This document shows, one piece after another, positions 1 through 64,000 of a stretch of DNA of 64,000 nucleotides. The stretch is taken from NCBI GenBank assembly GCA_964391315.1, contig CAYMJR010000004.1, positions 10,261 through 74,260 on the forward strand, read 5' to 3'. Source of the stretch: an uncultured Gammaproteobacteria bacterium. Its GTDB lineage: Bacteria; Patescibacteriota; Microgenomatia; Levybacterales; UBA12049. The notes under the pieces are model-generated. The model was not told the DNA's origin. It saw nothing but the letters and a program-made list of their open reading frames with translations, and made no database searches. How positions within the stretch are numbered: the first letter of the stretch is position 1; each line of letters opens with the position of its first letter. The translations under genes and the position numbers were made by a program.

Positions 1-618
1 AAGTCCTGCAACAATTTGCGGAAGACCAAGCAGTAATCCCATAAAAAACGCGTAGACAACATCGCCAAATCCCATACCACGGCCTCGTGTCACAAGAAAA
101 AGTAATAGAAAAAATGCGCATGCACCGAGCGCAGCAGTCAGGTTACTGAACGGAAAATAATGCGTGTTAAATAATAGATATAAAAAAGTAATGAGAGTAA
201 CAGGAAGTATAAGAGAGAAGGGGATAATGCCGTATTTTAAATCGATAAAGAAAATAACAACGAGCGTAGAAATAATAAATAAATAATAAATAAACTCAAT
301 TTCGTACGTAATACTTGAAAGGTTATAAATAATACCACTCTGTAAAGCTGTAAGAACAAATAATACTCCTGTTATTATCTCAACCGTTGGATAAAACCAA
401 CTTAATCGCGCTTTACAGTGTCTGCATTTTCCCTGCAAAAAGAGAAAAGATAAAATAGGAATAAGATCAATAGCTCCTAAACTCTTCTTACACGAATCAC
501 AATGTGATCTTCCTTTTATGATACTCTCACCGCGAGGTAATCGATCAATAACGACACCTAAAAAACTACCGATAAATATTCCAAAAATAAAAATGAAAAT
601 AAGAAAAATAATATCCAT
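1..618 (-). CDS. pilD: Prepilin peptidase (A24 family), partial: C-terminus cut by window edge
   Basis: Not in the ORF track because it runs off the edge. My translation from the ATG at 618-616 reads MDIIFLIFIF...DRLPRGESIIKGRSHCDSCKKSLGAIDLIPILSFLFLQGKCRHCKARLSWFYP. This has the CxxC...CxxC N-terminal module of prepilin peptidases. It is followed by TM helices and GRGMGFGDVVY, a GxGD-type catalytic Asp motif. Confidence 0.8.
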   Translation of the reverse strand, partial: MDIIFLIFIFIFGIFIGSFLGVVIDRLPRGESIIKGRSHCDSCKKSLGAIDLIPILSFLFLQGKCRHCKARLSWFYPTVEIITGVLFVLTALQSGIIYNLSSITYEIEFIYYLFIISTLVVIFFIDLKYGIIPFSLILPVTLITFLYLLFNTHYFPFSNLTAALGACAFFLLLFLVTRGRGMGFGDVVYAFFMGLLLGLPQIVAGL

Positions 619-627
619 AAACAATTT

Positions 628-2154
628 CTAAACTTCAGAAGGAACTAAATCCAACATCGGTTTTTTCTCTTCAGCAGCTTTCTGAGCGTATTTTTGTACA
701 TCTTCTGCAGTTGCTACCTTGAGAGAAAACCCAAACGTTGTTCCTTTTCCACGACCTTCTGACTGAGCCCAGATAGTGCCGCCATGAAGTTCGATAATGG
801 ATTTACAAATATATAATCCAAGACCTGAACCTTGAATCTGACTATCAGGCCTATACGAATCTGGTATCATACTGAATTTCTGGAAAAGTTTAGAAATATT
901 TGCTGGATCAATACCTGTTCCGGTATCAGTAACCAACGTTTGAATCATTCCCTCTTTTTGGACAAAAGAAACTGTAATATTACCCCCCTTTGGCGTAAAC
1001 TTTAATGCATTACCAATAAGATTAATGAGAACCTCTTTAATTTTATCTGAATCAGCAACTACCTGGGGAAGTTGTGTCACTGGCTGCATAACAAGATTGA
1101 GACCAAGTTCTTGAACACGAGGCATCACTTCATCAAAAACCTCCTGTACCAATTTTCCTAAATCAATAACGCGTACATCAACAGTAACCCTTCCCGAATC
1201 AATACGTGAAACATTCAACATATCATTAACAAGTCTCATGAGTCGATCAACAGCAGTGTAAGCACGATCCAAATAATATTTGTGTTTTTCAGGATCTGTC
1301 CTATCTTTTCCATCAAGTGCCATCCACAAATACGATTTAATCGCAGTCATTGGAGTCCGAAGTTCATGAGACGCAACAGAAACAAACTCATCTTTGAGCT
1401 TGTCTAATTGCTGCAGTCTCGCATTAGCTGTTTTCAGTTCTTCTGTTGTTTTTGCCAGAGAGGTATACAGTGTTGCATTTCGCAGAACAATACGAATACC
1501 ATCGACGAAATTTTTAATCGTTTGATGCTCATATTCAGAAATTTGATTATATTCTTTTGCCATACTGACAATAAACGTACCAAAGGGCAAATTCTCTTTT
1601 GTATAAATAGGATAAATAAGTGTAGTTTTGGTACCCATTTTTTCTTGAACAATTTTGGAATTCTCAGCACTGATCACAGGACGTAAAACATCATATACAC
1701 TTGTTGTATAGAGCGATCGGTTTTCCTGCAACGCCTGAATACATAAATTCTCTCGTTCATCTAGTTTAATTTCGATACTTTTAAACGGTACTTCAAGTGC
1801 ATTTTTCCCTGCGAGTCCTGCTTCTGTTCGCGAAACTGCAATTCTTCTAAGAACACCCTTTGTCTCGTCAACGAGCGCAAGAACTCCTGTTTCATAGCCT
1901 AAAAATTTAGGAATAACATCTACGATTTGTTGAACTGCGGTTTCAAAATCGAGAATCTCCAACACAATTGCATCAAGCGCTGCCGTTGCCCGAAATGCTT
2001 TATCACGTTCTTCCAGACTACTGATAATTTCATGCTGTTTTGATTTAGAGAAACGTCTATAACTCCGGTTTTGCAAAAAGACTACTATCAAAATGATAGT
2101 AAGAACTATTACGATTAATACCCAAGGAAAAATGATAACGAGCAGATTATACAT
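628..2154 (-). CDS. Membrane-anchored sensor histidine kinase (GAF-like sensor region + HisKA + HATPase_c)
   Basis: N-terminal TM helix. H-box SHELRTPMTAIKSY, N-box NLIGNALKFTP, G-boxes DTGTGI and GSGLGL. The stop lies 10 nt upstream of the pilD start on the same strand. Confidence 0.85.
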   Translation of the reverse strand: MYNLLVIIFPWVLIVIVLTIILIVVFLQNRSYRRFSKSKQHEIISSLEERDKAFRATAALDAIVLEILDFETAVQQIVDVIPKFLGYETGVLALVDETKGVLRRIAVSRTEAGLAGKNALEVPFKSIEIKLDERENLCIQALQENRSLYTTSVYDVLRPVISAENSKIVQEKMGTKTTLIYPIYTKENLPFGTFIVSMAKEYNQISEYEHQTIKNFVDGIRIVLRNATLYTSLAKTTEELKTANARLQQLDKLKDEFVSVASHELRTPMTAIKSYLWMALDGKDRTDPEKHKYYLDRAYTAVDRLMRLVNDMLNVSRIDSGRVTVDVRVIDLGKLVQEVFDEVMPRVQELGLNLVMQPVTQLPQVVADSDKIKEVLINLIGNALKFTPKGGNITVSFVQKEGMIQTLVTDTGTGIDPANISKLFQKFSMIPDSYRPDSQIQGSGLGLYICKSIIELHGGTIWAQSEGRGKGTTFGFSLKVATAEDVQKYAQKAAEEKKPMLDLVPSEV

Positions 2155-2205
2155 ACGGTATTAATTTATTATGGTGGAAATAAGAACACGAGTCAATTTT
2201 AGTTT

Positions 2206-3171
2206 CTATACGGTTCGCAATAATCTATGAAGCAATGGGTATTTTCTCATCAATAGTCTTTTCGAAGCTGCAGGGCCAATAGTATAACCAATCTGAAGTT
2301 TATTCAATATTTCGACAATCTTTGGCATTGCAAGTGACCCATGACGTTCAATCGTAACGACTGGTTTTCCGTCTTGTAAGGGATATTCTCTGTCAAAACT
2401 AATAATAGATGTTGACATTTGATCATGCAGAGGATGCATCTTTTTTGCTTCATATTCATTATGATGACCTATCATGACGAATCCTGGCTTTCTTCCACCA
2501 AAATCTCTTTTTATTCCCTTAATTCGAAAATGTGCTGGTTCTTCACTTCCTGTTACGTTCCTTGAAATATTTGGAGAGGTCGCTGCGAAATAGGAAATAC
2601 CCGCTTCATGTAATGCTTCGTTAAGAAGATCATTTGAAGGACAATGATACCCAGGTGCAATTACTTGAATTGTCTTTTTCCCATCTATTTCTTTAATTAA
2701 AAAACTATCAACCGAATCTGAAGCTGGTCCTCGAAAACCAAACGGTCCAAGCTCAAAAAATGTGTGCATCATTGTCATAATTTGTTTATGAGTAAATCCT
2801 TGAGGAAGCTTTTCCCAGTCAAAAAGGTTTTCAAGATATGGTTTTGTTGTGGTAATGCTTGCTAATTGGTCTAACGGTCTTCCTTTTGCCGCATTAACAG
2901 AACGGATGACTTCCTGGTGAGGATAGAATGTTAACGCGTAAAAATTTGCGAACCCATGAAAAACAGGAATACCGATTGCCAATGCGTGTGCTGCGACATG
3001 CCGATCTTGCGGATGTGAAAGATTGAGATGATGTTTGTTCCAATTAATATGTATAATTTTCTGGATAAACTCTTCGTCATCTTTTGTAAGAGATCCACGG
3101 ATAATTGTTGCTAATTCCTTGAGACTACGAGGATAGATCTCGTGGGGGACAGCAGAAATAATATTTGTCAT
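2206..3171 (-). CDS. YrdC/Sua5-fold-like protein (function uncertain)
   Basis: 321-aa ORF. FANFYALTF...VNAAKGRPLDQ and ATSPNISRNVTG resemble the K-x-R-P and SAN-x-SG motifs of the YrdC/Sua5 fold. The match is by eye only. Confidence 0.4.
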   Translation of the reverse strand: MTNIISAVPHEIYPRSLKELATIIRGSLTKDDEEFIQKIIHINWNKHHLNLSHPQDRHVAAHALAIGIPVFHGFANFYALTFYPHQEVIRSVNAAKGRPLDQLASITTTKPYLENLFDWEKLPQGFTHKQIMTMMHTFFELGPFGFRGPASDSVDSFLIKEIDGKKTIQVIAPGYHCPSNDLLNEALHEAGISYFAATSPNISRNVTGSEEPAHFRIKGIKRDFGGRKPGFVMIGHHNEYEAKKMHPLHDQMSTSIISFDREYPLQDGKPVVTIERHGSLAMPKIVEILNKLQIGYTIGPAASKRLLMRKYPLLHRLLRTV

Positions 3172-3381
3172 AAATTTATTACTATAAGCTAATTATTTTA
3201 ACCACTATTACCTATAGATACAATCCATCATAAATAGCAAACTACTAAATGTCAATCAAAACTATTGGAAAGTACTCTAGATCACTTCCTACACTTTCTC
3301 TACTCCTATAAGATATAACAATTTCTCTCTTGACATACCCATCAATATTTAATAGCTTAGTTATAGAAAGGAGGTGATAGT

Positions 3382-3786
3382 ATGATTACACTTGAAAAAG
3401 CAATTGAAGCATTACGAGCATCAGAAGCAAAAGCAAAAGAATTGGGAGTAGCTGTTTCAACAGCAATCGTTGATGATTATGGAATATTAATAGCGCTTTC
3501 AAAAATGGATGGAGCACTCCATGTAAGTCCTCATTTCTCACAAGCAAAGGCGTTTACTTCCTCATCATTAGGTATGCCTAGTGGCGATGTCGCTGCATTT
3601 GCAAAAGAAGGCAAACCATATTTCAGTCTTAATACATCATTTGGTGGAGAATTTATGGTTATTGCCGGAGGGTTACCTGTTGCAAAAAACGGTAAAGTGG
3701 TGGGCGCAGTAGGTGTTGGCGGATCAACAGATGTTATGCAGGATGTTGAATGTGCCAAAGCAGCAGTCGCAGTTCTCGAAGGTTAA
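3382..3786 (+). CDS. GlcG/HbpS-type (DUF336) putative heme-binding protein
   Basis: Strong SD aaaggaggtga just upstream. The sequence [11 protein letters not shown]...MDGA...AKAFT...[18 protein letters not shown] is typical of the family. A possible promoter TTGACA (3330-3335)-17-TAGCTT lies upstream. Confidence 0.8.
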
Positions 3787-3805
3787 AAACAATTTAAAAC
3801 GAATC

Positions 3806-6274
3806 TCATTTAGTCCCGCCCAGCGGGATTATTTGAGTTTCAAAACTTTTCTTATCGAGTTTACTCAGAGAAATATTCAACATAGTGTTTGGTTTATAAA
3901 AACCTAATGCGCCAAAACTGATGAACGCTTGTGCAAGTGAATAGAAAAAGTCTCCCCAATTCCCATCAACGTACGTATTTGTTGCAATTAATGGATAATA
4001 AAAAGCAATAGCAAGATAAATGAAGGTAAAACCAATCAAAAGTGAATACATTGGTATCTTATACCTTCCTCCAAAAAAACCAAAGGATAATCGGAAAATA
4101 ACCAGAGCCAATGTCATTATAACGATAATCACAAAAGCATAAGCAAGATTAAGAAGCACTCTTGGGGAAGTAATAGAAGGACTGAGCAAACCATAATCTT
4201 TCACAAAAAATGCCAGAATAAAAAGAGAGAGTAGTCCAATGGCAAGGGGAGCTACAATAACAAATCGTTTACCTTGTTTTTTAAAAACAGAATATTTTGT
4301 TCCTGCTGCCTGCGAGAGTAGAAAAATACCAATCGCCCATCCATAAAAACATATCAGGAAAAAGAGATCACCCCATGAGGGATACGGGTGATTATTATGA
4401 AGAAAAATGCCGTATCCTGAGACAACAAAATCGCCAATTGACCAAAACAGCAATCCGCCTCCAATACAAATAAGTGCTTTCCCAAGAAAATTTTTGAAAA
4501 GTCCCCAGGTCGAGGCGATATAGAGTCCTGCAATTCCTCCAAACAAGGGAATGAAAGCTAATGAAAAATTAAAAAGATTACCCGTCCAGAAATTATCTTC
4601 TAATAAACTAATATGTAGACCGAACCAAAAGGCTAAATGAAAAACAACGTAGACAATAAGTATTTTTTGTAAGACGTTTATTTTCTTCGCTTCTTGTACA
4701 TTCTTTGCTAAAGAACGCAGCTTTTCGATTTCTTTTGTATATTGCAACTGATGCTCAAGAAGATTCCACAAATTAGTAATTGGATCCCAATACTGGAATT
4801 CATAACATTTCTTAAAGATAAAAATGATATTATCTATTTCTTGTCTAATCTCTGAAAAGAAATCGTTTCCTTCTTTTTCATAATGGGCAAGAAGCTTTTC
4901 ATAATATTCTGCTGCCCGAAGATAATCTGATGGACCAGTCATCATTTTCCTTGCAAACACTTTCAATAACGGATGGATACGATATCTATCATTTCCGGCA
5001 GTTTGAATAAAGGAAAGTCGTCGTAACTGCTCAAATACAGAAAATGTTTCTTGTACTGATATATTATTCAGAAATGCAGCAGCATTAATGGAGAAATCTT
5101 GTCCTTCAAATACCCCCAAGGAAATAAAAACGGTTTTTGCTTGGTGATCTAAGGTATTAAAAGCAAGCGTTGTTGCTTTAAAAAGATTTTTATCTTCATA
5201 ACTGTAATTTTGTAAATCAATTGATTCTAAATCAAACTTTTCCAAAGACTTATCCATTGATATATGAAACTTTTCACCATATGTTGCAATGATATGTGCT
5301 GAGATATGAGTTGCCAATGGTAAATGCCCAAGCTTTTCTCCTATTGATAGGATAGATTTCTTATATTTTTGAACCAAACTGGGATCAAAAATAGTTGCAA
5401 AAAGAGCTAACGTTTCTGTATCTGTAAAAGTATTAATTTTAATTGAGTGATAATGTGACGTACTATTATGAAAGTTTTCCTGTGACGTAATAATAACACC
5501 ACAATTTGAAGTATTAGGCAGTAAAAGCGAAATAGTATCCTGAGCGGTTACGTTATCAAAAATAAGCAGTACTTTTCTTTTAAGCAAAAGTGTTCTCACA
5601 ACAGATGCGCGTACTTCTGGGCTTTTAATCGTACTAATATTCTCCCCAAAAACATATGCGATTGAGAGGAGAATATCCATAATATTTGACGAATCAACTT
5701 TGTACCATAAGACGCCATCTGGATACTGATCACGGAGGAGATGACCAAGTTTCGTTGCAAGAGCTGTTTTCCCAACACCTGCCGGTCCATGGAGAAGAAT
5801 CACCTTTCCAAGAACAATCTCTCGTGAAACCTCATTGATAATCTCTTCCCTTCCAACAAAATGAAAGATATCACTTGGGACTTGAAACGGAACACTCGTG
5901 AAATCATTAAGCGCAAGTTCTTTAATTTCATTTTTCGTTAAGTACCCCTTTCCAGCTACATCAAAAAACTCATTTGCCTCTCGCAGCGTTTTTATTGCTC
6001 CTTTTTCAACAAAAATCTCTAAAATTTTGAGAACTAAAAGCCGATTAGTAGGAATACGTGTTCCTTTCTGCCAATGTGAAAAAATACTGTCTTCATAGTA
6101 AAAACCCTTTTCAGCTAACGCATCACCAAAAGACGCGAATGTTTCAAATTCAGCGCGAAGACGGTATTTCTTAAAAAGCTCTGCAAATCCTTTCATATCT
6201 CGTAATTGTAGCAAATCTTCTGTCAACTTTTCTGACAACCGTGTCATTCCTATTCTCATTACTGCTGAGTACAA
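3806..6274 (-). CDS. STAND-class (NB-ARC-like) P-loop NTPase with N-terminal HTH-like module and C-terminal polytopic membrane domain
   Basis: 822 aa. Residues ~30-116 form a degenerate XRE-like module (..SIFSHWQKGTRIP..). Walker A GPAGVGKT is at nt 5765-5788 and Walker B-like VLLIFDNV follows. A long helical region comes next, then about 8-10 hydrophobic helices in the last ~270 aa (nt ~3870-4640). The true start may be an internal Met (M7/M10). Confidence 0.65.
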   Translation of the reverse strand: MYSAVMRIGMTRLSEKLTEDLLQLRDMKGFAELFKKYRLRAEFETFASFGDALAEKGFYYEDSIFSHWQKGTRIPTNRLLVLKILEIFVEKGAIKTLREANEFFDVAGKGYLTKNEIKELALNDFTSVPFQVPSDIFHFVGREEIINEVSREIVLGKVILLHGPAGVGKTALATKLGHLLRDQYPDGVLWYKVDSSNIMDILLSIAYVFGENISTIKSPEVRASVVRTLLLKRKVLLIFDNVTAQDTISLLLPNTSNCGVIITSQENFHNSTSHYHSIKINTFTDTETLALFATIFDPSLVQKYKKSILSIGEKLGHLPLATHISAHIIATYGEKFHISMDKSLEKFDLESIDLQNYSYEDKNLFKATTLAFNTLDHQAKTVFISLGVFEGQDFSINAAAFLNNISVQETFSVFEQLRRLSFIQTAGNDRYRIHPLLKVFARKMMTGPSDYLRAAEYYEKLLAHYEKEGNDFFSEIRQEIDNIIFIFKKCYEFQYWDPITNLWNLLEHQLQYTKEIEKLRSLAKNVQEAKKINVLQKILIVYVVFHLAFWFGLHISLLEDNFWTGNLFNFSLAFIPLFGGIAGLYIASTWGLFKNFLGKALICIGGGLLFWSIGDFVVSGYGIFLHNNHPYPSWGDLFFLICFYGWAIGIFLLSQAAGTKYSVFKKQGKRFVIVAPLAIGLLSLFILAFFVKDYGLLSPSITSPRVLLNLAYAFVIIVIMTLALVIFRLSFGFFGGRYKIPMYSLLIGFTFIYLAIAFYYPLIATNTYVDGNWGDFFYSLAQAFISFGALGFYKPNTMLNISLSKLDKKSFETQIIPLGGTK
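3814..3828 (+). terminator. Candidate intrinsic terminator hairpin between convergent genes
   Basis: tcccgc-cca-gcggga hairpin followed by the T-rich ttatttgagttt, 28 nt after the stop of 3382..3786. It overlaps the last codons of the convergent 3806..6274 ORF. Confidence 0.35.
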
Positions 6275-6324
6275 TCGCTCTAGATTAACAATACAGATTA
6301 AATCGAAAGGAAAAACCTATACAT

Positions 6325-7266
6325 ATGAAAGAAACAAGACCATATAATGTTGAGGCGAAGGCACAGGGCAGAGCATTACAGCTTTTAACTACCGATGGGG
6401 TAACCACAAAAGATTTGGTTCCTATTCGGAGAATGCAAGATGCTGGTTTTAGTGTGTTTATGCATGGGAGTGGTATAACAACAGGAAAATTGGGAGCAGA
6501 GTCCGATGTAGATTTTGTTATTATTGGTGCATTGGGCTCACTACCCTCAACAATCTCAGAAGAACTTACTCCCACACTTAAACCTCATATTGTTGATCAA
6601 ATCGATTATGTCTCAACTTCACAAAGAGCAGGAAATGGAAGAAAATTGAGTTATCATTTACAAAATCCTGAATTCAGGGAAAACCAACCAGCTATTCCTT
6701 ATGGGCGTGAATATAGAAGTGCTTCACATCTGAAGCCTTCAACAAAAAATTCATACGCCTTTGGTGCCGTTGATAGAGAAGGAAATCATCATGTTATCTC
6801 CTTAAGCTGTCCAAAAAAGGATGTCGAAGACGGCGTTGTAACACATACTCCACAAACAGGTACATTTCATATAGATAATGACTACGCTGTTCCTGAAGAC
6901 TTACAAGACAATTCTTTTACCGTATTTCAGGTAGGTGAGCTTACGACACTTGTCAGAAGTCCTCTCGAAGTCGTGGAAAAACCTAAGGAGTTAGTTGTTT
7001 TTGGATTGGAACTTACCAAAATGGCTGAAGATGTTCCATTAGATGAGAGAACAACGGATGAAGCATATGATCAGTTTGTTGTACAACCCTTAAGAAGAAG
7101 CATGAAATTGGTAGAAGATTTTACAGGACTAGATCCTGCTCGGTTATTAACAAAGGGTTTGGAGAACGTAGTTGAAATCAGAAGAAGAAAAGATGGAAAA
7201 GTAAGAGGGACAGAAGAATTCTTTACAAAATATGAAGAAAAATTACGACGTATTCATACTACATAA
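6325..7266 (+). CDS. Pol-beta-superfamily nucleotidyltransferase-like protein (family unassigned)
   Basis: 313 aa. The minimal NTase signature hG[GS]-x(9-13)-[DE]h[DE]h is seen as MHGSGITTGKLGAESDVDFVIIG (nt 6466-6513). The rest of the protein is not recognisable to me. Confidence 0.45.
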   Translation: MKETRPYNVEAKAQGRALQLLTTDGVTTKDLVPIRRMQDAGFSVFMHGSGITTGKLGAESDVDFVIIGALGSLPSTISEELTPTLKPHIVDQIDYVSTSQRAGNGRKLSYHLQNPEFRENQPAIPYGREYRSASHLKPSTKNSYAFGAVDREGNHHVISLSCPKKDVEDGVVTHTPQTGTFHIDNDYAVPEDLQDNSFTVFQVGELTTLVRSPLEVVEKPKELVVFGLELTKMAEDVPLDERTTDEAYDQFVVQPLRRSMKLVEDFTGLDPARLLTKGLENVVEIRRRKDGKVRGTEEFFTKYEEKLRRIHTT

Positions 7267-7316
7267 AAATAAAAACAGATATTCCTCATATCTGTAGCAT
7301 GTGGTATATATAAGTA

Positions 7317-8075
7317 ATGAAAATTATTGGACATCGTGGAGCAGCCGGTCTCGCACCAGAAAATACCTTTGCTTCTTTTGACCTTGCATTACAGCTTGGT
7401 GTCAATGCAATTGAAATCGATATACTAAGAACAAAAGATGGAAAGCTTGTTATATTTCATGATGACCATATTGAGAGAACAACAAACGGTACAGGGGTAT
7501 TACAAGAGATGAAATGGCCACAACTTCGGAACTTAGATGCTGGCTCCTGGTTTGATCCAAAATATTCAGGTGAACGAATACCACTCCTCACAGAGTTTCT
7601 AAAAAGGTATCAGAATAAAACGAGAATCGAGACGGAGGTAAAACAGCCTGGTATAGAAGAGAAAGTATTGCAAGCTGTATCCGATCAAAATCTTCTTGAT
7701 AGCATAACCTTCACATCTTTTGATTTTTCCACCGTAGCACATATTAAGGAGCTTACGCCACAAGCCGCAGTAGGTTTTCTTACGAGTGATATATCAGATG
7801 AAACAATCGAACGGGTAAAAAAAGCCAATATTACACAGTTTTCCCCCGAAGCAAGTAAAGTAACAAAGTCCTTAGTTGATAAGTGGCACTCTGAAGGACT
7901 CTATGTACGAGTATGGGGTATAGAAGATACTACTATCATGAAACAAGCAATAGCTGCAGGAGTTGATGGCATGACTGTTGATTTTCCCAATCTTCTTTTA
8001 GATGAACTAAGAGGGGAGAGCAGGGAAGAGAAATGGGAAGAGAAAATGCAACTGCAAAGGGGTAAAGAAAAATAA
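7317..8075 (+). CDS. Glycerophosphodiester phosphodiesterase (GDPD family)
   Basis: The N-terminal HRGAAGLAPENT...EIDI...DGKLVIFHDD catalytic pattern is typical of UgpQ/GlpQ-type GDPD. It has a charged C-terminal tail. Confidence 0.85.
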   Translation: MKIIGHRGAAGLAPENTFASFDLALQLGVNAIEIDILRTKDGKLVIFHDDHIERTTNGTGVLQEMKWPQLRNLDAGSWFDPKYSGERIPLLTEFLKRYQNKTRIETEVKQPGIEEKVLQAVSDQNLLDSITFTSFDFSTVAHIKELTPQAAVGFLTSDISDETIERVKKANITQFSPEASKVTKSLVDKWHSEGLYVRVWGIEDTTIMKQAIAAGVDGMTVDFPNLLLDELRGESREEKWEEKMQLQRGKEK

Positions 8076-8079
8076 TACG

Positions 8080-8880
8080 TTATTTTTGGGAATAAAAACG
8101 ATACGTCTCTTGATCGCGGGGAACGAGTAACTCCAATTCAAACCGAGGGTCCTTCAAAACCGGAACAACAAATAAATAGAAATTAAGTACTTTACTTTTA
8201 TCAAGCGGGTTCAGCAACGTTTTTGTTGTTGATTTACCGACAATACCCTTTAAGGCATCGCGCATATCTACTTCTACCCATAATTCCCGGAATAAGTCAT
8301 TTTGCATCAAAGCCCTTACATGATCAATGTACCATTTGTCTTTTGTTCGATTTCTTTGTTCATATTTAAAATTTAAAATTGCGCTCTTAAGAAATTGACG
8401 CCAACCAGCTTCTAATTTACCTCCTTTTTTGCTTTCTGAAGGTGGATGCATATTACAAAGAATATCTAAAACCCGCGGACAAGAATCATGGATCATCTTT
8501 TCCTGTTCGGAATTAACTTGATAAATTTGGGCATTGTGTCTATTTTGACTGATAGCTCTCCAACTAAAATCTAAAACAGTTCCAGGATATGGCCAATCTT
8601 CTAAGATTTGTTTCGTTTCCTCTCTAATTTTCTCAATCTCTTCGTTTGTTGGTAAATATCCTCCGGTTAACAATAACGAATTTTTCTCTTCTTCTTCTAA
8701 GTTAAGTGAACGAATTATTTTATCGATAAGTTCTCTTGTTGGTTTTTCTGTTCTGCCTTGCTCTATACGACTGAGGCGAGATGTTTCTTTCCAACCCAGA
8801 GAAAAAGCAATATCAAGCTGCGATATGCCTTTCTGCAATCGGTAATCTTTAATTAGTCCGCCAAGTGTTGAATTTAACAT
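8080..8880 (-). CDS. XRE-family HTH regulator with MmyB-like C-terminal ligand-binding domain
   Basis: N-terminal LIKDYRLQKGISQLDIAFSLGW..SRLSRIEQG HTH. The C-terminal pattern PYPGTVLDFSWRAISQN...LFRELWVEV...LLNPLDKSKVLNFYLFVVP..DPRFELELLVPRD follows the MmyB-like domain layout. Confidence 0.6.
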   Translation of the reverse strand: MLNSTLGGLIKDYRLQKGISQLDIAFSLGWKETSRLSRIEQGRTEKPTRELIDKIIRSLNLEEEEKNSLLLTGGYLPTNEEIEKIREETKQILEDWPYPGTVLDFSWRAISQNRHNAQIYQVNSEQEKMIHDSCPRVLDILCNMHPPSESKKGGKLEAGWRQFLKSAILNFKYEQRNRTKDKWYIDHVRALMQNDLFRELWVEVDMRDALKGIVGKSTTKTLLNPLDKSKVLNFYLFVVPVLKDPRFELELLVPRDQETYRFYSQK

Positions 8881-8973
8881 ATAGTCTTATTATACCATAA
8901 ATCTTATAGTTTAATATAAAATATTGTAATCAATTATTGACATCAAATATATGAATCATATATATTATCTTCG

Positions 8974-9270
8974 ATGGGAACTTTTTGCGTGTTATTTAAA
9001 AAATATCGTTTAAAAGCTGAGTTTGAAACACTTACGAAATTTGGACACGCACTAGCGAAAGAAGGAAGAATTTATGATGATAGTATGTTTACGCATTGGC
9101 AAAAAGGAAAACGCATACCCAGGGATCGTAAACTGATCTTAACTATTATAAAAATATTTATAGAACGGGGAGGAATATGTTCTATAGAGGAAGCAAACGA
9201 ATTTATGGCTTCAGCGGGCTTAGGATTTTTAACGACTCAAGAAAATCAAATCATACCGAAGCTAACCTAA
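8974..9270 (+). CDS. Stand-alone paralogue of the N-terminal HTH-like module of the STAND NTPase
   Basis: 98 aa. My hand alignment to residues 30-116 of 3806..6274 gives about 55-60% identity (FKKYRL.AEFET..FG.ALA..G..Y.DS.F.HWQKG.RIP...L.L.I..IF.E.G.I....EANEF...AG.G.LT..E). A possible promoter TTGACA lies at 8936-8941. Confidence 0.55.
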   Translation: MGTFCVLFKKYRLKAEFETLTKFGHALAKEGRIYDDSMFTHWQKGKRIPRDRKLILTIIKIFIERGGICSIEEANEFMASAGLGFLTTQENQIIPKLT

Positions 9271-9375
9271 CGACATTTTTGCTCCACACTGTCAACTTTT
9301 TTGACAGAGCTGTCATTCCTACTTTTTAGATCTAAAAGTATAATTTTCTTAGATTATAGATCCGAAGTAAAAATT

Positions 9376-9702
9376 ATGAAAGTTGCACGAGAAATTAAAG
9401 AAAATACGTGGTTTGAAAAAACAATTAAGAGAACACAAAATAACCGTTCATTGTCTGAAGAACAGTTAAAAACAATTCTTTATGACGCAATGACATACTA
9501 TCTTAGTGAAGACATTCCCTTTCATACATTTCTTGAAATCATACAAGCACTAGCAAAACGATCCGAAATAAACACATTGCCCGAAATAAAACATGCTGTT
9601 GACCTATTAAATCCTCTCTCAAAATATAAGACTAATCCAAAAACGCATCGGGAGGAAATTATTGATTCATTCTATAAAATACTTACTAGGCCTCTTACTT
9701 GA
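9376..9702 (+). CDS. Hypothetical protein
   Basis: I trimmed the ORF to the first ATG (the track start at 9301 is TTG). There are no recognisable motifs. Confidence 0.35.
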   Translation: MKVAREIKENTWFEKTIKRTQNNRSLSEEQLKTILYDAMTYYLSEDIPFHTFLEIIQALAKRSEINTLPEIKHAVDLLNPLSKYKTNPKTHREEIIDSFYKILTRPLT

Positions 9703-9736
9703 CTTTCCGAACAATATTTCTAATAATCACTTAAGA

Positions 9737-10111
9737 ATGGCGAAAAGAATCCTTTTTGTCGATGACGATCTCTACATTAGAGACGCCTATGAAGAAGTCC
9801 TCAAAAGTGAAGGATATAGTGTAGAGACTGCAATTAATGGAGAAGAAGGCCTTGCCAAACTGCAACAAGGTGGTTATGATCTTGTACTTCTGGATGTTAT
9901 GATGCCAACACTTGATGGCATCGGTGTTTTGGAAGAACTGAAAAAGCATCCACCGCAGCAAAAAAACGGGCCGATTATTCTTTTGACCAATCTCGGTTTT
10001 GATCCTTTAGTCAAAACAGCAAAAGACAAAGGAGTTTCATCTTATCTTATCAAAGCCAACCTCTCTCCACGAGATCTTGTGGATACCGTCAGAAAAACAC
10101 TTGGAGAATAA
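9737..10111 (+). CDS. Stand-alone response-regulator receiver (CheY-like)
   Basis: Trimmed to MAKRILFVDDD. The acidic pocket DD, the phospho-acceptor context LVLLDVMMP, and T/K positions (LLTNLG, YLIKA) are present. There is no output domain. Confidence 0.85.
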   Translation: MAKRILFVDDDLYIRDAYEEVLKSEGYSVETAINGEEGLAKLQQGGYDLVLLDVMMPTLDGIGVLEELKKHPPQQKNGPIILLTNLGFDPLVKTAKDKGVSSYLIKANLSPRDLVDTVRKTLGE

Positions 10112-10117
10112 ATTTTA

Positions 10118-11323
10118 CTATTGAATCGAGGAGAGAAGACCATAGATAGGGGTAATAACGGCAAAGATCAGAAAACCTACTCCTAAAGCAAGCATCACCA
10201 TAATAATAGGCTCCATCAACGTCGTAAGCGTCTTGACTGTTTGGTTCACATCCCGCTCATAATAATCAGAAGTTTTTAACAACGACTCATCAAGTTTTCC
10301 TGTTTGTTCACCAATCTTTGCCATCTGTATCAAATAGGGAGGGAAATAGGTGCTTGCACTAAATGCATCACTAATGGTTATTCCTTTTTCTACCCGCTTT
10401 GCAACAAGAATAATGGCATTCTTATAATGGATATTTCCAACAACTTCTGCACTTTTGAGAAGGGAATCAACGACCAATGATCCGGAGCTGATTAACAGTC
10501 CAAACGTTCGACTAAACTCCGCCATCATACTTTGCATCAATAATTTTCCAAAAATTGGAATCTTTAATAGGATCTTATCAACAGTGCTTCTTCCTGATTC
10601 TTTCCTATACCAATTCCGAAAAGCATAAAAACCTAAAGCAATCACCAAGATAACAAGATACCAGAAATTACTGACAATATTTGAAGCTGCAACAACAATT
10701 TGGGTTTGGATGGGAAGCTCTAAATTCAGATTGCCATACAACACACTCAACTGTGGAATAACAAATATCAACATAATAATCGTAACCGCAATCATCATAA
10801 TCACGACAACAATCGGATAGAGCAGTGCTCCGCGGATTGTCTGACGGAGATTTTCCTGTTTTTCTAAATTATCAGCCAGTCTTGTCAGTACTTTATCCAA
10901 GAGACCGGATGCTTCACCAGTTCGGATTAATGCAATATAAATAGGTGAAAAAATTGCTGGATACTTTTCAACACCACTTGATAATGTCTTCCCATTTTCG
11001 ACATCTGCAACGATACTTTCGACAATTTCAGACATTACTGAATTCTTCATTTGATCCCGCATAATTGTCAGTGCCTGCATCAGAGTAAGCCCTGAGGTTA
11101 ACATAGAAGATAATTGTCTGGTAAAAAAAATGACATCTTTTGTAGAAGATTTCTTTAAAAAATGCAAATACTTTCCCAGTCCTACCTGTCCCGGAGCAGT
11201 AATAGTAATAGGAATCAATTGATGTTGTTGTAAATAACGAGCAGCTTCATGAGCATCTTTTGATTCGATAAAACCCTGTATTTGTTTACCATTTTGTGTA
11301 ACTGCACGATAATATAGTTTCAT
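10118..11323 (-). CDS. pilC: Type IV pilus platform protein PilC (GspF family)
   Basis: 401 aa with the duplicated T2SSF architecture and 3-4 TM helices. It overlaps the pilT stop by 4 nt. Confidence 0.85.
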   Translation of the reverse strand: MKLYYRAVTQNGKQIQGFIESKDAHEAARYLQQHQLIPITITAPGQVGLGKYLHFLKKSSTKDVIFFTRQLSSMLTSGLTLMQALTIMRDQMKNSVMSEIVESIVADVENGKTLSSGVEKYPAIFSPIYIALIRTGEASGLLDKVLTRLADNLEKQENLRQTIRGALLYPIVVVIMMIAVTIIMLIFVIPQLSVLYGNLNLELPIQTQIVVAASNIVSNFWYLVILVIALGFYAFRNWYRKESGRSTVDKILLKIPIFGKLLMQSMMAEFSRTFGLLISSGSLVVDSLLKSAEVVGNIHYKNAIILVAKRVEKGITISDAFSASTYFPPYLIQMAKIGEQTGKLDESLLKTSDYYERDVNQTVKTLTTLMEPIIMVMLALGVGFLIFAVITPIYGLLSSIQ

Positions 11324-12387
11324 TTCACCATCCTCAACAACTCACCTTCACGTAATGAATACCCCTTTGCATCATCAAGCGTTACAAGACCATTTCGGAC
11401 AAGATCTGAAAGAGAATCATCAATTGTTATCATACCTGTATCTTTTGAAGTTTGAATAACTGAATCAATAAGATGAGATTTGCCATCTCTGATATTACTT
11501 GCAACTGCAGGGGTACCAAGAAGGATTTCAACTGCGGGAATTCTTCCGCCACCAATACGGGGCAAAAGACGTTGTGAAACAATACCCTTAAGTGTTGCAG
11601 CAAGCTGAATACGGACTTGGGGACGTTGATCGGAAGGAAAAGCATCAACAATACGATCAATACTTTGTGCTGCAGAATTTGTATGCAGTGTTGAGAGCAC
11701 CAAATGACCGGTCTCAGCAAGGGTAATTGCAGCTTGCATGGTATCAGGATCACGCATTTCACCGATAAGAACGACATCAGGATCTTCACGAAGCGCAGAA
11801 CGAAGTGCAAGACTCCACGAATGAGTATCTGTTGTCATTTCACGCTGGGAAATAATACTGATTCCCTTTGGATAGATATATTCAATCGGATCTTCAATCG
11901 TCAGAATATGCGCCGCTCGAGTCAAATTAATTTCATTTAAAATTGCAGCGAGTGTACTTGATTTACCATGCCCAGTAGGTCCAGTAACTAAAACAAATCC
12001 TTGTTTGAGTTTGGCAAATTGGTGACAAACTTTTGGTAAATTGAGATCTTCAAGTGTTCTAACACTTGGCGCGAGAAATCGAAATGCTGCAGCAAGGCTG
12101 CCTTTCTGGAAGTAGGCATTGATACGAAACCTTCCTGCATCACTTGATCCGTCTTGGCCAAAACCGATTGAAAAATCCAGCTCTTTATTAGCGAGTAATA
12201 ACTCTTTCTGTTCAGGTGTCAAAATGGCGTAAACCATTGTTTCTACATCTTCGGGAGAAAGAGCAGAAGACGTAGCAAGAGGACGAAGAATTCCATCAAT
12301 ACGAAAGCTTGGTGGAATACCAACAAGCAAATGTAAATCTGATGCTCTATTTTTAACTGTTAATTCTAATAATTCTCGAATCTCCAT
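11320..12387 (-). CDS. pilT: Type IV pilus retraction ATPase PilT
   Basis: Walker A GPTGHGKSS, Walker B/Asp box LIGEMRD, His box TLHTNSA. The ~355-aa size is typical of PilT. Confidence 0.85.
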   Translation of the reverse strand: MEIRELLELTVKNRASDLHLLVGIPPSFRIDGILRPLATSSALSPEDVETMVYAILTPEQKELLLANKELDFSIGFGQDGSSDAGRFRINAYFQKGSLAAAFRFLAPSVRTLEDLNLPKVCHQFAKLKQGFVLVTGPTGHGKSSTLAAILNEINLTRAAHILTIEDPIEYIYPKGISIISQREMTTDTHSWSLALRSALREDPDVVLIGEMRDPDTMQAAITLAETGHLVLSTLHTNSAAQSIDRIVDAFPSDQRPQVRIQLAATLKGIVSQRLLPRIGGGRIPAVEILLGTPAVASNIRDGKSHLIDSVIQTSKDTGMITIDDSLSDLVRNGLVTLDDAKGYSLREGELLRMVK

Positions 12388-12388
12388 A

Positions 12389-14161
12389 CTATTCCTGAGC
12401 TACACGCAAAACTTCTTCTATTGTTGTAACACCTTGCAATACTTTGAGATAACCATCCTGTTTCATCGTAATCATGCCTTCAAGCATTGCTTGATTCTCA
12501 ATCACAGAACTATCTGCATGTTCAAGAATGAGTCGTGAAATTTTTTCAGATACAGGAAGAACTTCATAAATTCCAACTCTTCCTAAGTATCCAAGATTTC
12601 CGCACTCTGTGCAACCTTTTCCTCGGAATAACTGCACGTCATCATGTGCAGTAAACAGTTTACCTAAGACATGCTTTGCCTCTACTATCAATTGCGAAGG
12701 AGGGGCATAAGCAACGCTACAGTGAGGGCAGATACGCCTCACAATACGTTGTCCGACAATTGCTGTCACAGTTGATGACAGCAAAAATCCTTCAGCTCCT
12801 AGATCCAAAAGTCTGGGAAGTGCACCTGCTGCATTTGATGTATGGAGCGTTGAGAAAACCGAATGGCCTGTTAATGCTGCCTGAATCGCGAGCTCTGTTG
12901 TTTCCTTATCTCGGATTTCTCCAACCAAAATAACATTAGGATCTTGCCTGAGAAACGCCCGAAGTCCTGAAGCAAACGTCAATCCAACTGCAGGATTAAT
13001 CTGTACTTGATTGACTCCTGGAATTTCATACTCAACTGGATCTTCAAGCGAAACAATATTGATACGGGTCGTATTTAAACGAGACAAGAGAGCATAGAGT
13101 GTTGTTGTTTTACCACTTCCCGTTGGACCACAAACCAGAATAATCCCATGCGGCCGCAGAACTGCATTCTCCAGTGTCTTCAGAGCAGTTCCGTTAAGAC
13201 CCAGATCTGGAAGTGTTGGAATCCCACCACTTTTACGAAGCAAACGCATAACAACTTTTTCTCCTTTTACTGTCGGAATCGTTGATACACGAAGATCAAC
13301 TTCGTTTTGTCCAACTTTGAAATTAAATCTTCCATCTTGTGGCATCCGGCGTTCATCAATTTTTAATTCTGCAAGAATTTTTATACGCGAAACAAGTGAA
13401 CTCTCTACATTACGAGGAAGACTTAATTTGTCATATAAAATTCCATCGATTCGATAACGGACACGGACACGTTCCTCTTGAGGTTCAATATGCACATCTG
13501 ATGCACGGCTATTCACAGCGTATTCAAGAATTGTTGAAACAATTTTCGCAATTGGTGCATCAGTAATAATTCTACCAATTTCTGCGCTATCAACAGTTTT
13601 TGCTTGTGCGAATTCTTCGGTCTCTTTAATCGCCTCGCCAACCTCTCCAACTAACTCCTGACGATACTGTTGAGTGATTGCGGTTTTGACTTCTGTTGGT
13701 GATGCAGCAAACTCCTTCACCAGGAGACCTGTTTTTTGTCTAACAAACGCAATCGCGTCAAGATCCAGAGGGTTTGCCATCGCAATTGAAAGTGTTTTTG
13801 TTTTATCGTCATAGAGAAAAGGAATAAGTGAAAATCGCTCAACTTCATTTCTCGATAAGAGACCAATTGCTTGTGGTGGAAAAGTAACTGTTGCAAGTGA
13901 TATATAGGGGACACCGACAAGCTTTGCTTGTGCTTCTGCAAGCTTATCATCACCAACAATCTTGTTTTCTATAAGAACAGTTGTTATGGATTTACCTTGT
14001 TCAGTACTTTTTTTCTTAACATCATCATACTGAGCCTTTGTGATGATCTGATCAGCAAGCAAAATATCAATTACTGACTGTATTTCTGAGGTCATAGGAG
14101 CAACACCGGCAGGAGATGCTTGAGGATCGGACGACAGAACTGATGATTGGACATCGGGCAT
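12389..14161 (-). CDS. pilB: Type IV pilus assembly ATPase PilB (GspE family)
   Basis: N-terminal T2SSE_N-like region, Walker A GPTGSGKTTT, VGEIRD, TLHTSNA, and the tetracysteine CPHC...CTEC motif. Confidence 0.9.
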   Translation of the reverse strand: MPDVQSSVLSSDPQASPAGVAPMTSEIQSVIDILLADQIITKAQYDDVKKKSTEQGKSITTVLIENKIVGDDKLAEAQAKLVGVPYISLATVTFPPQAIGLLSRNEVERFSLIPFLYDDKTKTLSIAMANPLDLDAIAFVRQKTGLLVKEFAASPTEVKTAITQQYRQELVGEVGEAIKETEEFAQAKTVDSAEIGRIITDAPIAKIVSTILEYAVNSRASDVHIEPQEERVRVRYRIDGILYDKLSLPRNVESSLVSRIKILAELKIDERRMPQDGRFNFKVGQNEVDLRVSTIPTVKGEKVVMRLLRKSGGIPTLPDLGLNGTALKTLENAVLRPHGIILVCGPTGSGKTTTLYALLSRLNTTRINIVSLEDPVEYEIPGVNQVQINPAVGLTFASGLRAFLRQDPNVILVGEIRDKETTELAIQAALTGHSVFSTLHTSNAAGALPRLLDLGAEGFLLSSTVTAIVGQRIVRRICPHCSVAYAPPSQLIVEAKHVLGKLFTAHDDVQLFRGKGCTECGNLGYLGRVGIYEVLPVSEKISRLILEHADSSVIENQAMLEGMITMKQDGYLKVLQGVTTIEEVLRVAQE

Positions 14162-14239
14162 TAATTTAATAATAAGAAATATGACTATATCAAGTCAAGA
14201 AAACTGGAATAAATTAAAGTCTTATAGTATAATACACCT

Positions 14240-14695
14240 ATGACAGACCACTTTAGATATTCTGAAGAAGCAGCTAACCAATCCAATGGATTATGGGTAG
14301 AGCTCAACCCTGATCTTAAAAAATCTCTATCTGGTAAGATCCGAAAACTCGCTCCTATGGTAGAAGTCCAAGATACACTTGCGCTACGAGGAACTCTCTC
14401 CACACACTGGCAACGGTTTGGGTTAATGAATACGCAAGTGCAAAAAGCTTCCCAAGACCCAATCTTACCAACAGCAATACTTGGAGATAAATTAGTGATA
14501 CCTTTTGGCTATACTGTGCAACAGAGAGAGGAATTTCCGGGAATGTTATTGGTTTTCTTTGGAATAACAGGCTTATCTCCTGACTTTTATACTCAACATA
14601 GAGAACATTTTCTCTATGGCATCAATCAAACTTTCAGAAGTCACGGACTTAGCCCTTTCCCTTCACTTCCTTTGGGCAAGAAACCAATGATATAA
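14240..14695 (+). CDS. Hypothetical protein
   Basis: 151-aa ORF divergent from pilB and directly upstream of holB. No motifs recognised. Confidence 0.35.
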   Translation: MTDHFRYSEEAANQSNGLWVELNPDLKKSLSGKIRKLAPMVEVQDTLALRGTLSTHWQRFGLMNTQVQKASQDPILPTAILGDKLVIPFGYTVQQREEFPGMLLVFFGITGLSPDFYTQHREHFLYGINQTFRSHGLSPFPSLPLGKKPMI

Positions 14696-14707
14696 TACGA
14701 AAGCTTT

Positions 14708-15379
14708 ATGACAAGCTTTATTGTGGTTGCAAAGAATAAAACAAAACGCGACGAATATATCAAAGATTTCTGCGACAAACAGAAAATTAACAGCTTTGAT
14801 CAAACAACCCTCACCCTTGAAACATCTGTCAAACAAAATACCCAAAGCATTGGCATTGAAGATATTAAACAAATGCAGAAAAAAATATTTTTGAAACCAA
14901 TTAAAAGTGAACAAAAAGCAATCATTATCGACGAAGCAGAGTTATTAACAATCGAAGCACAAAACGCACTCCTTAAAATTCTTGAAGAGCCGCCAGCACA
15001 CACCTTACTTATCTTAAGTACAACGACAAAGGAAACATTATTGCCAACAATTCTTTCCCGTTGTCAGATTATTCAACTAGAAGAAGAGCAGCCGATGGTC
15101 TCTGAAAAAGAAAAAGCAGAGCTGCAGGATTTTTTAGCAAGCTTACCAGAATGGGGGACAGGGGAGCGACTGAAAAAAGCAGAAAGTCTTGCAAAAGACA
15201 AAGACAAAGCAATCGAATGGACTAGCAAACTTATTATTGTCCTTCGAGAAAAAATGCTTCAAGATCAAAATTTACTAGATGTAGCACTTATTAAAACCTT
15301 CCAATCCCTGCATACGACATTAAAAACTACCAATGTTAACCCTCGCTTCGCCATAGAAATAACTCTCATAAATTTATAA
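14708..15379 (+). CDS. holB: DNA polymerase III delta-prime-like subunit (short form)
   Basis: AIIIDEAELLTIEAQNALLKILEEPP...LPTILSRCQ is the clamp-loader delta-prime/gamma box pattern. Confidence 0.7.
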   Translation: MTSFIVVAKNKTKRDEYIKDFCDKQKINSFDQTTLTLETSVKQNTQSIGIEDIKQMQKKIFLKPIKSEQKAIIIDEAELLTIEAQNALLKILEEPPAHTLLILSTTTKETLLPTILSRCQIIQLEEEQPMVSEKEKAELQDFLASLPEWGTGERLKKAESLAKDKDKAIEWTSKLIIVLREKMLQDQNLLDVALIKTFQSLHTTLKTTNVNPRFAIEITLINL

Positions 15380-15461
15380 AATAAGGTGTACTCAACTTCG
15401 TGACGAATGAGGAATCGATATTCATACTGCAGTACTGTACTATGCTCTGCGATATAAGAAA

Positions 15462-16442
15462 TTACCTCAACATGTGTGATGTGAGATAACTAAGAAGTTC
15501 ACTCAACTTACATGTTGCAAGACAAATCCCTTGATCACCACTCCCATAATACACATACAGCTCATCGCCAACAATCACAGCTCCTTCAGGGAAGGTTACA
15601 TCGTTAACAACTCCATGTAATTCATCTTTCAATTCAGGTCTGAGAATTGGTTCTTTTGTGTATGCTAAAATTTTTCTTGGATCATGAAGATCCAACAACG
15701 CCGCACTAATTGTCCATTCAGGATGATCTGAAGTGTTCGCATTACAATAAATGAAAAGCCAGCCATCTTTTGTTTTGATTGGCACTGCGCCTACTTCAGC
15801 TCCACGATATACTGGCTTTGGTGGTTCAAACACCACATTTTCCTGATAATGATCTATATTATCCGCCATAAATCCTATTGGTGGATCAATAACATCATCT
15901 AAACTGGAAAACTGGGCCTGCATAATTGATGAAAGGGGACTATCAGCTTTCCAGGTATAAAACAGCGTGTATTTGCCGTTTATTTTTTCAGGAAAAAGAC
16001 ATGCTGCTTTTGATGTTGTATACTGCGGCCCGACAATTCCATGTTTTTTCCAGATTTTGAAATCTTTGCTCGTTGCAAGTGCGATTCCAACATTATCGCC
16101 TTTTTTCTCACCACCAACAGCTGTATAGTAAAGGAAATAAATTCCGTCAATTTTAGTAACTCTCGGATCTTCACACCCAAGACGTTTTTCATATTCTTGG
16201 TCAGGAACAATAAGTGGCTCTGAAAATCGCTTGAAATGGATACCATCGGTACTTTCCGCATAACCAATTGAAGACATGTACCGACCTTTTCTGTCGTGAT
16301 AAATATCATTGGTCGCCCGATAAACCATCCTGAAAACACCATTATCATATAAAACACTGGGATTAAGAACAGACCCAGCCTCCCACGGATTTTCAGGATT
16401 ACTCGCAAGGATTGGATTACCAGAATATCGATGTAGTTTCAT
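15462..16442 (-). CDS. GH130-family glycoside phosphorylase/hydrolase (DUF377-like beta-propeller)
   Basis: Trimmed to MKLHRYSGNPIL (ATG at 16442). NPWEAGSVLNPSV..DNGVFRMVYRA, GYAESTDGIHF and CEDPRVTKIDGIYFLYYTA are typical GH130 blades. Confidence 0.75.
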   Translation of the reverse strand: MKLHRYSGNPILASNPENPWEAGSVLNPSVLYDNGVFRMVYRATNDIYHDRKGRYMSSIGYAESTDGIHFKRFSEPLIVPDQEYEKRLGCEDPRVTKIDGIYFLYYTAVGGEKKGDNVGIALATSKDFKIWKKHGIVGPQYTTSKAACLFPEKINGKYTLFYTWKADSPLSSIMQAQFSSLDDVIDPPIGFMADNIDHYQENVVFEPPKPVYRGAEVGAVPIKTKDGWLFIYCNANTSDHPEWTISAALLDLHDPRKILAYTKEPILRPELKDELHGVVNDVTFPEGAVIVGDELYVYYGSGDQGICLATCKLSELLSYLTSHMLR

Positions 16443-16502
16443 ACAATAATTATATACTACATTTCCTAAGATAGATACGTTAGACCCAAATTGATGTAAT
16501 AT

Positions 16503-17366
16503 ATGCCAGTTGAATTTGCACCCAACTTTAGGAAAAGGCATGCGGCACAAAGAGCTTTCGAACAGACTTGTATTCAACAAGGGAAAGAAAGCGCACGGTG
16601 GATCCTTGTAGATGGGGATTATTCTCTCAACCAAATTGTCTATGGACATTCGCCAACTGATTTTTTTCGAGGTCCCCGTTTCCATATAATGCGTCTTTCA
16701 GGTTATGAAATTTTTTTAAGAGATCAAATGCAAGCTGCGATTGATCAAAAAGGTGATAGTCCTGCTGTTTTTCTTGATCTTGGTGGAGGAGCAGGAGAAT
16801 CATGGGCAAAATTAGCACTGTATTTTCGCAGAGAAGTTACGCGAGGAGAGGCTATATTTATGGTTTCCAACCTCGTTTTTAAACCCGAACAATATTATCA
16901 ACATTTTCATCGTGATCAAAGAGTCAATCAAAATGTAATTGATGCACGTAACAATGGACTTATCCAATATATAGAAGGTCCCTTTTCCGATTTACCAACG
17001 AGAGAGCTTGCCCTTCCTAATGGAACAACAATAAGCCTTAATGGGCATACTACCTTAATTAACGAAGATAAATCACTGACTAATTGGACACAAATTCCTG
17101 AGGTTGATATACCGATAGCTGGAGGACTATTATCTCCATATGGAATATATATGGTAAGATCCGATGACGTCTTAGTGGCTTCTACATATTCCGACGATAA
17201 AAATAGGCGGAATATTACTAAAGGGAAGGAGATAGCTTATCGAATTCTTGCGACAGATTATAATCTCACGACAGTAACAACAGCTGAGGCAGGAAAGATG
17301 GCAGGAAGCAGATTAGAATATTTTGCAAATAAAAAACCACTCGCTCCAGAAATTATTGTAAATTAA
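16503..17366 (+). CDS. Hypothetical protein, possible class I SAM-methyltransferase fold
   Basis: VFLDLGGGAGES resembles MTase motif I, with IQYIEGPFSDL and LLSPYGIYMV downstream. An alternative start is at 16689 (MRLSGYE). Confidence 0.35.
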   Translation: MPVEFAPNFRKRHAAQRAFEQTCIQQGKESARWILVDGDYSLNQIVYGHSPTDFFRGPRFHIMRLSGYEIFLRDQMQAAIDQKGDSPAVFLDLGGGAGESWAKLALYFRREVTRGEAIFMVSNLVFKPEQYYQHFHRDQRVNQNVIDARNNGLIQYIEGPFSDLPTRELALPNGTTISLNGHTTLINEDKSLTNWTQIPEVDIPIAGGLLSPYGIYMVRSDDVLVASTYSDDKNRRNITKGKEIAYRILATDYNLTTVTTAEAGKMAGSRLEYFANKKPLAPEIIVN

Positions 17367-18592
17367 TGTGTTACAATAGCCGTGCTATGAACCTCGCATT
17401 TCGCCTCAGACCACAAACACTTGAAGAATATTTCGGACAGGGACATCTCGTTGGGAAAGACAAGATTATTCAAAAGATGATTGCGACGCAAACAGTATCA
17501 TCGATGATTTTCTGGGGACCTCCCGGAAGCGGCAAGACAACCCTCGCATATCTTATCGCAAACGCATCAAAAGCAGATTTTCATCATTTATCAGCAGTCG
17601 AAACAGGTAAGGCAGATTTACGAAATGTAATTGCCAAGGCTGAAGAAAACGAAAAACAGAACATCAAAACTATCCTATTCATCGATGAAATTCACAGATG
17701 GAACAAAGCACAACAAGATTCACTTTTGCCCTATGTTGAGAGTGGACTCCTAACCCTTATTGGCGCGACAACAGAGAATCCATCTTTTGAAGTCATCAGC
17801 GCTTTACTTTCACGATGCCGCGTGTTTGTTCTTAAAAGTCTTGAAAAAGAAGATCTTGAAAAAATTATCGATCGAGCATTAACTGATAACGCAAGGGGAG
17901 TAGGGAAGTATAAAAAAAGTTTAAACCCCGAAGCCAAAGATCTACTCATGCGTCTTTCCGGTGGTGATGCCAGAATTATGCTCAATGCTATCGAAATCAT
18001 GGCAACAACATACAAAGAAAAGAAACTAAACCCGGAAATCGTTAAAGAAGTCTTCCAAACAAAATCCGCAGGGCTGTATGACAAAAAAGCAGACGAGCAC
18101 TACAATATCATCTCAGCATTTATCAAATCCATGCGCGGCTCAGACGTCGATGCAGCTCTCTACTATTTAGTTCGAATGCTAGAAAACGGCGAAGATCCAA
18201 AATTTATCGCAAGACGGATGATCATCTTTGCATCAGAAGACATTGGCATGGCAGATAGAGGAGCACTAATCCAAGCCAATGAAGCTTTTGAAGCAGTGAA
18301 TAAAATCGGCATGCCAGAGTCGCAACTCATCTTGGCTCATGTAACAATTTATCTTGCAAGTGCAAAAAAATCACGGGCAGTACCAAACGCTTTAGGAAAA
18401 GCCAAGCAAGCAGTCTATGACTTCCCAAATGAACCAATCCCACTGCATTTGCGAAACGCTCCAACAAAACTCATGAAAGACCTCGGTTACGCCAAAAACT
18501 ACGAATGGTCAGAAAAACACGTGGGACCAAAACAAGACTTGTCATTTTTACCCGATAAACTCAAAAACAAAAAGTTCTTTGAAAAAGAATAA
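17366..18592 (+). CDS. rarA: Replication-associated recombination protein A (MgsA/RarA AAA+ ATPase)
   Basis: GPPGSGKTT, FIDEIHRWNK, and the C-terminal MgsA_C pattern DVDAALYYLVRMLE.GEDP.FIARR. TAATG overlaps the previous stop. An alternative start is at 17387. Confidence 0.9.
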   Translation: MCYNSRAMNLAFRLRPQTLEEYFGQGHLVGKDKIIQKMIATQTVSSMIFWGPPGSGKTTLAYLIANASKADFHHLSAVETGKADLRNVIAKAEENEKQNIKTILFIDEIHRWNKAQQDSLLPYVESGLLTLIGATTENPSFEVISALLSRCRVFVLKSLEKEDLEKIIDRALTDNARGVGKYKKSLNPEAKDLLMRLSGGDARIMLNAIEIMATTYKEKKLNPEIVKEVFQTKSAGLYDKKADEHYNIISAFIKSMRGSDVDAALYYLVRMLENGEDPKFIARRMIIFASEDIGMADRGALIQANEAFEAVNKIGMPESQLILAHVTIYLASAKKSRAVPNALGKAKQAVYDFPNEPIPLHLRNAPTKLMKDLGYAKNYEWSEKHVGPKQDLSFLPDKLKNKKFFEKE

Positions 18593-18635
18593 AATAGACC
18601 TATAGCATTGATTTTGGGCCGATTTTCCACTATAA

Positions 18636-19118
18636 TTGCTGAATATGTCTGAACGATCAAAAATCGCAGCGGGGTATTTCTTGCAAGTTAGTGATACGTA
18701 TCCTGCTTCAGTTCCACATCAAGCAGCCTATATTGCATTAAGATGCCAGGAAGAAAACCAGAAACCATTTGCCTTACGAAGAGCCCTTTTACGAGATAAA
18801 CAATGGCTTCGATATATTGCAAATGCAGCTGAAAAAAGGCATAAACCACATGAAAAGGCACCTCAATCAGTACCTCCAAGTGAAGTAAAAAGAATTGCAA
18901 GAGAAACCTTTAGATTGGCAGCGAATCTGAATCAAGTACCATCGGGTACCCTAAGAAAATTTCTTACTTCTTATCAAAAGGGTGAGGGGCCACGGCAAGT
19001 ACTACATGCAACCGAAGTTGTTTACGGATTAATGGGAAGCTATCCTCCTCCTTTAACCACTTTTCTGAGATCAGTTATCGAGTCAAACATACCGAGAGGT
19101 CTACCACGAAGAAAATAG
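18636..19118 (+). CDS. Hypothetical basic protein
   Basis: 160-aa ORF with no recognisable motifs. Confidence 0.3.
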   Translation: MLNMSERSKIAAGYFLQVSDTYPASVPHQAAYIALRCQEENQKPFALRRALLRDKQWLRYIANAAEKRHKPHEKAPQSVPPSEVKRIARETFRLAANLNQVPSGTLRKFLTSYQKGEGPRQVLHATEVVYGLMGSYPPPLTTFLRSVIESNIPRGLPRRK

Positions 19119-19121
19119 AAA

Positions 19122-20318
19122 TTACCTTCTCACAAACAACAAAGCATTCGGAATATTTCTTCCAGGTCCTGCTTTGTACCCGCCATACCACAACGCAGTT
19201 GAACCGCCTTCATCCAAATTCATCGCATCATCCATCCCCATTGCCTTCATCACTTTTGCAGAGTCTCCCATAGTCGCATTGTAGACAAAACCGATAAAGA
19301 CAGTATTGCCTTTATGGGCGACAAATCCTCTTGGTCCTTTGCTGTTGAATTTGGGATCAGGATTGTCAGAGTAGGTGATATTGCCACCGTTCACAAGTAA
19401 CGGAAAATTTGAAATAACCGCATCAACACCTGTATCGCGTCCCCATTGCAGCGCCTGACTGACAACGCGGACAAACCCGCTACCAAAAATAAAGGCTGGA
19501 TTGGTGCTGTAGACATTATTACTGGAATTAAAATAATGTTTGTTTTTGTTCATGACCAAAAGATCAAAAGAATTGGTTTTGCCTGCACAGGAAGGATACT
19601 CAGTAGGACAAAAAAAGGAACCATTAATCCCCGCATAGGCTCCACTTCGTGAAACATAATCACCAAGCGACATCACAGGACAATTGTTTCCACAATCATT
19701 ATCTGATGCTGTATCGACAATGACACGGGTCGACGCGATATCTGCAGAAATAATTGCGACAGAAAATGTCCCTGAGTCAGTCTGAACAGATTGATAATTA
19801 AACCCAGAACTCGGAGGAGTATTATTCACAGGAGGTGGGGGACCGCCACCTGCACTTTGTGCTTGGGATGCAGCAAGATCTGCATTCATCTTGTCAACTT
19901 TTGCACCCAAATCTTTCATATCACTTTCAGCAGATGCATATTTGAGTTCCGAAAGCTCTTTCACAACATTTGCATAAAGCTTTTCAAGATCTGACGTGTT
20001 TTGTTTTTGATCACGAAGATCGACAATCTTTTGATAGAGTGTAATTGAATTGGTGTAATCATCATGCGTGCTTTTTGTATCGGCTTTGAGTTGTTGATTG
20101 ATTTTGTATTGATCCTGATTTTTTAAATCCAGATAATCTTTCGTTAATTTCGCTTTATCTGTTGTCAGAGCAGCAATTCGTGATTTGGATTCATTCAAAG
20201 AAAGATAAAGGGAAATAACAACCGAAACAGCAATACATAAAACAGCAATAAACGCTTCAAGAAGTTTTTTGTGCGAAAGAATTCTGAAAACGTGCTTAAA
20301 AGTCACCATATACATCAA
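19122..20318 (-). CDS. Membrane-anchored phosphodiester glycosidase family protein (DUF2233-like)
   Basis: N-terminal TM helix and a coiled-coil. The C-terminal GINGSFF...PRGFVAHKGNTVFIGFV...AMNLDEGGSTALWYGG pattern is typical of the family. Confidence 0.6.
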   Translation of the reverse strand: MMYMVTFKHVFRILSHKKLLEAFIAVLCIAVSVVISLYLSLNESKSRIAALTTDKAKLTKDYLDLKNQDQYKINQQLKADTKSTHDDYTNSITLYQKIVDLRDQKQNTSDLEKLYANVVKELSELKYASAESDMKDLGAKVDKMNADLAASQAQSAGGGPPPPVNNTPPSSGFNYQSVQTDSGTFSVAIISADIASTRVIVDTASDNDCGNNCPVMSLGDYVSRSGAYAGINGSFFCPTEYPSCAGKTNSFDLLVMNKNKHYFNSSNNVYSTNPAFIFGSGFVRVVSQALQWGRDTGVDAVISNFPLLVNGGNITYSDNPDPKFNSKGPRGFVAHKGNTVFIGFVYNATMGDSAKVMKAMGMDDAMNLDEGGSTALWYGGYKAGPGRNIPNALLFVRR

Positions 20319-20418
20319 TAGTAACTGTTCTATTTACTAGCGTCAATGAAACATAATTACTTTCTGCACACAGATTATTTAAGTTGTTTTTACACACAAT
20401 TTATAGACTCTATCCTCT

Positions 20419-20904
20419 ATGACGCCGGAACATTTCGCATCAATGGGGGATGAACCTTCAAGAAGAAGAAAATGGGCTAATCGGACCGGCCTTGTTGCTG
20501 CAGGTATTGCAGCAGGTGTAGGCAGCACGCTTGGGATACAGGCTATCAATCATCATCTTAACATCGATATACACACTGTCAAACCGACAGGGGTGTGGGA
20601 AAGTCCAAAAGATGAAGAAAATGTTAGCGACATTATTCATTTTGCTGCAAAAGCGTATCCTAGACATCAGGACGAACCACCAATTGCCTTTGTTGATTTT
20701 AATGCAGTGATAAAAGGCACGAAGCTGTTGGCGTGTCATGTCCCCGCTCCGCCTCCGCAAACTTCTGATTTTACCTGTGACTATCAAATACCTGAACCAC
20801 TGAAAGTACCTGGTCAAAAAATTATCGTTAGTTTTGATGTACATGACAATAGTGGTAATGTTACTAATACAGTAAATGGTCCGCATACAGTATTTGAAAA
20901 TTAA
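20419..20904 (+). CDS. Hypothetical membrane-anchored protein
   Basis: One TM helix (GLVAAGIAAGVGSTLGI) followed by a beta-rich domain. I prefer it over the antisense 20458..20976 ORF, whose composition looks non-coding. Confidence 0.4.
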   Translation: MTPEHFASMGDEPSRRRKWANRTGLVAAGIAAGVGSTLGIQAINHHLNIDIHTVKPTGVWESPKDEENVSDIIHFAAKAYPRHQDEPPIAFVDFNAVIKGTKLLACHVPAPPPQTSDFTCDYQIPEPLKVPGQKIIVSFDVHDNSGNVTNTVNGPHTVFEN

Positions 20905-21011
20905 TAAAACGATAATCCTTTCAACTTCTTCATTTTTGCCCCCAAGAAACTTATTACATGGCCTGTGATGGGCCATTGCAAAATCAATCTGAACTTGCTA
21001 AAATGGGTTAA

Positions 21012-22964
<1,953 letters not shown>

Positions 22965-22993
22965 ATGTGTTATAATAAAATATAGAAACAGTT

Positions 22994-23536
22994 ATGCCAG
23001 ACTTTAATAAAATACTTACACCAGGACAGGTTGATGAAGGAGAGATTAATGCAATTGTCGATATCCCTCAAGGTTCCTCACTTAAAATAGAATATGACCG
23101 TGAACATGGTATCTTTATGTTGGATCGTGTCGAACCAGATGTCTTTCCAAAACCAGTTAATTATGGATTTATCCCTGGAACAAAAGACACAGATGGAGAT
23201 GAATTGGATGTCCTCCTTGTAGCTCATGAACCAATCCCAACAGGAGTCTTGGTCAAATCAAAAATTCTTGGCATTTTCAATTTTGAAGATGACGGAGAAA
23301 TGGATTACAAAATTGTCTGTGTTCCGGCAGATGACCGCAACACCGGAGACAGTATTCAAACACTTGATGATCTTGGTAAAAGATGGAAACAAAAAATAGA
23401 GTTCCATTTTGCCCATTACAAAGATCTCAAAAAACCAGGTACAACCAAAGTGCTAGGTTGGGGAGATATTGAAGAAGCAAAGCACATTGTCCACGAGTGC
23501 ATTGACCGCTTCAAGAAAGAAGGCTTCTCGAAATAA
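22994..23536 (+). CDS. ppa: Inorganic pyrophosphatase (family I)
   Basis: IEYDRE..., YGFIPGT...DGDELDVLL and the DYKIV pattern of soluble family I PPases. Confidence 0.9.
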
Positions 23537-23541
23537 CATTT

Positions 23542-26085
23542 ATGTCACAAATCGGAAAGTTACAACAAGCAAATATTACTGAGGAAATGAAAAAAGCGTA
23601 TTTGAATTACGCTATGTCAGTTATCGTTTCCCGTGCACTTCCAGATGTCCGTGATGGGCTCAAGCCAGTTCACCGCCGCATTCTTTTTGGCATGCATGAA
23701 TTGGGTCTTGGTCATACTTCCAAATTCACAAAAAGTGCAAAGATTGTCGGAGAAGTTATGGGTAAATATCACCCACACGGAGACGCACCAATTTATGATT
23801 CACTCGTTCGTCTCGCACAAGATTTCTCAATGAGATACCCACTTGTTTGGGGACAGGGAAACTTCGGATCAATTGATGGCGATCCACCAGCACATATGCG
23901 TTATACTGAAGCACGCATGTCAGCAATTACTGCTGAAATGCTCACAGACATCGACAAAGAAACAGTTGATTTCGCACCAAACTTCGACGCATCAGAGAAT
24001 GAACCATTGTACTTACCAGCCAAACTTCCAAACCTTTTGCTCATGGGATCAGAAGGTATTGCTGTTGGTATGGCAACTAAAATCCCACCACATAATTTAG
24101 GAGAAGTAATTGATGCAATTATCTATTTGATCGGAAAAGCAAAAGTTGGAAAGTCTGCAATAAAAGAAAAAGAAGAAGCACCAGCCGTTATTACAGAAGG
24201 CGTTGAAAAACCAACCCTTGGTGAGCCAAAACTCGCACTCACCAGCGATGTTACTATTGATGAACTTTTGGAATTCGTCAAAGGACCTGATTTTCCGACA
24301 GCAGGAAATATTTATGACATTACCGAAATTAAAAACGCCTACATCACTGGCCGCGGTAAGATCGTCATCCGTGGAAAAGCAGAAATCGAAGAAATCTCAG
24401 GTGGCAAATCAGCAATTACCATCACTGAAATCCCATATCAGGTTAACAAAGCACAACTTATTGCAAAAATTGCTGATCTTGCTAAAGATAAAAAGATTGA
24501 AGGTATTTCAGATCTTCGCGATGAATCAGACAGACGGGGACTTCACATATATATTGAGTTAAAACGTGACGCCAGTCCAAAGAAGGTATTAAACAACCTT
24601 TTCAAATACACAGCTTTGCAAACAACCTTCCCAGTCAACATGGTTGCTCTCGTTGATGGCACACCACAGACACTCAATCTTAAACTCATTCTTGAGGAAT
24701 ATCTCAAGCACCGCTACATCGTTATCCGCAAAAGATCAGAATTTGAACTTCGCCAAGCAAAAGCACGCCTTCACATCTTAGAAGGACTCAAAATCGCAGT
24801 CGATCATATCGATGAAGTCATCAAGACAATCCGTGCATCAAAAGATCAGGAAGAAGCAAAAACCAATTTGATGACCAAATTTAAACTTAGCGAAATTCAA
24901 TCGGTTGCAATCCTTGACATGCAACTTCGTAGACTTGCAGCACTTGAGCGACAAAAGATTGAAGATGAGATTGCAATGATTAAAGAAACAATCGCATATC
25001 TTGAAGATCTTCTCGCACATCCTGAAAAAATTCTTGGCGTTATCAAATCAGAGTTAGTAAAACTCAAAGAAAAATATGCAGACCCACGACGAACAAAAGT
25101 CTACAAGAGTAAAGTAGGGGAGTTCTCAGAAGAAGATCTTATTCCAAATGAACCAACAGTTTTGACACTCACGAATACTGGTTACATCAAGAGACAATCG
25201 GGCAGCAGTTTCCATACGCAACACCGAGGTGGAAAAGGAATAACCGGCATGAACGTCAAAGAAGAAGACGCAATCGCACATATAAGATCGGCCATGACTC
25301 ATGACAATATCCTCTTCTTTACTAACAAAGGAAAGGCATATCAACTCAGAGCATACGAGATTAACGAAAGTAGTAGAACAAGTAAAGGAACAGCAATTGT
25401 TAATCTTTTGAACATTGAAGCAGGAGAGAAAGTCGAATCATTCATTGTTCACAATAAAGCAGTCCATGATGGCTATATCTTCCTTACTACAAGAAACGGA
25501 ACAGTAAAGAAAACAAGCATCAAAGAATTTGAAAATATTCGAAGAAACGGCATGATCGCAATCAAACTTGAAGATAAAGATGAACTTGTATGGAGTAATA
25601 TTACTGATGGAAAAAATGATGTATTGCTCGTAACTAAAGGCGGAAAAGCAATCAAATTCTCAGAAAATTCAGTAAGACCACTCGGTCGTGCAACTATGGG
25701 AGTTCGAGGTATTAAGATCGATTCCAAAGATCAAGTTATCGGAATGGCAGTTGTCACTAAAGGAGACAAAGCTGAAATGCTAGCAATTATGGAAAATGGC
25801 CTTGGTAAGAAAACACCTGTCGAACAATTCCCACTCCAGGGTCGTGGTGGACAAGGAGTAAAAGTTGCAAAAGTTACTGATCGAACAGGACAAGTTGTCG
25901 TCGCACAAGTCGTACCACCTGTTGCAGAAGAAGTCATCATCACTTCAACCAAAGGTCAGATTGTAAAATTACCAATCAATCAAATTCCAAAGCTCTCACG
26001 CGATACCCAAGGAGTTATTTTGATGAGATTTACTAACGCAACTGATAAAGTAGCATCAGCCACTTGTCTTGAAAAGTCAGAGTAA
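23542..26085 (+). CDS. gyrA: DNA gyrase subunit A
   Basis: [18 protein letters not shown], the [12 protein letters not shown] region, the catalytic [10 protein letters not shown], and C-terminal beta-pinwheel repeats. Confidence 0.97.
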
Positions 26086-26135
26086 TCTTTCTAAAGACTT
26101 ACGAGAACTTTATTTTTTCTCAAATCCAAAATCGT

Positions 26136-26324
26136 ATGATGGTCTTCATGGGAAAAGAGGAGAGACAGTTTCAAACTGAAGAGGAACTTTTATACACAAT
26201 CCACAGAAGACTTAAACCAGCACATGCTGACACACCAAAGGTGGCCCGGAGAAAACGAACACTCCTTCGCAAAGTTGTGAGAGCGGAGCCTGAAAGAAGC
26301 GGGAAAGTTATAAATCTCAAGTAA
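26136..26324 (+). CDS. Small basic hypothetical protein
   Basis: 62-aa ORF in a ~310-nt spacer. There is no homology signal; it is listed for completeness. Confidence 0.25.
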   Translation: MMVFMGKEERQFQTEEELLYTIHRRLKPAHADTPKVARRKRTLLRKVVRAEPERSGKVINLK

Positions 26325-26399
26325 TCAATTCAGCAATCTCTTTCTTAACTCTTACCTCATCTTTATTATATTCTCATTCTGAGCTATTATTATAGTAAT

Positions 26400-26732
26400 A
26401 TGTTAGCAGTACTATTTTTACTACTCATAGTACTCTGGTTTCTCGGCTACATTCATATCGAAGGACTTCCCATCCTTCCTGATCCTGTTCTTTTTAGCAT
26501 CAATGGTATCCCAATTACCCTATGGAATCTTCTTATCCTTCTTGTCGTCGCCTGGGCAATCGGTATCATGCCAAGCCCAATTAGACTGATTGTCGGCGTA
26601 CTATTAATATTTTGGATTCTTTCTACTCTTGGAATACTAGCAATCGGTGGCATACCACTTGCCAATATCCTTGTCCTGGCAATGATTGTTGGCATTATTA
26701 GTGTCCTCTTAAGCCCTCATGATGTAGTATAA
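26400..26732 (+). CDS. Small integral membrane protein (3-4 TM)
   Basis: 110 aa, almost entirely hydrophobic helices. It ends 1 nt before the folD start. Confidence 0.45.
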   Translation: MLAVLFLLLIVLWFLGYIHIEGLPILPDPVLFSINGIPITLWNLLILLVVAWAIGIMPSPIRLIVGVLLIFWILSTLGILAIGGIPLANILVLAMIVGIISVLLSPHDVV

Positions 26733-26733
26733 T

Positions 26734-27615
26734 GTGTCTGTGAAGCTTAGCGGCAAAGACATTGCAGAAAAAGTATACCAATCCTTACGCGTTAGAGTAG
26801 GGGAGTTACAAAAAAAAAGAATTACCCCTCACCTTGTTGTCTTTTTGATAGGAGAAAATCCCGCATCCGTTGCGTATGTTCGACAAAAACAAACCAAAGG
26901 TGAAGAAATCGGCTGCAAAGTCACAGTACTCAGATTACAGGAAAGTATCACGACAGAAGAACTTGAAAAAAAAGTAAAAGAATTAAATGACGACCCAACA
27001 GTCCATGGCATTTTGATTCAGAGACCAGTCCCTGATCATGTTGATATAGAAAAACTTGAACTTCTCACTAACCCTGAAAAAGACATCGACGGCTTCCATC
27101 CAGACTCGCCTTACACATTCCCAATCCCTATGGCAGTGATGAAAATTTTGGAAGAAGTATATTACTTAGAAAATCCAGAAACACATCATAGTTTCCAAGG
27201 AATACTACATGATGCAAACAATCACTTTTTGGAGTGGCTAAATACAAAAACTATTATCATCATTGGGAAAGGACCAACTGGCGGCGGACCAATCATGACA
27301 GAATTTAAAAAACAAAATATTCCATATCACCTTATCGATAGTAAAACAACCAATCGGGAAGAACTGCTCAAAAGTGCCGATATCATCATCAGTGCTGTTG
27401 GAAAAGAAAACGTCATCAAAGCAGAAGAACTCAAACAAGGAGCCATTCTCATTGGCGTTGGCATATTACGAGGCGCAGACGGCAAGCTCCACGGAGATTA
27501 CAATGAAGAAGACGTTGACTCAATTGCTAGTTATTACACCACAACTCCAGGAGGCGTCGGTCCTGTTAACGTCGCCATGCTTTTTGAAAACGTCCTCACC
27601 GCGGCTGAAAAATAG
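26734..27615 (+). CDS. folD: Bifunctional methylenetetrahydrofolate dehydrogenase/cyclohydrolase
   Basis: GTG start. PHLVVFLIGENPASVAYVRQK, HGILIQRPVP, TTTPGGVGPVNVAML. Confidence 0.85.
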   Translation: MSVKLSGKDIAEKVYQSLRVRVGELQKKRITPHLVVFLIGENPASVAYVRQKQTKGEEIGCKVTVLRLQESITTEELEKKVKELNDDPTVHGILIQRPVPDHVDIEKLELLTNPEKDIDGFHPDSPYTFPIPMAVMKILEEVYYLENPETHHSFQGILHDANNHFLEWLNTKTIIIIGKGPTGGGPIMTEFKKQNIPYHLIDSKTTNREELLKSADIIISAVGKENVIKAEELKQGAILIGVGILRGADGKLHGDYNEEDVDSIASYYTTTPGGVGPVNVAMLFENVLTAAEK

Positions 27616-27623
27616 CCTCAAAT

Positions 27624-27653
27624 TTGACACCACAACTTCTCTTGTGATAAGAT
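27624..27653 (+). promoter_or_regulatory. Sigma70-type promoter for the T-box leader
   Basis: TTGACA (27624-27629), an 18-nt spacer, then TAAGAT (27648-27653). The predicted TSS is near 27660. Confidence 0.5.
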
Positions 27654-27659
27654 ATATCT

Positions 27660-27923
27660 AATCTATAAAAGCATTTGAGTCTACCGCAGTAGACGAGCTG
27701 AATAGGAGAAAGCCTTAAACAAGCATTACTATTCCGGAAGTCACCCGTAAAAATATGACAAAGCGTGTCGGTAACGGAGCGCAGATAATAAGTTTAGCTT
27801 ATAACTGTAATCCCCGCAGAGGGGATTTTTTATTGGCTAAGATAAACAAGGTGGTACCGTCCTAAACCTTTGGGGCCCTTGTAAGTTTCTAAGAATTTCT
27901 TAGGAATTTACAAGGGCTTTTTT
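27660..27923 (+). promoter_or_regulatory. T-box riboswitch leader (tRNA-sensing antiterminator/terminator)
   Basis: T-box core AAGGUGGUACCG at 27848-27859. The antiterminator is CAAGG (27847-51), bulge UGGUACC (27852-58), GUCC (27859-62), loop, GGGC (27873-76), CCUUG (27877-81). A competing terminator follows. A Stem III-like hairpin is at 27809-27827. A Stem I candidate spans 27671-27764, with AGUA (27688-91) opposite GAA-GUC-A (27737-43). Confidence 0.8.
27875..27923 (+). terminator. T-box leader intrinsic terminator
   Basis: A hairpin of about 20 bp, gcccttgtaagtttctaaga / tcttaggaatttacaagggc, with two G-U pairs. It is followed by TTTTTT (27918-27923), 12 nt before the ATG at 27936. Confidence 0.8.
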
Positions 27924-27935
27924 ATTACACAACAT

Positions 27936-28436
27936 ATGTTAAATGAAACATTAATCATTAATGGAAAAACAATAAATGTACTTAGTGGGGACCAATTGTC
28001 GACTGCTGAGAGAACGAAACTTTCAGGAGACGCAAGCGTATTTCTATCAACATATCAATTTAATCATCCTGTACCTGCTGTCGAACTTGCAAATCATATG
28101 AAAACAGGACTATCCGTAGTCTATGTTGAGGCAGACAGTGGATTGTTATTGGCTCACGCATTCCGAGATCCTATTTCCGATAATTTAACAGAAATCAGAG
28201 GCTGGTTTAGTAACAGACGAGGATTGGGCGGAAGAAATATGATCTCAACTGTTTCAGAGGCGCTGGCAGACGGAGCAAAACAAGTTTTCACATCTATACA
28301 GATAGGTAATGTTGATGGTATTGATGCAATTACACGAATTGGTGGGAAAGAACTTTTCACTGCACCTTCAAAAACACCTGGCAAACAAGTAACTGTTTTT
28401 GATGTTACTAAAGCAAAAAGAAGAGGAGGCATATGA
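27936..28436 (+). CDS. GNAT-fold-like small protein (substrate unknown)
   Basis: 166 aa. NRRGLGGRNMISTVSEAL resembles GNAT motif A (R/Q-x-x-G-x-G/A). The stop overlaps the argH start (ATGA at 28433-28436). Confidence 0.4.
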   Translation: MLNETLIINGKTINVLSGDQLSTAERTKLSGDASVFLSTYQFNHPVPAVELANHMKTGLSVVYVEADSGLLLAHAFRDPISDNLTEIRGWFSNRRGLGGRNMISTVSEALADGAKQVFTSIQIGNVDGIDAITRIGGKELFTAPSKTPGKQVTVFDVTKAKRRGGI

Positions 28437-29620
28437 AACTTTGGCAAAAAAATAATCAACAACTAAATAGCTTTATTGAACACTTTGAGACAAAAGACGA
28501 TTTGCTGTGCGATCAAAAACTTATCCCATACGATGTCTATGGCTCACTCGCGCATGCAAAAATGCTCTACAAGATTAAAATCATCACAAAAACAGAATTA
28601 GCACAGCTTGAAGAAGGGCTCAAAGAAATTCTCACGCTCAATGAAGAAGGAAAATTTGCACTCGTTGCAGGTGATGAAGATATCCATACAAAAATTGAAA
28701 ATTATCTGACAGAAAAATATGGGGAAACAGGCAAAAAAATCCATACTGCCAGGTCAAGAAATGACCAGATCTTAACTGCGATGAGGCTATTTGGAAAAGC
28801 AGAAATAGAAAACATTCAAAAAGAGATAACAAATTTAATAAAAACCTTTAAAGCATTCAATAAAAAATATGGCACAATTCCTATGCCTGGGTATACGCAT
28901 ATGCAAAAAGCCATGCCAGCATCAATTGGCATGTGGACCTCTAGCTTTATCGCATCCCTTGAAGACGATAGCAAAACACTGAAAGCAGCCTATGACCTTA
29001 TGGATCAATCACCACTTGGATCAGCTGCAGGCTTTGGCGTTCATATCAAACTGGACAAACAATATACTGCAGATCTACTTAATTTTAGTAGGGTTCAGAA
29101 AAATCCTATCTATTGCCAGCAAACACGAGGCAAATTTGAAGCCGCAGTTTTGAGTGCATTTATTCAAATATTACAAACAATTAATAAATTCGCATCCGAC
29201 GTCTTACTCTTTACAACTCAAGAATTCAGTTATTTTGAAGCCTCAGGCAGTGTAATAACAGGATCAAGTATCATGCCTCAGAAGAAAAACCTTGACCTTG
29301 CAGAGCTGCTTCGAAGTAAAGTCCATCTCGTTCTCGGACATTACACACAAATTATTTCTTTGAACGCAAACCTTATCTCAGGCTACAATAGGGATTATCA
29401 GGAAAGTAAAAAGCCTTTCATGGAAAGTGTTGAAATAACAATGCAAAGCCTGCAGGCGACACAAATTTTGGTCGAAAATCTCACACCAAACAAAAAAAAA
29501 TTGAAAAATGCAATGACAGAGGAGCTTTTTGCAACAGAAGAGGCATTAAATTTAGTCTTAAAAGGTGAAAATTTTCGAAGCGCATATCAAAAAATCGGTC
29601 AGAAATATGCCAAAAAGTAA
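28433..29620 (+). CDS. argH: Argininosuccinate lyase (short form)
   Basis: HTARSRNDQ, the GYTHMQKAMP motif and the fumarate-lyase signature GSSIMPQKKN. At 395 aa it is shorter than the ~460-aa length I recall as typical. Confidence 0.9.
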   Translation: MKLWQKNNQQLNSFIEHFETKDDLLCDQKLIPYDVYGSLAHAKMLYKIKIITKTELAQLEEGLKEILTLNEEGKFALVAGDEDIHTKIENYLTEKYGETGKKIHTARSRNDQILTAMRLFGKAEIENIQKEITNLIKTFKAFNKKYGTIPMPGYTHMQKAMPASIGMWTSSFIASLEDDSKTLKAAYDLMDQSPLGSAAGFGVHIKLDKQYTADLLNFSRVQKNPIYCQQTRGKFEAAVLSAFIQILQTINKFASDVLLFTTQEFSYFEASGSVITGSSIMPQKKNLDLAELLRSKVHLVLGHYTQIISLNANLISGYNRDYQESKKPFMESVEITMQSLQATQILVENLTPNKKKLKNAMTEELFATEEALNLVLKGENFRSAYQKIGQKYAKK

Positions 29621-29629
29621 TAATTTCGA

Positions 29630-29658
29630 TTGACAAAAAATTAATTTTTCATTAAAAT
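29630..29658 (+). promoter_or_regulatory. Near-consensus sigma70 promoter upstream of argG
   Basis: TTGACA (29630-35), a 17-nt spacer, then TAAAAT (29653-58). It overlaps one copy of a 15-nt direct repeat TAATTTTTCATTAAA (29642-56; the second copy is at 29705-19). Confidence 0.55.
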
Positions 29659-29720
29659 GTGAATTAAAATAACAAAAAATTAGATAAAATTGAGGAAATA
29701 AACCTAATTTTTCATTAAAT

Positions 29721-31331
29721 ATGAATAAAAAACAAGATTACGTAAAGGTTGCATCATATGAAGGCAAAAAAGGAGAAGTTAAAAAAGTTGTCCTTCTTTA
29801 CTCCGGTGGCCTCGATACCTCAGTAATGCTCAAATGGATTCAAGATGAATACAAAGCAGAAGTTATCGCTCTCACCATTGATATTGGACAAATTGTTGAT
29901 GACCTAGATGAAATTAAGAAAAAAGCTATTAAACTTGGCGCAGTAAAAGCACTTGTTGTCGACGCAAAAGATGAATTTGCAAACGAATACATCTCAAGAG
30001 GTATTAAAGCAAATGCTAACTACCAACATCGCTACAGACTCGCAACACCACTTGGTCGACCTCTCCTTGCAAAATGGGCAGTAAAGATTGCTGCACAAGA
30101 AGGTGCGGACGCAATTGCTCACGGCTGCACAGGCCGGGGTAACGACCAAGTCCGAATTGAGGGAACAGCACTGGCACTTAATCCTGACATTAAAATTATC
30201 GCACCAGTTCGGGAATGGAGTATGGGAAGACTTGAAGAAATCGAATACGCAAAGAAGAATGGTATTCCAGTCAGTCACTCTGTTGAAAAACCTTATTCTT
30301 ATGACGACAACATGTGGGGCACATCAGGTGAAGGTGGAGAAGTAGAAAATCCAGCAATTGTCCCACCACTTGAGAAGATATTGGTGGTAAACAAACTTCC
30401 ACAAGACGCACCAAACACACCAGAAATGGTAGAACTCGAATTTGTCAAAGGTATTCCTGTTGCACTCAATGGCAAACAAATGAAGCTATCCGAACTGATT
30501 ATGACCTTGAATAAAATTGGTGCTAAACACGGTGTTGGAACCAATGTCCATATTGAAGACCGAATCATTGGTATGAAAATTCGAGATGTCTTTGAAGCGC
30601 CAGCTGCAGAAATCATCATCACAGCACATGAAAAGCTTGAGCACTATGTCTGCACTGGAATAGAAAATGAATTTAAAGCAGGGGTTGATCGCAAATGGGC
30701 ATACATGTGTTACGGTGCTCTCTGGTATGACCCGCTGATGAGCGACTTAAACGCATTTATTGACAATGTAAATCAGAAAGTAACCGGAAAAGTAAAAGTA
30801 CAGCTCTATAAAGGTGTTGCACAAGTTTTGGCTCTTGAAACACCAAACACCATCTTTGAAGAAAAACTTGCAACCTTCATGGTCTCTGAAGGACTCAACC
30901 AAAATGCATCCGCAGGATTTATTGAATTATATACACTTCCGATGAGACAGGCACAAAGAGGCGAAAAGACTGCACTTATCTCAATTGGAAAAAGAAATAA
31001 TAAAGTGAAACTCTTACCAACAATCAAGAGACTTCATGATATGGGTTACAAGCTGTATGCAACGTACAAAACACACAAGTTCTTAAAGACCAATGGAATC
31101 GAAACTATCCTTGTAAATAAAATCTCACAACCTCACTTGAAACCAAATCTTGGCGAGCTTCTTGATGCCAACAGATTTGATCTTGTTATCAATATCCCGA
31201 TGGATCGACAAGTAACACAAACAGACGGTAAACTCATTCGACAGAAAACAGTCGAACACAACGTTCCTCTTATCACCAGTGTGCCAGTAGCACAGGAGTT
31301 TATCAAAAAGCTCCAGGCAGCAAAAGTATAG
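29721..31331 (+). CDS. argG: Argininosuccinate synthase fused to a C-terminal MGS-like domain
   Basis: VVLLYSGGLDTS and AHGCTGRGNDQVR form the ArgG core (~aa 20-410). Residues ~414-536 (nt 30960-31328) align by eye to the C-terminal allosteric domain of CarB in this window (LYATYKTHKFLKTNGIE..DLVINIP vs IYATEKTFKFLNRNGIR..DLVINVV). Confidence 0.9.
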   Translation: MNKKQDYVKVASYEGKKGEVKKVVLLYSGGLDTSVMLKWIQDEYKAEVIALTIDIGQIVDDLDEIKKKAIKLGAVKALVVDAKDEFANEYISRGIKANANYQHRYRLATPLGRPLLAKWAVKIAAQEGADAIAHGCTGRGNDQVRIEGTALALNPDIKIIAPVREWSMGRLEEIEYAKKNGIPVSHSVEKPYSYDDNMWGTSGEGGEVENPAIVPPLEKILVVNKLPQDAPNTPEMVELEFVKGIPVALNGKQMKLSELIMTLNKIGAKHGVGTNVHIEDRIIGMKIRDVFEAPAAEIIITAHEKLEHYVCTGIENEFKAGVDRKWAYMCYGALWYDPLMSDLNAFIDNVNQKVTGKVKVQLYKGVAQVLALETPNTIFEEKLATFMVSEGLNQNASAGFIELYTLPMRQAQRGEKTALISIGKRNNKVKLLPTIKRLHDMGYKLYATYKTHKFLKTNGIETILVNKISQPHLKPNLGELLDANRFDLVINIPMDRQVTQTDGKLIRQKTVEHNVPLITSVPVAQEFIKKLQAAKV

Positions 31332-31332
31332 G

Positions 31333-32145
31333 ATGAAACAAAAAACCATCAAATCCGTTCTGATGTGTAAACCTCTCCATTTCTCTGTTGATTATATTAT
31401 CAATCCATGGATGAAGCTGGGAACTGTTGATACCAACAATGCTCTCAAGCAATGGGACGAGCTTGTTAAAATATATGAAAATCAAAATATAAAAGTTGAA
31501 ATTATTGAACAAGTAAAAGGCCTGCCTGATATGGTTTGGGCAACAGATCAGGGAATTATCCATAATAGTAAAGTACTACTCAGTCATTTTTGGTATCGAG
31601 AGCGCCAAAACGAAACGGATTATTATAAAGCCTGGTTTGAAAAAAAAGGTTATGAAATTGAATATTTACCACCGGGTGCGTATTTTGAAGGCAATGGCGA
31701 CTCATATTTCTGGAAGGACAAATTACTTGTTGGAGTAGGGTATAGGGCAGACGACTACTCCTGCGAAGCAGTGAGTAAAGCACTGAATATCGAAGTAGTT
31801 CCAGTCTATATAACAGACCCGAAGTTTTATCATCTTGATGTCGGATTTCTTCCCATCAATGAAGATACTGCGTTTTATTATCCAAAAGCATTTGATAGAC
31901 AGAGTAGGGAAGTACTCAAAAAATTAATTCATAATCTCATTGAATTTTCAAAAGAAGAGGCCATGGGATTTTGTGCCAATAGTATTGTTTCAGGCAACAA
32001 TGTCATTCATCAATCAGGCAATCCAACATTTACTGAGAAGCTTACTAAATTAGGTTACAATTCAATCGATGTTGATCTCTCAGAGTTTAAAAAATCTGGT
32101 GGAGGAGCACACTGTTTGACCAATATCCTTTCATATAAACAATAA
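31333..32145 (+). CDS. Guanidino-group-modifying (amidinotransferase/DDAH/arginine-deiminase-like) superfamily enzyme
   Basis: FYHLDVGF and the C-terminal catalytic-Cys context SGGGAHCLTN. The ATG is 1 nt after the argG stop. Confidence 0.6.
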   Translation: MKQKTIKSVLMCKPLHFSVDYIINPWMKLGTVDTNNALKQWDELVKIYENQNIKVEIIEQVKGLPDMVWATDQGIIHNSKVLLSHFWYRERQNETDYYKAWFEKKGYEIEYLPPGAYFEGNGDSYFWKDKLLVGVGYRADDYSCEAVSKALNIEVVPVYITDPKFYHLDVGFLPINEDTAFYYPKAFDRQSREVLKKLIHNLIEFSKEEAMGFCANSIVSGNNVIHQSGNPTFTEKLTKLGYNSIDVDLSEFKKSGGGAHCLTNILSYKQ

Positions 32146-32172
32146 TTATAGTTTCTCAGCTATAATAGAGAA

Positions 32173-33057
32173 ATGAAAAATCAAACGAAAGGAATTCTTG
32201 CACTTTTTATCCTAGCATTTGTTTTCTCCACATTCGGAGTTTTTAATCGATATCTCAGTCAAACCTTTTCACCATTTCAGGTACAATACCTGCGAGTTTT
32301 TGTCGCACTCCTTCTCACATTTTTTATCTTCTTTAAAAATCTCAATTTTAAAAAAATTATTACTCTGCCAAAAAAAGAATGGCTTATTTTAGCAATAAGA
32401 GGTGTAGGTTTCTACGCATTTGCAGGAGCATTGAATATTGAATCGTTTAATCTGACAACATACAGTAATGTTTCCTTCTTACAAGCAATTCCAACAACAG
32501 CCTTATTGGCGATGCTTTTTTTACAAGAAAAGGTAACAATAAAAAAAGTAGCGATTATTTTTCTCGCCTTTATTGGTGTACTTTTTATTTCATCCACAGA
32601 CCTCACTCACGCTTTTGTATGGGGAAAAGGAGCAATTCTTGCCCTCATTGCCGATCTTCTTTTCTCTCTTCTGTATATCTCCCGTAGATGGCATTCCAAT
32701 ATATTAAATAACCAGGAAATTACCTTTATGATTTTTGTTTTTGGTTTTATCACGCTCTTTATTTCGTCACTATTCTTTTTTGACAAAAACCTTCCCATCA
32801 CCGGATGGAGCATGACATACCTATTTGTTATCATGCTCTCTGCTGTCTTTATGGTTGCAAATCAATTTCTTGTTAATTACGGATTTCAATATGTTGAACC
32901 TTTCCTGGCAAATAATATTCTTGCACTTGAAAGCATCTTTGCACTTTGTATCGGCTTCTTTTTATATAAAGAATTCCCTTCATTCCAAGCCTTACTAGGA
33001 AGCGCTTTTATTCTCCTTAGTGTTCCACTGATGGGTAAAGCAGAAGAGAAAACTTAA
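32173..33057 (+). CDS. EamA/DMT-superfamily transporter
   Basis: 294 aa, about 10 TM helices in two EamA-like halves. Confidence 0.7.
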   Translation: MKNQTKGILALFILAFVFSTFGVFNRYLSQTFSPFQVQYLRVFVALLLTFFIFFKNLNFKKIITLPKKEWLILAIRGVGFYAFAGALNIESFNLTTYSNVSFLQAIPTTALLAMLFLQEKVTIKKVAIIFLAFIGVLFISSTDLTHAFVWGKGAILALIADLLFSLLYISRRWHSNILNNQEITFMIFVFGFITLFISSLFFFDKNLPITGWSMTYLFVIMLSAVFMVANQFLVNYGFQYVEPFLANNILALESIFALCIGFFLYKEFPSFQALLGSAFILLSVPLMGKAEEKT

Positions 33058-34049
33058 ACTCCGAGGACTTTTCTCCCATTTGCTGTGGCAATTTTTACTA
33101 GTTCATCAATTTCTAAAAATCGATTGCCTGTTGCGAGAAGCAAAAGCTCCTGCCACATGTTTCCATCGCAAAAAGGCACCATATAATCACAAATATTGTC
33201 TGTTCCCAATGCAACAGTAACACCAGCAGATACTAATTCGTCAACGGGAGTGATTGAATTGTGAACAGGTTGCAATGTCTCAGATCTTTTTGTATCAATC
33301 CAGGCAATCGGACAAGAGATCATCATAAGCTCAGCTTCTACCATTTTCTTATATACTTTTTGTCGATATTCTTTTGGATGCGAACCTAACGAAATTCCGT
33401 GAATCGCCACAACTTTCCCCTGCATACCATATTCAATCGTTTTGTCTGCCAGAAGTTCTGTCTCTTTATCGTTAACAGTACTAAACTGATCTACATGTAC
33501 ATGAACCATCTTATGATATTTCTTTGCAGTCTCTAGGAGGATATTGATATGCTCTGCACCTTTACCATAATCTCGTTCATCTCTTTTTGGAAGACCGCCA
33601 ATGATATCAACAGACTCTGCGGCAATATCAAACCATTTACGAGCATCCTTATGAATAACACCTTTTAGCACCTGATTTATTAATTTCACTGTTAACTGAT
33701 CTTTATAATGCTCACGAGCTTTCAAAACACCTTTGAGAGCTCTCTCTTCACAAACAGGATCGACATCGACAAAAGAGCCAACTGCTGTTACTCCTTGATC
33801 AATCATGACTTCAAAAGCAAGAGAAGCACGACGATAGTATTCATCAACTGAGGCATTCTTTACCTCATCCACAAGATCCCATTTTTCTTCGAGCGAATGT
33901 TTTTTATAAATATCCAATGTGTTTGGATTAACGGTAAAGGCTCGATCTACATGTGCATGACTGTTAACCCAACCGCCATTTTTCTTAATTTCTTCAATGA
34001 TTAATTTCTTGAAGTTCCATGTTGTATCAGGTAATTTTTGCTGTACCAT
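33054..34049 (-). CDS. Cytosine-deaminase-like amidohydrolase
   Basis: Trimmed to MVQQKLPD (ATG at 34049). Metal ligands follow the bacterial CodA-family layout: NSHAHVDRAF, HVHVDQ, AIHGISL, GTDNICD. Confidence 0.65.
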   Translation of the reverse strand: MVQQKLPDTTWNFKKLIIEEIKKNGGWVNSHAHVDRAFTVNPNTLDIYKKHSLEEKWDLVDEVKNASVDEYYRRASLAFEVMIDQGVTAVGSFVDVDPVCEERALKGVLKAREHYKDQLTVKLINQVLKGVIHKDARKWFDIAAESVDIIGGLPKRDERDYGKGAEHINILLETAKKYHKMVHVHVDQFSTVNDKETELLADKTIEYGMQGKVVAIHGISLGSHPKEYRQKVYKKMVEAELMMISCPIAWIDTKRSETLQPVHNSITPVDELVSAGVTVALGTDNICDYMVPFCDGNMWQELLLLATGNRFLEIDELVKIATANGRKVLGV

Positions 34050-34180
34050 TGAGGCTATTATAGAATGTACAAAAATCCAATGCAAGGGGATTTTTTAAGA
34101 AAAATGAGCATAAATTGGGCTATTTTGATCAATTTTTTCAATAAAATAGCCAAAAAACACAATTTCTTACAAAATAACCA

Positions 34181-34209
34181 TTGACCAGCATACCACTTTT
34201 TGATAAACT
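34181..34209 (+). promoter_or_regulatory. Candidate promoter of the pyr operon
   Basis: TTGACC (34181-86), a 17-nt spacer, then TAAACT (34204-09). Motif match only. Confidence 0.35.
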
Positions 34210-34214
34210 AGTGT

Positions 34215-34243
34215 TCCAGAGCACCAAAAACTCTGGATTTTTT
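34215..34243 (+). terminator. Leader hairpin + T6 directly abutting the pyrB start (candidate attenuator)
   Basis: tccagag (34215-21), a 9-nt loop, ctctgga (34231-37), then TTTTTT (34238-43), then ATG at 34244. Confidence 0.4.
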
Positions 34244-35215
34244 ATGCCAAGTACGGATATAAAAATAGACGGAAACTTCAAAGGAAAAGACATCCTCTCG
34301 CTTGATCAGTTCTCTTCAAAAGATTTAGAAATTCTCTTTACGGTAACAAAGCACATGAAAGATATTGCTTCCAATGCAAAGCCTTCTGATATCTTAAAAG
34401 GTAATATCGTCACCCTTCTTTTCTATGAACCATCTAGTCGTACATTTGGTTCGTTTGCAGCAGCTGTAAAGCAGTTAGGTGGACAAACTGTTGAAATCCA
34501 AGACCCCCAACATTTTTCCTCGGTATCCAAAGGTGAAACACTTGAAGATACCATCCGGGTGTTTGAAGCATACTCAGACGCAATTGTTATTCGCCACCCA
34601 GTCAAAGGAACAGCACAACAAGCAGCAGACGCTGCTTTTTTTGTACCTATTCTTAATGCAGGAGATGGAATCGGTGAGCATCCAACACAGGCTCTTCTCG
34701 ATATGTTTACTATTTATGAAAAAACAGGCAAATTAGATAATCTCACCGGTGTCATGGCTGGTGATATGCTTAATGGAAGAACTGTCCATTCCCTTATTCG
34801 TGCATTGTCGCTTTATAAAAATATTACTCTTTATCTGTTATCTCCTGAAGAATTGAAACTCTCCCGTGAAGACTTTAATGCATTCCAAGCAAAAGGCATT
34901 AAGCTTATTGAAATAAATAGCGACAAAGATATGCCTGAAAATGCTGACTTTTGGTACTGGACCCGCGTACAGAAAGAACGCTTTAAAAACTTAGAAGATT
35001 ATGAAAAAGTAAAAAATAGATTTATCGTAACCCCTCAACTTATGAAAGAAAAGGCAGGGAAAAATACTATTCTTATGCACCCACTTCCACGAGTAGGGGA
35101 GATTGAAACAGCAGTTGATACAGATGAACGGGCCGTATATCTTCGATCTGAAATTCGAAATGGTATGTATGTTCGTATGGCACTTTTAGCTTTAGTCCTC
35201 GGTAAAATTACCTAA
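34244..35215 (+). CDS. pyrB: Aspartate carbamoyltransferase catalytic subunit
   Basis: Trimmed to MPSTDIK (the track start at 34181 is TTG). FYEPSSRTFGSF, HPTQALLD and the HPLPRV motifs are present. Confidence 0.9.
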   Translation: MPSTDIKIDGNFKGKDILSLDQFSSKDLEILFTVTKHMKDIASNAKPSDILKGNIVTLLFYEPSSRTFGSFAAAVKQLGGQTVEIQDPQHFSSVSKGETLEDTIRVFEAYSDAIVIRHPVKGTAQQAADAAFFVPILNAGDGIGEHPTQALLDMFTIYEKTGKLDNLTGVMAGDMLNGRTVHSLIRALSLYKNITLYLLSPEELKLSREDFNAFQAKGIKLIEINSDKDMPENADFWYWTRVQKERFKNLEDYEKVKNRFIVTPQLMKEKAGKNTILMHPLPRVGEIETAVDTDERAVYLRSEIRNGMYVRMALLALVLGKIT

Positions 35216-35229
35216 TAAAATGCAAAACT

Positions 35230-36270
35230 ATGAACGGAAAACTATTTCTTTCTGACGGCACAAAAATAGAGGGCACTTCATATGGGCATCATCAATCTGT
35301 TGCCGGAGAGGTGGTTTTTGCAACAGGTATGGTTGGCTATCCTGAAGCACTCACTGACCCTTCCTTCAAAGGACAAATCTTAGTCCTCACATACCCAATT
35401 CTTGGCAGTTATGGCATTCCTGATAAAAACTTATGGGAGTCTGACCGCATTCAAGTCGCAGGGCTTATTGTAAGCGACTACATTGACACACCGTCCCATT
35501 TCCAAAGTACCATGACGCTTGGGCAATGGTTCCAAAATGAAGAAGTACCACTTCTTGAAATTAAAGAGACACGGTTTTTGACACAAAAAATTAGAGAAGA
35601 GGGGAGTATGCTTGGAAAAATTGTCATTGAGAAAGAGGTAGCCGACTATGATCCAAATCTCGATAATCTTGTCGCACAAGTTTCACCTAAAGCAGTAACA
35701 ACACAAGGTAGCGGAGAAAAAACAATTATCCTTTTAGATTGCGGTGCCAAAGAAAATATCAAACGCTGTTTTCTGAAGAGGGGAGTGAGAGTCATCCATG
35801 CACCCTGGGATTTTGATCCATTTGATAAAAATAACAAAGAAAAATTTGATGCACTATTTATCTCCAACGGTCCGGGAGATCCCAAACTGGCTGACAAAAC
35901 AATCGCAACAGTTAAAAAAGCATTGGAAAATAGGATTCCAACATTGGGAATTTGTCTTGGAAATCAAATCCTTGCACTTGCCGCAGGAGGGGATACATAT
36001 AAACTGAAATATGGCCACCGAAGCCAAAACCAGCCATGCATTATGCAGGGAACCAGCCGTTGTTACATTACTACTCAAAATCATGGATTTGCCATAGGCG
36101 ATGTACCAGAAGGATTTAAGCCCTGGTTTGTCAACGCAAATGATAATACCGTCGAGGGAATTATCCATAACAAACATCCTTTTATGTCTGTGCAGTTTCA
36201 TCCAGAAGCCACACCCGGACCTAAAGATACTGAATGGGTATTTGATTATTTTCTTGAAAAACTAACATGA
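35230..36270 (+). CDS. carA: Carbamoyl-phosphate synthase small (glutaminase) subunit
   Basis: N-terminal CPSase_sm domain and GATase triad context GICLGNQIL...QFHPE. Confidence 0.9.
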   Translation: MNGKLFLSDGTKIEGTSYGHHQSVAGEVVFATGMVGYPEALTDPSFKGQILVLTYPILGSYGIPDKNLWESDRIQVAGLIVSDYIDTPSHFQSTMTLGQWFQNEEVPLLEIKETRFLTQKIREEGSMLGKIVIEKEVADYDPNLDNLVAQVSPKAVTTQGSGEKTIILLDCGAKENIKRCFLKRGVRVIHAPWDFDPFDKNNKEKFDALFISNGPGDPKLADKTIATVKKALENRIPTLGICLGNQILALAAGGDTYKLKYGHRSQNQPCIMQGTSRCYITTQNHGFAIGDVPEGFKPWFVNANDNTVEGIIHNKHPFMSVQFHPEATPGPKDTEWVFDYFLEKLT

Positions 36271-39200
36271 AAGATATAAAAAAAGTATTAGTATTAGGAT
36301 CAGGAGCTCTCAAAATAGGGGAGGCAGGAGAGTTTGATTACTCAGGTTCTCAGGCAATAAAAGCCTTAAAAGAAGAAGGCAAAAAGATTGTTTTGGTGAA
36401 TCCAAACATCGCGACAATTCAGACTTCAAAAGAACTTGCAGATGAAGTTTATTTTCTACCTGTCACTCCATATTTCGTAGAAAAAATTATCGCTAAAGAA
36501 AAACCAGATGGTATTTTCCTATCCTTCGGCGGACAGACAGCACTGAACTGTGGTATTGCACTACACAAACAAGGTACCCTAAAAAAATATGACGTTCAGA
36601 TTCTTGGAACTCCTATATCCGCAATTATCCTGACCGAAGATCGAGACAAATTTGCAGCACATTTAGGCAAAATTCATATCCCAACCCCCAGATCCCATGC
36701 AGCAGAGACTTTCAAACAAGCACTCGAATTCGCGGATGATATTGGATATCCAGTGATGATCCGCGCAGGCTTCGCACTTGGAGGTCATGGAAGTGGCGTA
36801 GCATTTGATCGCGAACAACTGACCAAAATCGTCAATCGGGCTCTTAATTTTGCTCCGCAAGTACTTATCGAACAATATCTCCATCATTATAAAGAAATTG
36901 AGTACGAGGTCGTCCGAGATAAAGATGATAACTGTATTACAGTCTGCAACATGGAAAATATGGATCCACTTGGTATTCATACAGGAGAATCAGTCGTCGT
37001 CGCACCAAGTCAGACGCTGACCAATAACGAATATCACACCCTTCGAAAAGCATCAATCGATATTGTAAGAAGTCTCGGTATTGTCGGTGAATGCAACGTC
37101 CAATATGCCCTCAACCCAAAACCAAATGGTGAAATTGAGTATTATGTCATCGAAGTCAACGCTAGACTGTCCCGAAGCTCCGCTCTCGCCAGTAAAGCAA
37201 CCGGCTATCCCTTGGCATACGTCGCCGCAAAACTCGCTCTTGGTTACAACCTCACCAATTTGAAAAACAAAGTAACAGGTGTCACTCAAGCGTGCTTTGA
37301 ACCAGCCCTTGATTATATCGTCACCAAAATCCCACGATGGGATCTTGATAAATTCAAAGGCGCAGAACAACGTCTTGGCAGCAGTATGAAATCAGTCGGA
37401 GAAGTCATGGGAATCGGCCGCACTTTTGAAGAAAGTTTTCAAAAAGCTATTCGTATGTTGGACATGGATCAGGAAGGGGCAACTTCTGAAAAATTATTTT
37501 TTGAAAAAACAGATATCCGTGAAACACTCAAAAACCCAACTCCCAAGCGTATGTTCGCAGTCGCCCGTGCGCTAAAAAATAACATTTCTGTTGAAGAAAT
37601 CCACGAACTTTCAGGTATTGATCCCTGGTTTATTAATAGAATCAAAAATATTGTTGATCATGAAGATGATCTCAAGAGGAACAAAAAACTTGATGAGAAG
37701 TCCCTCAGAAAACTCAAACAACTCGGCATATCAGATAAAAGAATAGGGGAGTTGGTTGAAAAAACAGGTCTTGAAATCCGTGAACTTCGAAAGAGATTAC
37801 AGATCACGCCTTCAATTCTGCAAATTGACACACTTGCTGGAGAATTTCCCGCCCAAACAAATTACCTGTATATGACCTACAACGAATCACATTATGATGT
37901 TAAACCATCTGGCCGCGACGCAGTCGTTGTCTTAGGATCAGGTCCTTACCATATCGGCTCATCCGTTGAATTTGACTGGTGTTCAGTTAACACAGTCATG
38001 AATCTCAAAAAATATAACAAGAAATCAATTATTATTAACTGTAATCCAGAAACAGTCTCAACTGATTATGATATTTCAGACAGACTGTATTTTGAAGAAC
38101 TTACGTTTGAGAGAATTGCAGATATTTATGAATACGAGAATCCACTTGGCGCTATCGTATCAGTTGGCGGACAAACACCAAATAACAGAGCACAAGCCCT
38201 GCATAAATACGGAATAAACATTCTTGGGACAAGTCCTGAAAATATTGATAGGGCAGAGAACCGCAACAAGTTTTCGTCACTTCTTGATCAACTGAAGATT
38301 AAGCAACCAGCCTGGAAAGCATTCTCAACATTAAAACAGGCAGAAACATTTGCACAAGAAATCGGCTATCCAGTTCTTATCCGTCCATCCTATGTTCTCT
38401 CAGGAAGCGCAATGAATATCTGTTTTAACAAACAAGATCTCGAAAAATATCTCGAAGAAGCAGCCAGTATTTCTAAAGAATACCCAGTAACCGTATCAAA
38501 ATTCTTTACCAAAGCAATGGAGGTCGAACTTGATGCTGTCGCGCAAAATGGCGAGATGAAAGCAGCAATTATTTCAGAACATGTCGAGTATGCTGGTGTC
38601 CATTCTGGTGATGCAACAATTGTCTTACCTGCACGAACAGTTGATAAAGAGTATCAAGAGCGAATGAAAGAAATTGCAAAACAACTTGCTAAGGCTCTTG
38701 AGATCACTGGACCGTTCAATATCCAATTTTTACTCAAAGATGATGAGATTTCTATTATTGAAACAAACCTTCGTGCATCACGAACCTTTCCATTTATCGC
38801 AAAAGTAACTGGAATCAATCTTATCGAACTGTTTGTCGACGCACTCTTTGGCAAATCAGTGAAAACAGTCACAATCAAACCACTTGATTTCACCGCAGTA
38901 AAAGTCGCTCAATTCTCATTTGCAAGACTTCTGGGTGCGTACCCAAAGCTTGGTGTTGAGATGGCATCAACTGGTGAAGTTGCCTGTTTTGGAAAAGATG
39001 TTGAAGAAGCATATCTCAAAGGAATTCTTGCAACCGGCGGAAAAATTCCTGAAAAAGGAGTCTTTGTCAGTCTTGGAGGAGACCAAAAGAAAAAAGATTT
39101 CTTAGAAAGCTGTAAATTGATTACAAAATTAAACCTTCCAATCTATGCAACAGAAAAAACCTTCAAGTTTCTTAATCGAAACGGAATCCGGGCAACAATG

Positions 39201-39461
39201 CTGTATAAAATTCATGAAGAAATCGGACCCAATGTCCTTGATTATTTCCAGGCAGGAAAAATTGATCTGGTCATCAATGTCGTCGACACGGGTCTTAAGA
39301 AAGATCTCAATGATGATTATTTTATCAGACGGGCGGCGGTAGATAGTAATATACTAGTACTAACGAAAATTAAAAAAGCCAATCTGTTTGTGAAGGCACT
39401 TGCAGAGAAAGGAATTAAAAAGCTAGAGATCAAACCGTGGAGAGAATATATAGTAAAGTAA
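36267..39461 (+). CDS. carB: Carbamoyl-phosphate synthase large subunit
   Basis: 1064 aa with duplicated ATP-grasp halves, an oligomerisation domain and a C-terminal MGS-like domain. ATGA overlap with carA. Confidence 0.97.
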   Translation: MKDIKKVLVLGSGALKIGEAGEFDYSGSQAIKALKEEGKKIVLVNPNIATIQTSKELADEVYFLPVTPYFVEKIIAKEKPDGIFLSFGGQTALNCGIALHKQGTLKKYDVQILGTPISAIILTEDRDKFAAHLGKIHIPTPRSHAAETFKQALEFADDIGYPVMIRAGFALGGHGSGVAFDREQLTKIVNRALNFAPQVLIEQYLHHYKEIEYEVVRDKDDNCITVCNMENMDPLGIHTGESVVVAPSQTLTNNEYHTLRKASIDIVRSLGIVGECNVQYALNPKPNGEIEYYVIEVNARLSRSSALASKATGYPLAYVAAKLALGYNLTNLKNKVTGVTQACFEPALDYIVTKIPRWDLDKFKGAEQRLGSSMKSVGEVMGIGRTFEESFQKAIRMLDMDQEGATSEKLFFEKTDIRETLKNPTPKRMFAVARALKNNISVEEIHELSGIDPWFINRIKNIVDHEDDLKRNKKLDEKSLRKLKQLGISDKRIGELVEKTGLEIRELRKRLQITPSILQIDTLAGEFPAQTNYLYMTYNESHYDVKPSGRDAVVVLGSGPYHIGSSVEFDWCSVNTVMNLKKYNKKSIIINCNPETVSTDYDISDRLYFEELTFERIADIYEYENPLGAIVSVGGQTPNNRAQALHKYGINILGTSPENIDRAENRNKFSSLLDQLKIKQPAWKAFSTLKQAETFAQEIGYPVLIRPSYVLSGSAMNICFNKQDLEKYLEEAASISKEYPVTVSKFFTKAMEVELDAVAQNGEMKAAIISEHVEYAGVHSGDATIVLPARTVDKEYQERMKEIAKQLAKALEITGPFNIQFLLKDDEISIIETNLRASRTFPFIAKVTGINLIELFVDALFGKSVKTVTIKPLDFTAVKVAQFSFARLLGAYPKLGVEMASTGEVACFGKDVEEAYLKGILATGGKIPEKGVFVSLGGDQKKKDFLESCKLITKLNLPIYATEKTFKFLNRNGIRATMLYKIHEEIGPNVLDYFQAGKIDLVINVVDTGLKKDLNDDYFIRRAAVDSNILVLTKIKKANLFVKALAEKGIKKLEIKPWREYIVK

Positions 39462-39465
39462 ATAT

Positions 39466-40518
39466 ATGATTACCTTACCAGGCCTCATTGATATTCATAC
39501 TCACCCTCGAGGACTTTCCACTGATGATTATAAAGAGACATTTCTTTCAGCAACCCAAGCAGCTCTTGCAGGTGGATTTACAACAATTATGGACATGCCC
39601 AATAACCCAAAAACACCTACGCTTACGACTGAACTACTTAACCAAAAACAAGAAATCGCAAAAAAACAAATTGTTTGTGATGTTGGATTTTTCTTTGGGA
39701 CAAACGGCAAAAACCTCAATGAATTTGAAGAAGCAACAAAAAAGAGTAGGGGACTTAAAGTTTTTTTGAGCTTCTCAACAGGCAATCTGATCATAGATCT
39801 TGACACATTTAAAAAGGTTTGCAAAGTATGGCCAACTGATTTACCAATTCTCCTTCATGCGGAACAGGAGCTTATCAAACCAGCGTTAGAAATAACTCAC
39901 CAATCTGGCCATCAAACACATATTTGCCATGTGTCATCCGAAAATGAATTACGACAAATTCTTGAAGCAAAAGAAAATGGATACAATGTAACGTGTGGAG
40001 TAACTCCACACCACTTATTTCTCACAGCAGATGATGAAAAAGTACTGGGATCATTTGGACTTATGAAACCAAGCCTCAAAACAAAACAAGATCAAGAATT
40101 TCTTTGGAATAATTTATCCTCTATTGATGTCATTGAATCAGATCATGCACCACACACAAAAGAAGAAAAAGAATCCGAAAACCCTCCATTTGGTGTTCCT
40201 GGGCTTGAGACAACACTACCACTATTGTCAACCGCTGCTTCTCAAGGCAAACTTACGATTGATGACATAAAGCGTCTCTGCCACGATAATCCATCAAAAA
40301 TATTTGGGATAAAAACTGATTCCCAAACCTACATAGAAATCGACGAAACAGAGGAGTGGACTGTTGAAAATGATAAATTATTTACCAAATGCAAATGGTC
40401 ACCATTTAATGGTTGGACCATGAAAGGTAAAGTCAAAAAGGTTGTTATTCAGGGAACTACTGTCTTTGAAAATAACAATCTGTTAGTAGAACCGGGATTT
40501 GGTAAAATACTATTATGA
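39466..40518 (+). CDS. pyrC: Dihydroorotase (short type)
   Basis: DIHTHPRG metal-binding start, the HAEQ, HICHVS and ESDHAPH motifs. Operon context. Confidence 0.8.
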   Translation: MITLPGLIDIHTHPRGLSTDDYKETFLSATQAALAGGFTTIMDMPNNPKTPTLTTELLNQKQEIAKKQIVCDVGFFFGTNGKNLNEFEEATKKSRGLKVFLSFSTGNLIIDLDTFKKVCKVWPTDLPILLHAEQELIKPALEITHQSGHQTHICHVSSENELRQILEAKENGYNVTCGVTPHHLFLTADDEKVLGSFGLMKPSLKTKQDQEFLWNNLSSIDVIESDHAPHTKEEKESENPPFGVPGLETTLPLLSTAASQGKLTIDDIKRLCHDNPSKIFGIKTDSQTYIEIDETEEWTVENDKLFTKCKWSPFNGWTMKGKVKKVVIQGTTVFENNNLLVEPGFGKILL

Positions 40519-41588
40519 GCAAACTGAACACACCATTTTATAATCCAGCAAAAACCTACGAAGAAAACTATGACCAAGGCCCCTCTGGTGAATTTGCAGA
40601 TGGTAAGATTGTTAAACAAGAAGGCGAACCACAACAAGAATATCACGGACAAAAAGTGTACCTTCCCTTTGGTATTCCTGCAGGGCCTTTACTAAACAGT
40701 AAGTACGTTAAGGCTGCATTTGAAAAAGGCTTTGATATTGCTGTATATAAAACTGTCAGAAGTGATTTCTATCAAACCCATCCTTTCCCAAATATCCTAT
40801 CTGTTCATGTCGAAGGAGATTTAACGCTTGAAAAACTCCAAAAGCCACTCTTAGCAGATACGCATTTTGAAGCACCAATTGCGATTACCAACTCATTTAA
40901 TATACCGTCCAAAAAACCTGATTTCTGGCAGGAAGATATGAAAAAAGCAATTTCTTATGCCAATAAAGGACAGGTTATGGTTGGAAGTTTTGTTGGCACT
41001 GTGCGTGAGGGACAATCCCATCAGGAATTTGTTGATGATTGGGCATTGGCAGCAAAATTGGTTCTCGAAACAGGAGCAAAAATACTTGAGGCAGACATCT
41101 CATGCCCTAATAATGGTACAGAGGGACTCGTTTGTTATGACTTGCCAACAACTGAGGCAATTTGTAAAAGTGTCCGAAAAGTAATTGGCAACACACCATT
41201 TATCCTCAAAATCGGCTACTATGAAAACCAGGAGCAATTGGGAAAATTAGCCGCAATTGCCAATGAATATGCAACAGGTATTGCAGGAATAAACACACTA
41301 CCCGGAATAATTGTAAACGAAAAAGGGGAGCAGGCACTGCCTGGGAAAAACAGGGAAAAAGGAGGAGTTTGTGGTGCACCAATCAAATGGGCTGGCATTG
41401 ATACAGTCAGAAGATTAAACGACATTAGAGAAAAAAATGGTTATAAATTCTCAATTGATGGAGTAGGGGGAGTAACAACTCCGAAAGATTATCAAGAATA
41501 CAAAGATGTAGGAGCAGATGCAGTCTTTTCAGCAACTGGTGCAATGTGGAATCCCTTCTTAGCACAAGAGATTAAATTATCTCTATAA
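40515..41588 (+). CDS. pyrD: Dihydroorotate dehydrogenase, class 1-like
   Basis: LPFGIPAGPL, the active-site Cys context ADISCPN, and the GVGGV FMN-binding tail. No pyrK-like partner lies nearby. It has an N-terminal ~45-aa extension. Confidence 0.75.
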   Translation: MSKLNTPFYNPAKTYEENYDQGPSGEFADGKIVKQEGEPQQEYHGQKVYLPFGIPAGPLLNSKYVKAAFEKGFDIAVYKTVRSDFYQTHPFPNILSVHVEGDLTLEKLQKPLLADTHFEAPIAITNSFNIPSKKPDFWQEDMKKAISYANKGQVMVGSFVGTVREGQSHQEFVDDWALAAKLVLETGAKILEADISCPNNGTEGLVCYDLPTTEAICKSVRKVIGNTPFILKIGYYENQEQLGKLAAIANEYATGIAGINTLPGIIVNEKGEQALPGKNREKGGVCGAPIKWAGIDTVRRLNDIREKNGYKFSIDGVGGVTTPKDYQEYKDVGADAVFSATGAMWNPFLAQEIKLSL

Positions 41589-41638
41589 ATAACTCTATTT
41601 TTTTTTACCTCAAACATGTATAATGTTGGTCTAGATCA

Positions 41639-42469
41639 ATGCGTACACTTTTACATGTAATTCACCCCAGAAGAGCAGGCGGTCATGCTGTAATCAATTG
41701 GCTTCAGGAAAATGTTAACCCTGGTGGAGAAACCTTTTTCAAGAATGATATATATACTCCACATGCAACGATTCCCGGAGAAAGAATTTTGCCAAGGCGG
41801 AGATTAAAATTGCAACCGACAACTCAAGATACCCTTGGGATAATAAGCTACGAAGACCCATACTTAAACGATATTCCTCATTTATATCCCGTAAGACAAG
41901 GAAAGGAGATTCTTCCTGATTCAGAACAAAAATTTGTATTGATACTGCGTGACCCATATAATCTTTTTGCAACGAGATTGAAAAAGATGGACAACATGCA
42001 TAATCCTATAACTGATTACAGAGAAATAGATGCTTGGCCTGAAACGCATGATACACAGCTTGGCAAAGAACTATGGAAGGAATATGCAAAAGAATTTTTA
42101 GGAGAGACAAACATCCTTGGAGACAATATTATACCAATTAATTACAATTTATGGTGTTCAGACAAAGCCTACAGAGATTCCTTATTAAAAACCCATTTTA
42201 ATCAAGAGATAAACAAAGACATAGGGTTTAACCATGTACCAGACAACGGAGGAGGAAGTTCTTATAACTTCAAAGACTACGATGGAAAAGCAACAGAAAT
42301 GCAAACAGATACTCGATGGCGATCTTTTATCAATGACCCTGAGTATCGAGCCCTTGTTTCTGATCCTGAGATACGAAGATTGTCTGAAAAAATTTTTGGA
42401 CATATTCCTGGTACAGAAATACTTTATCCTTCAGCCCTTGAAGGCTATCGACGAATGCGAGAAAGATGA
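41639..42469 (+). CDS. Hypothetical protein, possibly sulfotransferase-fold
   Basis: HPRRAGGHAV (5'-PSB-like loop) and LILRDPYNLFATR (the RDP-x5-S/T 3'-PB-like motif). Weak assignment by eye. Confidence 0.35.
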   Translation: MRTLLHVIHPRRAGGHAVINWLQENVNPGGETFFKNDIYTPHATIPGERILPRRRLKLQPTTQDTLGIISYEDPYLNDIPHLYPVRQGKEILPDSEQKFVLILRDPYNLFATRLKKMDNMHNPITDYREIDAWPETHDTQLGKELWKEYAKEFLGETNILGDNIIPINYNLWCSDKAYRDSLLKTHFNQEINKDIGFNHVPDNGGGSSYNFKDYDGKATEMQTDTRWRSFINDPEYRALVSDPEIRRLSEKIFGHIPGTEILYPSALEGYRRMRER

Positions 42470-42484
42470 GGTATAATAATTTGT

Positions 42485-42904
42485 ATGAACTGGATTATCT
42501 TCGCACTAGGAGCAATCGGCGCAGGAGCTATCTCAGATCTTTTTAGAAAACTTGGTTCCAACCTCAAAGATCCATTTTTAAGTAATCTCATTTTTCAACT
42601 CGGCTCACTCACAACTGCAATTATTTTATATATGCTTTTCAGTAGAAAAATAGAAGGCAATCCGCAAGGCATGCTTTATGCAGTAATCGGAGGAATATTA
42701 ATTTCAATTTTTACAACCTTTTCTTTCAAAGCACTTGCTCTTGGCCCCAATGTTTCAACGGTCATTCCGGTTATTCGTATTGGCGTCGTCCTGCTTGTTG
42801 TTATTCTTGGTGTTCTTCTCTTTAAAGATAAGCTGACGTGGAACATTGTTGTCGGCATTCTCCTCGCCAGTTCTGGTGTATATATTCTTACCTTAAATCA
42901 ATAA
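42485..42904 (+). CDS. Small DMT/EamA-half-type membrane protein
   Basis: 139 aa with 4-5 TM helices, resembling a single EamA repeat. Confidence 0.45.
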   Translation: MNWIIFALGAIGAGAISDLFRKLGSNLKDPFLSNLIFQLGSLTTAIILYMLFSRKIEGNPQGMLYAVIGGILISIFTTFSFKALALGPNVSTVIPVIRIGVVLLVVILGVLLFKDKLTWNIVVGILLASSGVYILTLNQ

Positions 42905-42906
42905 TC

Positions 42907-43548
42907 ATGGAGTATAAAATTATCCTTTTTGACCTTGACGGCACACTTATCAACCCCAAAATTGGAATCACAAGAGCACTTCAAAAAGCGCTCAACACTC
43001 TTGGCATTTACGAAAAGCTGGAAACGCTTACCCAATTTATCGGACCACCACTTGATACGTCACTTGAACAATATTATGGACTCAACAAACAGCAAGCGAA
43101 AGAAGCTGTTTTATTATATAGAAAATTCTTTGTTCCCCATGGTATGTTTGAAAGTAGTGTTTATGAAGGTGTACCGGAATTATTACATTCATTAAACAAG
43201 GCAAAGAAAAAACTCTATGTCGTTTCTTCCAAACCAACCGATGAAGCAAAAAAAATTGTTAACCATCACAAACTTAATGACTATTTTGAGGCAATTGTGG
43301 GTTGCAAAATAGATCTTTCTAATTCTGAAAAGGCGGAACTGATCGGAAAAGCGCTCGACTATTATCCAAAAGAAACAAAAAAATCCTTTGTCATGGTTGG
43401 TGACCGAAAGTATGATATTCTCGGCACTAAGCCTCACAAAATTGATTCAATAGGAGTAACCTACGGCTTCGGAACAATTGCAGAGCTGAAACGAGCCAAA
43501 CCAACATACCTCGCACGATCTATAGATGATTTACGAAGCTATTTATAA
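42907..43548 (+). CDS. HAD-superfamily phosphatase (phosphoglycolate-phosphatase-like)
   Basis: Trimmed to MEYKIILFDLDGTL (DxDGT motif I). VVSSK is motif II and GDRKYD is motif IV. Confidence 0.75.
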   Translation: MEYKIILFDLDGTLINPKIGITRALQKALNTLGIYEKLETLTQFIGPPLDTSLEQYYGLNKQQAKEAVLLYRKFFVPHGMFESSVYEGVPELLHSLNKAKKKLYVVSSKPTDEAKKIVNHHKLNDYFEAIVGCKIDLSNSEKAELIGKALDYYPKETKKSFVMVGDRKYDILGTKPHKIDSIGVTYGFGTIAELKRAKPTYLARSIDDLRSYL

Positions 43549-43552
43549 TATA

Positions 43553-44389
43553 ATGATGTCAATGACATTTCTTGATAAGCTTAATAACGTAATCGAAAAG
43601 AATAACTCTCTTGTCTGCGTTGGTCTTGATAGTGATATAGACAAACTTCCAAAAGTTATTAAAGAAGAAAACCACGAACATCCTCAATTTGAATTCAACA
43701 AAGATATTATTAACGCAACAGCAGACCTCACATGCGCTTATAAACCTAACCCTGCTTTTTATGAAGCAAGAGGGGAGAAGGGGATTAAAGAGTTGAAACT
43801 TACTTGTGATTACATCAACAACACGTATCCTCATATTCCAATCATTCTTGATGCCAAGAGGGGAGATATCGGTAATACCAATGAAGGCTATGCAAAATAT
43901 GTTTTTGATTACTTAGGCGCTGATGCAATTACTGTTATGCCTTACATGGGTATCGAGTCACTCGCACCATATTTCAAAAGAGACGATAAAGGAATTATCG
44001 TCGGCTGTCATTCTTCAAATCCAGGAGCAAAAGAATTTCAAGAATTAACTATTGATGATAAACCATTGTACGCACGAGTCGCAGAAGAGCTTATGAAACA
44101 ATTTGGTGATAATCCAAACACAATGATATTCTTTGGTGCAACATATCCTGAAGAACTCACTAAGGTCAGAAACATAGTAGGGGACATGACTCTTCTCGTC
44201 CCAGGAGTTGGCGCACAAGGCGCGGATGTCGAAACGACAATCAAAGCAGGACTTAATTCAGAAAAGAGGGGATTGATAATTAACTCATCAAGAAGTATCA
44301 TCTTTGCATCTAACGAAGAAGATTTCGATGAGAGAGCCCGCGAAGAGACACAAAAACTAAGGGACGAGATTAATAAATATAGAATTTAA
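43553..44389 (+). CDS. pyrF: Orotidine-5'-phosphate decarboxylase (long/type 2)
   Basis: Trimmed to MMSMTFLDKL. VGLD and ILDAKRGDIGNT catalytic motifs, plus VPGVGAQG. Confidence 0.85.
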   Translation: MMSMTFLDKLNNVIEKNNSLVCVGLDSDIDKLPKVIKEENHEHPQFEFNKDIINATADLTCAYKPNPAFYEARGEKGIKELKLTCDYINNTYPHIPIILDAKRGDIGNTNEGYAKYVFDYLGADAITVMPYMGIESLAPYFKRDDKGIIVGCHSSNPGAKEFQELTIDDKPLYARVAEELMKQFGDNPNTMIFFGATYPEELTKVRNIVGDMTLLVPGVGAQGADVETTIKAGLNSEKRGLIINSSRSIIFASNEEDFDERAREETQKLRDEINKYRI

Positions 44390-44405
44390 TAAAAACTAAA
44401 AATTT

Positions 44406-45035
44406 ATGAATGATGAAGTTTTAGAATTACTTAAAAAAACAGGTGCAATTATTGCAGATAGTCACTTCGTTGGAACCTCAGGAAAACACTTTGCTACCTA
44501 TATCAATAAAGATGCTCTTTATCCTCACACTAAAGAAACATCACGCATGGGAGAACTTTTTGCAGAAAAAAATAACGATCTGGATATTGACGTCGTAGTC
44601 GCCCCAGCACTGGGTGGAATTGTTCTTTCTACGTGGACAGCTTATCATTTATCCCAATTAAAAAATAAAGAAATATTAGGTGTTTATACAGAAAAAGATG
44701 CTGAGAAAAACCAAGTCTTCACTCGAGGCTATGATAAGTTAGTAACAGGAAAAAACGTTTTGGTAATTGAAGATCTTACGCAAACAGGTGGATCAGTTAA
44801 AAAAGTAGTTGACAGCGTAAGAAATATTGGAGGTAATGTCGTCCAAGTCTGTGTTATGGTTAATAAAGATACCAAAAATATTAATTCTGAAACAATTGGC
44901 GCTCCGTTTACTTCTCTCGCTGTTTTGGAAGTCCCAGCATATGATGAAGCAGACTGTCCATTATGTAAACAAAACGTACCAATTAATACTAGTGTCGGGC
45001 ACGGAAAAAAATACCTCGAAGCAAAACAAAAGTAA
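44406..45035 (+). CDS. pyrE: Orotate phosphoribosyltransferase-like PRTase
   Basis: PRPP-binding motif VLVIEDLTQTGGS. Its position after pyrF supports the call. Confidence 0.75.
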   Translation: MNDEVLELLKKTGAIIADSHFVGTSGKHFATYINKDALYPHTKETSRMGELFAEKNNDLDIDVVVAPALGGIVLSTWTAYHLSQLKNKEILGVYTEKDAEKNQVFTRGYDKLVTGKNVLVIEDLTQTGGSVKKVVDSVRNIGGNVVQVCVMVNKDTKNINSETIGAPFTSLAVLEVPAYDEADCPLCKQNVPINTSVGHGKKYLEAKQK

Positions 45036-45041
45036 TGAAAA

Positions 45042-46169
45042 TTACTTCTTGTGAATGAGTGTCTTCTTCAAATTTTCTCTTGTAGCCACATATGCAGCAA
45101 AATAAGTAGCCAAAGGAACAGCTAACACCAATCCTATTGTTCCTCCAATTGTTCGAATAATCTCTTCCGCGAGAAACTCATTACCGACAACAGACCAAAC
45201 AGGCTGCTGTTTTTGTGATACAAAAAAATAAATAAGAACTGATAAAGAACCACCAGTATATGCAAGAACCAGTGTATTGATAAGAGAAATTGCATGCTCT
45301 CGTCCAACAACAATTCCTTTTTGAACAAGCTCAAAAAAAGTAAGTTTTTCTTTTTGTTTTGCCAACTGAAAAACGGCAGTCGCTTGAGTAATAGTAACAT
45401 CATTAAGCGCTCCCAGTGTCGTAATAATAATCCCTGCAAGAAATAACCCTTTTACATTTAACAGAAATGGTGTAAGAAAATGTGTATCCATCGCATCGTT
45501 TGTTCCGTATCCTGTTATTCCTGTAAACGCAACCGCAAAAAAAGAAAAAACAATAGTAAGTAATAATCCAATACATGTAGAAATGAAAGCAACAGTTGTT
45601 TGTTTGGAAATACCATGAGAAATATATGTTGTTATAAAAAGAATAAAAAAAGATCCGATGACACTTGTTGTAACCGGCTCTGCGCCAGCAAGAATTCGAG
45701 GAAGAACAAAACCGAAAATTGCAACCAAACTAATAACTAATCCTATCAATGTATTCAATCCCTTTCTTCCAGTAACCAATAAAACTGCTGTGATAAAACC
45801 TAAAATAACGAAAATGATTTTGTCACTACGATATTTATCAATAACATAATAATTGTTTCTTCCCTCAAAGGTAGACATCCCAAGAATTACGTTATCTCCT
45901 TGTCTCAAAACAGGACGACTTGTGTCGTTCGAGTTGTAATCAACAAGTATCGTTTTGCCTCGTTCACTACCTTCTTGTAAGAGAATATCGAGCTTTTCTG
46001 TAATAACAGAAAAATGTGTTTGGATATTGCTGTTTATAATTTTTGCATTAAGAATATGTCCTTTTATTTTTATCTGTTGTGGATTATGTAATGGAGCTGC
46101 AAAGAGTGGGGGAGGGAAAAACACCATAAGAAAACCAATAAGAAAAATTAAAAAAAGTATTCTTTTCAT
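45042..46169 (-). CDS. YibE/F-family integral membrane protein
   Basis: Signal/TM helix, an N-terminal soluble segment, then ~7 TM helices. The layout is typical of YibE/F. Confidence 0.6.
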   Translation of the reverse strand: MKRILFLIFLIGFLMVFFPPPLFAAPLHNPQQIKIKGHILNAKIINSNIQTHFSVITEKLDILLQEGSERGKTILVDYNSNDTSRPVLRQGDNVILGMSTFEGRNNYYVIDKYRSDKIIFVILGFITAVLLVTGRKGLNTLIGLVISLVAIFGFVLPRILAGAEPVTTSVIGSFFILFITTYISHGISKQTTVAFISTCIGLLLTIVFSFFAVAFTGITGYGTNDAMDTHFLTPFLLNVKGLFLAGIIITTLGALNDVTITQATAVFQLAKQKEKLTFFELVQKGIVVGREHAISLINTLVLAYTGGSLSVLIYFFVSQKQQPVWSVVGNEFLAEEIIRTIGGTIGLVLAVPLATYFAAYVATRENLKKTLIHKK

Positions 46170-46286
46170 CTTTGCTATTATTGCACACGTAATATCGATT
46201 TAAAATAGGGCTTATAAGAAAAATGATTAAATTTTTTAATTGACATTATTCTGTAAATTCTTTACTCTAGAAATACGTCATCTTTT

Positions 46287-49200
46287 ATGAACAAATTGAC
46301 TTCTCGATTAGCTTCTATATTTTTTGGTATCATAATTTCTTTCTTTGCACTATTTATCTATACCGCACCAACGGCAGCCCTTGCATACTCTTGTCCATGT
46401 TCGTTATGGAATAATACAACAACACCATCTAACCCGGCAGATACTGACTCCAATGGTGTTGAAATCGGAACAAAATTCACTTCAGACGTCAATGGAGTAG
46501 TTACCGGAATCAAATTTTATAAAGGAACAAATAACACTGGTACCCATATCGGTAATTTATGGTCAAGTGATGGAACACTGCTTGCAACGGTAACCTTTAG
46601 CAACGAAACAGGATCCGGCTGGCAACAAGCTAACTTTTCTTCGCCGGTGAGTATTACGGCAAATACAACCTACATAGTGTCATACTACGCGCCAAATGGT
46701 CACTATGCAGGAGATAACAACTATTTCACCAACACCTATGACAATGCACCCCTCCATGCACCTTCAACAAATAATGGAGTTTATACCTACGGTTCATCGA
46801 GCAGTTTCCCAACCTCCACCTATCAAGCAAGTAATTATTGGGTTGATGTTCTTTTTCAACCAACCAATACAAAAACACCTATCGCAGTTATCACCTCAAA
46901 CGCAAATCATTTTTCACAATATTATCCAGAATTACTTCATGCTGAAGGGTTGAATGAGTTTGATACTATCGATATTAGCAGTGTATCAGCAACCACTTTA
47001 GCAAATTATGACATAGTTATTTTAGGTGAGATGTCGTTAACAAGTGATCAAGTCACAACGCTCAGTGATTGGGTCAATACTGGAGGGAATCTTATTGCAA
47101 TGCGACCAGACAAACAGCTCGCAAGTCTTTTAGGATTAACTGATGCTTCTTCAACGCTTTCTGATAAATATCTTTTAGTTAACACATCATCTGGACCAGG
47201 CGTTGGTATTGTTAACAAAACAATTCAATTCCATAATACAGCAGATCTCTACACGGTCAATGGAGCAACTGTCGTTGCGACACTTTATTCCGATGCAAGT
47301 ACAGCTACTTCAAACCCTGCTGTCACAATGAGAAGCGTCGGCTCAAATGGGGGACACGCAGCAGCATTTACCTATGATTTGGCAAAATCCGTGATCTATA
47401 CTCGCCAAGGAAATCCAGCCTATGCTGGACAACAATTGGATGGTAACTCACCACCAACACGTGCAGATAACCTGTTCCAACAAAATTATCTTGATATGAA
47501 TAAAGTTGCTATTCCTCAAGCAGATGAACAACAACGACTTCTTGCAAATATGATTACTCAATTTGATCTCAACAACAAACCACTGCCAAGATTTTGGTAT
47601 TTACCAAAAGGATTAAAAGCAGCAATCGTCTATACACTTGACGATCACAACAATGTTGGCGCTGCAACACAAACTGTTTTTGATAAATTTAATTCCAATA
47701 GCCCAACAAATTGTTCTGTTACTAATTGGGAATGTTACCGAGGAACCTCATGGTTCTATGTAGGAATACCATTAACGGATTCACAAGCAGGATCATATAA
47801 TTCACAAGGATTTGAAATGGGTGTCCATGTTCAAAATGGCTGTACAGACTTTACATCATTTTCAAACTTAGATTCATCATACACTTCACAGCTTGCTGCA
47901 TTCCAATCAGCCTATCCAAGCTTGCCTGCTCAAACAACACATCGCTTCCACTGCATTGTTTGGAGTGATTGGTTAACACAGGCAAAAGTTGAACGTTCAC
48001 ATAATATTCGCTACAGTATGGATTATTACTACTGGCCACCAGCATGGGTTAATGGTAGACCAGGACTCTTCACTGGATCTGGTATACCAATGAAATTTGC
48101 AGATACTGATGGGTCCACAATTGACGTGTATCAAGGTGTCTCACAATTTGTGAATGAGAATGGAATTCCTTATGACCAAGATGTCTATACACTATTAAAT
48201 AATGCAACCGGATCCAATGGATACTATGGACTTTTTGGAACTCATGATGACTATCGAGATAGCTCGTTCTCAGATTCGATTATTAATGCAGCAAAAGCAT
48301 TTAATGTCCCAATTATTACTGCAAAACAAGCCCTAACATGGATTGATGCAAGAAACAATTCTTCATTTAGTTCTCTCTCTTGGGATGGAAACAGACTCAA
48401 CTTTACTGTCAACGCAGATAGTAATGCAAACAATATTCAAGCAATGATTCCTGTGAATGATGCGAATAATGGATTAACAAGCATCACAAGAAACGGTTCT
48501 TCAGTTACCTTTACCGAAGAATATATAAAAGGTGTATACTATGCATTTTTCCCAGCAACATCTGGATCATATAGCGCCACATATTCAAGTTCTATAATTA
48601 CTCCTACTCCAACTCCAACAACATCGCCTTCAGCAAGCAGTAGCCTCTGGAGTAATACTATTATTCCAAATAACCCTTCAGCAAATGATACAAACGCTGT
48701 TGAAGTGGGAGTCAAATTTAAATCAGATATTAGCGGGCAAGTAACGGGAATTAAGTTTTATAAAGGACTTGGCAATACCGGTACGCATGTCGGTCATCTC
48801 TGGTCTGCAAACGGTACGCTTCTTGCAACAGTGACTTTTAGCAACGAAACAGGATCCGGCTGGCAACAAGCAAACCTTAATACACCTGTTAGTCTGAGCG
48901 CAAACACAACATACGTTGTCTCTTACTATGCACCCAATGGTCATTATGCAGCAGATCTTAATTATCTCGCCTCGGACTACGACAATGCACCTTTGCATGC
49001 TCCATCAAGTAGTAATAGCAGTGGTAATGGTGTGTACGCATACGGTTCTTCTGGAACATTCCCCAACAACACATTTAATGCAGCGAATTATTGGGTTGAT
49101 GTTATCTTCCAACAAGACACACAACCCACTTCCACACCGACAGCCACACCAACCAGCACCCCTACAGTAACACTGTGGGGCAATACCACACCAACAAATA

Positions 49201-49640
49201 CAGCGTTCGATGATTCCAACGCTGTAGAGCTAGGTGTTAAATTTACACCTGATGTGAATGGACAGATAACTGGAATTAGATTCTATAAAGGAACAGGCAA
49301 TACAGGAACACATATCGGTAATTTATGGAGTAGTACTGGTACACTCCTTGCTTCCGTGACCTTTAGTAATGAATCTTCTTCTGGTTGGCAAGAAGCGACA
49401 TTCTCAAACCCTGTTAATGTCACAGCCAATACAACCTATGTCGCATCATACTATGCGCCAAATGGGCATTATGCTGTCAATAGTAATTACTTCTCTTCTG
49501 CTTTTGATAATTCACCGCTTCATGCTCCTTCAAGCAGTAACAGTGGAGGAAACGGCGTCTATGTGTATGGCAGCGACTCATTCCCAAACAGTTCGTATAA
49601 TGCGACCAACTACTGGGTAGATGTATTATTCCATCAGTAA
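46287..49640 (+). CDS. Large secreted/anchored protein with three DUF4082-type repeats and a central unassigned domain
   Basis: N-terminal signal/anchor. The repeated module is NAVE.G.KF..DV.G.ITGI.FYKG..NTGTH.G.LWS..GTLLA.VTFSNE..SGWQ.A.F..PV...ANTTY..SYYAPNGHYA...APLHAP..NGVY.YG..FP...Y.A.NYWVDV.F. Thr/Pro-rich linkers separate the modules. Confidence 0.7.
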   Translation: MNKLTSRLASIFFGIIISFFALFIYTAPTAALAYSCPCSLWNNTTTPSNPADTDSNGVEIGTKFTSDVNGVVTGIKFYKGTNNTGTHIGNLWSSDGTLLATVTFSNETGSGWQQANFSSPVSITANTTYIVSYYAPNGHYAGDNNYFTNTYDNAPLHAPSTNNGVYTYGSSSSFPTSTYQASNYWVDVLFQPTNTKTPIAVITSNANHFSQYYPELLHAEGLNEFDTIDISSVSATTLANYDIVILGEMSLTSDQVTTLSDWVNTGGNLIAMRPDKQLASLLGLTDASSTLSDKYLLVNTSSGPGVGIVNKTIQFHNTADLYTVNGATVVATLYSDASTATSNPAVTMRSVGSNGGHAAAFTYDLAKSVIYTRQGNPAYAGQQLDGNSPPTRADNLFQQNYLDMNKVAIPQADEQQRLLANMITQFDLNNKPLPRFWYLPKGLKAAIVYTLDDHNNVGAATQTVFDKFNSNSPTNCSVTNWECYRGTSWFYVGIPLTDSQAGSYNSQGFEMGVHVQNGCTDFTSFSNLDSSYTSQLAAFQSAYPSLPAQTTHRFHCIVWSDWLTQAKVERSHNIRYSMDYYYWPPAWVNGRPGLFTGSGIPMKFADTDGSTIDVYQGVSQFVNENGIPYDQDVYTLLNNATGSNGYYGLFGTHDDYRDSSFSDSIINAAKAFNVPIITAKQALTWIDARNNSSFSSLSWDGNRLNFTVNADSNANNIQAMIPVNDANNGLTSITRNGSSVTFTEEYIKGVYYAFFPATSGSYSATYSSSIITPTPTPTTSPSASSSLWSNTIIPNNPSANDTNAVEVGVKFKSDISGQVTGIKFYKGLGNTGTHVGHLWSANGTLLATVTFSNETGSGWQQANLNTPVSLSANTTYVVSYYAPNGHYAADLNYLASDYDNAPLHAPSSSNSSGNGVYAYGSSGTFPNNTFNAANYWVDVIFQQDTQPTSTPTATPTSTPTVTLWGNTTPTNTAFDDSNAVELGVKFTPDVNGQITGIRFYKGTGNTGTHIGNLWSSTGTLLASVTFSNESSSGWQEATFSNPVNVTANTTYVASYYAPNGHYAVNSNYFSSAFDNSPLHAPSSSNSGGNGVYVYGSDSFPNSSYNATNYWVDVLFHQ
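46401..46859 (+). repeat. DUF4082-type module, copy 1 (intragenic)
   Basis: aa 39-191 of 46287..49640. It shares a 35-nt identical stretch (46596-46630) with copy 2 (48837-48871). Confidence 0.8.
48642..49112 (+). repeat. DUF4082-type module, copy 2 (intragenic)
   Basis: Starts at SLWSNT and ends at NYWVDVIFQ. Confidence 0.8.
49170..49637 (+). repeat. DUF4082-type module, copy 3 (intragenic)
   Basis: Starts at TLWGNT and ends at NYWVDVLFHQ, the protein C-terminus. Confidence 0.8.
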
Positions 49641-49661
49641 ACTGCCCCATTTTACTAACCG

Positions 49662-50189
49662 ATGAAAAATAAGAAGATTGTAATCGTTGGGATATTCTTG
49701 CTTGTAAGCCTAATCGTTGGACCCGTATTTTTCAAAGGGTCCAATGATCAATGGATTTGTAAAGATGGGCAATGGATTCGACAAGGTAGTCCCAAAGTAA
49801 GTCAACCACAAACTCCATGTCAAGGAGCACGCACTGGAGAAGAACTACCTTCAATACCTCCAGACAGTACCGTGGTAAGTTTTTATAGTTGGTTGCTAAA
49901 AAATACAGACGCTCTTTCTAGTCAATCATATAAAAAAAGTCAGTATTTAACTGATTCCTACAAACAAAAAATTCCTCAGCTGATTGCTTCGACACATGAT
50001 TCAGCATATAAGCCATTCGTCTGCGCAGACATACAACCATCTAGCTATAAAATTATAAAGTCTTCTACAACAAAACAAACTGCGACCGTTGAGATTGAAG
50101 AAACCTTTGAGACAGGAAAAAAAACTAGCCTTGTTCAACTCCAAACACAAGGAAAAGATTGGAAAATACAAAACGTCATCTGCCCATAG
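49662..50189 (+). CDS. Hypothetical exported protein
   Basis: N-terminal signal/anchor helix (IVIVGIFLLVSLIVGPVF). No recognisable domain. Confidence 0.4.
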   Translation: MKNKKIVIVGIFLLVSLIVGPVFFKGSNDQWICKDGQWIRQGSPKVSQPQTPCQGARTGEELPSIPPDSTVVSFYSWLLKNTDALSSQSYKKSQYLTDSYKQKIPQLIASTHDSAYKPFVCADIQPSSYKIIKSSTTKQTATVEIEETFETGKKTSLVQLQTQGKDWKIQNVICP

Positions 50190-50229
50190 GTGTACAAAAC
50201 ACAACCATGTGGTATAGTAGAAAAACTAA

Positions 50230-50988
50230 ATGAACAATATTATTGAAGTCAAAAATCTCATTAAGCGATACGGCAATTTTATAGCAGTCAATGACATTTC
50301 TTTTTCAGTTAAACCAGGAGAAATTTTTGGCATATTAGGACCTAATGGGGCAGGGAAGACCACAACCCTTGAAATTATTGAAACACTCAAACCACTAACA
50401 AGCGGTGAAGTACTTGTCGATGATATCAATGTTAAGGATCACCCGTGGGAGGTAAAAAGACGAATTGGCGTCCAACTCCAAACCGCATCCTTCTACCCAG
50501 AGTTAAACCTTGTGGAGCTTCTTGATATGTTTGCTGCAATGTATGACGTCAAAATAGATCCTATGGAAATGCTTAAAAAAGTCGATCTTGTTGATAAAGC
50601 CAAAAATTATGTCAAACAACTCTCAGGCGGACAAAAACAACGCTTCTCAATCGCATCAACGCTTATTAACCAACCAAAAGTTATTTTCCTGGACGAGCCA
50701 ACAACCGGCCTTGACCCACAAGCCCGCATCCATCTCTGGGATATGGTAAGAAGTATTAAAAAAGACGGCGTCACAATCGTCCTGACAACCCACTATATGG
50801 ACGAAGCAGAGCAGCTTTGTGATAGACTGGCTATTATGGACGGCGGAAAAATTGTCAATACCGGCACGCCCAAAGAATTTATCAAAAATCTTTTAGCAAA
50901 AGGTTTTAAAAAAGAAATCAAACCAGAACCAGCCAATCTCGAAGACGTTTTCCTGGATTTAACAGGAAGACACTTAAGAGAAGACTAA
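50230..50988 (+). CDS. ABC transporter ATP-binding protein (ABC-2/DrrA-like)
   Basis: Walker A GPNGAGKTT, signature LSGGQKQR, Walker B VIFLDEPTTGLD. Confidence 0.9.
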   Translation: MNNIIEVKNLIKRYGNFIAVNDISFSVKPGEIFGILGPNGAGKTTTLEIIETLKPLTSGEVLVDDINVKDHPWEVKRRIGVQLQTASFYPELNLVELLDMFAAMYDVKIDPMEMLKKVDLVDKAKNYVKQLSGGQKQRFSIASTLINQPKVIFLDEPTTGLDPQARIHLWDMVRSIKKDGVTIVLTTHYMDEAEQLCDRLAIMDGGKIVNTGTPKEFIKNLLAKGFKKEIKPEPANLEDVFLDLTGRHLRED

Positions 50989-50990
50989 CT

Positions 50991-52094
50991 ATGAAAAAAC
51001 AATATCGCAAACCAAAACAAATCAGAGCGTTCTTCACTATGATGAAGTATTTCTTCCTGGCGCAGACCCGCAACCCTGCCACCTTTGCCTTCGGATTTTT
51101 GTTTCCAATCGTCTTTATCAGTATTTTTGGTCTCATTGGCAATACTACGCTTAAACTCACTGTCGGCTTTCCAATCGGAAGCAATACCAACAATCCAATC
51201 GTCCAGGCAATCCAAAAACAATCCTTCATTAAAATAGATCAAGAAGATGAAGCAACACTTGAAAACAAGCTTCGCCAAGGTAAGCTTTCGGGAATTATTG
51301 CCGTTGACCAAATAAAGCAACAACCACCACAATATACAGTCAAACTCACGACATCTATGGCAAACCCTCAAGAAACAGGAGCACTCACATCACTCGTCAA
51401 AAGTGTCGTCGATGACACTAATCTTCGTATCGCCGGCGTTACAACTCCTGCAATTACCATACAACAGACAGAACTTTCAGGACGGCAATCACGGTATATT
51501 GATTTTGCACTACCAGGACAGATCGGATTTTCGCTTCTTTCCACCGCCATCTTTGGAACAGTCTTTGGTCTTATCTTTTTGAAAAAATCACTCGTTCTTA
51601 AACGCATGTTTGCAACCCCCACCAGAGCACTCACCATTCTTTTTGCGCAAGGTGGAAGTCGATTGATCGTTGCTGTTCTTCAAACAACCCTCATCCTCGT
51701 TCTTGGTGTCACTGTCTTCAAATTTTATCTACCTCATGGATGGATTACCTTTGTAGAATTGCTTTTTCTTTCCATAATCGGTCTTATCGCATTTCTCGGT
51801 TTTGGTTATTTTATGGCAGGACTTGCCAATGACGAGAACTCTGCAGGTCCGCTCGTCAACCTTATCACCTTGCCACAATTTTTACTTGCCGGAACATTCT
51901 TCCCAACAGACAGTCTTCCTGCATGGATCCAACCAATCGCAAACAACCTCCCACTGTCATACTTCAACATGGCCATCCGCAAAATCACTACAGAAGGCGG
52001 AGATCTTACCCAAACAATACCATACATCCTTGGCCTCCTCGCTTGGGGCGCAGTCATGTACCTCCTCGCCGCCCGCACCTTCAAATGGGAGTAA
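50991..52094 (+). CDS. ABC-2-type transporter permease
   Basis: An N-terminal TM helix, a large extracytoplasmic loop, then 5 TM helices. It starts 2 nt after the ATPase stop. Confidence 0.8.
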   Translation: MKKQYRKPKQIRAFFTMMKYFFLAQTRNPATFAFGFLFPIVFISIFGLIGNTTLKLTVGFPIGSNTNNPIVQAIQKQSFIKIDQEDEATLENKLRQGKLSGIIAVDQIKQQPPQYTVKLTTSMANPQETGALTSLVKSVVDDTNLRIAGVTTPAITIQQTELSGRQSRYIDFALPGQIGFSLLSTAIFGTVFGLIFLKKSLVLKRMFATPTRALTILFAQGGSRLIVAVLQTTLILVLGVTVFKFYLPHGWITFVELLFLSIIGLIAFLGFGYFMAGLANDENSAGPLVNLITLPQFLLAGTFFPTDSLPAWIQPIANNLPLSYFNMAIRKITTEGGDLTQTIPYILGLLAWGAVMYLLAARTFKWE

Positions 52095-52134
52095 AACGTT
52101 GACATAACTCATCAAAAAAAGTTATAAAATATAT

Positions 52135-52950
52135 ATGATGAAATTTTGGCAAGCAATCAAAAATCCTCTCTTAACCGCGCTTTTTGTCTTACTGGGAATG
52201 TATCTCTACGTAAACTTTTCCTATGCACTTCCTTTTGGATATCACCAAACTAATAAAGACGCGCTTTTTACCGCAGATGGAAGAGGGGAGGTAACCTATA
52301 CACCAGACACCTCTCTCATTTATTTAAGCGTTGAGAAAACAGCAACTACACAAGATGAAGCAAAAAGCGAAGCAAATAAAATCATCGACCAAATAACTGC
52401 AGACCTTAAAAAACTTGGCGTTGCAGAAAAGGATATAAAAACAACCAACTTATCAGTAAATCCAAATTATAACAACCAGCCAATGTCAGAAGCACAACCA
52501 GAATCTGGAACAGTTTCCAATAAAATGGTAGCAATTCCTGTCCGCCCAACTACTGGTAATGGTTACACTGCCAATGCTAGCCTCGAAGTACGAGTCACAC
52601 CTCTTGATAAAGCACAACAAGCAATTGATGCTGCAACTAAAGATGGAGCAACACAAGTTGGCACATCACAAATGGTCGTCGACAATGCAAAACAAAAAGA
52701 TCTTGAAGATCAGGCACGATTACAAGCAGTCAAAAATGCAAAAGAAAAAGCACAACAACTTGCCAACGCTGCAGGAATTCATCTCGGAAGAGTCATCTCA
52801 GTCCAGGAAAATAATGGAGGCTTCGTAAGACCAATGCTAATGAAAACAGATATGGCACAACCATTAGCCGTAGGAAGTGCTCCTACGCAGCTTAATCCCG
52901 GAGAGAACACCATTTCAGTCTCCGTCACCCTCTCATACGAAACATATTAA
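52135..52950 (+). CDS. SIMPL-domain (DUF541) protein
   Basis: TM anchor. The GEVTYTPD...LSVE...A....N, GYTANASLEVRV and AV.NAKEKAQQLA.AAG..LG pattern is typical of the SIMPL / 26-kDa periplasmic protein family. Confidence 0.7.
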   Translation: MMKFWQAIKNPLLTALFVLLGMYLYVNFSYALPFGYHQTNKDALFTADGRGEVTYTPDTSLIYLSVEKTATTQDEAKSEANKIIDQITADLKKLGVAEKDIKTTNLSVNPNYNNQPMSEAQPESGTVSNKMVAIPVRPTTGNGYTANASLEVRVTPLDKAQQAIDAATKDGATQVGTSQMVVDNAKQKDLEDQARLQAVKNAKEKAQQLANAAGIHLGRVISVQENNGGFVRPMLMKTDMAQPLAVGSAPTQLNPGENTISVSVTLSYETY

Positions 52951-54113
52951 CTTACAAAATATCCACGAAGGAAATAGATAAGAAGAATTATTTGGAGCAA
53001 AAAGAAAAATACTACTATACTTATTTTGATGACAGTATTTTTTATTTCTGCCAATGCAATAAAAATGCCAAAAGAAGCTAAAATGTAGCGGGGAACTGAT
53101 GTCAATGTGCCTGTTAACGTAGGCAAAAGCAAGGCAATTAGCGAATAGACATAGAGGCCAAATTCCTGATTGCTGATCTTATGTTTGATAGCAATAACAA
53201 TTTTATAAACAAAGATACTAAAAACAAAACAAAAAAGCGAAAACTCAAGGACAGAAATCATATATGGAAAATTCCTCGCTGAAAACATAAATATTTTTAT
53301 ATACCGAAAAAGCACTTGCGGAAGCAAAATAATCTGCGTAACTGATCTATTTGCGCCAAATGCTGATTGTGCATGATAAAACAACAAAGGGTCTTTATAG
53401 TTAATAAAAAGATAAAGTGAGTAAGACAAAATACCGTACAAAGGTGAGAATATGACGAAAAGTAATTTATAATTTTCTCGTAGCCACTCTTTACTTTTTC
53501 CTAAAAGATCATGTTTAGGAATTCGTGCACCAACAAGAGTAATAAAAAACGGAATAACCAAAAGGGCTCCCTGGACGCTTGTTAGTGAAGAGAGTGCAGC
53601 AAAAATGCTTGCAAGAACATACTGTTTTTTACAAAGATAATATAACGCAGCTGAAGAAACAAATAACAATAAGCTTGTCGAATAGGACATTTCATAAAAA
53701 AAGGCTGTTGGAAATGTTACTAAAAAAATTAACGCCCACCTAACTTGTATCTTATCTTCCACTATCAGCATTATGTACCTTCTCAAATACACCAAGCCTA
53801 AGAAAAAACTCACAAAACTTATAAAAATGCTGGCAAATAATTGACTGCCAAGAGTGAGCGGCGTGAGTAAGGCAATCAAAACAGGGAATAAAGGAAAATA
53901 TCCTTGTTGGAACTGTCCGTAGCCATTTCGCGCAATTGTGAGATATTGGATACCATCAAATTCAGCAAAAGAATGCAAAATTGATGGCTGAAACCGTTGT
54001 TCTAAAATATCTTGATAAGGAAAAGCAACTTGTGGAATAGATTGAAATGGTAAATAAATCAAAAAAATATGAAGAAGAGTATAGACAAAAAATAGAATGA
54101 CAACTATCCTCAT
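52947..54113 (-). CDS. Polytopic membrane glycosyltransferase-like protein (PIG-V/GT-C-like)
   Basis: 388 aa, about 10 TM helices. FDGIQYLTIARNGY resembles the w-D-x-x-Y-x-x-IA-x-x-GY motif of PIG-V-type mannosyltransferases. Confidence 0.45.
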   Translation of the reverse strand: MRIVVILFFVYTLLHIFLIYLPFQSIPQVAFPYQDILEQRFQPSILHSFAEFDGIQYLTIARNGYGQFQQGYFPLFPVLIALLTPLTLGSQLFASIFISFVSFFLGLVYLRRYIMLIVEDKIQVRWALIFLVTFPTAFFYEMSYSTSLLLFVSSAALYYLCKKQYVLASIFAALSSLTSVQGALLVIPFFITLVGARIPKHDLLGKSKEWLRENYKLLFVIFSPLYGILSYSLYLFINYKDPLLFYHAQSAFGANRSVTQIILLPQVLFRYIKIFMFSARNFPYMISVLEFSLFCFVFSIFVYKIVIAIKHKISNQEFGLYVYSLIALLLPTLTGTLTSVPRYILASFGIFIALAEIKNTVIKISIVVFFFLLQIILLIYFLRGYFVS

Positions 54114-54118
54114 ATGTA

Positions 54119-55066
54119 TTAATCTTTATTGCCACTATGGAAGGCTTTGTGGACGTCACGAAGCTGTTTATTTGTGACGTGTGTATAAATCTGCGTTGTA
54201 GCAATATTTTTGTGGCCAAGCATCTCTTGGACTGATCGAAGATCTGCACCATTGGTCAATAGATCTGTAGCAAACGAATGTCGCATGGTATGAACTGTAG
54301 CATCTACAGGAAGCCGGGCAAGTTGCACATATTTTTTGACAATCATCTCAATTGAACGAACAGTCAAACGCATTTTCTCACCGCCATTGTCTTCTTCAAC
54401 TCGTCCTGAATATCTAATAAAAAGCGGTTTAAATGCATCTGTCCGCATTTCTAAATACTTTTGAATCCACAATGCAGCGCGGTCTGAGATGAAAACAACC
54501 CGCGCACGTCCACCTTTTCCGATTACACCAAATTCACGACGTTCAATATTGATTTGCTCATGGTTAAGTTTTACTAATTCAGAAACACGAAGCCCGGTAG
54601 AGAAGAGAAGCTCCAAAACTGTCCTGTCGCGGACTCCTTCTTCTTTTGAGGTATCTGGCATAGTAACCAAACGTTCTATTTGATCCCGTTCGAGAAACTT
54701 CAAACTCCGGCTTTCTGTCTTTGGGAGGTCAATTTTGCTTGGTTCGAGAGTCTTTATATCATTTTTAATCAAAAACCGAAGGAATGACCGAAGCGCAATA
54801 ACATAATAATTTTGGGTGACTTTTTTAAGCGTTTTGCCTTTATCATTAACTTTATTCGTTAAATACACACGATATTTTCTGATTGTTGCCAAATCTAATT
54901 CTTGAATTGATTTATTAGTAGGGGAGAACCATTCATAAAAAACCTCAAGGTAGTGCCGATAATCACGAATTGTTAATTTTGATGCGTTTTTTTCAATTTC
55001 AAGATGTTCCAGAAATTGATTCATGAGGTCAGGCAGGGCGGTGTTCATGAAAACATTGTACGACAC
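54119..55066 (-). CDS. xerC: Tyrosine recombinase, XerC/XerD-like
   Basis: N-terminal SAM-like core-binding domain (FLEHLEIEKNASKLTIRDYR). The catalytic residues are in the usual order: R (GLRVSEL), H-x-x-R (HTMRHSFAT), H, and Y (HKNIATTQIYTHV). Confidence 0.8.
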   Translation of the reverse strand: MSYNVFMNTALPDLMNQFLEHLEIEKNASKLTIRDYRHYLEVFYEWFSPTNKSIQELDLATIRKYRVYLTNKVNDKGKTLKKVTQNYYVIALRSFLRFLIKNDIKTLEPSKIDLPKTESRSLKFLERDQIERLVTMPDTSKEEGVRDRTVLELLFSTGLRVSELVKLNHEQINIERREFGVIGKGGRARVVFISDRAALWIQKYLEMRTDAFKPLFIRYSGRVEEDNGGEKMRLTVRSIEMIVKKYVQLARLPVDATVHTMRHSFATDLLTNGADLRSVQEMLGHKNIATTQIYTHVTNKQLRDVHKAFHSGNKD

Positions 55067-55139
55067 GAGGTAACTTTACGCAACAATAATAAACAAAGCT
55101 TTACGTAATACTGTATACGTGATAGTTTATACTTAGATT

Positions 55140-56555
55140 ATGTGGCAAGAAAACTACAAAGATTGTTTGAAGTATATAGACGACTACTGGAATCAAATTA
55201 TTTATAGCCCTTCATTTATGAGACTCAAGCACCGATATATTAATATGCCGCTTTTTTTGTTGACGATTAAAACAAAAAATCCACACATAATTTATATTCC
55301 ACATTCATATTTTGTGCCAAACACCGGCCATCATAGACGCATCTACTATTGGGATAGCTATTTTATGTTCCGAGGCATTATGGGAACAAAACGGCAGTGG
55401 TTAATACGACAAATGGTAGATAATTTTATTTATCTTTTTAATCAATACCAGATTATTCCTAACTTTAATGCTCCAGCCTCTGTTAATCGCTCACAGCCAC
55501 CTTTCCTTTCATCAATGATTCTGGATAATTACCTTACCCCACTACGAGGAAAAGATACTCAGAAAACACTCGATAATGTATCGACAAGACTATACAAACT
55601 GCGAAATCAATTATGGTTCAAAAATGCCATGGCAATCGCCAAAAAGGAATATGAAATTGTCTGGATTGATGCTTCAAACAGCTATAATCATCACGTATTT
55701 GGATATAATTTATCGCGTTATGGAGACCGTGATCTTGGATATGGACATTCTTCTGAACTTGAATCTGGTTGGGATTTTACTTCACGTTTTTATAATCGCT
55801 GCCATCAGTTTCTGCCTATCGATCTTAACACCTATCTTTTTAAATATGAAAAAGATTTCGAAACAACAGCACAAATTTTGGGTAACAGAAAAGATGAAGA
55901 GTATTGGCACAAAAAAGCCTTGGAAAGACAAGCTGAAATGAATAAGTATATGTGGAATGATCAGGAAGGATTTTTCTTTGATTATGGATATACCAATCAA
56001 CAAATCAGTAACTATTTTTCCTTAGCAGGTTTTACTCCCATGTGGGCAGGCCTCGCAACAGCAAAGCAAGCAAAAAAAATGGTCAAACACTTAGCAAAAT
56101 TTGAAACGAACTACGGACTAACAATCGGCACAAAAGAATCTCTTGCTGAGGCTGTAGATGTTTCTAACATTCAGGATCGTTATCGGCCAGCAATTGAAGA
56201 GGTTATGAAACCAAAACAATGGGATTATCCCAATATTTGGTCCCCTCTTGAATATTTAACTGTGATTGGCCTCCTAAAATACGGCTATGAGGCTGATGCG
56301 AAGCGAATTATGGAAAAATCTGTGGCTGCTCACGCACGAGCATTTCGCAAACATGGCACATTTTTTGAAAAATTGGATGGTTTGACAGGAGAATCGGGTA
56401 GAGGGGCATTATACGGCGATCAGAAAGGATTCGGATGGACAAATGCAGTTTTTTTCCGGTATATTATGATTCTTGAGGCAATGGAAAAGGGGAGTATTTA
56501 CAATGAAAATATAACAAATGCGACTCCCCCGTATGCATTATCAATTCTCCACTAG
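55140..56555 (+). CDS. Trehalase (GH37)
   Basis: RRIYYWDSYF and QWDYPNIWSPLEY correspond to the two GH37 signature regions. GFGWTN lies near the C-terminus. Confidence 0.85.
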   Translation: MWQENYKDCLKYIDDYWNQIIYSPSFMRLKHRYINMPLFLLTIKTKNPHIIYIPHSYFVPNTGHHRRIYYWDSYFMFRGIMGTKRQWLIRQMVDNFIYLFNQYQIIPNFNAPASVNRSQPPFLSSMILDNYLTPLRGKDTQKTLDNVSTRLYKLRNQLWFKNAMAIAKKEYEIVWIDASNSYNHHVFGYNLSRYGDRDLGYGHSSELESGWDFTSRFYNRCHQFLPIDLNTYLFKYEKDFETTAQILGNRKDEEYWHKKALERQAEMNKYMWNDQEGFFFDYGYTNQQISNYFSLAGFTPMWAGLATAKQAKKMVKHLAKFETNYGLTIGTKESLAEAVDVSNIQDRYRPAIEEVMKPKQWDYPNIWSPLEYLTVIGLLKYGYEADAKRIMEKSVAAHARAFRKHGTFFEKLDGLTGESGRGALYGDQKGFGWTNAVFFRYIMILEAMEKGSIYNENITNATPPYALSILH

Positions 56556-56558
56556 TAT

Positions 56559-56580
56559 CTACTTTTCACAGTTTTCACAG
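56559..56580. repeat. Left boundary motif CTACTTTTCACAG-TTTTCACAG
   Basis: Its reverse complements occur at 57674-57683 (CTGTGAAAAG) and 57692-57702 (GTGAAAAGTAG). Confidence 0.45.
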
Positions 56581-57450
56581 AAACACATTCTGCGAAGTGG
56601 AAATAATGGATAAACGGCTATACTGCATATGATTAATTACTAAACAATTTTATTAATTTAAAAAGTCTGTTAACCATTTAGCATAATTATTGCTCAAGTA
56701 ATTATTTATCAGCTTACTAGCTTAATTAAACTTTACAGACAACAAACAATCGCCATTATCTGCCATCAGATGTCATATTACTAATCAAAATTATGACAGT
56801 ATAGATGTCTCCAAAAAACCAGACTTTGCCAAGATGATGATATGTACATCTCACATATTTGAGGGGCCTTCTAGGGCCCTACATGACATCGCATTTTTAG
56901 CCTTGGACTAATATATCAACATAAATGAGACTCCTCCACCGATTTTTTTGGTGAGGGGAGTATTCGAGGCTAAAAAACTTCAATTTAGCCTCGAAAGCTC
57001 AGCTTATAGCAATAAAGGAATATAAAAATTACGACATGACCATAGATGGGTAAGAAGACCTAATATTAAGAATCCACTGATTTTGCAATTAGACAATTTT
57101 AAAGTAATAATTTTTTTTAAACTTCATCGATGAGAAGTCCTCCCCCTGGGAAATCCCATCCGTGACTTCGTAAAAGTATTATTGTGCGAAGTTAAGATCT
57201 AACCTCCTATGACACGTTACTGTCATATAACTAATCATGCGTTTATCTGTCTTGCAACAGAGATGCAACAAGCTTATTGCCTTATTAATAATTCACAACG
57301 AGACCTCCTCACCCAAAAGAGTACGATTATGATGATCGTCACTACATTATTTATTCTTAAAAGAAAGGCTAAAGGATATTTAATAATTAATAACTGCTTA
57401 TTCTTTTCCCGAGCGAGGGCCCCTCCACTTCATGATCAATACATAACTAA

Positions 57451-57474
57451 ATTAGATTGATTTATCAATCTAAT
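57451..57474. repeat. 24-nt near-perfect palindrome ATTAGATTGAT-TT-ATCAATCTAAT
   Basis: Read directly. It has 11-bp arms around a TT centre, and can also be parsed as 9-6-9. Confidence 0.6.
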
Positions 57475-57673
57475 CTTGCTATTTTAGCCTCAAATTATTT
57501 ATATTTAGAAAAGGGCTTTCGTATTTTTTTGCATGATCTAGTAGCTTAGCAAGAAAGGGTTGGAAGTGCTTCTCACTATCTTCGAAGTAGCTTACTTGCC
57601 TAAAATACAGAAATACAAAGCAAATTACACACAAATTATGCCTAAACTGATAATTCATTCTCCCTATGTGAGG

Positions 57674-57702
57674 CTGTGAAAAGTTATTTCCGTGAAAAGT
57701 AG
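57674..57702. repeat. Right boundary motif CTGTGAAAAGT-N7-GTGAAAAGTAG (inverted relative to 56559-56580)
   Basis: An exact 11-nt inverted match (57692-57702 vs 56559-56569) plus an exact 10-nt match (57674-83 vs 56562-71). Confidence 0.45.
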
Positions 57703-57905
57703 CCTGAGAGTTATCCACAAGTATATCAAACTATATCATTTTATTATAAGACTTTATTATGGGACTCTCCTTCCCTCTCCTCTATCTGTAGTTGTTAATA
57801 AATTTTCTGAAGCAAATATTCAAATGTTTAACAAATATTTTATATTACTTTGCCCTATGAAGACTTTTGATATTTCTGATACTTCTAATACCCTTCATAA
57901 GCCCC

Positions 57906-58772
57906 CTACTTCCCCCATGAAGTAAAAAGAATTAACACAAAAAAAGTAATACAGCTCACCCATACATATTCCCACAAAATCCCTTTAAAAAGTCTTCTTT
58001 CAAACCATATATGAGAAAGCCCGACAATCGTATAGAAAAAACCTGTCAAAAAAAGAGCAATGACAGTCGGACTGCTTGGCCAAAACCATAACAGTGTTGC
58101 TACTTCGACGAGACATGCCGTAAGTGTTAAAATCCATGTTTGAATATTTGGTATTGTTTTTTGTAAATTGTATGTCCATAACGATCCAGATACTAAGAAA
58201 TAGGTATAGAGAAGAACAAATGGGATGAGAAAAAAGACATTGATGTGAAATGTATAGACAATATTTGTTAAAAAGAAATATGAGATAAGAGTAATAACAA
58301 AAGACACAATGCGCGCTCCTGAAAGCAGTGCAATTGTCCGCATCGAAGAGACAACCAAAATATTTTGGCTTAAAAATAATGAATATAATCCGAATGCATA
58401 AACAGCAGTTAAAATAATTCTTGAAATAAAAAGTGTTGGTGTAAGAAAATAAAATAAGCCGAAAGCTAAACTATAAAAAAATGGCAAAATAAAACTTTGA
58501 TATGCTTTATTCTCTTTGACATCGGAATGGATTGCCCAAAAAAGAAAAAAATTTGTTAATGCAGAAAGGATAAAAACAGTAATAATTCCCGATTTTGTGA
58601 ATTGTAAATTTTCAAGCTCAGCAAGAAAAATACCTAAAGACAAAATAATGACCGCGGCAACGAACTTCTGTCTTTTATCGATTGAAAATAAGCGTATTCC
58701 CCTCTTCCCCCGTTTGTTCGAAAATAGACGTGAAAATCGTGATGTGAAACCGTTGGTACTTTGTTTACTCAT
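57906..58772 (-). CDS. Polytopic integral membrane protein, unknown function
   Basis: 288 aa, a basic N-terminus then ~8 TM helices. It lies downstream of yebC on the same strand. Confidence 0.5.
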   Translation of the reverse strand: MSKQSTNGFTSRFSRLFSNKRGKRGIRLFSIDKRQKFVAAVIILSLGIFLAELENLQFTKSGIITVFILSALTNFFLFWAIHSDVKENKAYQSFILPFFYSLAFGLFYFLTPTLFISRIILTAVYAFGLYSLFLSQNILVVSSMRTIALLSGARIVSFVITLISYFFLTNIVYTFHINVFFLIPFVLLYTYFLVSGSLWTYNLQKTIPNIQTWILTLTACLVEVATLLWFWPSSPTVIALFLTGFFYTIVGLSHIWFERRLFKGILWEYVWVSCITFFVLILFTSWGK

Positions 58773-58785
58773 TCTCCGTAGTGTT

Positions 58786-59526
58786 TTACATTACCTCTTC
58801 TGGAATATCAAAATTTGCGTAGACTTTTTGTACATCATCAAGATCTTCTAATTTTTCAAGAAAACCAAGAGCTTTTTCAGCAACAGCTTTATCTGAAATC
58901 GTACTTATTACTATAGGCTTCCAAGTGAGTTCTGCTGCTTTAATAGTAAGTCCTTGCTCTATTAAAGTATTGCGTACTCGAGCAAGATCCTCCGGTAATG
59001 TATAAACCAATACTTCATCTCCTGCCTCTTCTACATCTTCTGCACCATTATCCGCTGCAGTAAGAAAAATATCATCAATACTTTTATCTCCCTTTTCAAC
59101 TGAAATCATTCCTTTCTTTTCAAATTGATATTGAACACTTCCCTGATTACCCATATTGCCACCATTTTTATCAAAAACATTTTTAACTTCTGCAACTGTT
59201 CTCTGCTTATTATCAGTAAGTGACTCAACAATAACACTAAATCCTCCAGGACCAAAACCTTCATACAATCCTTCTTCAAGATTTGCTCCTTCTTTTCCGG
59301 CCGCCCGTGAAATTGCTCGTTCAATATTTTCTTTTGGCATGTTTGCTGCACGTGCAGCCTCAACAGCAAGTCGAAGTCTAAAATTACCTTCCGGATCTGC
59401 TACTCCCCCACCCTGCTGAACAGCGATGGTAATAGCTTTTGAAAGCTTAGTAAATAACATGCCTCTTTTAACATCATTGGCACCTTTTTGTCGTTTAATT
59501 GTTGCCCATTTCGAATGACCAGACAT
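58786..59526 (-). CDS. yebC: YebC/PmpR-family transcriptional regulator
   Basis: MSGHSKWATIKRQKGANDVKRG...FTKL is the hallmark N-terminus. The 246-aa size is typical. Confidence 0.9.
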   Translation of the reverse strand: MSGHSKWATIKRQKGANDVKRGMLFTKLSKAITIAVQQGGGVADPEGNFRLRLAVEAARAANMPKENIERAISRAAGKEGANLEEGLYEGFGPGGFSVIVESLTDNKQRTVAEVKNVFDKNGGNMGNQGSVQYQFEKKGMISVEKGDKSIDDIFLTAADNGAEDVEEAGDEVLVYTLPEDLARVRNTLIEQGLTIKAAELTWKPIVISTISDKAVAEKALGFLEKLEDLDDVQKVYANFDIPEEVM

Positions 59527-59597
59527 AGCCTCTATTATACCTCTTCTCTCTTGACTTTTGCAATAAATATTAGTAAAATTTCACTCAACCGTTTTGC

Positions 59598-60251
59598 ATG
59601 ACAGTACTTAAATCTCAAGCTATTCAAACTGCCTTAGTCGGAGATTGGACCAACGCAATTGCCCTCAATCAACAGATCCTTGAAGAAGATCCTAATGATA
59701 TTGATACCCTTAATCGATTAGCGTTTGCATTCTTAAGCCTTGGACAGCCCAAAGACGCAAAGACACTCTATGAAAAAGTTTTGGAGCTTGATATGCAAAA
59801 TCCAATCGCTATCCGCAATTTAAAAAGACTTAATGACGCAAGAGCTCTGAGAGTTAATATGCCTTTGAACAATTTCTTTATTGAAGAACCAGGTAAAACA
59901 AAAGTCATTGAATTACTTAACGTCGCTGATAAAAAAGTTATTTCTCATTTGCGTTCTGGTGAAATGATTTTGCTTCGTATCAAACGAAATAAAATATTTG
60001 CAATTGACTCAGAGAACCAATATATTGGTATGCTTCCTGATGACATCTGTCAAAGACTTATCAAATTCATGAATGCTGGCAATCAATATGAAGCATATAT
60101 CCGTACTGTTGATAACAATCGAGCATGCATTTTTGTGAGGGAAACAAAACGAATGAAGAAATTTAGAGATCAACCTTCATTTATCTCAATGGAAAAAACC
60201 AAACTTTCCTTTAAAGCAAATCCTCATGAAGAAGAAGAAGAATCAGAATAA
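59598..60251 (+). CDS. TPR-repeat protein with unassigned C-terminal domain
   Basis: The N-terminal ~90 aa show TPR-like A/L/Y periodicity. The C-terminal half is unassigned (faint HIRAN-like look, not supportable). It has an acidic tail. Confidence 0.45.
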   Translation: MTVLKSQAIQTALVGDWTNAIALNQQILEEDPNDIDTLNRLAFAFLSLGQPKDAKTLYEKVLELDMQNPIAIRNLKRLNDARALRVNMPLNNFFIEEPGKTKVIELLNVADKKVISHLRSGEMILLRIKRNKIFAIDSENQYIGMLPDDICQRLIKFMNAGNQYEAYIRTVDNNRACIFVRETKRMKKFRDQPSFISMEKTKLSFKANPHEEEEESE

Positions 60252-60385
60252 AAGATAACCCGTTTCTTTTTTAATTCCTTTTTTGCTTTTTTTACTTCCT
60301 CAATTTTTTTCTGTTTTGATAAAGAAATCAAAGCAAGACAAACAGAGATAATCGCAATAATAATAATTACAGTCAGTAATTGCAT
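60224..60385 (-). CDS. Possible 53-aa single-TM protein (below track threshold)
   Basis: My translation is MQLLTVIIIIAIISVCLALISLSKQKKIEEVKKAKKELKKKRVIFYSDSSSSS. The ATG is 4 nt downstream of the stop of 60389..61210. The 3' end overlaps the convergent 59598..60251 by 28 nt. Confidence 0.2.
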   Translation of the reverse strand: MQLLTVIIIIAIISVCLALISLSKQKKIEEVKKAKKELKKKRVIFYSDSSSSS

Positions 60386-60388
60386 GTT

Positions 60389-61210
60389 TTATTGAAAGTT
60401 TGACGAATATTTGATGTCGCGACCAACTGTTATAACAATCGTCGCGATAGATCTTTTCTCTGTTTTAACAATCGGAAAACCGAGAATTCTTTGTAATTTT
60501 TGTAACGTATATGTCTCTGAACCAAAATACTGAATACTTGAAGATTGTTCATTAGTATGTGAAGAAGAAATAGATACGACATTACATCCTAAATTAGCAA
60601 GTGCTCTCTCTAAACGATTCGCAACCCCAGGAACACCACTAGCGTTAACAATTTGAATACTGACATTTTCTGAAAAGATCTTTTCATCTGTAAAAAAATT
60701 TTTAATCATGCGGTCATTCTTATCAATGTCACTATTAACAATTAAATCTTGTTCTTTTTGATTGGTAATTGCTGTTTTCTGTAAGTCAAAAAAAAGTCCG
60801 ATTACGTCAAAAATTGTCATGTTCGTTTTTAATGAATGATACTGTAATGCTGTTGTTCGAATAGTATCTCTCATGTCAGAGAGTGGTAGCTCAGAAGAAC
60901 TATTAATAAATGCATCTGGTAAAATTCCAAGTTCTTTTTCTAGAGATGAGGCGTCAACAGCAGTACCTTGAAGTCTAAAAAGCGTAACAGCGTCTTCTGA
61001 TGGATTAAATAAGGCAAGTTCTTCAACCCTATTTTTATGTTCTATCGAGAGAATAAATTGATTATCTTTACTAAATCTACTTTGCTTAATTAAAAAATAT
61101 GATTTTATTACCAAAGACAGGACAATAACACCAACAACAATACTTGCGTAGATAAAAAACGTTTTTATGCTCTTACTTTCATGATGACGTTGGGCAGATC
61201 GTGGCGACAT
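60389..61210 (-). CDS. Membrane-anchored LytR_C-domain protein
   Basis: A TM anchor and a C-terminal IQIVNASGVPGVANRLERALANLGCNV...IQY pattern like the LytR/CpsA/Psr C-terminal domain. Confidence 0.5.
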   Translation of the reverse strand: MSPRSAQRHHESKSIKTFFIYASIVVGVIVLSLVIKSYFLIKQSRFSKDNQFILSIEHKNRVEELALFNPSEDAVTLFRLQGTAVDASSLEKELGILPDAFINSSSELPLSDMRDTIRTTALQYHSLKTNMTIFDVIGLFFDLQKTAITNQKEQDLIVNSDIDKNDRMIKNFFTDEKIFSENVSIQIVNASGVPGVANRLERALANLGCNVVSISSSHTNEQSSSIQYFGSETYTLQKLQRILGFPIVKTEKRSIATIVITVGRDIKYSSNFQ

Positions 61211-61259
61211 GTACGTTTATTATATACTCTTTTATTTTGAAAATTCAATTTAAGTAGCT

Positions 61260-62039
61260 TTACGTGGAGAGATGAGACAATGAACTAAGTAATTGTTGAA
61301 GTTCTTCAGGTAAAGGGCTTTCAAATGAAACAGATTGCAGTGTTCTGGGATGAATAAACATAATTCGGGCAGCATGGAGAAATACTCTACTTAGTATCTG
61401 TCTATCATTACGGGCTGTTTTTCGACCTGCATACAAAAAATCTGAAAATATTGGATGACCAATATATTTGAGATGTACGCGGATTTGATGTGTTCTACCT
61501 GACTGAGGATACAATTCCACGAGAGAAAAAATTTCTTTTGTTTTTTGATATTGATAATAGTCTAAAACCTTGTAGGTAGTCTTTGATTCTCGCCCTCCGG
61601 GTAAAATTCCAAATTGTTTTCTATTCCAAGGAAGTCTTCCAACCGGAACATTTATTTCTCCTTCAGCAGGCACTTTTCCATGTGCTAACGCTTGATAGAC
61701 TTTTTTTACTTCCCGCTCCCTGAATTGTCTTTGTAGTTCAACAAAACTGGTAGGATTTTTTGCTAAAATCAAAATACCAGATGTTTCCTTATCAAGTCTA
61801 TGGACCACCCCACCTCTTAAATAGAAATCCTCTTCTGGCGTCCACCCTTCTTCACCAAACTTTTTAATATCCTTGATTCTTGATTCATCATTCTTTATTC
61901 CAATTTTTTCTTCCGCCCAATCTTGTACTGTTATTTCATCCTTTGTCGTTTCTGCACGATTAACTGTTATTCCTGCAGGTTTATCAATAACAAGTAAATC
62001 CTCATCTTCATAAAGAATTGCAATCTCCATAACATTCAC
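61260..62039 (-). CDS. RluA-family pseudouridine synthase (no S4 domain)
   Basis: The catalytic HRLDKETSGILILAKN motif, and GRTHQIRVH. Confidence 0.85.
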   Translation of the reverse strand: MNVMEIAILYEDEDLLVIDKPAGITVNRAETTKDEITVQDWAEEKIGIKNDESRIKDIKKFGEEGWTPEEDFYLRGGVVHRLDKETSGILILAKNPTSFVELQRQFREREVKKVYQALAHGKVPAEGEINVPVGRLPWNRKQFGILPGGRESKTTYKVLDYYQYQKTKEIFSLVELYPQSGRTHQIRVHLKYIGHPIFSDFLYAGRKTARNDRQILSRVFLHAARIMFIHPRTLQSVSFESPLPEELQQLLSSLSHLST

Positions 62040-62722
62040 CTCTTTTTATTAATAAACCCACTTCGCGCCTGTTTCAAAAATAAAAAGAGACTGAAAAGGA
62101 AAAATACAAAAAGGACAATACTTTCAATGCTTATCAACGTAATCTTTCCCTGTTGTCGAAGCATTGTTGCATTAATAAGAAGAACTGTCGAAAAAAACAA
62201 TAAAAAGATAATTTGAACATTGCCCTCTTTTAATTCTCTACTATTCAATTTTGGATGAACATATTTCACACAAAATATTGCAAAAATTAAATAGACAAAT
62301 GCGTTTACAAGATATGCAAGTAGTGCAAAGTTGTGGACAAGAACTGCAGAACCGATAAATCCAAATGGTAATGAAACAACAAGCGCGAGAGTAAATACAT
62401 CAAATAATCTTCCAAATGGTATTTTTTTATATTTTGCAAACAAATATAGTGTTCCTAATCCTCCTAGCAATGCACCAAAAAGAGAAAGGCCTTCAACTTT
62501 TGGAGAAAAAAATTGTAAAAATATATTTTGATTAAACATATTATTGAAAATAAAAAAGAAGAGTCGTGCAAAAAAAAGACTTACCCACATAACAATAAAA
62601 GCAATATCAAACATTTGTTCAAGAGAAATATTTTTGCGAATAAAAACATAATCATCTCGAACTAATTTATAGATGTAATAAAGAAAAAGAATAAATGCTG
62701 GAATGAGTACAACGATTTGCAT
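62036..62722 (-). CDS. Divergent prolipoprotein diacylglyceryl transferase-like membrane protein
   Basis: It is colinear by eye with Lgt (ARLFFFIFN ~ GRIGYVLFYN; EGLSLFGALLGGLG ~ GGMSFHGGLIG). The GR-x-GNF motif is not evident. Confidence 0.4.
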   Translation of the reverse strand: MQIVVLIPAFILFLYYIYKLVRDDYVFIRKNISLEQMFDIAFIVMWVSLFFARLFFFIFNNMFNQNIFLQFFSPKVEGLSLFGALLGGLGTLYLFAKYKKIPFGRLFDVFTLALVVSLPFGFIGSAVLVHNFALLAYLVNAFVYLIFAIFCVKYVHPKLNSRELKEGNVQIIFLLFFSTVLLINATMLRQQGKITLISIESIVLFVFFLFSLFLFLKQARSGFINKKR

Positions 62723-62726
62723 AATA

Positions 62727-63989
62727 TTATTTCATAAAAATTCTTATCGCACCAAAAACTAAAAGACAAACACCCAGACCGCCAATAACCCAAGCGACAC
62801 CAATTAAATCAGCAAGTCCACCGACAAGAAGAATAGGAACTAACGCAATTGCTCCAATAATTGCATTCAAAAATCCATAAATTTTACCTCTAAATTCATC
62901 TGTTGTTTTTTCTTGAATAAGCGTGTTCGCAGGAACAAAAATAAGCGAGTTGGCAATTCCGAGAAGAAATGCCAGAACAGCAATAATATGTAAAATAGTA
63001 ATATCAAAGATATGGGGTAGATATTGATTAAGTATATGGACGAAATCACGCGATGCAACTTTGGAACCATAAGGAAGAAATAACAATGCCAAACCTGAAA
63101 GTAATATTCCGACATTAATCAATTTTTCTTTTGGATGACTGTGAAAAATATTAACAAGAATTATAGCTCCAATCATCATACCCAAAGCCGCAGGAGCAAC
63201 AAAAAGAATTGGAAATGACTCAACATTAATACCTAAAACTTGTGTTGCATACCCCGGAGCAATTGCTGCCAGAATTAAAATCAAAACTTGGGCCATCGCA
63301 ATCAAAAAAAGCGATTGAGAAACTTCTTTGGTACTTAAAATAAGCTGCAATGTGTGTTTCACATCCTCGACAATATTGAGTCCGTCATAGGACAGATCTT
63401 TTTTTTCTATTTTGCCATAGGTTAATTTAATAAATGAGATAAATACCGTTCCCAATACAAGTAAAAACGCCAAAACAAACAAAGTCCTCATCGACCCAAT
63501 TAAAATGATCAGTGGTCCTGAAAGGACATAGGCAATAAGAATAGAACCAAATATACCAAGACTAAATAGCGCGTTTGCAGAAAGCAAATTTTTAGGCTTT
63601 ACAACAAGCGGAATGATAGGACTTTCAGCAGGGATAAAAAATTGAGTCAGGATAGCAACAATAAAAGCAACTGAATAAATAACAAAAAGATTTTTTAAAT
63701 AAAATGCAAGAGAAATAAGAAGGATAGCTCGTAAGATATTTGTTGCGATAAGAACGTATTTTTTGTTCCAGCGATCTACAAAAACTCCTGCAAGAGAGCC
63801 AAATAAGATTGCAGGAACGGTAAAACAAATCACAACGAATGATACTGCTGTATTTGACTGGGTTTGTTTGTAGACAATAAGAATCAAAAAAAAGTAAAAA
63901 AGATTAGCAGCAATTTGAGTAAGTACCTCACCTACCCATAGATTAAAAAATGATTTTTCAGACAGAGCACGAAGGATATTATTCTTCAT
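62727..63989 (-). CDS. MFS transporter
   Basis: 420 aa, about 12 TM helices, with FVDRWNKK resembling the MFS loop 2-3 motif. Confidence 0.75.
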   Translation of the reverse strand: MKNNILRALSEKSFFNLWVGEVLTQIAANLFYFFLILIVYKQTQSNTAVSFVVICFTVPAILFGSLAGVFVDRWNKKYVLIATNILRAILLISLAFYLKNLFVIYSVAFIVAILTQFFIPAESPIIPLVVKPKNLLSANALFSLGIFGSILIAYVLSGPLIILIGSMRTLFVLAFLLVLGTVFISFIKLTYGKIEKKDLSYDGLNIVEDVKHTLQLILSTKEVSQSLFLIAMAQVLILILAAIAPGYATQVLGINVESFPILFVAPAALGMMIGAIILVNIFHSHPKEKLINVGILLSGLALLFLPYGSKVASRDFVHILNQYLPHIFDITILHIIAVLAFLLGIANSLIFVPANTLIQEKTTDEFRGKIYGFLNAIIGAIALVPILLVGGLADLIGVAWVIGGLGVCLLVFGAIRIFMK

Positions 63990-64000
63990 GATTAAGCTTA

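Follow-up and report, generated by a model that had tools for sequence, protein, structure and literature searches.

The leader that precedes the arginine genes in the stretch of DNA analysed here (64,000 nucleotides, referred to as the window) is very probably a tRNA-Arg-sensing T-box riboswitch, which attenuates transcription of ORF166-argH and probably, via read-through, of argG, a DDAH-like gene and EamA. It is a T-box with an ultrashort Stem I, apparently an undescribed short-stem variant that is widespread in CPR bacteria. Established in this study are the sequence elements with their covariation, the conservation of these elements 5' of argH and the correspondence between codon and pathway.

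Identification of the leader

A T-box-type leader had been proposed in a first-pass annotation of this DNA, and is supported by the core, the antiterminator and the overlapping terminator, together with covariation among relatives. As judged from sequence, the leader 5' of the arginine genes is a T-box leader with a mutually exclusive antiterminator/terminator pair. The annotation was also right that the regulated genes do not encode an aaRS, the leader heading an arginine operon, and that the genome looks CPR-like: the nearest argH relatives are from Daviesbacteria, Levybacteria and "Patescibacteria group" MAGs (Patescibacteria/Microgenomates-like).

An Rfam scan of the window at the gathering threshold gave no match, and the T-box was recovered by a permissive RF00230 scan only, with the argH leader as the sole T-box match in the window. 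The alignment is full length and scores 29.8 bits against a gathering score of 93, with E-values of 0.009 for the whole window and 6e-5 locally, which is above chance and below the curated threshold. In this alignment 76 Stem I model positions are deleted and 59 nt are inserted. The first-pass annotation had named the lack of an RF00230 match above gathering as grounds for rejecting a T-box, and formally this is the outcome. That criterion is misleading, however, because the CM score is lost on the truncated Stem I and the insertion, and three long-Stem-I orthologues do reach the threshold (L032, 99.6 bits; L030, 97.8 bits; L061, 93.3 bits). Most CPR leaders fall below the Rfam threshold and are therefore probably unannotated. 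Sub-threshold Srn266 and miRNA/K10 Rfam matches at 27868-27977 were dismissed as the terminator hairpin scoring by shape.

Antiterminator and terminator

27846..27882, + strand: antiterminator, with A1 pairing ACAAGG (27846-51) with CCUUGU (27877-82) and A2 pairing GUCCUAA (27859-65) with UUGGGGC (27870-76)
27875..27923, + strand: intrinsic terminator, a 20-bp stem (27875-27917) followed by U6 (27918-23)

The T-box core AAGGUGGUACCG lies at 27848-59, just as it had first been read, and AAGGUGGUACCGUC at 27848-61 agrees with the T-box sequence AGGGUGGNACCGCG at 12 of 14 positions. In the MFE fold the UGGNACC portion forms the expected 7-nt bulge (UGGUACC, 27852-58), of which UGGU (27852-55) would pair with the tRNA 3'-ACCA. 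The elements annotated earlier (CAAGG, the UGGUACC bulge, GUCC, GGGC and CCUUG) are all present, and RNAfold extends the helices and gives the antiterminator an energy of -12.7 kcal/mol. Among 34 distinct antiterminators 95.4% of A1/A2 positions are paired, with compensatory changes in 8 of 9 pairs, compared with 21-63% pairing in slid controls; this alignment was hand-extracted and, like the CM-derived alignments behind the other covariation figures, leans towards the structures tested.

The terminator is much more stable (-30.4 kcal/mol, z = -8.9), and the 3' strands of A2 and A1 are taken up again in its 5' arm. This bears out the overlap on which the first-pass annotation had based its mutually exclusive pair, a ~20-bp terminator with U6 and the antiterminator. 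The terminator ends 13 nt 5' of the start codon and involves no SD-like sequence. In 43 of 45 orthologous leaders a terminator of at least 10 bp starts 1-9 nt before the A1 3' strand.

Stem I and the specifier codon

27671..27698, + strand: Stem I domain (R1 covariance model, 119.5 bits in the window; covariation)
27685..27688, + strand: predicted specifier CGC (Arg) with the conserved purine A27688 (loop conservation, orthologue codons, Pro swap)

Stem I consists of a 6-bp helix, GUCUAC (27679-84) with GUAGAC (27689-94), capped by the apical tetraloop CGCA and set on a K-turn-like base of GC, AUUU and GA (27671-78) opposite GA and GC (27695-98). The helix is 98% paired among relatives, all six pairs show compensatory changes, and the GC/GC of the C-stem covaries too; in the K-turn GA motif several relatives show AA/AA where the window has tandem G.A pairs. 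The features of a canonical long Stem I (the specifier internal loop with its AGUA/GAA S-turn, the AG bulge and the distal elbow platform) are absent from the leader, and no sequence is left for a platform.

The specifier is predicted to be CGC-A at 27685-88, an Arg rather than a Val codon. The first-pass annotation had listed this triplet among its alternatives, and it is favoured by covariation, by the Arg codons of orthologues and by the swap seen in Pro leaders. Its other Arg alternative, AGG-A at 27705-08, sits in the 5' strand of Stem II and is not conserved. The apical loops of argH leaders are CGCA (about 15 leaders), GUCGCGN (about 13) and UCGAA/UCGAG, with AGCA in orthologue L020 where others have CGCA, and the nucleotide 3' of CGC is always a purine. 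The specifier columns of the three orthologues that pass RF00230 read CGC, AGA and CGC in the CM alignment, and other long-Stem-I argH leaders carry CGA or AGG by manual reading, all of these being Arg codons. On the 3' side the register is fixed: codon, purine, 6 nt, (G/A)A, GC.

The same fold could be read with the specifier one nucleotide later (GCA/GCG, Ala), or with an apical loop that is not a specifier at all, which we consider very unlikely. GCA/GCG is shared by the CGCA, AGCA and GUCGCG loops, and in the long-Stem-I relatives the codon stands one nucleotide closer to the K-turn GA, both of which would suit the shifted register. T-box specifiers require a following purine, however, and whilst CGC always has one, GCG is followed by A, U, C or a base-paired nucleotide; the G after CGCA is itself paired, and that pair covaries. 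The shifted register would also turn the UUUCCUG loop of Pro leader L138, which lies 5' of proB and ProRS, into CUG (Leu), and the AGA or CGA of the long-Stem-I orthologues specify Arg, not Ala.

Stem II and the IIA/B pseudoknot

27700..27734, + strand: Stem II, basal helix 27700-05 with 27729-34 and inner helix 27712-15 with 27721-24 (RF00230 alignment)
27735..27759, + strand: Stem IIA, F-box-like CCGUAA and pseudoknot IIB (covariation, permutation test)

The basal helix of Stem II is 85.7% paired, with covariation in 6 of 6 pairs, and its 5' strand is purine-rich (GAGAAAG). The canonical AGUA/GAA S-turn is not evident in Stem II, where the window has AUUA/GAG and a second subclass differs again. 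Stem IIA pairs CGG (27735-37) with CCG (27745-47) around the loop AAGUCAC and is 100% paired, CGG/CCG alternating with CAG/CUG among relatives, and the F-box-like CCGUAA occupies 27745-50. In pseudoknot IIB, GUCA (27740-43) pairs with UGAC (27756-59), and the corresponding strands in relatives include GUUGAA/UUCAAC, AUUG/CAAU, UCUG/CAGA and GGCUG/CAGCC. As the linkers are A/U-rich, an open search for the strongest pseudoknot helix was not informative, and a permutation test was used instead, which gave 82 paired nt against 64.5 +/- 3.8 (0 of 5000 permutations). A IIA/B pseudoknot with an F-box (CCGUxA), a feature of T-boxes that contain Stem II, is present. Taken as a whole, the 5' domain is 92.9% paired compared with 32-41% in slid controls, with compensatory changes in 26 of 28 pairs.

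The first-pass annotation had drawn a different structure over this region, a canonical Stem I of ~94 nt (27671-27764) that set AGUA opposite GAA-GUC-A, with GUC (Val) as the best specifier. The sensing of tRNA-Val through such a stem is now extremely improbable. Both GAAGUCA (27737-43) and AGUA (27688-91) do occur in the sequence, and the UGGU of the bulge predicts A73, which tRNA-Val usually carries. The covariation, however, resolves this stretch into the Stem I hairpin, Stem II and Stem IIA; GUC (27740-42) belongs to the loop of Stem IIA, and its pairing with 27757-59 forms part of IIB, and the triplet at its position varies freely among argH leaders (GUC, AUU, GUU, UCU, GGC, AGC and others) whilst staying complementary to the linker. 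AGUA is not conserved either, relatives having AGCG, AAUA or AGCA. Moreover, 24 of the 45 orthologous leaders have UGGC rather than UGGU, which implies G73 and would not fit tRNA-Val, and biologically there is no reason for argH to respond to valine. The annotation is corrected accordingly: the amino acid sensed would be arginine, not valine, which fits the argH-argG operon biologically.

Linker hairpin and Stem III

27763..27782, + strand: extra linker hairpin GCGUGUCGG-UAA-CGGAGCGC, with a GNRA-type loop and a near-invariant UGU/GAG internal motif
27793..27841, + strand: composite Stem III, an outer stem (27793-99 with 27835-41) and a middle helix around a GC hairpin

The linker hairpin, which the canonical T-box model lacks, lies inside the 59-nt insertion relative to RF00230 and is 100% paired, with covariation in 6 of 7 pairs. 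A Tyr leader with a long Stem I (L156, 5329-5464) has this hairpin too. It is followed by a purine-rich flank, AGAUAAUAAG (27783-92), and by Stem III, whose inner GC hairpin (27809-15 with 21-27, loop GCAGA) runs into a stretch of U at 27826-31. Stem III has a fold energy of -19.0 kcal/mol (z about -4 to -5), and about 15 of 19 relatives fold at the MFE into a single nested Stem III hairpin, with outer-stem sequences that differ entirely. An internal hairpin with a U-run was found within Stem III in 21 of 45 leaders compared with 7 of 900 shuffles. T-boxes carry Stem III, part of the discriminator, between conserved purines (RRRxG-Stem III-AA); here the 5' flank is purine-rich, of the AAUAAG/AAAGAG type, and the 3' flank contains AA.

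Three hairpins had been annotated upstream of the core, of which the one at 27809-27827 and the GUAA-capped one, which in full spans 27763-27782, were recovered. The third, a small hairpin at 27788-27802, was not supported, its 3' half sitting in the covarying outer stem that encloses 27809-27827.

A 36-codon ORF (27755-27865) with an Arg-Arg pair (CGC AGA) runs through this region, and could in principle support ribosome-mediated attenuation by a leader peptide. We regard the likelihood of this as negligible, since in 6 of 25 related leaders no ORF reaches 15 codons and those of the remaining leaders differ in start and frame, whilst the ATG falls in a pseudoknot strand that reads CGAC or AGAC in relatives, and no Shine-Dalgarno-like sequence was seen for this ORF.

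Related leaders and tRNA genes

Homologous leaders with a T-box core were found upstream of argH in at least 45 of 80 argH loci of related CPR (Microgenomates-type) genomes. The core is 70-100 nt from argH in most loci, and about 500-600 nt away where an extra ORF intervenes. The linker-hairpin motif retrieved 22 further leaders from metagenomes. In this gene-blind sample, all 4 leaders that share the architecture but carry CCC/CCU in the loop have ProRS downstream, along with proB, proC or ornithine cyclodeaminase, and CGC leaders have argH, argG or OTC downstream wherever the gene is recognisable; no association of Arg or Pro loops with the other pathway was seen in the sample. From the argH loci and the Pro and Tyr relatives, T-box regulation appears to be widespread in Microgenomates-type CPR. 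Our literature search found no paper linking T-boxes to CPR or Patescibacteria.

These relatives also bear on the possibility that the leader senses no tRNA, being instead a protein-dependent or arginine attenuator, or a decayed T-box remnant with a damping terminator. The score below the Rfam threshold, the missing elbow-binding platform and the additional conserved hairpin and internal terminator-like module would all be consistent with this. It is nonetheless an unlikely explanation, as the UGGNACC bulge and A1/A2, with the terminator that overlaps them, have been kept and covary in at least 45 genomes, and the apical triplet tracks the downstream pathway, Arg or Pro; compensatory changes in every helix would not be expected of decay. 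A tRNA-Arg sensor is the preferred reading.

No tRNA genes were found in the window, and beyond its two ends there was tRNA-Leu only. The T-box-bearing genome loci contained no tRNA-Arg gene, and the metagenome loci contained tRNA-Gln and tRNA-Glu only, with no tRNA-Arg. The only CPR tRNA-Arg seen, in L040, has the anticodon CCG and discriminator A.

Promoter and downstream genes

27624..27653, + strand: sigma-70-like promoter, -35 TTGACA (27624-29), 18-nt spacer, TG (27645-46), -10 TAAGAT (27648-53); 10/12 match
27936..28436, + strand: ORF166, first regulated gene (by position), orphan, no Pfam match
28433..29620, + strand: argH, argininosuccinate lyase, short 395-aa form (TIGR00838, 308.8 bits against a cut-off of 279.5; Pfam Lyase_1)
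29721-31331, + strand: argG-MGS fusion, co-directional (argG equivalog)
31333-32145, + strand: DDAH/arginine-dihydrolase-like gene, co-directional
32173-33057, + strand: EamA transporter gene, co-directional

A TTGACA-18-TAAGAT promoter had been annotated right after folD, and its coordinates are borne out, the folD stop being at 27615, just 5' of it. The match alone is not significant, however, as 4 consensus matches were found in 2 kb where 5.0 were expected. Similar TTGACA..TATAAT boxes lie 5' of the orthologous leaders in relatives.

ORF166 overlaps argH by 4 nt, which suggests translational coupling. It has no Pfam match even at E <= 1, a word-index search recovered only ORF166 itself, and HMMER, run in full against 1.84 billion representatives, returned 5 marginal matches, so that it has essentially no homologues. 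Comparison by hhalign with the GNATs of L019, L025 and L042 and with the L150 GNAT was not significant, a PDB profile search gave no match, and the single-sequence AlphaFold model (pLDDT 35) is unusable. The first-pass annotation had called the gene GNAT-like, a label that these searches did not confirm. At the same position relatives have either diverged small ORFs or clear GNATs, the L024 counterpart having a weak Acetyltransf_3 match (E = 1.8e-4) below the cut-off.

No terminator-like sites were found in the argH-argG gap or before the EamA start, the EamA gene itself containing one weak site. The argH-argG gap does hold a strong promoter-like site (29630-58), and because of this we only infer T-box control of argG, the DDAH-like gene and EamA.

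Comparison with known T-boxes

With the class I transcriptional T-boxes (RF00230; B. subtilis tyrS, glyQS), the leader shares the T-box sequence with its 7-nt bulge, the competition of an antiterminator with an intrinsic terminator, a codon-like Stem I specifier that fits the regulated pathway, the K-turn-like base of Stem I, Stem II, the IIA/B pseudoknot with its F-box, and Stem III with purine flanks. It differs from them in having a Stem I of 6 bp and a tetraloop, without specifier internal loop, AG bulge or distal-loop platform, and in the addition of the linker hairpin and a long composite Stem III with a terminator-like module. The tRNA-Arg sensing over an arg biosynthetic operon, rather than an aaRS gene, would be shared with T-boxes of Clostridia, where Vitreschak et al. 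in 2008 (RNA 14:717) reportedly described Arg-specific T-boxes on arginine biosynthesis genes; those leaders are reportedly canonical, with a long Stem I, and come from Firmicutes. Class II translational ileS T-boxes of Actinobacteria were reportedly the subject of work by Sherwood in 2015.

The first A2 pair is G-C in this leader, compared with the G.U wobble described as a steric sensor (PMC7583486). Class II translational T-boxes are known from ileS of Actinobacteria (M. tuberculosis, M. smegmatis, N. farcinica), are Ile-specific and act through Shine-Dalgarno sequestration; the leader shares with them a short Stem I without elbow platform and a specifier in the apical loop (PMC7583486, PMC11297988). 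Class II leaders rely on a K-turn, on Stem II and on a IIA/B pseudoknot formed by about 3 nucleotides of the loop with the linker, and the leader has a K-turn-like base, a Stem II and such a pseudoknot as well. Unlike them, the leader has a 20-bp intrinsic terminator, predicted Arg specificity, a CPR host and Pro-specific relatives, and no SD sequestrator/anti-sequestrator, the expression platform of class II, was found in it. Stem I is described as longer in transcriptional than in translational T-boxes (PMC7778990, PMC11297988). The combination of a short Stem I with a terminator, as predicted for this leader, breaks this textbook pairing of long Stem I with transcriptional and short Stem I with translational control.

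Proposed mechanism

That the leader binds tRNA, tells uncharged from charged tRNA and sets the outcome of transcription accordingly is inferred from how T-boxes are known to work. Transcription would start at the promoter at 27624-53, and a 5' decoding module would form from the ultrashort Stem I (K-turn-like base, 6 bp, loop CGC-A), Stem II and the IIA/B pseudoknot, in which the tRNA-Arg anticodon (ICG or GCG) may pair with CGC at 27685-87. The linker hairpin and the long composite Stem III would then lead to the discriminator. The 3'-ACCA of an uncharged tRNA could pair with UGGU (27852-55) and stabilise the weak antiterminator (-12.7 kcal/mol) against the stronger terminator (-30.4 kcal/mol), in which case RNA polymerase would read into the arginine genes. 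Charged tRNA-Arg would be unable to stabilise the antiterminator, and transcription would stop at the U-run at 27918-23.

More tentatively, and with slightly less than even weight, these leaders may represent a CPR-wide third T-box architecture, one that terminates transcription with a Stem I of 5-6 bp, presents the codon in an apical loop of 4-7 nt, and compensates for the lost elbow contact. The 7-nt loop G-U-CGC-G-A might mimic an anticodon loop, with a U33-like U, a triplet and an R37-like purine, and the loss of contact with the tRNA elbow might be offset by the linker hairpin (27763-82) and the Stem III module (27809-31). The hairpin and U-run of that module could act as a pause or early-termination site, buying time for slow tRNA capture. 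Such a class would serve at least Arg and Pro and would be invisible to RF00230 at the gathering threshold. The leader raises the structural question of how a tetraloop, with three nucleotides closed by a covarying pair, presents a codon to an anticodon, and a second question concerning the role of the linker hairpin and the internal terminator-like module.

CGC (Arg) leaders also head several proteins without a recognisable domain, and in this position they flag candidate arginine-related genes in organisms with poorly understood metabolism.

Identity of the leader and its relatives

The leader at 27624-27935, which the first-pass annotation had described as a T-box with a valine specifier, is very probably a tRNA-Arg-sensing T-box attenuator. 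The T-box call stood and the leader proved more than routine, whereas the valine headline was wrong. It lies in the following context:

Genes around the leader
26734-27615, folD, directly before the leader region
27936-28436, ORF166, first gene after the leader, no Pfam match; co-directional with, and overlapping, argH
28433-29620, argH; TIGR00838 308.8 bits, cut-off 279.5
29721-31331, argG-MGS fusion, in the co-directional gene string
31333-32145, DDAH/arginine-dihydrolase-like gene, in the same string
32173-33057, EamA transporter, in the same string

At gathering thresholds, no Rfam family matched anywhere in the 64-kb window. With permissive filters, the Rfam T-box model RF00230 covered 27665-27883 with its whole length (model 1-219), the sole T-box match in the window, scoring 29.8 bits and so falling below the gathering threshold of 93 (E = 6e-5 in a local search, 0.009 for the whole window). 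This low score stems from the deletion of 76 Stem I model positions and the insertion of 59 nt between Stem IIA/B and Stem III. In the alignment the Stem I base reads GC-AUUUGA ... GAGC around a small hairpin, Stem II occupies 27700-34 and Stem IIA reads CGG-AAGUCAC-CCG, which places the proposed GUC specifier in the Stem IIA loop. A match on the opposite strand to the Streptococcus sRNA Srn266 (27875-27977 (-), 36.9 bits against 63) consists of the terminator hairpin and its A/U-rich flank and is most likely a shape artefact.

As ORF166 was an orphan in homologue searches, the argH protein was used instead to fetch 80 related loci from species-representative genomes. The best matches were from Daviesbacteria, Levybacteria, Gottesmanbacteria, other Microgenomates and 'Patescibacteria group' MAGs, with DPANN archaea lower, a ranking that confirms affiliation with the candidate phyla radiation (CPR). 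The T-box core [AG][AG]GUGGNACC was present upstream of argH in 42 loci, at 70-100 nt or, with an additional small ORF in between, at ~500-600 nt. Three further loci, in which the bulge is a variant, were picked up with a covariance model (45 leaders in all). Three of the argH leaders, with a canonical long Stem I, exceed the RF00230 gathering threshold (L032, L030 and L061; 99.6, 97.8 and 93.3 bits), indicating that the window leader belongs to an orthologous series containing bona fide T-boxes. It is part of a large CPR family, Pro-specific leaders included, that RF00230 misses at its threshold.

Structure of the 5' domain and Stem III

A covariance model of the short-Stem-I 5' domain (R1; 123 positions, 28 bp) was built from 14 window-like domains and found 27 leaders among the genome loci, the window scoring 119.5 bits. 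In the R1 alignment 92.9% of cells were paired, against 70.2% when shuffled and 32–41% with slid partners; these and the other paired-cell percentages are optimistic, since the structures under test themselves served to fit or extract the alignments. The case for the fold rests instead on the variety of pair types, with compensatory changes in 26 of 28 pairs, and on the slid and permuted controls.

Elements of the 5' domain in the R1 alignment
27679-84 with 27689-94, Stem I hairpin: 98% paired; all six pairs covary, the loop-closing C-G to U-A included
Stem II base: 85.7% paired
Stem IIA: 100% paired; CGG/CCG alternates with CAG/CUG
27763-82, linker hairpin: 100% paired; no RF00230 counterpart

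In every sequence the loop of Stem IIA has its complement in the linker, forming the pseudoknot IIB (in the window 27740-43 with 27756-59, GUCA/UGAC; elsewhere GUUGAA/UUCAAC, AUUG/CAAU, UCUG/CAGA, AGUG/CACU and GGCUG/CAGCC). The summed complementarity was 82, and permuting linkers among sequences brought it down to 64.5 ± 3.8 (0 of 5000 permutations). This agrees with the published IIA/B pseudoknot, where the loop contributes about three nucleotides to the pairing with the linker (PMC11297988).

The UGU/GAG core of the linker hairpin is non-Watson-Crick and nearly invariant and its loop is mostly of GNRA type; the hairpin was also found in Pro- and Tyr-specific metagenomic leaders. Stem III forms a long hairpin of composite build, its outer stem (27793-99 with 27835-41) enclosing a GC hairpin (27809-27); among 19 relatives the outer-stem sequences are wholly different with complementarity kept, and ~15 of them have one nested hairpin as their minimum free energy fold. 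The GC-rich hairpin with its U5-7 run (27809-27831 in the window, with equivalents in L008-L058) lies 21-32 nt ahead of the T-box bulge. It was detected in 21 of the 45 leaders but in only 7 of 900 shuffled sequences, and the hairpin itself covaries, as does the outer stem around it. It resembles an intrinsic terminator or strong pause signal and may act as a pause or early-termination module. To our knowledge, neither it nor the linker hairpin has a described counterpart.

Specifier codon

The triplets found in four forms of Stem I upstream of argH are arginine codons throughout, and other long Stem I forms were manually read as CGA and AGG, likewise arginine codons.

Forms of Stem I upstream of argH
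Form A (window type): 6 bp and a CGCA tetraloop; ~15 genomes
Form B: 5 bp and a 7-nt loop G-U-CGC-G-N; ~13 genomes
Form C: pentaloops U-CGA-A or U-CGA-G
Form D: canonical long Stem I; covariance-model specifier columns CGC, AGA, CGC

The form B loop is laid out like an anticodon loop, with a U33-like U, the triplet and an R37-like purine, and forms A and B keep the same register along the 3' strand (codon, purine, 6 nt, (G/A)A, GC). An alanine reading would shift the triplet to GCG, after which the next base is A, U, C or base-paired, whereas the base after CGC is a purine in every case, which argues against the Ala register.

The decisive test came from a sample drawn blind to the genes, in which metagenomes were scanned for the linker-hairpin motif GTGTCGGNAACGGAGC and filtered with R1, giving 22 further leaders.

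Apical loops and downstream genes in the gene-blind sample
L138 1422-1525(-), L143 1094-1196(-), L144 6992-7092(-), L156 8843-8946(-), Pro-type short-Stem-I leaders: UUUCCCG or UUUCCUG; ProRS and proC-like, ornithine cyclodeaminase or proB-like genes
L098, L095, L150, L094: CGCA or GUCGCGA; argH and argG, argH, NAGS-like GNAT and argH, or ornithine carbamoyltransferase
L154, L133, L115, L141, L148, L108, L102, L104: CGCA or GUCGCGA; proteins without recognised function

No association of Arg or Pro loops with genes of the other pathway was seen in this sample. The register is fixed by L138, where CCU-G stands upstream of proB and ProRS and a +1 shift would read Leu. This codon-to-pathway match, with the loop conservation, identifies the window specifier as CGC (27685-87), followed by A27688, which the first-pass annotation had listed as an alternative. 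Its preferred GUC instead pairs with the linker in IIB; AGUA (27688-91), which it had placed opposite GUC, is the last loop base and 3' arm of Stem I and is not conserved, and neither is its other alternative, AGG-A (27705-08), within Stem II.

Eight of the 12 metagenomic Arg-type leaders precede Pfam-less proteins (575, 462, 451, 328, 293, 114, 109 and 82 aa), the first downstream proteins of L115 and L141 sharing a CWG(T/S) motif; such proteins after CGC leaders are candidates for new arginine-related functions. The argH leader of L020 (3785-3800) carries an AGCA tetraloop rather than CGCA; AGC is a Ser codon and would create an A.G mismatch with the tRNA-Arg anticodon, so that the tRNA may be a variant, the switch may be decaying or the assembly may be in error. 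A CCUA tetraloop in the same short-Stem-I architecture was found in L123 (146-265(-)), where the locus ends before the downstream gene. The L156 contig has a second leader (5329-5464(-)) with a long Stem I, UAC (Tyr) and the shared linker hairpin, preceding chorismate mutase, a putative DAHP synthase-like ORF and prephenate dehydrogenase.

Antitermination and proposed mechanism

The promoter-like site (TTGACA, 18 nt, (TG)-TAAGAT; 27624-53) and the T-box core AAGGUGGUACCG (27848-59) are present as first annotated. The minimum free energy fold of 27845-84 is likewise the proposed antiterminator (-12.7 kcal/mol; 5' to 3' ACAAGG, UGGUACC, GUCCUAA, loop ACCU, UUGGGGC, CCUUGU), and a 20-bp terminator hairpin followed by U6 (27875-27917; -30.4 kcal/mol, z = -8.9) re-uses the antiterminator 3' strands as its 5' arm. 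With both conformers permitted in folding, the terminator outcompetes the antiterminator, pointing to a default-off state, as a T-box should have.

Across 34 distinct sequences in a hand-extracted, and hence optimistic, alignment the antiterminator is 95.4% paired, with compensatory changes in eight of nine pairs, and a terminator of 10 bp or more starts 1-9 nt ahead of the 3' strand of antiterminator helix A1 in 43 of 45 leaders. The second helix, A2, has an 81-nt loop insertion in L010 (3839-3925), built from short repeats resembling GUCAUCAG/GUCGUCAG. The bulge reads UGGU in 21 leaders and UGGC in 24. Bacterial tRNA-Arg occurs with both A73 and G73, while tRNA-Val and tRNA-Ala have A73. No tRNA-Arg gene turned up in the window, its flanks or the leader-bearing loci; the only CPR tRNA-Arg encountered (L040, anticodon CCG) has discriminator A.

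Going by homology to the established T-box mechanism (PMC7583486, PMC7778990), the anticodon of uncharged tRNA-Arg would pair with CGC (27685-87) and its 3'-ACCA with UGGU (27852-55), contacts that would stabilise the antiterminator and give read-through into ORF166-argH. Ribosome-mediated attenuation through a 36-codon ORF (27755-27865) was rejected, as the ORF is not conserved.

Comparison with known T-boxes

The discriminator half of the leader is that of a standard T-box. The 5' half is like the class II ileS T-boxes of Actinobacteria in its short Stem I without an elbow-binding platform, its apical-loop specifier and, apparently, its dependence on a K-turn together with Stem II and the IIA/B pseudoknot (PMC7583486, PMC11297988). 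Those T-boxes, however, control translation through a Shine-Dalgarno sequestrator, whereas the window leader has a strong intrinsic terminator and is predicted to be a T-box that acts by terminating transcription, is specific for Arg and has an ultrashort Stem I. In published accounts Stem I is longer in transcriptional than in translational T-boxes (PMC7778990, PMC11297988), and the TBDB class II model was applied to Actinobacteria and to class-I matches with truncated Stem I (PMC7778990). Elbow contact greatly eases the first tRNA-binding step (PMC11297988); a programmed pause at Stem III could plausibly offset slower tRNA capture without it. In the literature, which was covered incompletely, no paper linking T-boxes to CPR or Patescibacteria was found.

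Downstream genes

The domain, homology and structure searches run gave no support for ORF166 being a GNAT, and the original 'GNAT-like' label is a reasonable guess from context, not a result. The same slot, between T-box and argH, holds a clear GNAT of 138-139 aa in L019 (3573-3992), L025 (2897-3313; PF00583, E = 2.7e-22) and L042 (3582-3998), and in L150 a 134-aa GNAT ORF before argH is similar to amino-acid N-acetyltransferase (NAGS) and to the NAGS domain found in bifunctional ArgH(A). Diverged small ORFs in L036 and L024 align weakly to ORF166 (24% and 17% identity), the latter with a weak Acetyltransf_3 match.

No terminator-like site was detected after argH or ahead of EamA, and one weak site lies within EamA. 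The 100-nt argH-argG gap contains a strong promoter-like site (TTGACA-17-TAAAAT, 11/12; 29630-29658), from which argG and the genes downstream may be transcribed independently of the T-box; leader control is thus no more than probable for argG, the DDAH-like gene and EamA.

The argH product is a short form (395 aa), aligning only to positions 12-388 of the 455-position TIGR00838 profile, and this form recurs throughout the CPR and DPANN matches of the argH search. The C-terminus of ArgG carries a fused MGS-like domain, in which residues 412-535 match the carbamoyl-phosphate synthase large subunit in its C-terminal region, the allosteric domain of that subunit. The fusion hints at allosteric control of argininosuccinate synthase.

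Follow-up and report, generated by a model that had tools for sequence, protein, structure and literature searches.

A conserved intergenic locus of Levybacteria with a probable chromosomal dif site linked to a Xer recombinase gene

Results

Organisation of the trehalase–DUF5656 intergenic region

The DNA analysed here (the window, a stretch of 64 kb) contains a 1350-nt spacer at 56556–57905, which extends from the stop codon of a trehalase gene to the stop codon of a minus-strand gene encoding a DUF5656 membrane protein. An initial annotation of the sequence had singled out this spacer as an ORF-poor gap of 1.35 kb. This description holds, as the next two intergenic spacers of the window by length measure 314 and 320 nt. 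For the T-box leader that had been assigned to another spacer, Rfam gives only a match of 29.8 bits, below the cut-off of 93, and no tRNAs are present. The genes and sites of the region are as follows:

54119–55066, minus strand: gene for an XerC/D-family tyrosine recombinase of 315 aa, identified with NCBIfam (xer)
55055–55066, minus strand: xer-proximal half-site GTGTCGTACAAT, overlapping the start of xer
55140–56555, plus strand: trehalase gene, an insertion that separates the conserved element from xer and lies outside the system
56587–56596, minus strand: half-site (C)TTCGCAGAAT resembling a dif arm, beside the stop codon of trehalase, with two strain-specific TTTTCACAG boxes following (56563–56580)
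56931–56960, plus strand: first AGGGGAG heptamer of the other arm (56954–56960, plus strand) with a local inverted partner, conserved as ACTCCCCTCA...GGTGGAGGAG
56964–56994, no strand assigned: inverted pair of GAGGCTAAA iterons, with further copies at 56896, 57366 and 57483
57078–57130, no strand assigned: A/T-rich stretch after blocks D and E, with AT content peaking at 0.73 at +50 to +100
57137–57149, minus strand: block E, G-rich CCAGGGGGAGGAC, directly after block D and the last copy resembling the polar motif in DUF5656 sense
57165–57192, minus strand: block D, candidate dif site of 28 bp, ACTTCGCACAA-TAATAC-TTTTACGAAGT, near-invariant in Levybacteria
57452–57491, minus strand: block C, GAGGCTAAAAT and then the palindrome TTAGATTGAT..ATCAATCTAA, conserved
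57516–57531, minus strand: block B, CAAAAAAATACGAAAG (consensus GAAAAAAATACGAA), near-invariant
57674–57719, minus strand: DnaA-box cluster, with a perfect box TTATCCACA at 57711–57719 (plus strand) and TTTTCAC(A/G)G boxes at 57674–57682 and 57690–57698 (minus strand)
57721–57767, minus strand: tandem TGATATAG(T)TT in two copies (57721–57738) and the CCTATAAT-type iterons GTCTTATAAT (57743–57752) and GTCCCATAAT (57758–57767)
57766–57784, minus strand: purine-rich block AGAGGAGAGGGAAGGAGAG (consensus GAGAGGGGAGTA, which includes the polar motif in DUF5656 sense)
57906–58772, minus strand: gene for the DUF5656 membrane protein, the conserved upstream neighbour of the element

Nearly all of the motifs previously reported in the gap are real and correctly located. 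These comprise two copies of TTTTCACAG at 56563–56580 with inverted copies at 57674–57702, a 17-nt direct repeat at 56771 and 57221 in which each copy is accompanied by an inverted heptamer, hairpins of 11 bp (56964–56994) and 10 bp (56931–56960), which coincide with the GAGGCTAAA iteron pair and the first other-arm AGGGGAG, respectively, and the complementary sequences GAGGGGCC (56861) and GGCCCCTC (57418). Their combination had been considered suggestive, and the motifs do cluster above chance: five of the six copies of TTTAGCCT in the window and three of the four copies of TTTTCACAG fall inside the gap, as do 6 of 34 copies of AGCTTA, where approximately 0.7 would be expected for its length. 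Not all of these motifs are conserved, as the boxes at 56563–56580 and the 17-nt repeat are strain- or lineage-specific and lack conservation even in the closest relatives. Three further features had escaped the initial annotation: the perfect DnaA box at 57711–57719, the 28-bp palindromic site at 57165–57192 and the Xer gene at 54119–55066.

The gap contains a conserved element

Approximately 900 nt of the gap is conserved; this element immediately follows the DUF5656 gene and precedes the XerC/D-family gene. Identity to the closest relatives is about 68% at the nucleotide level over roughly 1 kb, while their DUF5656 genes are 75–77% identical (DNA). An nhmmer profile matched directly after DUF5656 at about 65 of 80 Levybacteria genome loci, and the element is also present on more than 100 metagenome contigs, in a position that is syntenic across a phylum. 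It begins 0–170 nt past the DUF5656 stop codon, and at 100 loci xer follows block D, always pointing the same way as DUF5656. Gene content between the element and xer varies, and a trehalase gene was found at 36 loci. The ancestral order is DUF5656, element, xer, with trehalase in only this subset, which makes it misleading to state, on the basis of the convergent genes in the window, that no promoter is required in the gap. Within the element, motif modules are reordered, inverted and present in differing copy numbers between lineages.

The gap carries no coding signal, as judged from Pfam searches of its ORFs and from substitution periodicity. ORFs called in the gap fall on different strands in relatives, and the absence of 3-periodicity, of Pfam matches and of ORF conservation is at odds with the gene remnant that had been offered as one explanation. 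A decayed mobile element (MITE or IS remnant), also proposed initially, would account for the inverted motifs at the gap edges, and both a tyrosine recombinase gene nearby and the variable gene content between element and xer would suit a mobile element or a pseudogene. The sequence is single copy by self-BLAST of the 64 kb and occurs once per contig elsewhere, it has no plasmid or phage match, and the edge repeats at 56563–56580 are not conserved in the closest relatives. Together with synteny across a phylum and the missing coding signal, this leaves a mobile element or pseudogene an exceedingly slight possibility that we regard as effectively refuted.

Structured non-coding RNA was another of the original options. 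Neither the window with its gap nor 10 homologous loci gave an Rfam match at the gathering threshold, matches at E ≤ 10 being at chance level only, and the gap matched neither GOLLD-, ROOL- or OLE-type RNAs nor any other Rfam family. RNAalifold was applied to profile-based and MAFFT alignments, on both strands, and to 166 sequences around block D. Over 1167 columns the folding energy came to −20 kcal/mol, with covariation contributing −0.5, and sliding windows of the profile alignment gave no predicted structure. These alignments were not structure-aware and may miss weak local structures. The sole stem among the 166 block D sequences is 6 bp long, and pairing is not constrained at its inner pair. 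For the block C palindrome, pair counts (Watson–Crick 435, GT 53, AC 26, other 94) indicate a mostly conserved sequence with little compensation. Part of the 0.9 kb could still encode one or more RNAs, either as an sRNA running from near block D to a hairpin after block E or as a very long xer leader. The 6-bp stem ATGTCG/CGACAT accepts T-G well above C-A (54 versus 4), block E is followed by hairpins of varying sequence in the window and at two other loci (L018 and L019, by inspection), extended −10-like hexamers (TGATATAGT, CCTATAAT) are present, and minimum free energy z-scores are about −3. These z-scores are alike on the two strands (−2.9 and −3.4, single-sequence folding), a sigma-70 promoter/terminator scan, otherwise uninformative, found no terminator-like site, and the order and orientation of motifs change between lineages, all of which, along with the Rfam and covariation results, makes an RNA product improbable.

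Junk DNA, a MITE and a pseudogene can thus be dismissed as accounts of the gap, and no structured RNA could be demonstrated in it. The lack of Rfam matches, consensus structure and 3-periodicity, the symmetric folding and the reordered modules point to DNA sites rather than RNA or coding sequence, and we consider it probable that this conserved DUF5656–xer intergenic locus of Levybacteria, which are CPR bacteria, is a cluster of protein-binding DNA sites and not a gene. Readings of its palindromes as parS, CRP/FNR or IHF sites were set aside on inspection, as neither spacing nor sequence fits the respective consensus.

Block D has the architecture of a dif site

The consensus of block D, ATGTCG(C/T)ACAA-TAATAC-TTTTACGAC(A/G)T, consists of 11-bp arms with an outer inverted repeat around a 6-bp centre, and one arm agrees with the reverse complement of the other at 8 of 11 positions. 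Its near-invariance was judged in Levybacteria loci found independently via DUF5656. A single copy is present on each of 120 metagenome contigs and in the 64-kb window, copy number being counted per contig. The outer-arm pair co-varies (TA 61, TG 54, CG 27, CA 4). Published dif sites share an 11+6+11 architecture, spanning about 28–31 bp with partly symmetric arms of about 11 bp and a centre of 6–11 bp (PMC5357621), a definition that also describes block D. In single-recombinase systems, xer is linked to dif (PMC5357621, PMC2731167), and a linked xer gene accompanies block D at 100 loci. The distance between the two is 0.25–4 kb, with other DNA, and at times the trehalase gene, in between. The encoded protein scores 248 bits against the XerD model of NCBIfam, 244 against XerC and 210 against XerA, all under the equivalog cut-offs.

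In a comparison by eye with a published table, the left arm of block D (ATGTCGCACAA) is close to known dif XerC arms, such as those of Burkholderia (AATGTCGATAA) and Shewanella (..GCGCACAAT), and the right arm matches the Magnetospirillum dif (TTATGCGACAA) at 8 of 11 positions. The centre and the XerD-arm core TTATG of known dif sites are not matched (by eye, unscored), and this divergence of the right arm and central region from classical dif counts against the assignment. So does the extent of the element, as about 900 bp of conserved accessory motifs far exceeds what a dif site requires. On balance, the core of the gap at 57165–57192 is probably a chromosomal dif site and the region a dif/Xer locus. 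On this reading, chromosome dimers would be resolved by the neighbouring XerC/D-family recombinase, with the near-palindromic 11-bp arms as its two binding sites and the 6-bp centre as the place of strand exchange.

Sequences resembling a single dif arm recur towards xer. At most loci, a copy of (Y/R)TGTCGYANAAT lies 10–60 nt upstream of the xer start, often abutting a TTGACA −35-like hexamer. In the window, TCGYANAAT occurs on the minus strand at only three positions in 64 kb (57189, 56595 and 55063), and the half-site at 56587–56596 aligns with one that lies 62 nt upstream of xer at locus L018. Binding of Xer to the half-site at its own promoter may allow the recombinase to control its gene. 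Conversely, the xer-proximal motif could be a gene-specific promoter element of which block D is a copy, an argument against the dif assignment that draws on the resemblance of YANAAT to a −10 hexamer.

Two other explanations for these repeated sites were rejected. The trehalase gene might have been a cassette between dif-like half-sites, as in an IMEX or dif module, and this arrangement holds for the window and one further locus (L049) but not generally across the 36 trehalase loci. Block D also resembles a coding start, with a Shine–Dalgarno sequence and an ATG followed by MSHNN.., which mimics the Xer N-terminus; the ATG is absent in the window and replaced by ACG in several lineages, and the invariance of all three codon positions shows that block D is not coding.

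A polar heptamer and gene orientation converge on the locus while skew is unchanged

The heptamer AGGGGAG switches strand at the locus. Strand counts are 156:2 to the left of block D and 18:155 to the right (polarities of about 98% and 90%, at a density of roughly one per 4 kb), and 19:0 within the window. Copies occur within genes far from their starts and at equal density in genes of either orientation, which excludes a Shine–Dalgarno or coding-strand effect. The switch occurs +50 to +150 from block D, within about 100 nt of the site: copies on the sense strand reach +0 to +50 and then end, and those on the opposite strand begin at +100 to +300, with two counted left of the site. Block E, conserved as GGGGAGGA or GGGAGAAGTGG, lies 30–45 nt beyond the site, so that polarity changes beside the 28-mer and is not centred on it, which counts against the dif assignment. 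Gene orientation likewise converges on the locus (414:65 on the left versus 91:189 on the right).

KOPS point from the origin to ter (PMC2680272), and AGGGGAG shows the convergence of a polar motif that marks a dif site. By analogy with KOPS, AGGGGAG, aimed at block D from both chromosome arms, may steer FtsK to dif. A terminus-associated region, the remaining option of the initial annotation, fits a dif-like site near xer on which both a polar motif and gene orientation converge.

Base composition does not follow this switch. The sign of GC3 skew is shared by the two flanks at 61 of 64 loci and holds across the whole 64-kb window, and T>A skew is similarly unchanged in sign across the locus, with skew assessed locally over 6–57 kb. 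Dif sites described so far are found close to the point where GC skew shifts, with published distances from the skew maximum reaching about 100 kb, and the lack of such a shift at the candidate dif, at 61 of 64 loci and in the window, counts against the assignment. GC3-skew regression and per-locus signs rule out an ordinary origin or terminus of bidirectional replication as defined by skew.

A DnaA-box cluster accompanies the candidate dif site

The perfect box TTATCCACA at 57711–57719 is the only one in 64 kb, and a perfect box was found in 55 of 67 elements compared with four copies in 628 kb of flanking sequence. In nearly all lineages, a cluster of TTATCCACA plus TTTTCACA boxes lies 135–700 nt upstream of block D; at 122 loci the distance is 200–700 nt, with a single orientation, and the cluster is kept in 30 of 35 very distant loci. 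Adjacent to it, the repeats and iterons at 57721–57767 are among the most conserved columns of the element. The CCTATAAT-type iterons vary between lineages in copy number (1–5), position and orientation. GAGGCTAAA is similarly enriched (81 copies in elements versus six in 628 kb of flanks, on both strands), and in other lineages the GAGGCTAAA pair is replaced by a direct 10-nt tandem, TTGAGGCTAA in two copies. Many relatives carry lineage-specific A/T-rich heptamer tandems at +61 to +100, for which TRF reported arrays of AATTTCT (4.3 copies), AAACGAA (4.6) and ATTAGAA (4.4), about 600–700 nt from the DnaA boxes. Given the fixed position of the box cluster and iterons (CCTATAAT, GATATAG, GAGGCTAAA) 135–700 nt upstream, DnaA presumably binds here as well, where it would act as an initiator or as a regulator.

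If DnaA acts as an initiator, origin and terminus would be juxtaposed: the DnaA boxes, iterons and A/T-rich repeats would constitute oriC, and one-way replication, proceeding rightward in the DUF5656 orientation, would end beside dif. This model extends the dif assignment and does not exclude it. A deeply conserved cluster of one perfect box and two weaker TTTTCACA boxes within about 50–60 bp, together with iterons and A/T repeats in a non-coding region of about 1 kb in a compact genome, would be accounted for by an oriC, and G>C and T>A on one strand on both sides of the locus agree with a single direction of replication. Three other Microgenomates genomes have monotonic cumulative GC skew (PMC7143001), for which an ori next to ter, or theta replication in a single direction, was suggested with no locus named. 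Juxtaposition is also the only model to cover the dif/polar convergence, the DnaA boxes and repeats and the same-strand skew together. Several observations weigh against it. There are only about three DnaA boxes, the A/T-rich repeats are 600–700 nt away from them, and no DnaA-trio (NAN) run was seen beside any box when inspected by eye against the description of the BUS in PMC8287927. Neither dnaA nor dnaN, common though not universal neighbours of an origin, lies within the 64-kb window or within 6–10 kb at other loci; a search for DnaA signatures across ORFs from about 190 loci and a six-frame translation of the window was negative. Where an oriC would show a strand-composition switch with diverging genes and polar motifs, genes and AGGGGAG here converge, as at an ordinary terminus, and half of the genes would therefore be head-on to the fork. 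The skew switch as such ceases to be a requirement if replication is unidirectional. We hold an origin at this position to be possible, if doubtful. More specifically, Levybacteria, and perhaps other Microgenomates with monotonic skew, may replicate one way from a DnaA-box origin 135–700 bp from dif while keeping an ancestral two-arm polarity, a proposal that is a shade more tentative still.

If DnaA instead acts as a regulator, the locus may be an ordinary dif and terminus, or a dif crossed by one long-range fork, with the boxes serving datA-like titration or regulation and not initiation. The boxes could then couple xer expression to the cell cycle, and the uniform skew would reflect another cause or very unequal replichores. 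Convergence of the polar motif and of gene orientation and the linkage to xer are classical terminus features, the distances of up to about 100 kb between published dif sites and the skew maximum leave room for a displaced site, and DnaA-binding control regions away from oriC are known in E. coli (datA, DARS; PMC4585315). Less easily reconciled with an ordinary terminus is the sign of the skew in the window, which is constant for at least 57 kb on one side, on the arm where the polar motif predicts the opposite leading strand. The boxes are also 0.5–4 kb away from where xer starts, a long way for an operator of its promoter, and the other iterons and A/T-rich repeats are left unexplained. This reading, too, is one that we would entertain only with reserve.

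Comparison with known systems

With block D as the probable dif site, the closest parallels to the locus are the xerS/difSL system of streptococci and lactococci and the xerH/difH system of epsilon-proteobacteria, which likewise pair two imperfect inverted arms around a short centre with a linked xer gene. As in the Levybacteria site, the arms of difSL and difH are more palindromic than those of XerCD dif. Spacing differs, as many difH sites lie 16–282 bp from xerH and xerS is immediately adjacent to difSL (PMC5357621, PMC2731167), whereas the Levybacteria site is 0.25–4 kb from xer with DNA or a trehalase gene between. In addition, its arm sequence is unrelated to difSL and difH and closer to classical XerC arms, and it lacks a GC-skew switch.

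The classical XerCD/dif systems (E. coli, and CodV-RipX/dif of B. subtilis) share the 28-bp 11+6+11 architecture. As with KOPS (GGGNAGGG), both chromosome arms carry a G-rich polar motif directed at the site; the 7-mer AGGGGAG differs from classical KOPS in its much stronger polarity and higher density. Unlike classical dif, the Levybacteria site has a centre and right arm off consensus, is not at a skew shift point and has a DnaA-box cluster fixed beside it. With bacterial oriC regions (DnaA boxes and an unwinding element, BUS), the locus shares a perfect TTATCCACA, weaker boxes within 60 bp, iterated motifs, A/T tandems and its nature as a large conserved intergenic region. It departs from them in the absence of a skew change, a nearby dnaA or dnaN and a DnaA-trio run, and in the convergence of polar motifs and genes.

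In the literature searched, nothing was found on a dif site, a polar segregation motif or a locus of replication control in CPR/Patescibacteria. Three features of the locus, namely the 28-bp dif candidate, the candidate KOPS-type word AGGGGAG and the DnaA boxes fixed nearby, can be mapped in any closed Microgenomates genome and could serve as markers to orient and check CPR genome assemblies. The nearest precedent is the work of Kadnikov et al. (2020, PMC7143001) on Microgenomates of the same superphylum, in which one strand is G-rich regardless of gene orientation. That study concerned whole-genome skew in the order UBA1400, whereas the present data describe a concrete Levybacteria locus with local skew over 6–57 kb, which makes the cause of monotonic GC skew in some Microgenomates testable. 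Even on a conservative reading the locus is unusual, in that chromosome polarity, as seen in both the heptamer and gene orientation, switches where base-composition skew stays the same.

A conserved ORF-free element follows the DUF5656 gene in Levybacteria

The window has a G+C content of 38% and its genes are tightly packed, with spacers that are mostly shorter than 140 nt in a greedy ORF map and reach 314 and 320 nt in the largest other cases. The outsized ORF-poor gap reported in the initial annotation is real, spanning 1350 nt between the stop codons of trehalase (56555) and a minus-strand gene (57906), and every repeat and hairpin listed for it was found where it had been placed. Repeats cluster in this gap, which makes up 2% of the window, more than expected by chance: it holds five of the six window copies of TTTAGCCT, three of the four of TTTTCACAG and six of the 34 AGCTTA copies (∼0.7 expected).

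The minus-strand neighbour, which is preceded by yebC, encodes a DUF5656 membrane protein whose homologues assign the organism to Candidatus Levyibacteriota (Levybacteria; Microgenomates, CPR). The same gap is present at 99.9-100% identity in 17 public contigs, which are therefore considered to represent the same strain. Comparison of the syntenic interval showed that relatives with 74-81% identical DUF5656 proteins also carry 0.9-1.4 kb of ORF-free DNA directly after this gene. BLASTN aligned ∼1 kb of the gap to these relatives at ∼68% identity with many indels, only slightly below the value for the DUF5656 gene itself, which is 75-77% at the DNA level. When a profile built from three sequences was screened against 80 species-level genomes, ∼65 of them had the element immediately after DUF5656 and co-oriented with it, each with 700-1600 nt of ORF-free DNA at this position. 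Read on the minus strand, the conserved portion extends from ∼57860 down to ∼56930; the stretch from 56556 to ∼56900 is common only to the closest relatives, and decreasingly so. Contigs bearing the locus are often labelled as uncultured Gammaproteobacteria, Methylomirabilota, Saccharimonadales, Limnocylindrales or Pacearchaeota (relative loci L022, L025-L029, L034 and others), which are probably taxonomic mislabels of MAGs.

Features of the element in minus-strand order from the DUF5656 stop
Purine block, consensus GAGAGGGGAGTA
CCTATAAT-type iterons
TGATATAGTT, two copies in tandem
57711-57719, plus strand: perfect DnaA box TTATCCACA, accompanied by two TTTTCAC(A/G)G boxes
Variable spacer between the DnaA boxes and block B
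Block B, GAAAAAAATACGAA
Block C, GAGGCTAAAAT and the palindrome TTAGATTGAT..ATCAATCTAA
Variable stretch of ∼250 nt between blocks C and D
57165-57192: block D, a near-invariant 28-mer and candidate dif site; ACTTCGCACAATAATACTTTTACGAAGT in the window, with the outer pair compensated
Block E, GGGGAGGA
A/T-rich stretch after block E
CTATAGG and two copies of GAGGCTAAA
ACTCCCCTC with a local inverted partner

Motif behaviour points to protein-binding DNA

Substitutions among the three closest sequences lack lag-3 periodicity in the gap (the DUF5656 control is periodic), and ORFs called within it change strand from one relative to another and match nothing in Pfam, so coding DNA, including the gene remnant suggested earlier, was rejected. 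A decayed mobile element was also rejected, since nothing similar is present in plasmid or phage collections; the gap has no second copy in the window.

Structured RNA had also been proposed. Rfam returned nothing at the gathering threshold and a tRNA search found none across the window, while for the gap, permissive Rfam settings yielded chance-level matches only. RNAalifold predicted no structure on either strand in sliding windows over the profile alignment, and its energy for an alignment of eight relatives (1167 columns) was −20 kcal/mol, the covariation term being −0.5; the sole structure predicted around the most conserved block in 166 sequences was a 6-bp stem. Single-sequence folding was equally "significant" on the two strands (z = −2.9 and −3.4), a symmetry that DNA palindromes produce. 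Transcription of some blocks as small RNAs is a weak alternative. The conserved short motifs vary between lineages in order, orientation and copy number, with one to five copies of CCTATAAT per locus in forward or reverse orientation, and GAGGCTAAA (81 copies in elements versus six in 628 kb of flanks) paired in inverted orientation in the window and present in other lineages as a direct tandem of 10 nt. They are therefore read as putative protein-binding sites, as such shuffling would be the behaviour of binding sites and not of an RNA fold. Outside the gap, the supposed T-box leader in the 320-nt spacer (27665-27883, plus strand) matched the Rfam T-box model below threshold, at 29.8 bits (E = 3e-4; gathering score 93), and may be a divergent CPR T-box.

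Block D resembles dif and is linked to a xer gene

A scan of metagenomes with the block D pattern retrieved at least 120 contigs, with exactly one match per contig among the matches listed; many are so divergent that the element profile detects block D alone. The consensus consists of an 11-bp arm (ATGTCG[C/T]ACAA), a 6-bp centre (TAATAC) and a second 11-bp arm (TTTTACGAC[A/G]T), and the arms match at 8/11 positions after reverse-complementing. Sites of the dif type have this 11+6+11 layout (PMC5357621). Compared by eye, the left arm is similar to XerC arms in the literature (Burkholderia AATGTCGATAA, Shewanella ..GCGCACAAT) and the right arm to its Magnetospirillum dif counterpart, TTATGCGACAA (PMC2731167). 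The outermost variable pair favours symmetric combinations (TA 61, CG 27, TG 54, CA 4), and no pairing constraint is seen at an inner position.

In 100 loci, essentially all of those with sufficient sequence, a xer gene lies 250-4000 nt downstream of block D in the DUF5656 orientation, and its product belongs to the XerC/D family (NCBIfam XerD 248, XerC 244, XerA 210 bits). The trehalase gene, on the opposite strand, separates the element from xer (54119-55066) in the window and is found in only 36 loci, so the ancestral order is DUF5656, element, xer. Such linkage is comparable to xerS/difSL and xerH/difH, where the recombinase gene is linked to its own site (PMC5357621, PMC2731167). In most loci the xer start is also preceded, at 10-60 nt, by a half-site similar to a dif arm, (Y/R)TGTCGYANAAT, which often adjoins a TTGACA hexamer; on the minus strand of the 64-kb window, TCGYANAAT occurs only at block D, 56595 and the xer start.

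In the window and the L049 lineage, the trehalase gene (window 55140-56555) sits exactly between two dif-arm-like half-sites (window 56595 and 55064), which are just 64 nt apart in the trehalase-free locus L018; insertion points differ in other trehalase-bearing loci. The 17-nt repeat of the initial annotation is part of two palindromes specific to this strain, TATGACA-N6-TGTCATA a short way upstream of block D (57208-57237) and TGTCATA-N14-TATGACA (56771-56798). At the position of the latter, relatives have TGTCAGAAT-like or TGTCG-like sequences that may be degenerate dif-arm copies.

A polar heptamer and gene orientation converge on the locus

A search for strand-skewed words in the flanks of ∼190 oriented loci identified AGGGGAG, with 156 copies on the DUF5656-sense strand versus two on the other strand to the left of the element (DUF5656 side) and 18 versus 155 to the right (xer side). 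A Shine-Dalgarno or coding-strand effect was rejected, as copies are intragenic and distant from start codons, and on the right side the antisense word has a similar density in sense-strand (0.24 per kb) and antisense (0.21 per kb) genes. Positional mapping over the loci showed no antisense copies left of block D; sense copies extend up to block E (+0 to +50 nt from block D) and antisense copies start at +100 to +300, the first being the conserved ACTCCCCTC block. All 19 copies in the window are on the plus strand (4245 to 56954), most of them intragenic, including two within minus-strand genes. The inverted boundary motifs and long-range complementarities described earlier do exist, but several are just G-rich copies on opposite strands flanking the site (GGTGAGGGGAG at 56950-60; GAGGGGCC/GGCCCCTC).

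Gene orientation likewise converges on the locus (414:65 left versus 91:189 right). For Levybacteria, AGGGGAG is proposed as a KOPS-type or Chi-type candidate; by definition, KOPS are G-rich words that are oriented from origin to ter on both arms and direct FtsK to dif (PMC2680272), and the known word is GGGNAGGG (PMC5357621). Collectively, it is well supported that the gap is a dif/Xer locus, with block D as the candidate site, at the convergence point of chromosome polarity.

The gyrB and gyrA genes, which are origin-proximal in many bacteria, lie 31-36 kb from the locus (21015-26085, plus strand), co-oriented with the AGGGGAG polarity, and neither dnaA nor dnaN adjoins them in the window.

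Composition skew and DnaA boxes at the candidate dif

GC skew at third codon positions (GC3) is +0.12 to +0.16 on the DUF5656-sense strand on both sides of the site and in either gene orientation (regression intercept 0.135 ± 0.006, side effect −0.012 ± 0.007), and is positive on both sides in 61 of 64 loci. Its sign is constant over all 64 kb of the window, being negative on the plus strand in nearly every gene regardless of orientation. T>A words are also skewed in the same direction on both sides, so the same strand looks "leading" by composition throughout. Composition skew is thus decoupled from AGGGGAG and gene-orientation polarity, both of which switch at the site. Established dif sites are found close to where the skew shifts, with published offsets of up to ∼100 kb (PMC2731167), whereas the candidate here has no local shift. 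Cumulative GC skew is monotonic in three other Microgenomates genomes, for which Kadnikov et al. hypothesised that origin and terminus adjoin or that theta replication is unidirectional, with no locus identified (PMC7143001).

A perfect DnaA box is present in 55 of 67 elements, compared with four in 628 kb of flanking DNA. In 122 loci, a copy of TGTGGATAA with no more than one mismatch is located in a single orientation 200-700 nt upstream of block D, accompanied by TTTTCACA boxes, and 30 of 35 divergent loci undetectable by the profile keep a DnaA box 135-650 nt upstream, the majority perfect (chance expectation ∼0.003 per locus). Many loci (L024, L041, L049, L064, L072, L113, L184 and others) also carry A/T-rich arrays of four to six heptamers, whose sequence varies by lineage and whose position is fixed at +61 to +100 from block D. 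The same loci have a second array or two tandem TTGAGGCTAA copies at about +190 to +260. In the well-supported reading, the dif/Xer locus is embedded in ∼0.9 kb of conserved, putative binding-site DNA that includes a DnaA-box cluster.

The DnaA boxes and A/T-rich arrays are origin-like features. An origin adjoining dif, with unidirectional replication, would jointly explain dif, the DnaA boxes and the uniform skew, but would place half of the genes head-on to the fork and several origin hallmarks are missing, making this a tentative proposal. No dnaA was found within reach of the locus in the window or in ∼190 related loci, and inspection by published criteria (PMC8287927) revealed no DnaA-trio run beside a box. 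That genes and polar motifs converge at the locus, rather than diverge, also counts against an origin. An ordinary terminus, or a dif crossed by one fork that started at a distant origin, is an equally tentative alternative, in which the DnaA boxes would be regulatory or titrating and the skew would have another cause.

A 9-nt-period repeat, TATYAGAAR, occurs three times at 57863-57891, and directly after the DUF5656 stop in L019 and L041. With a central A in nearly all of its trinucleotides, it is reminiscent of DnaA-trios and their NAN pattern; the repeat is confined to the closest relatives and adjoins no DnaA box.

For the dif/Xer locus, the mechanism of Xer/dif with polar guiding motifs is already known. 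According to the literature searched, its identification in CPR is new, as are the particular 28-bp site and AGGGGAG word, the DnaA-box cluster fixed beside a candidate dif and the decoupling from GC skew. Elsewhere in this CPR genome, an 822-aa protein with an NB-ARC (STAND NTPase) domain (3806-6274, minus strand) is possibly a defence or signalling protein.
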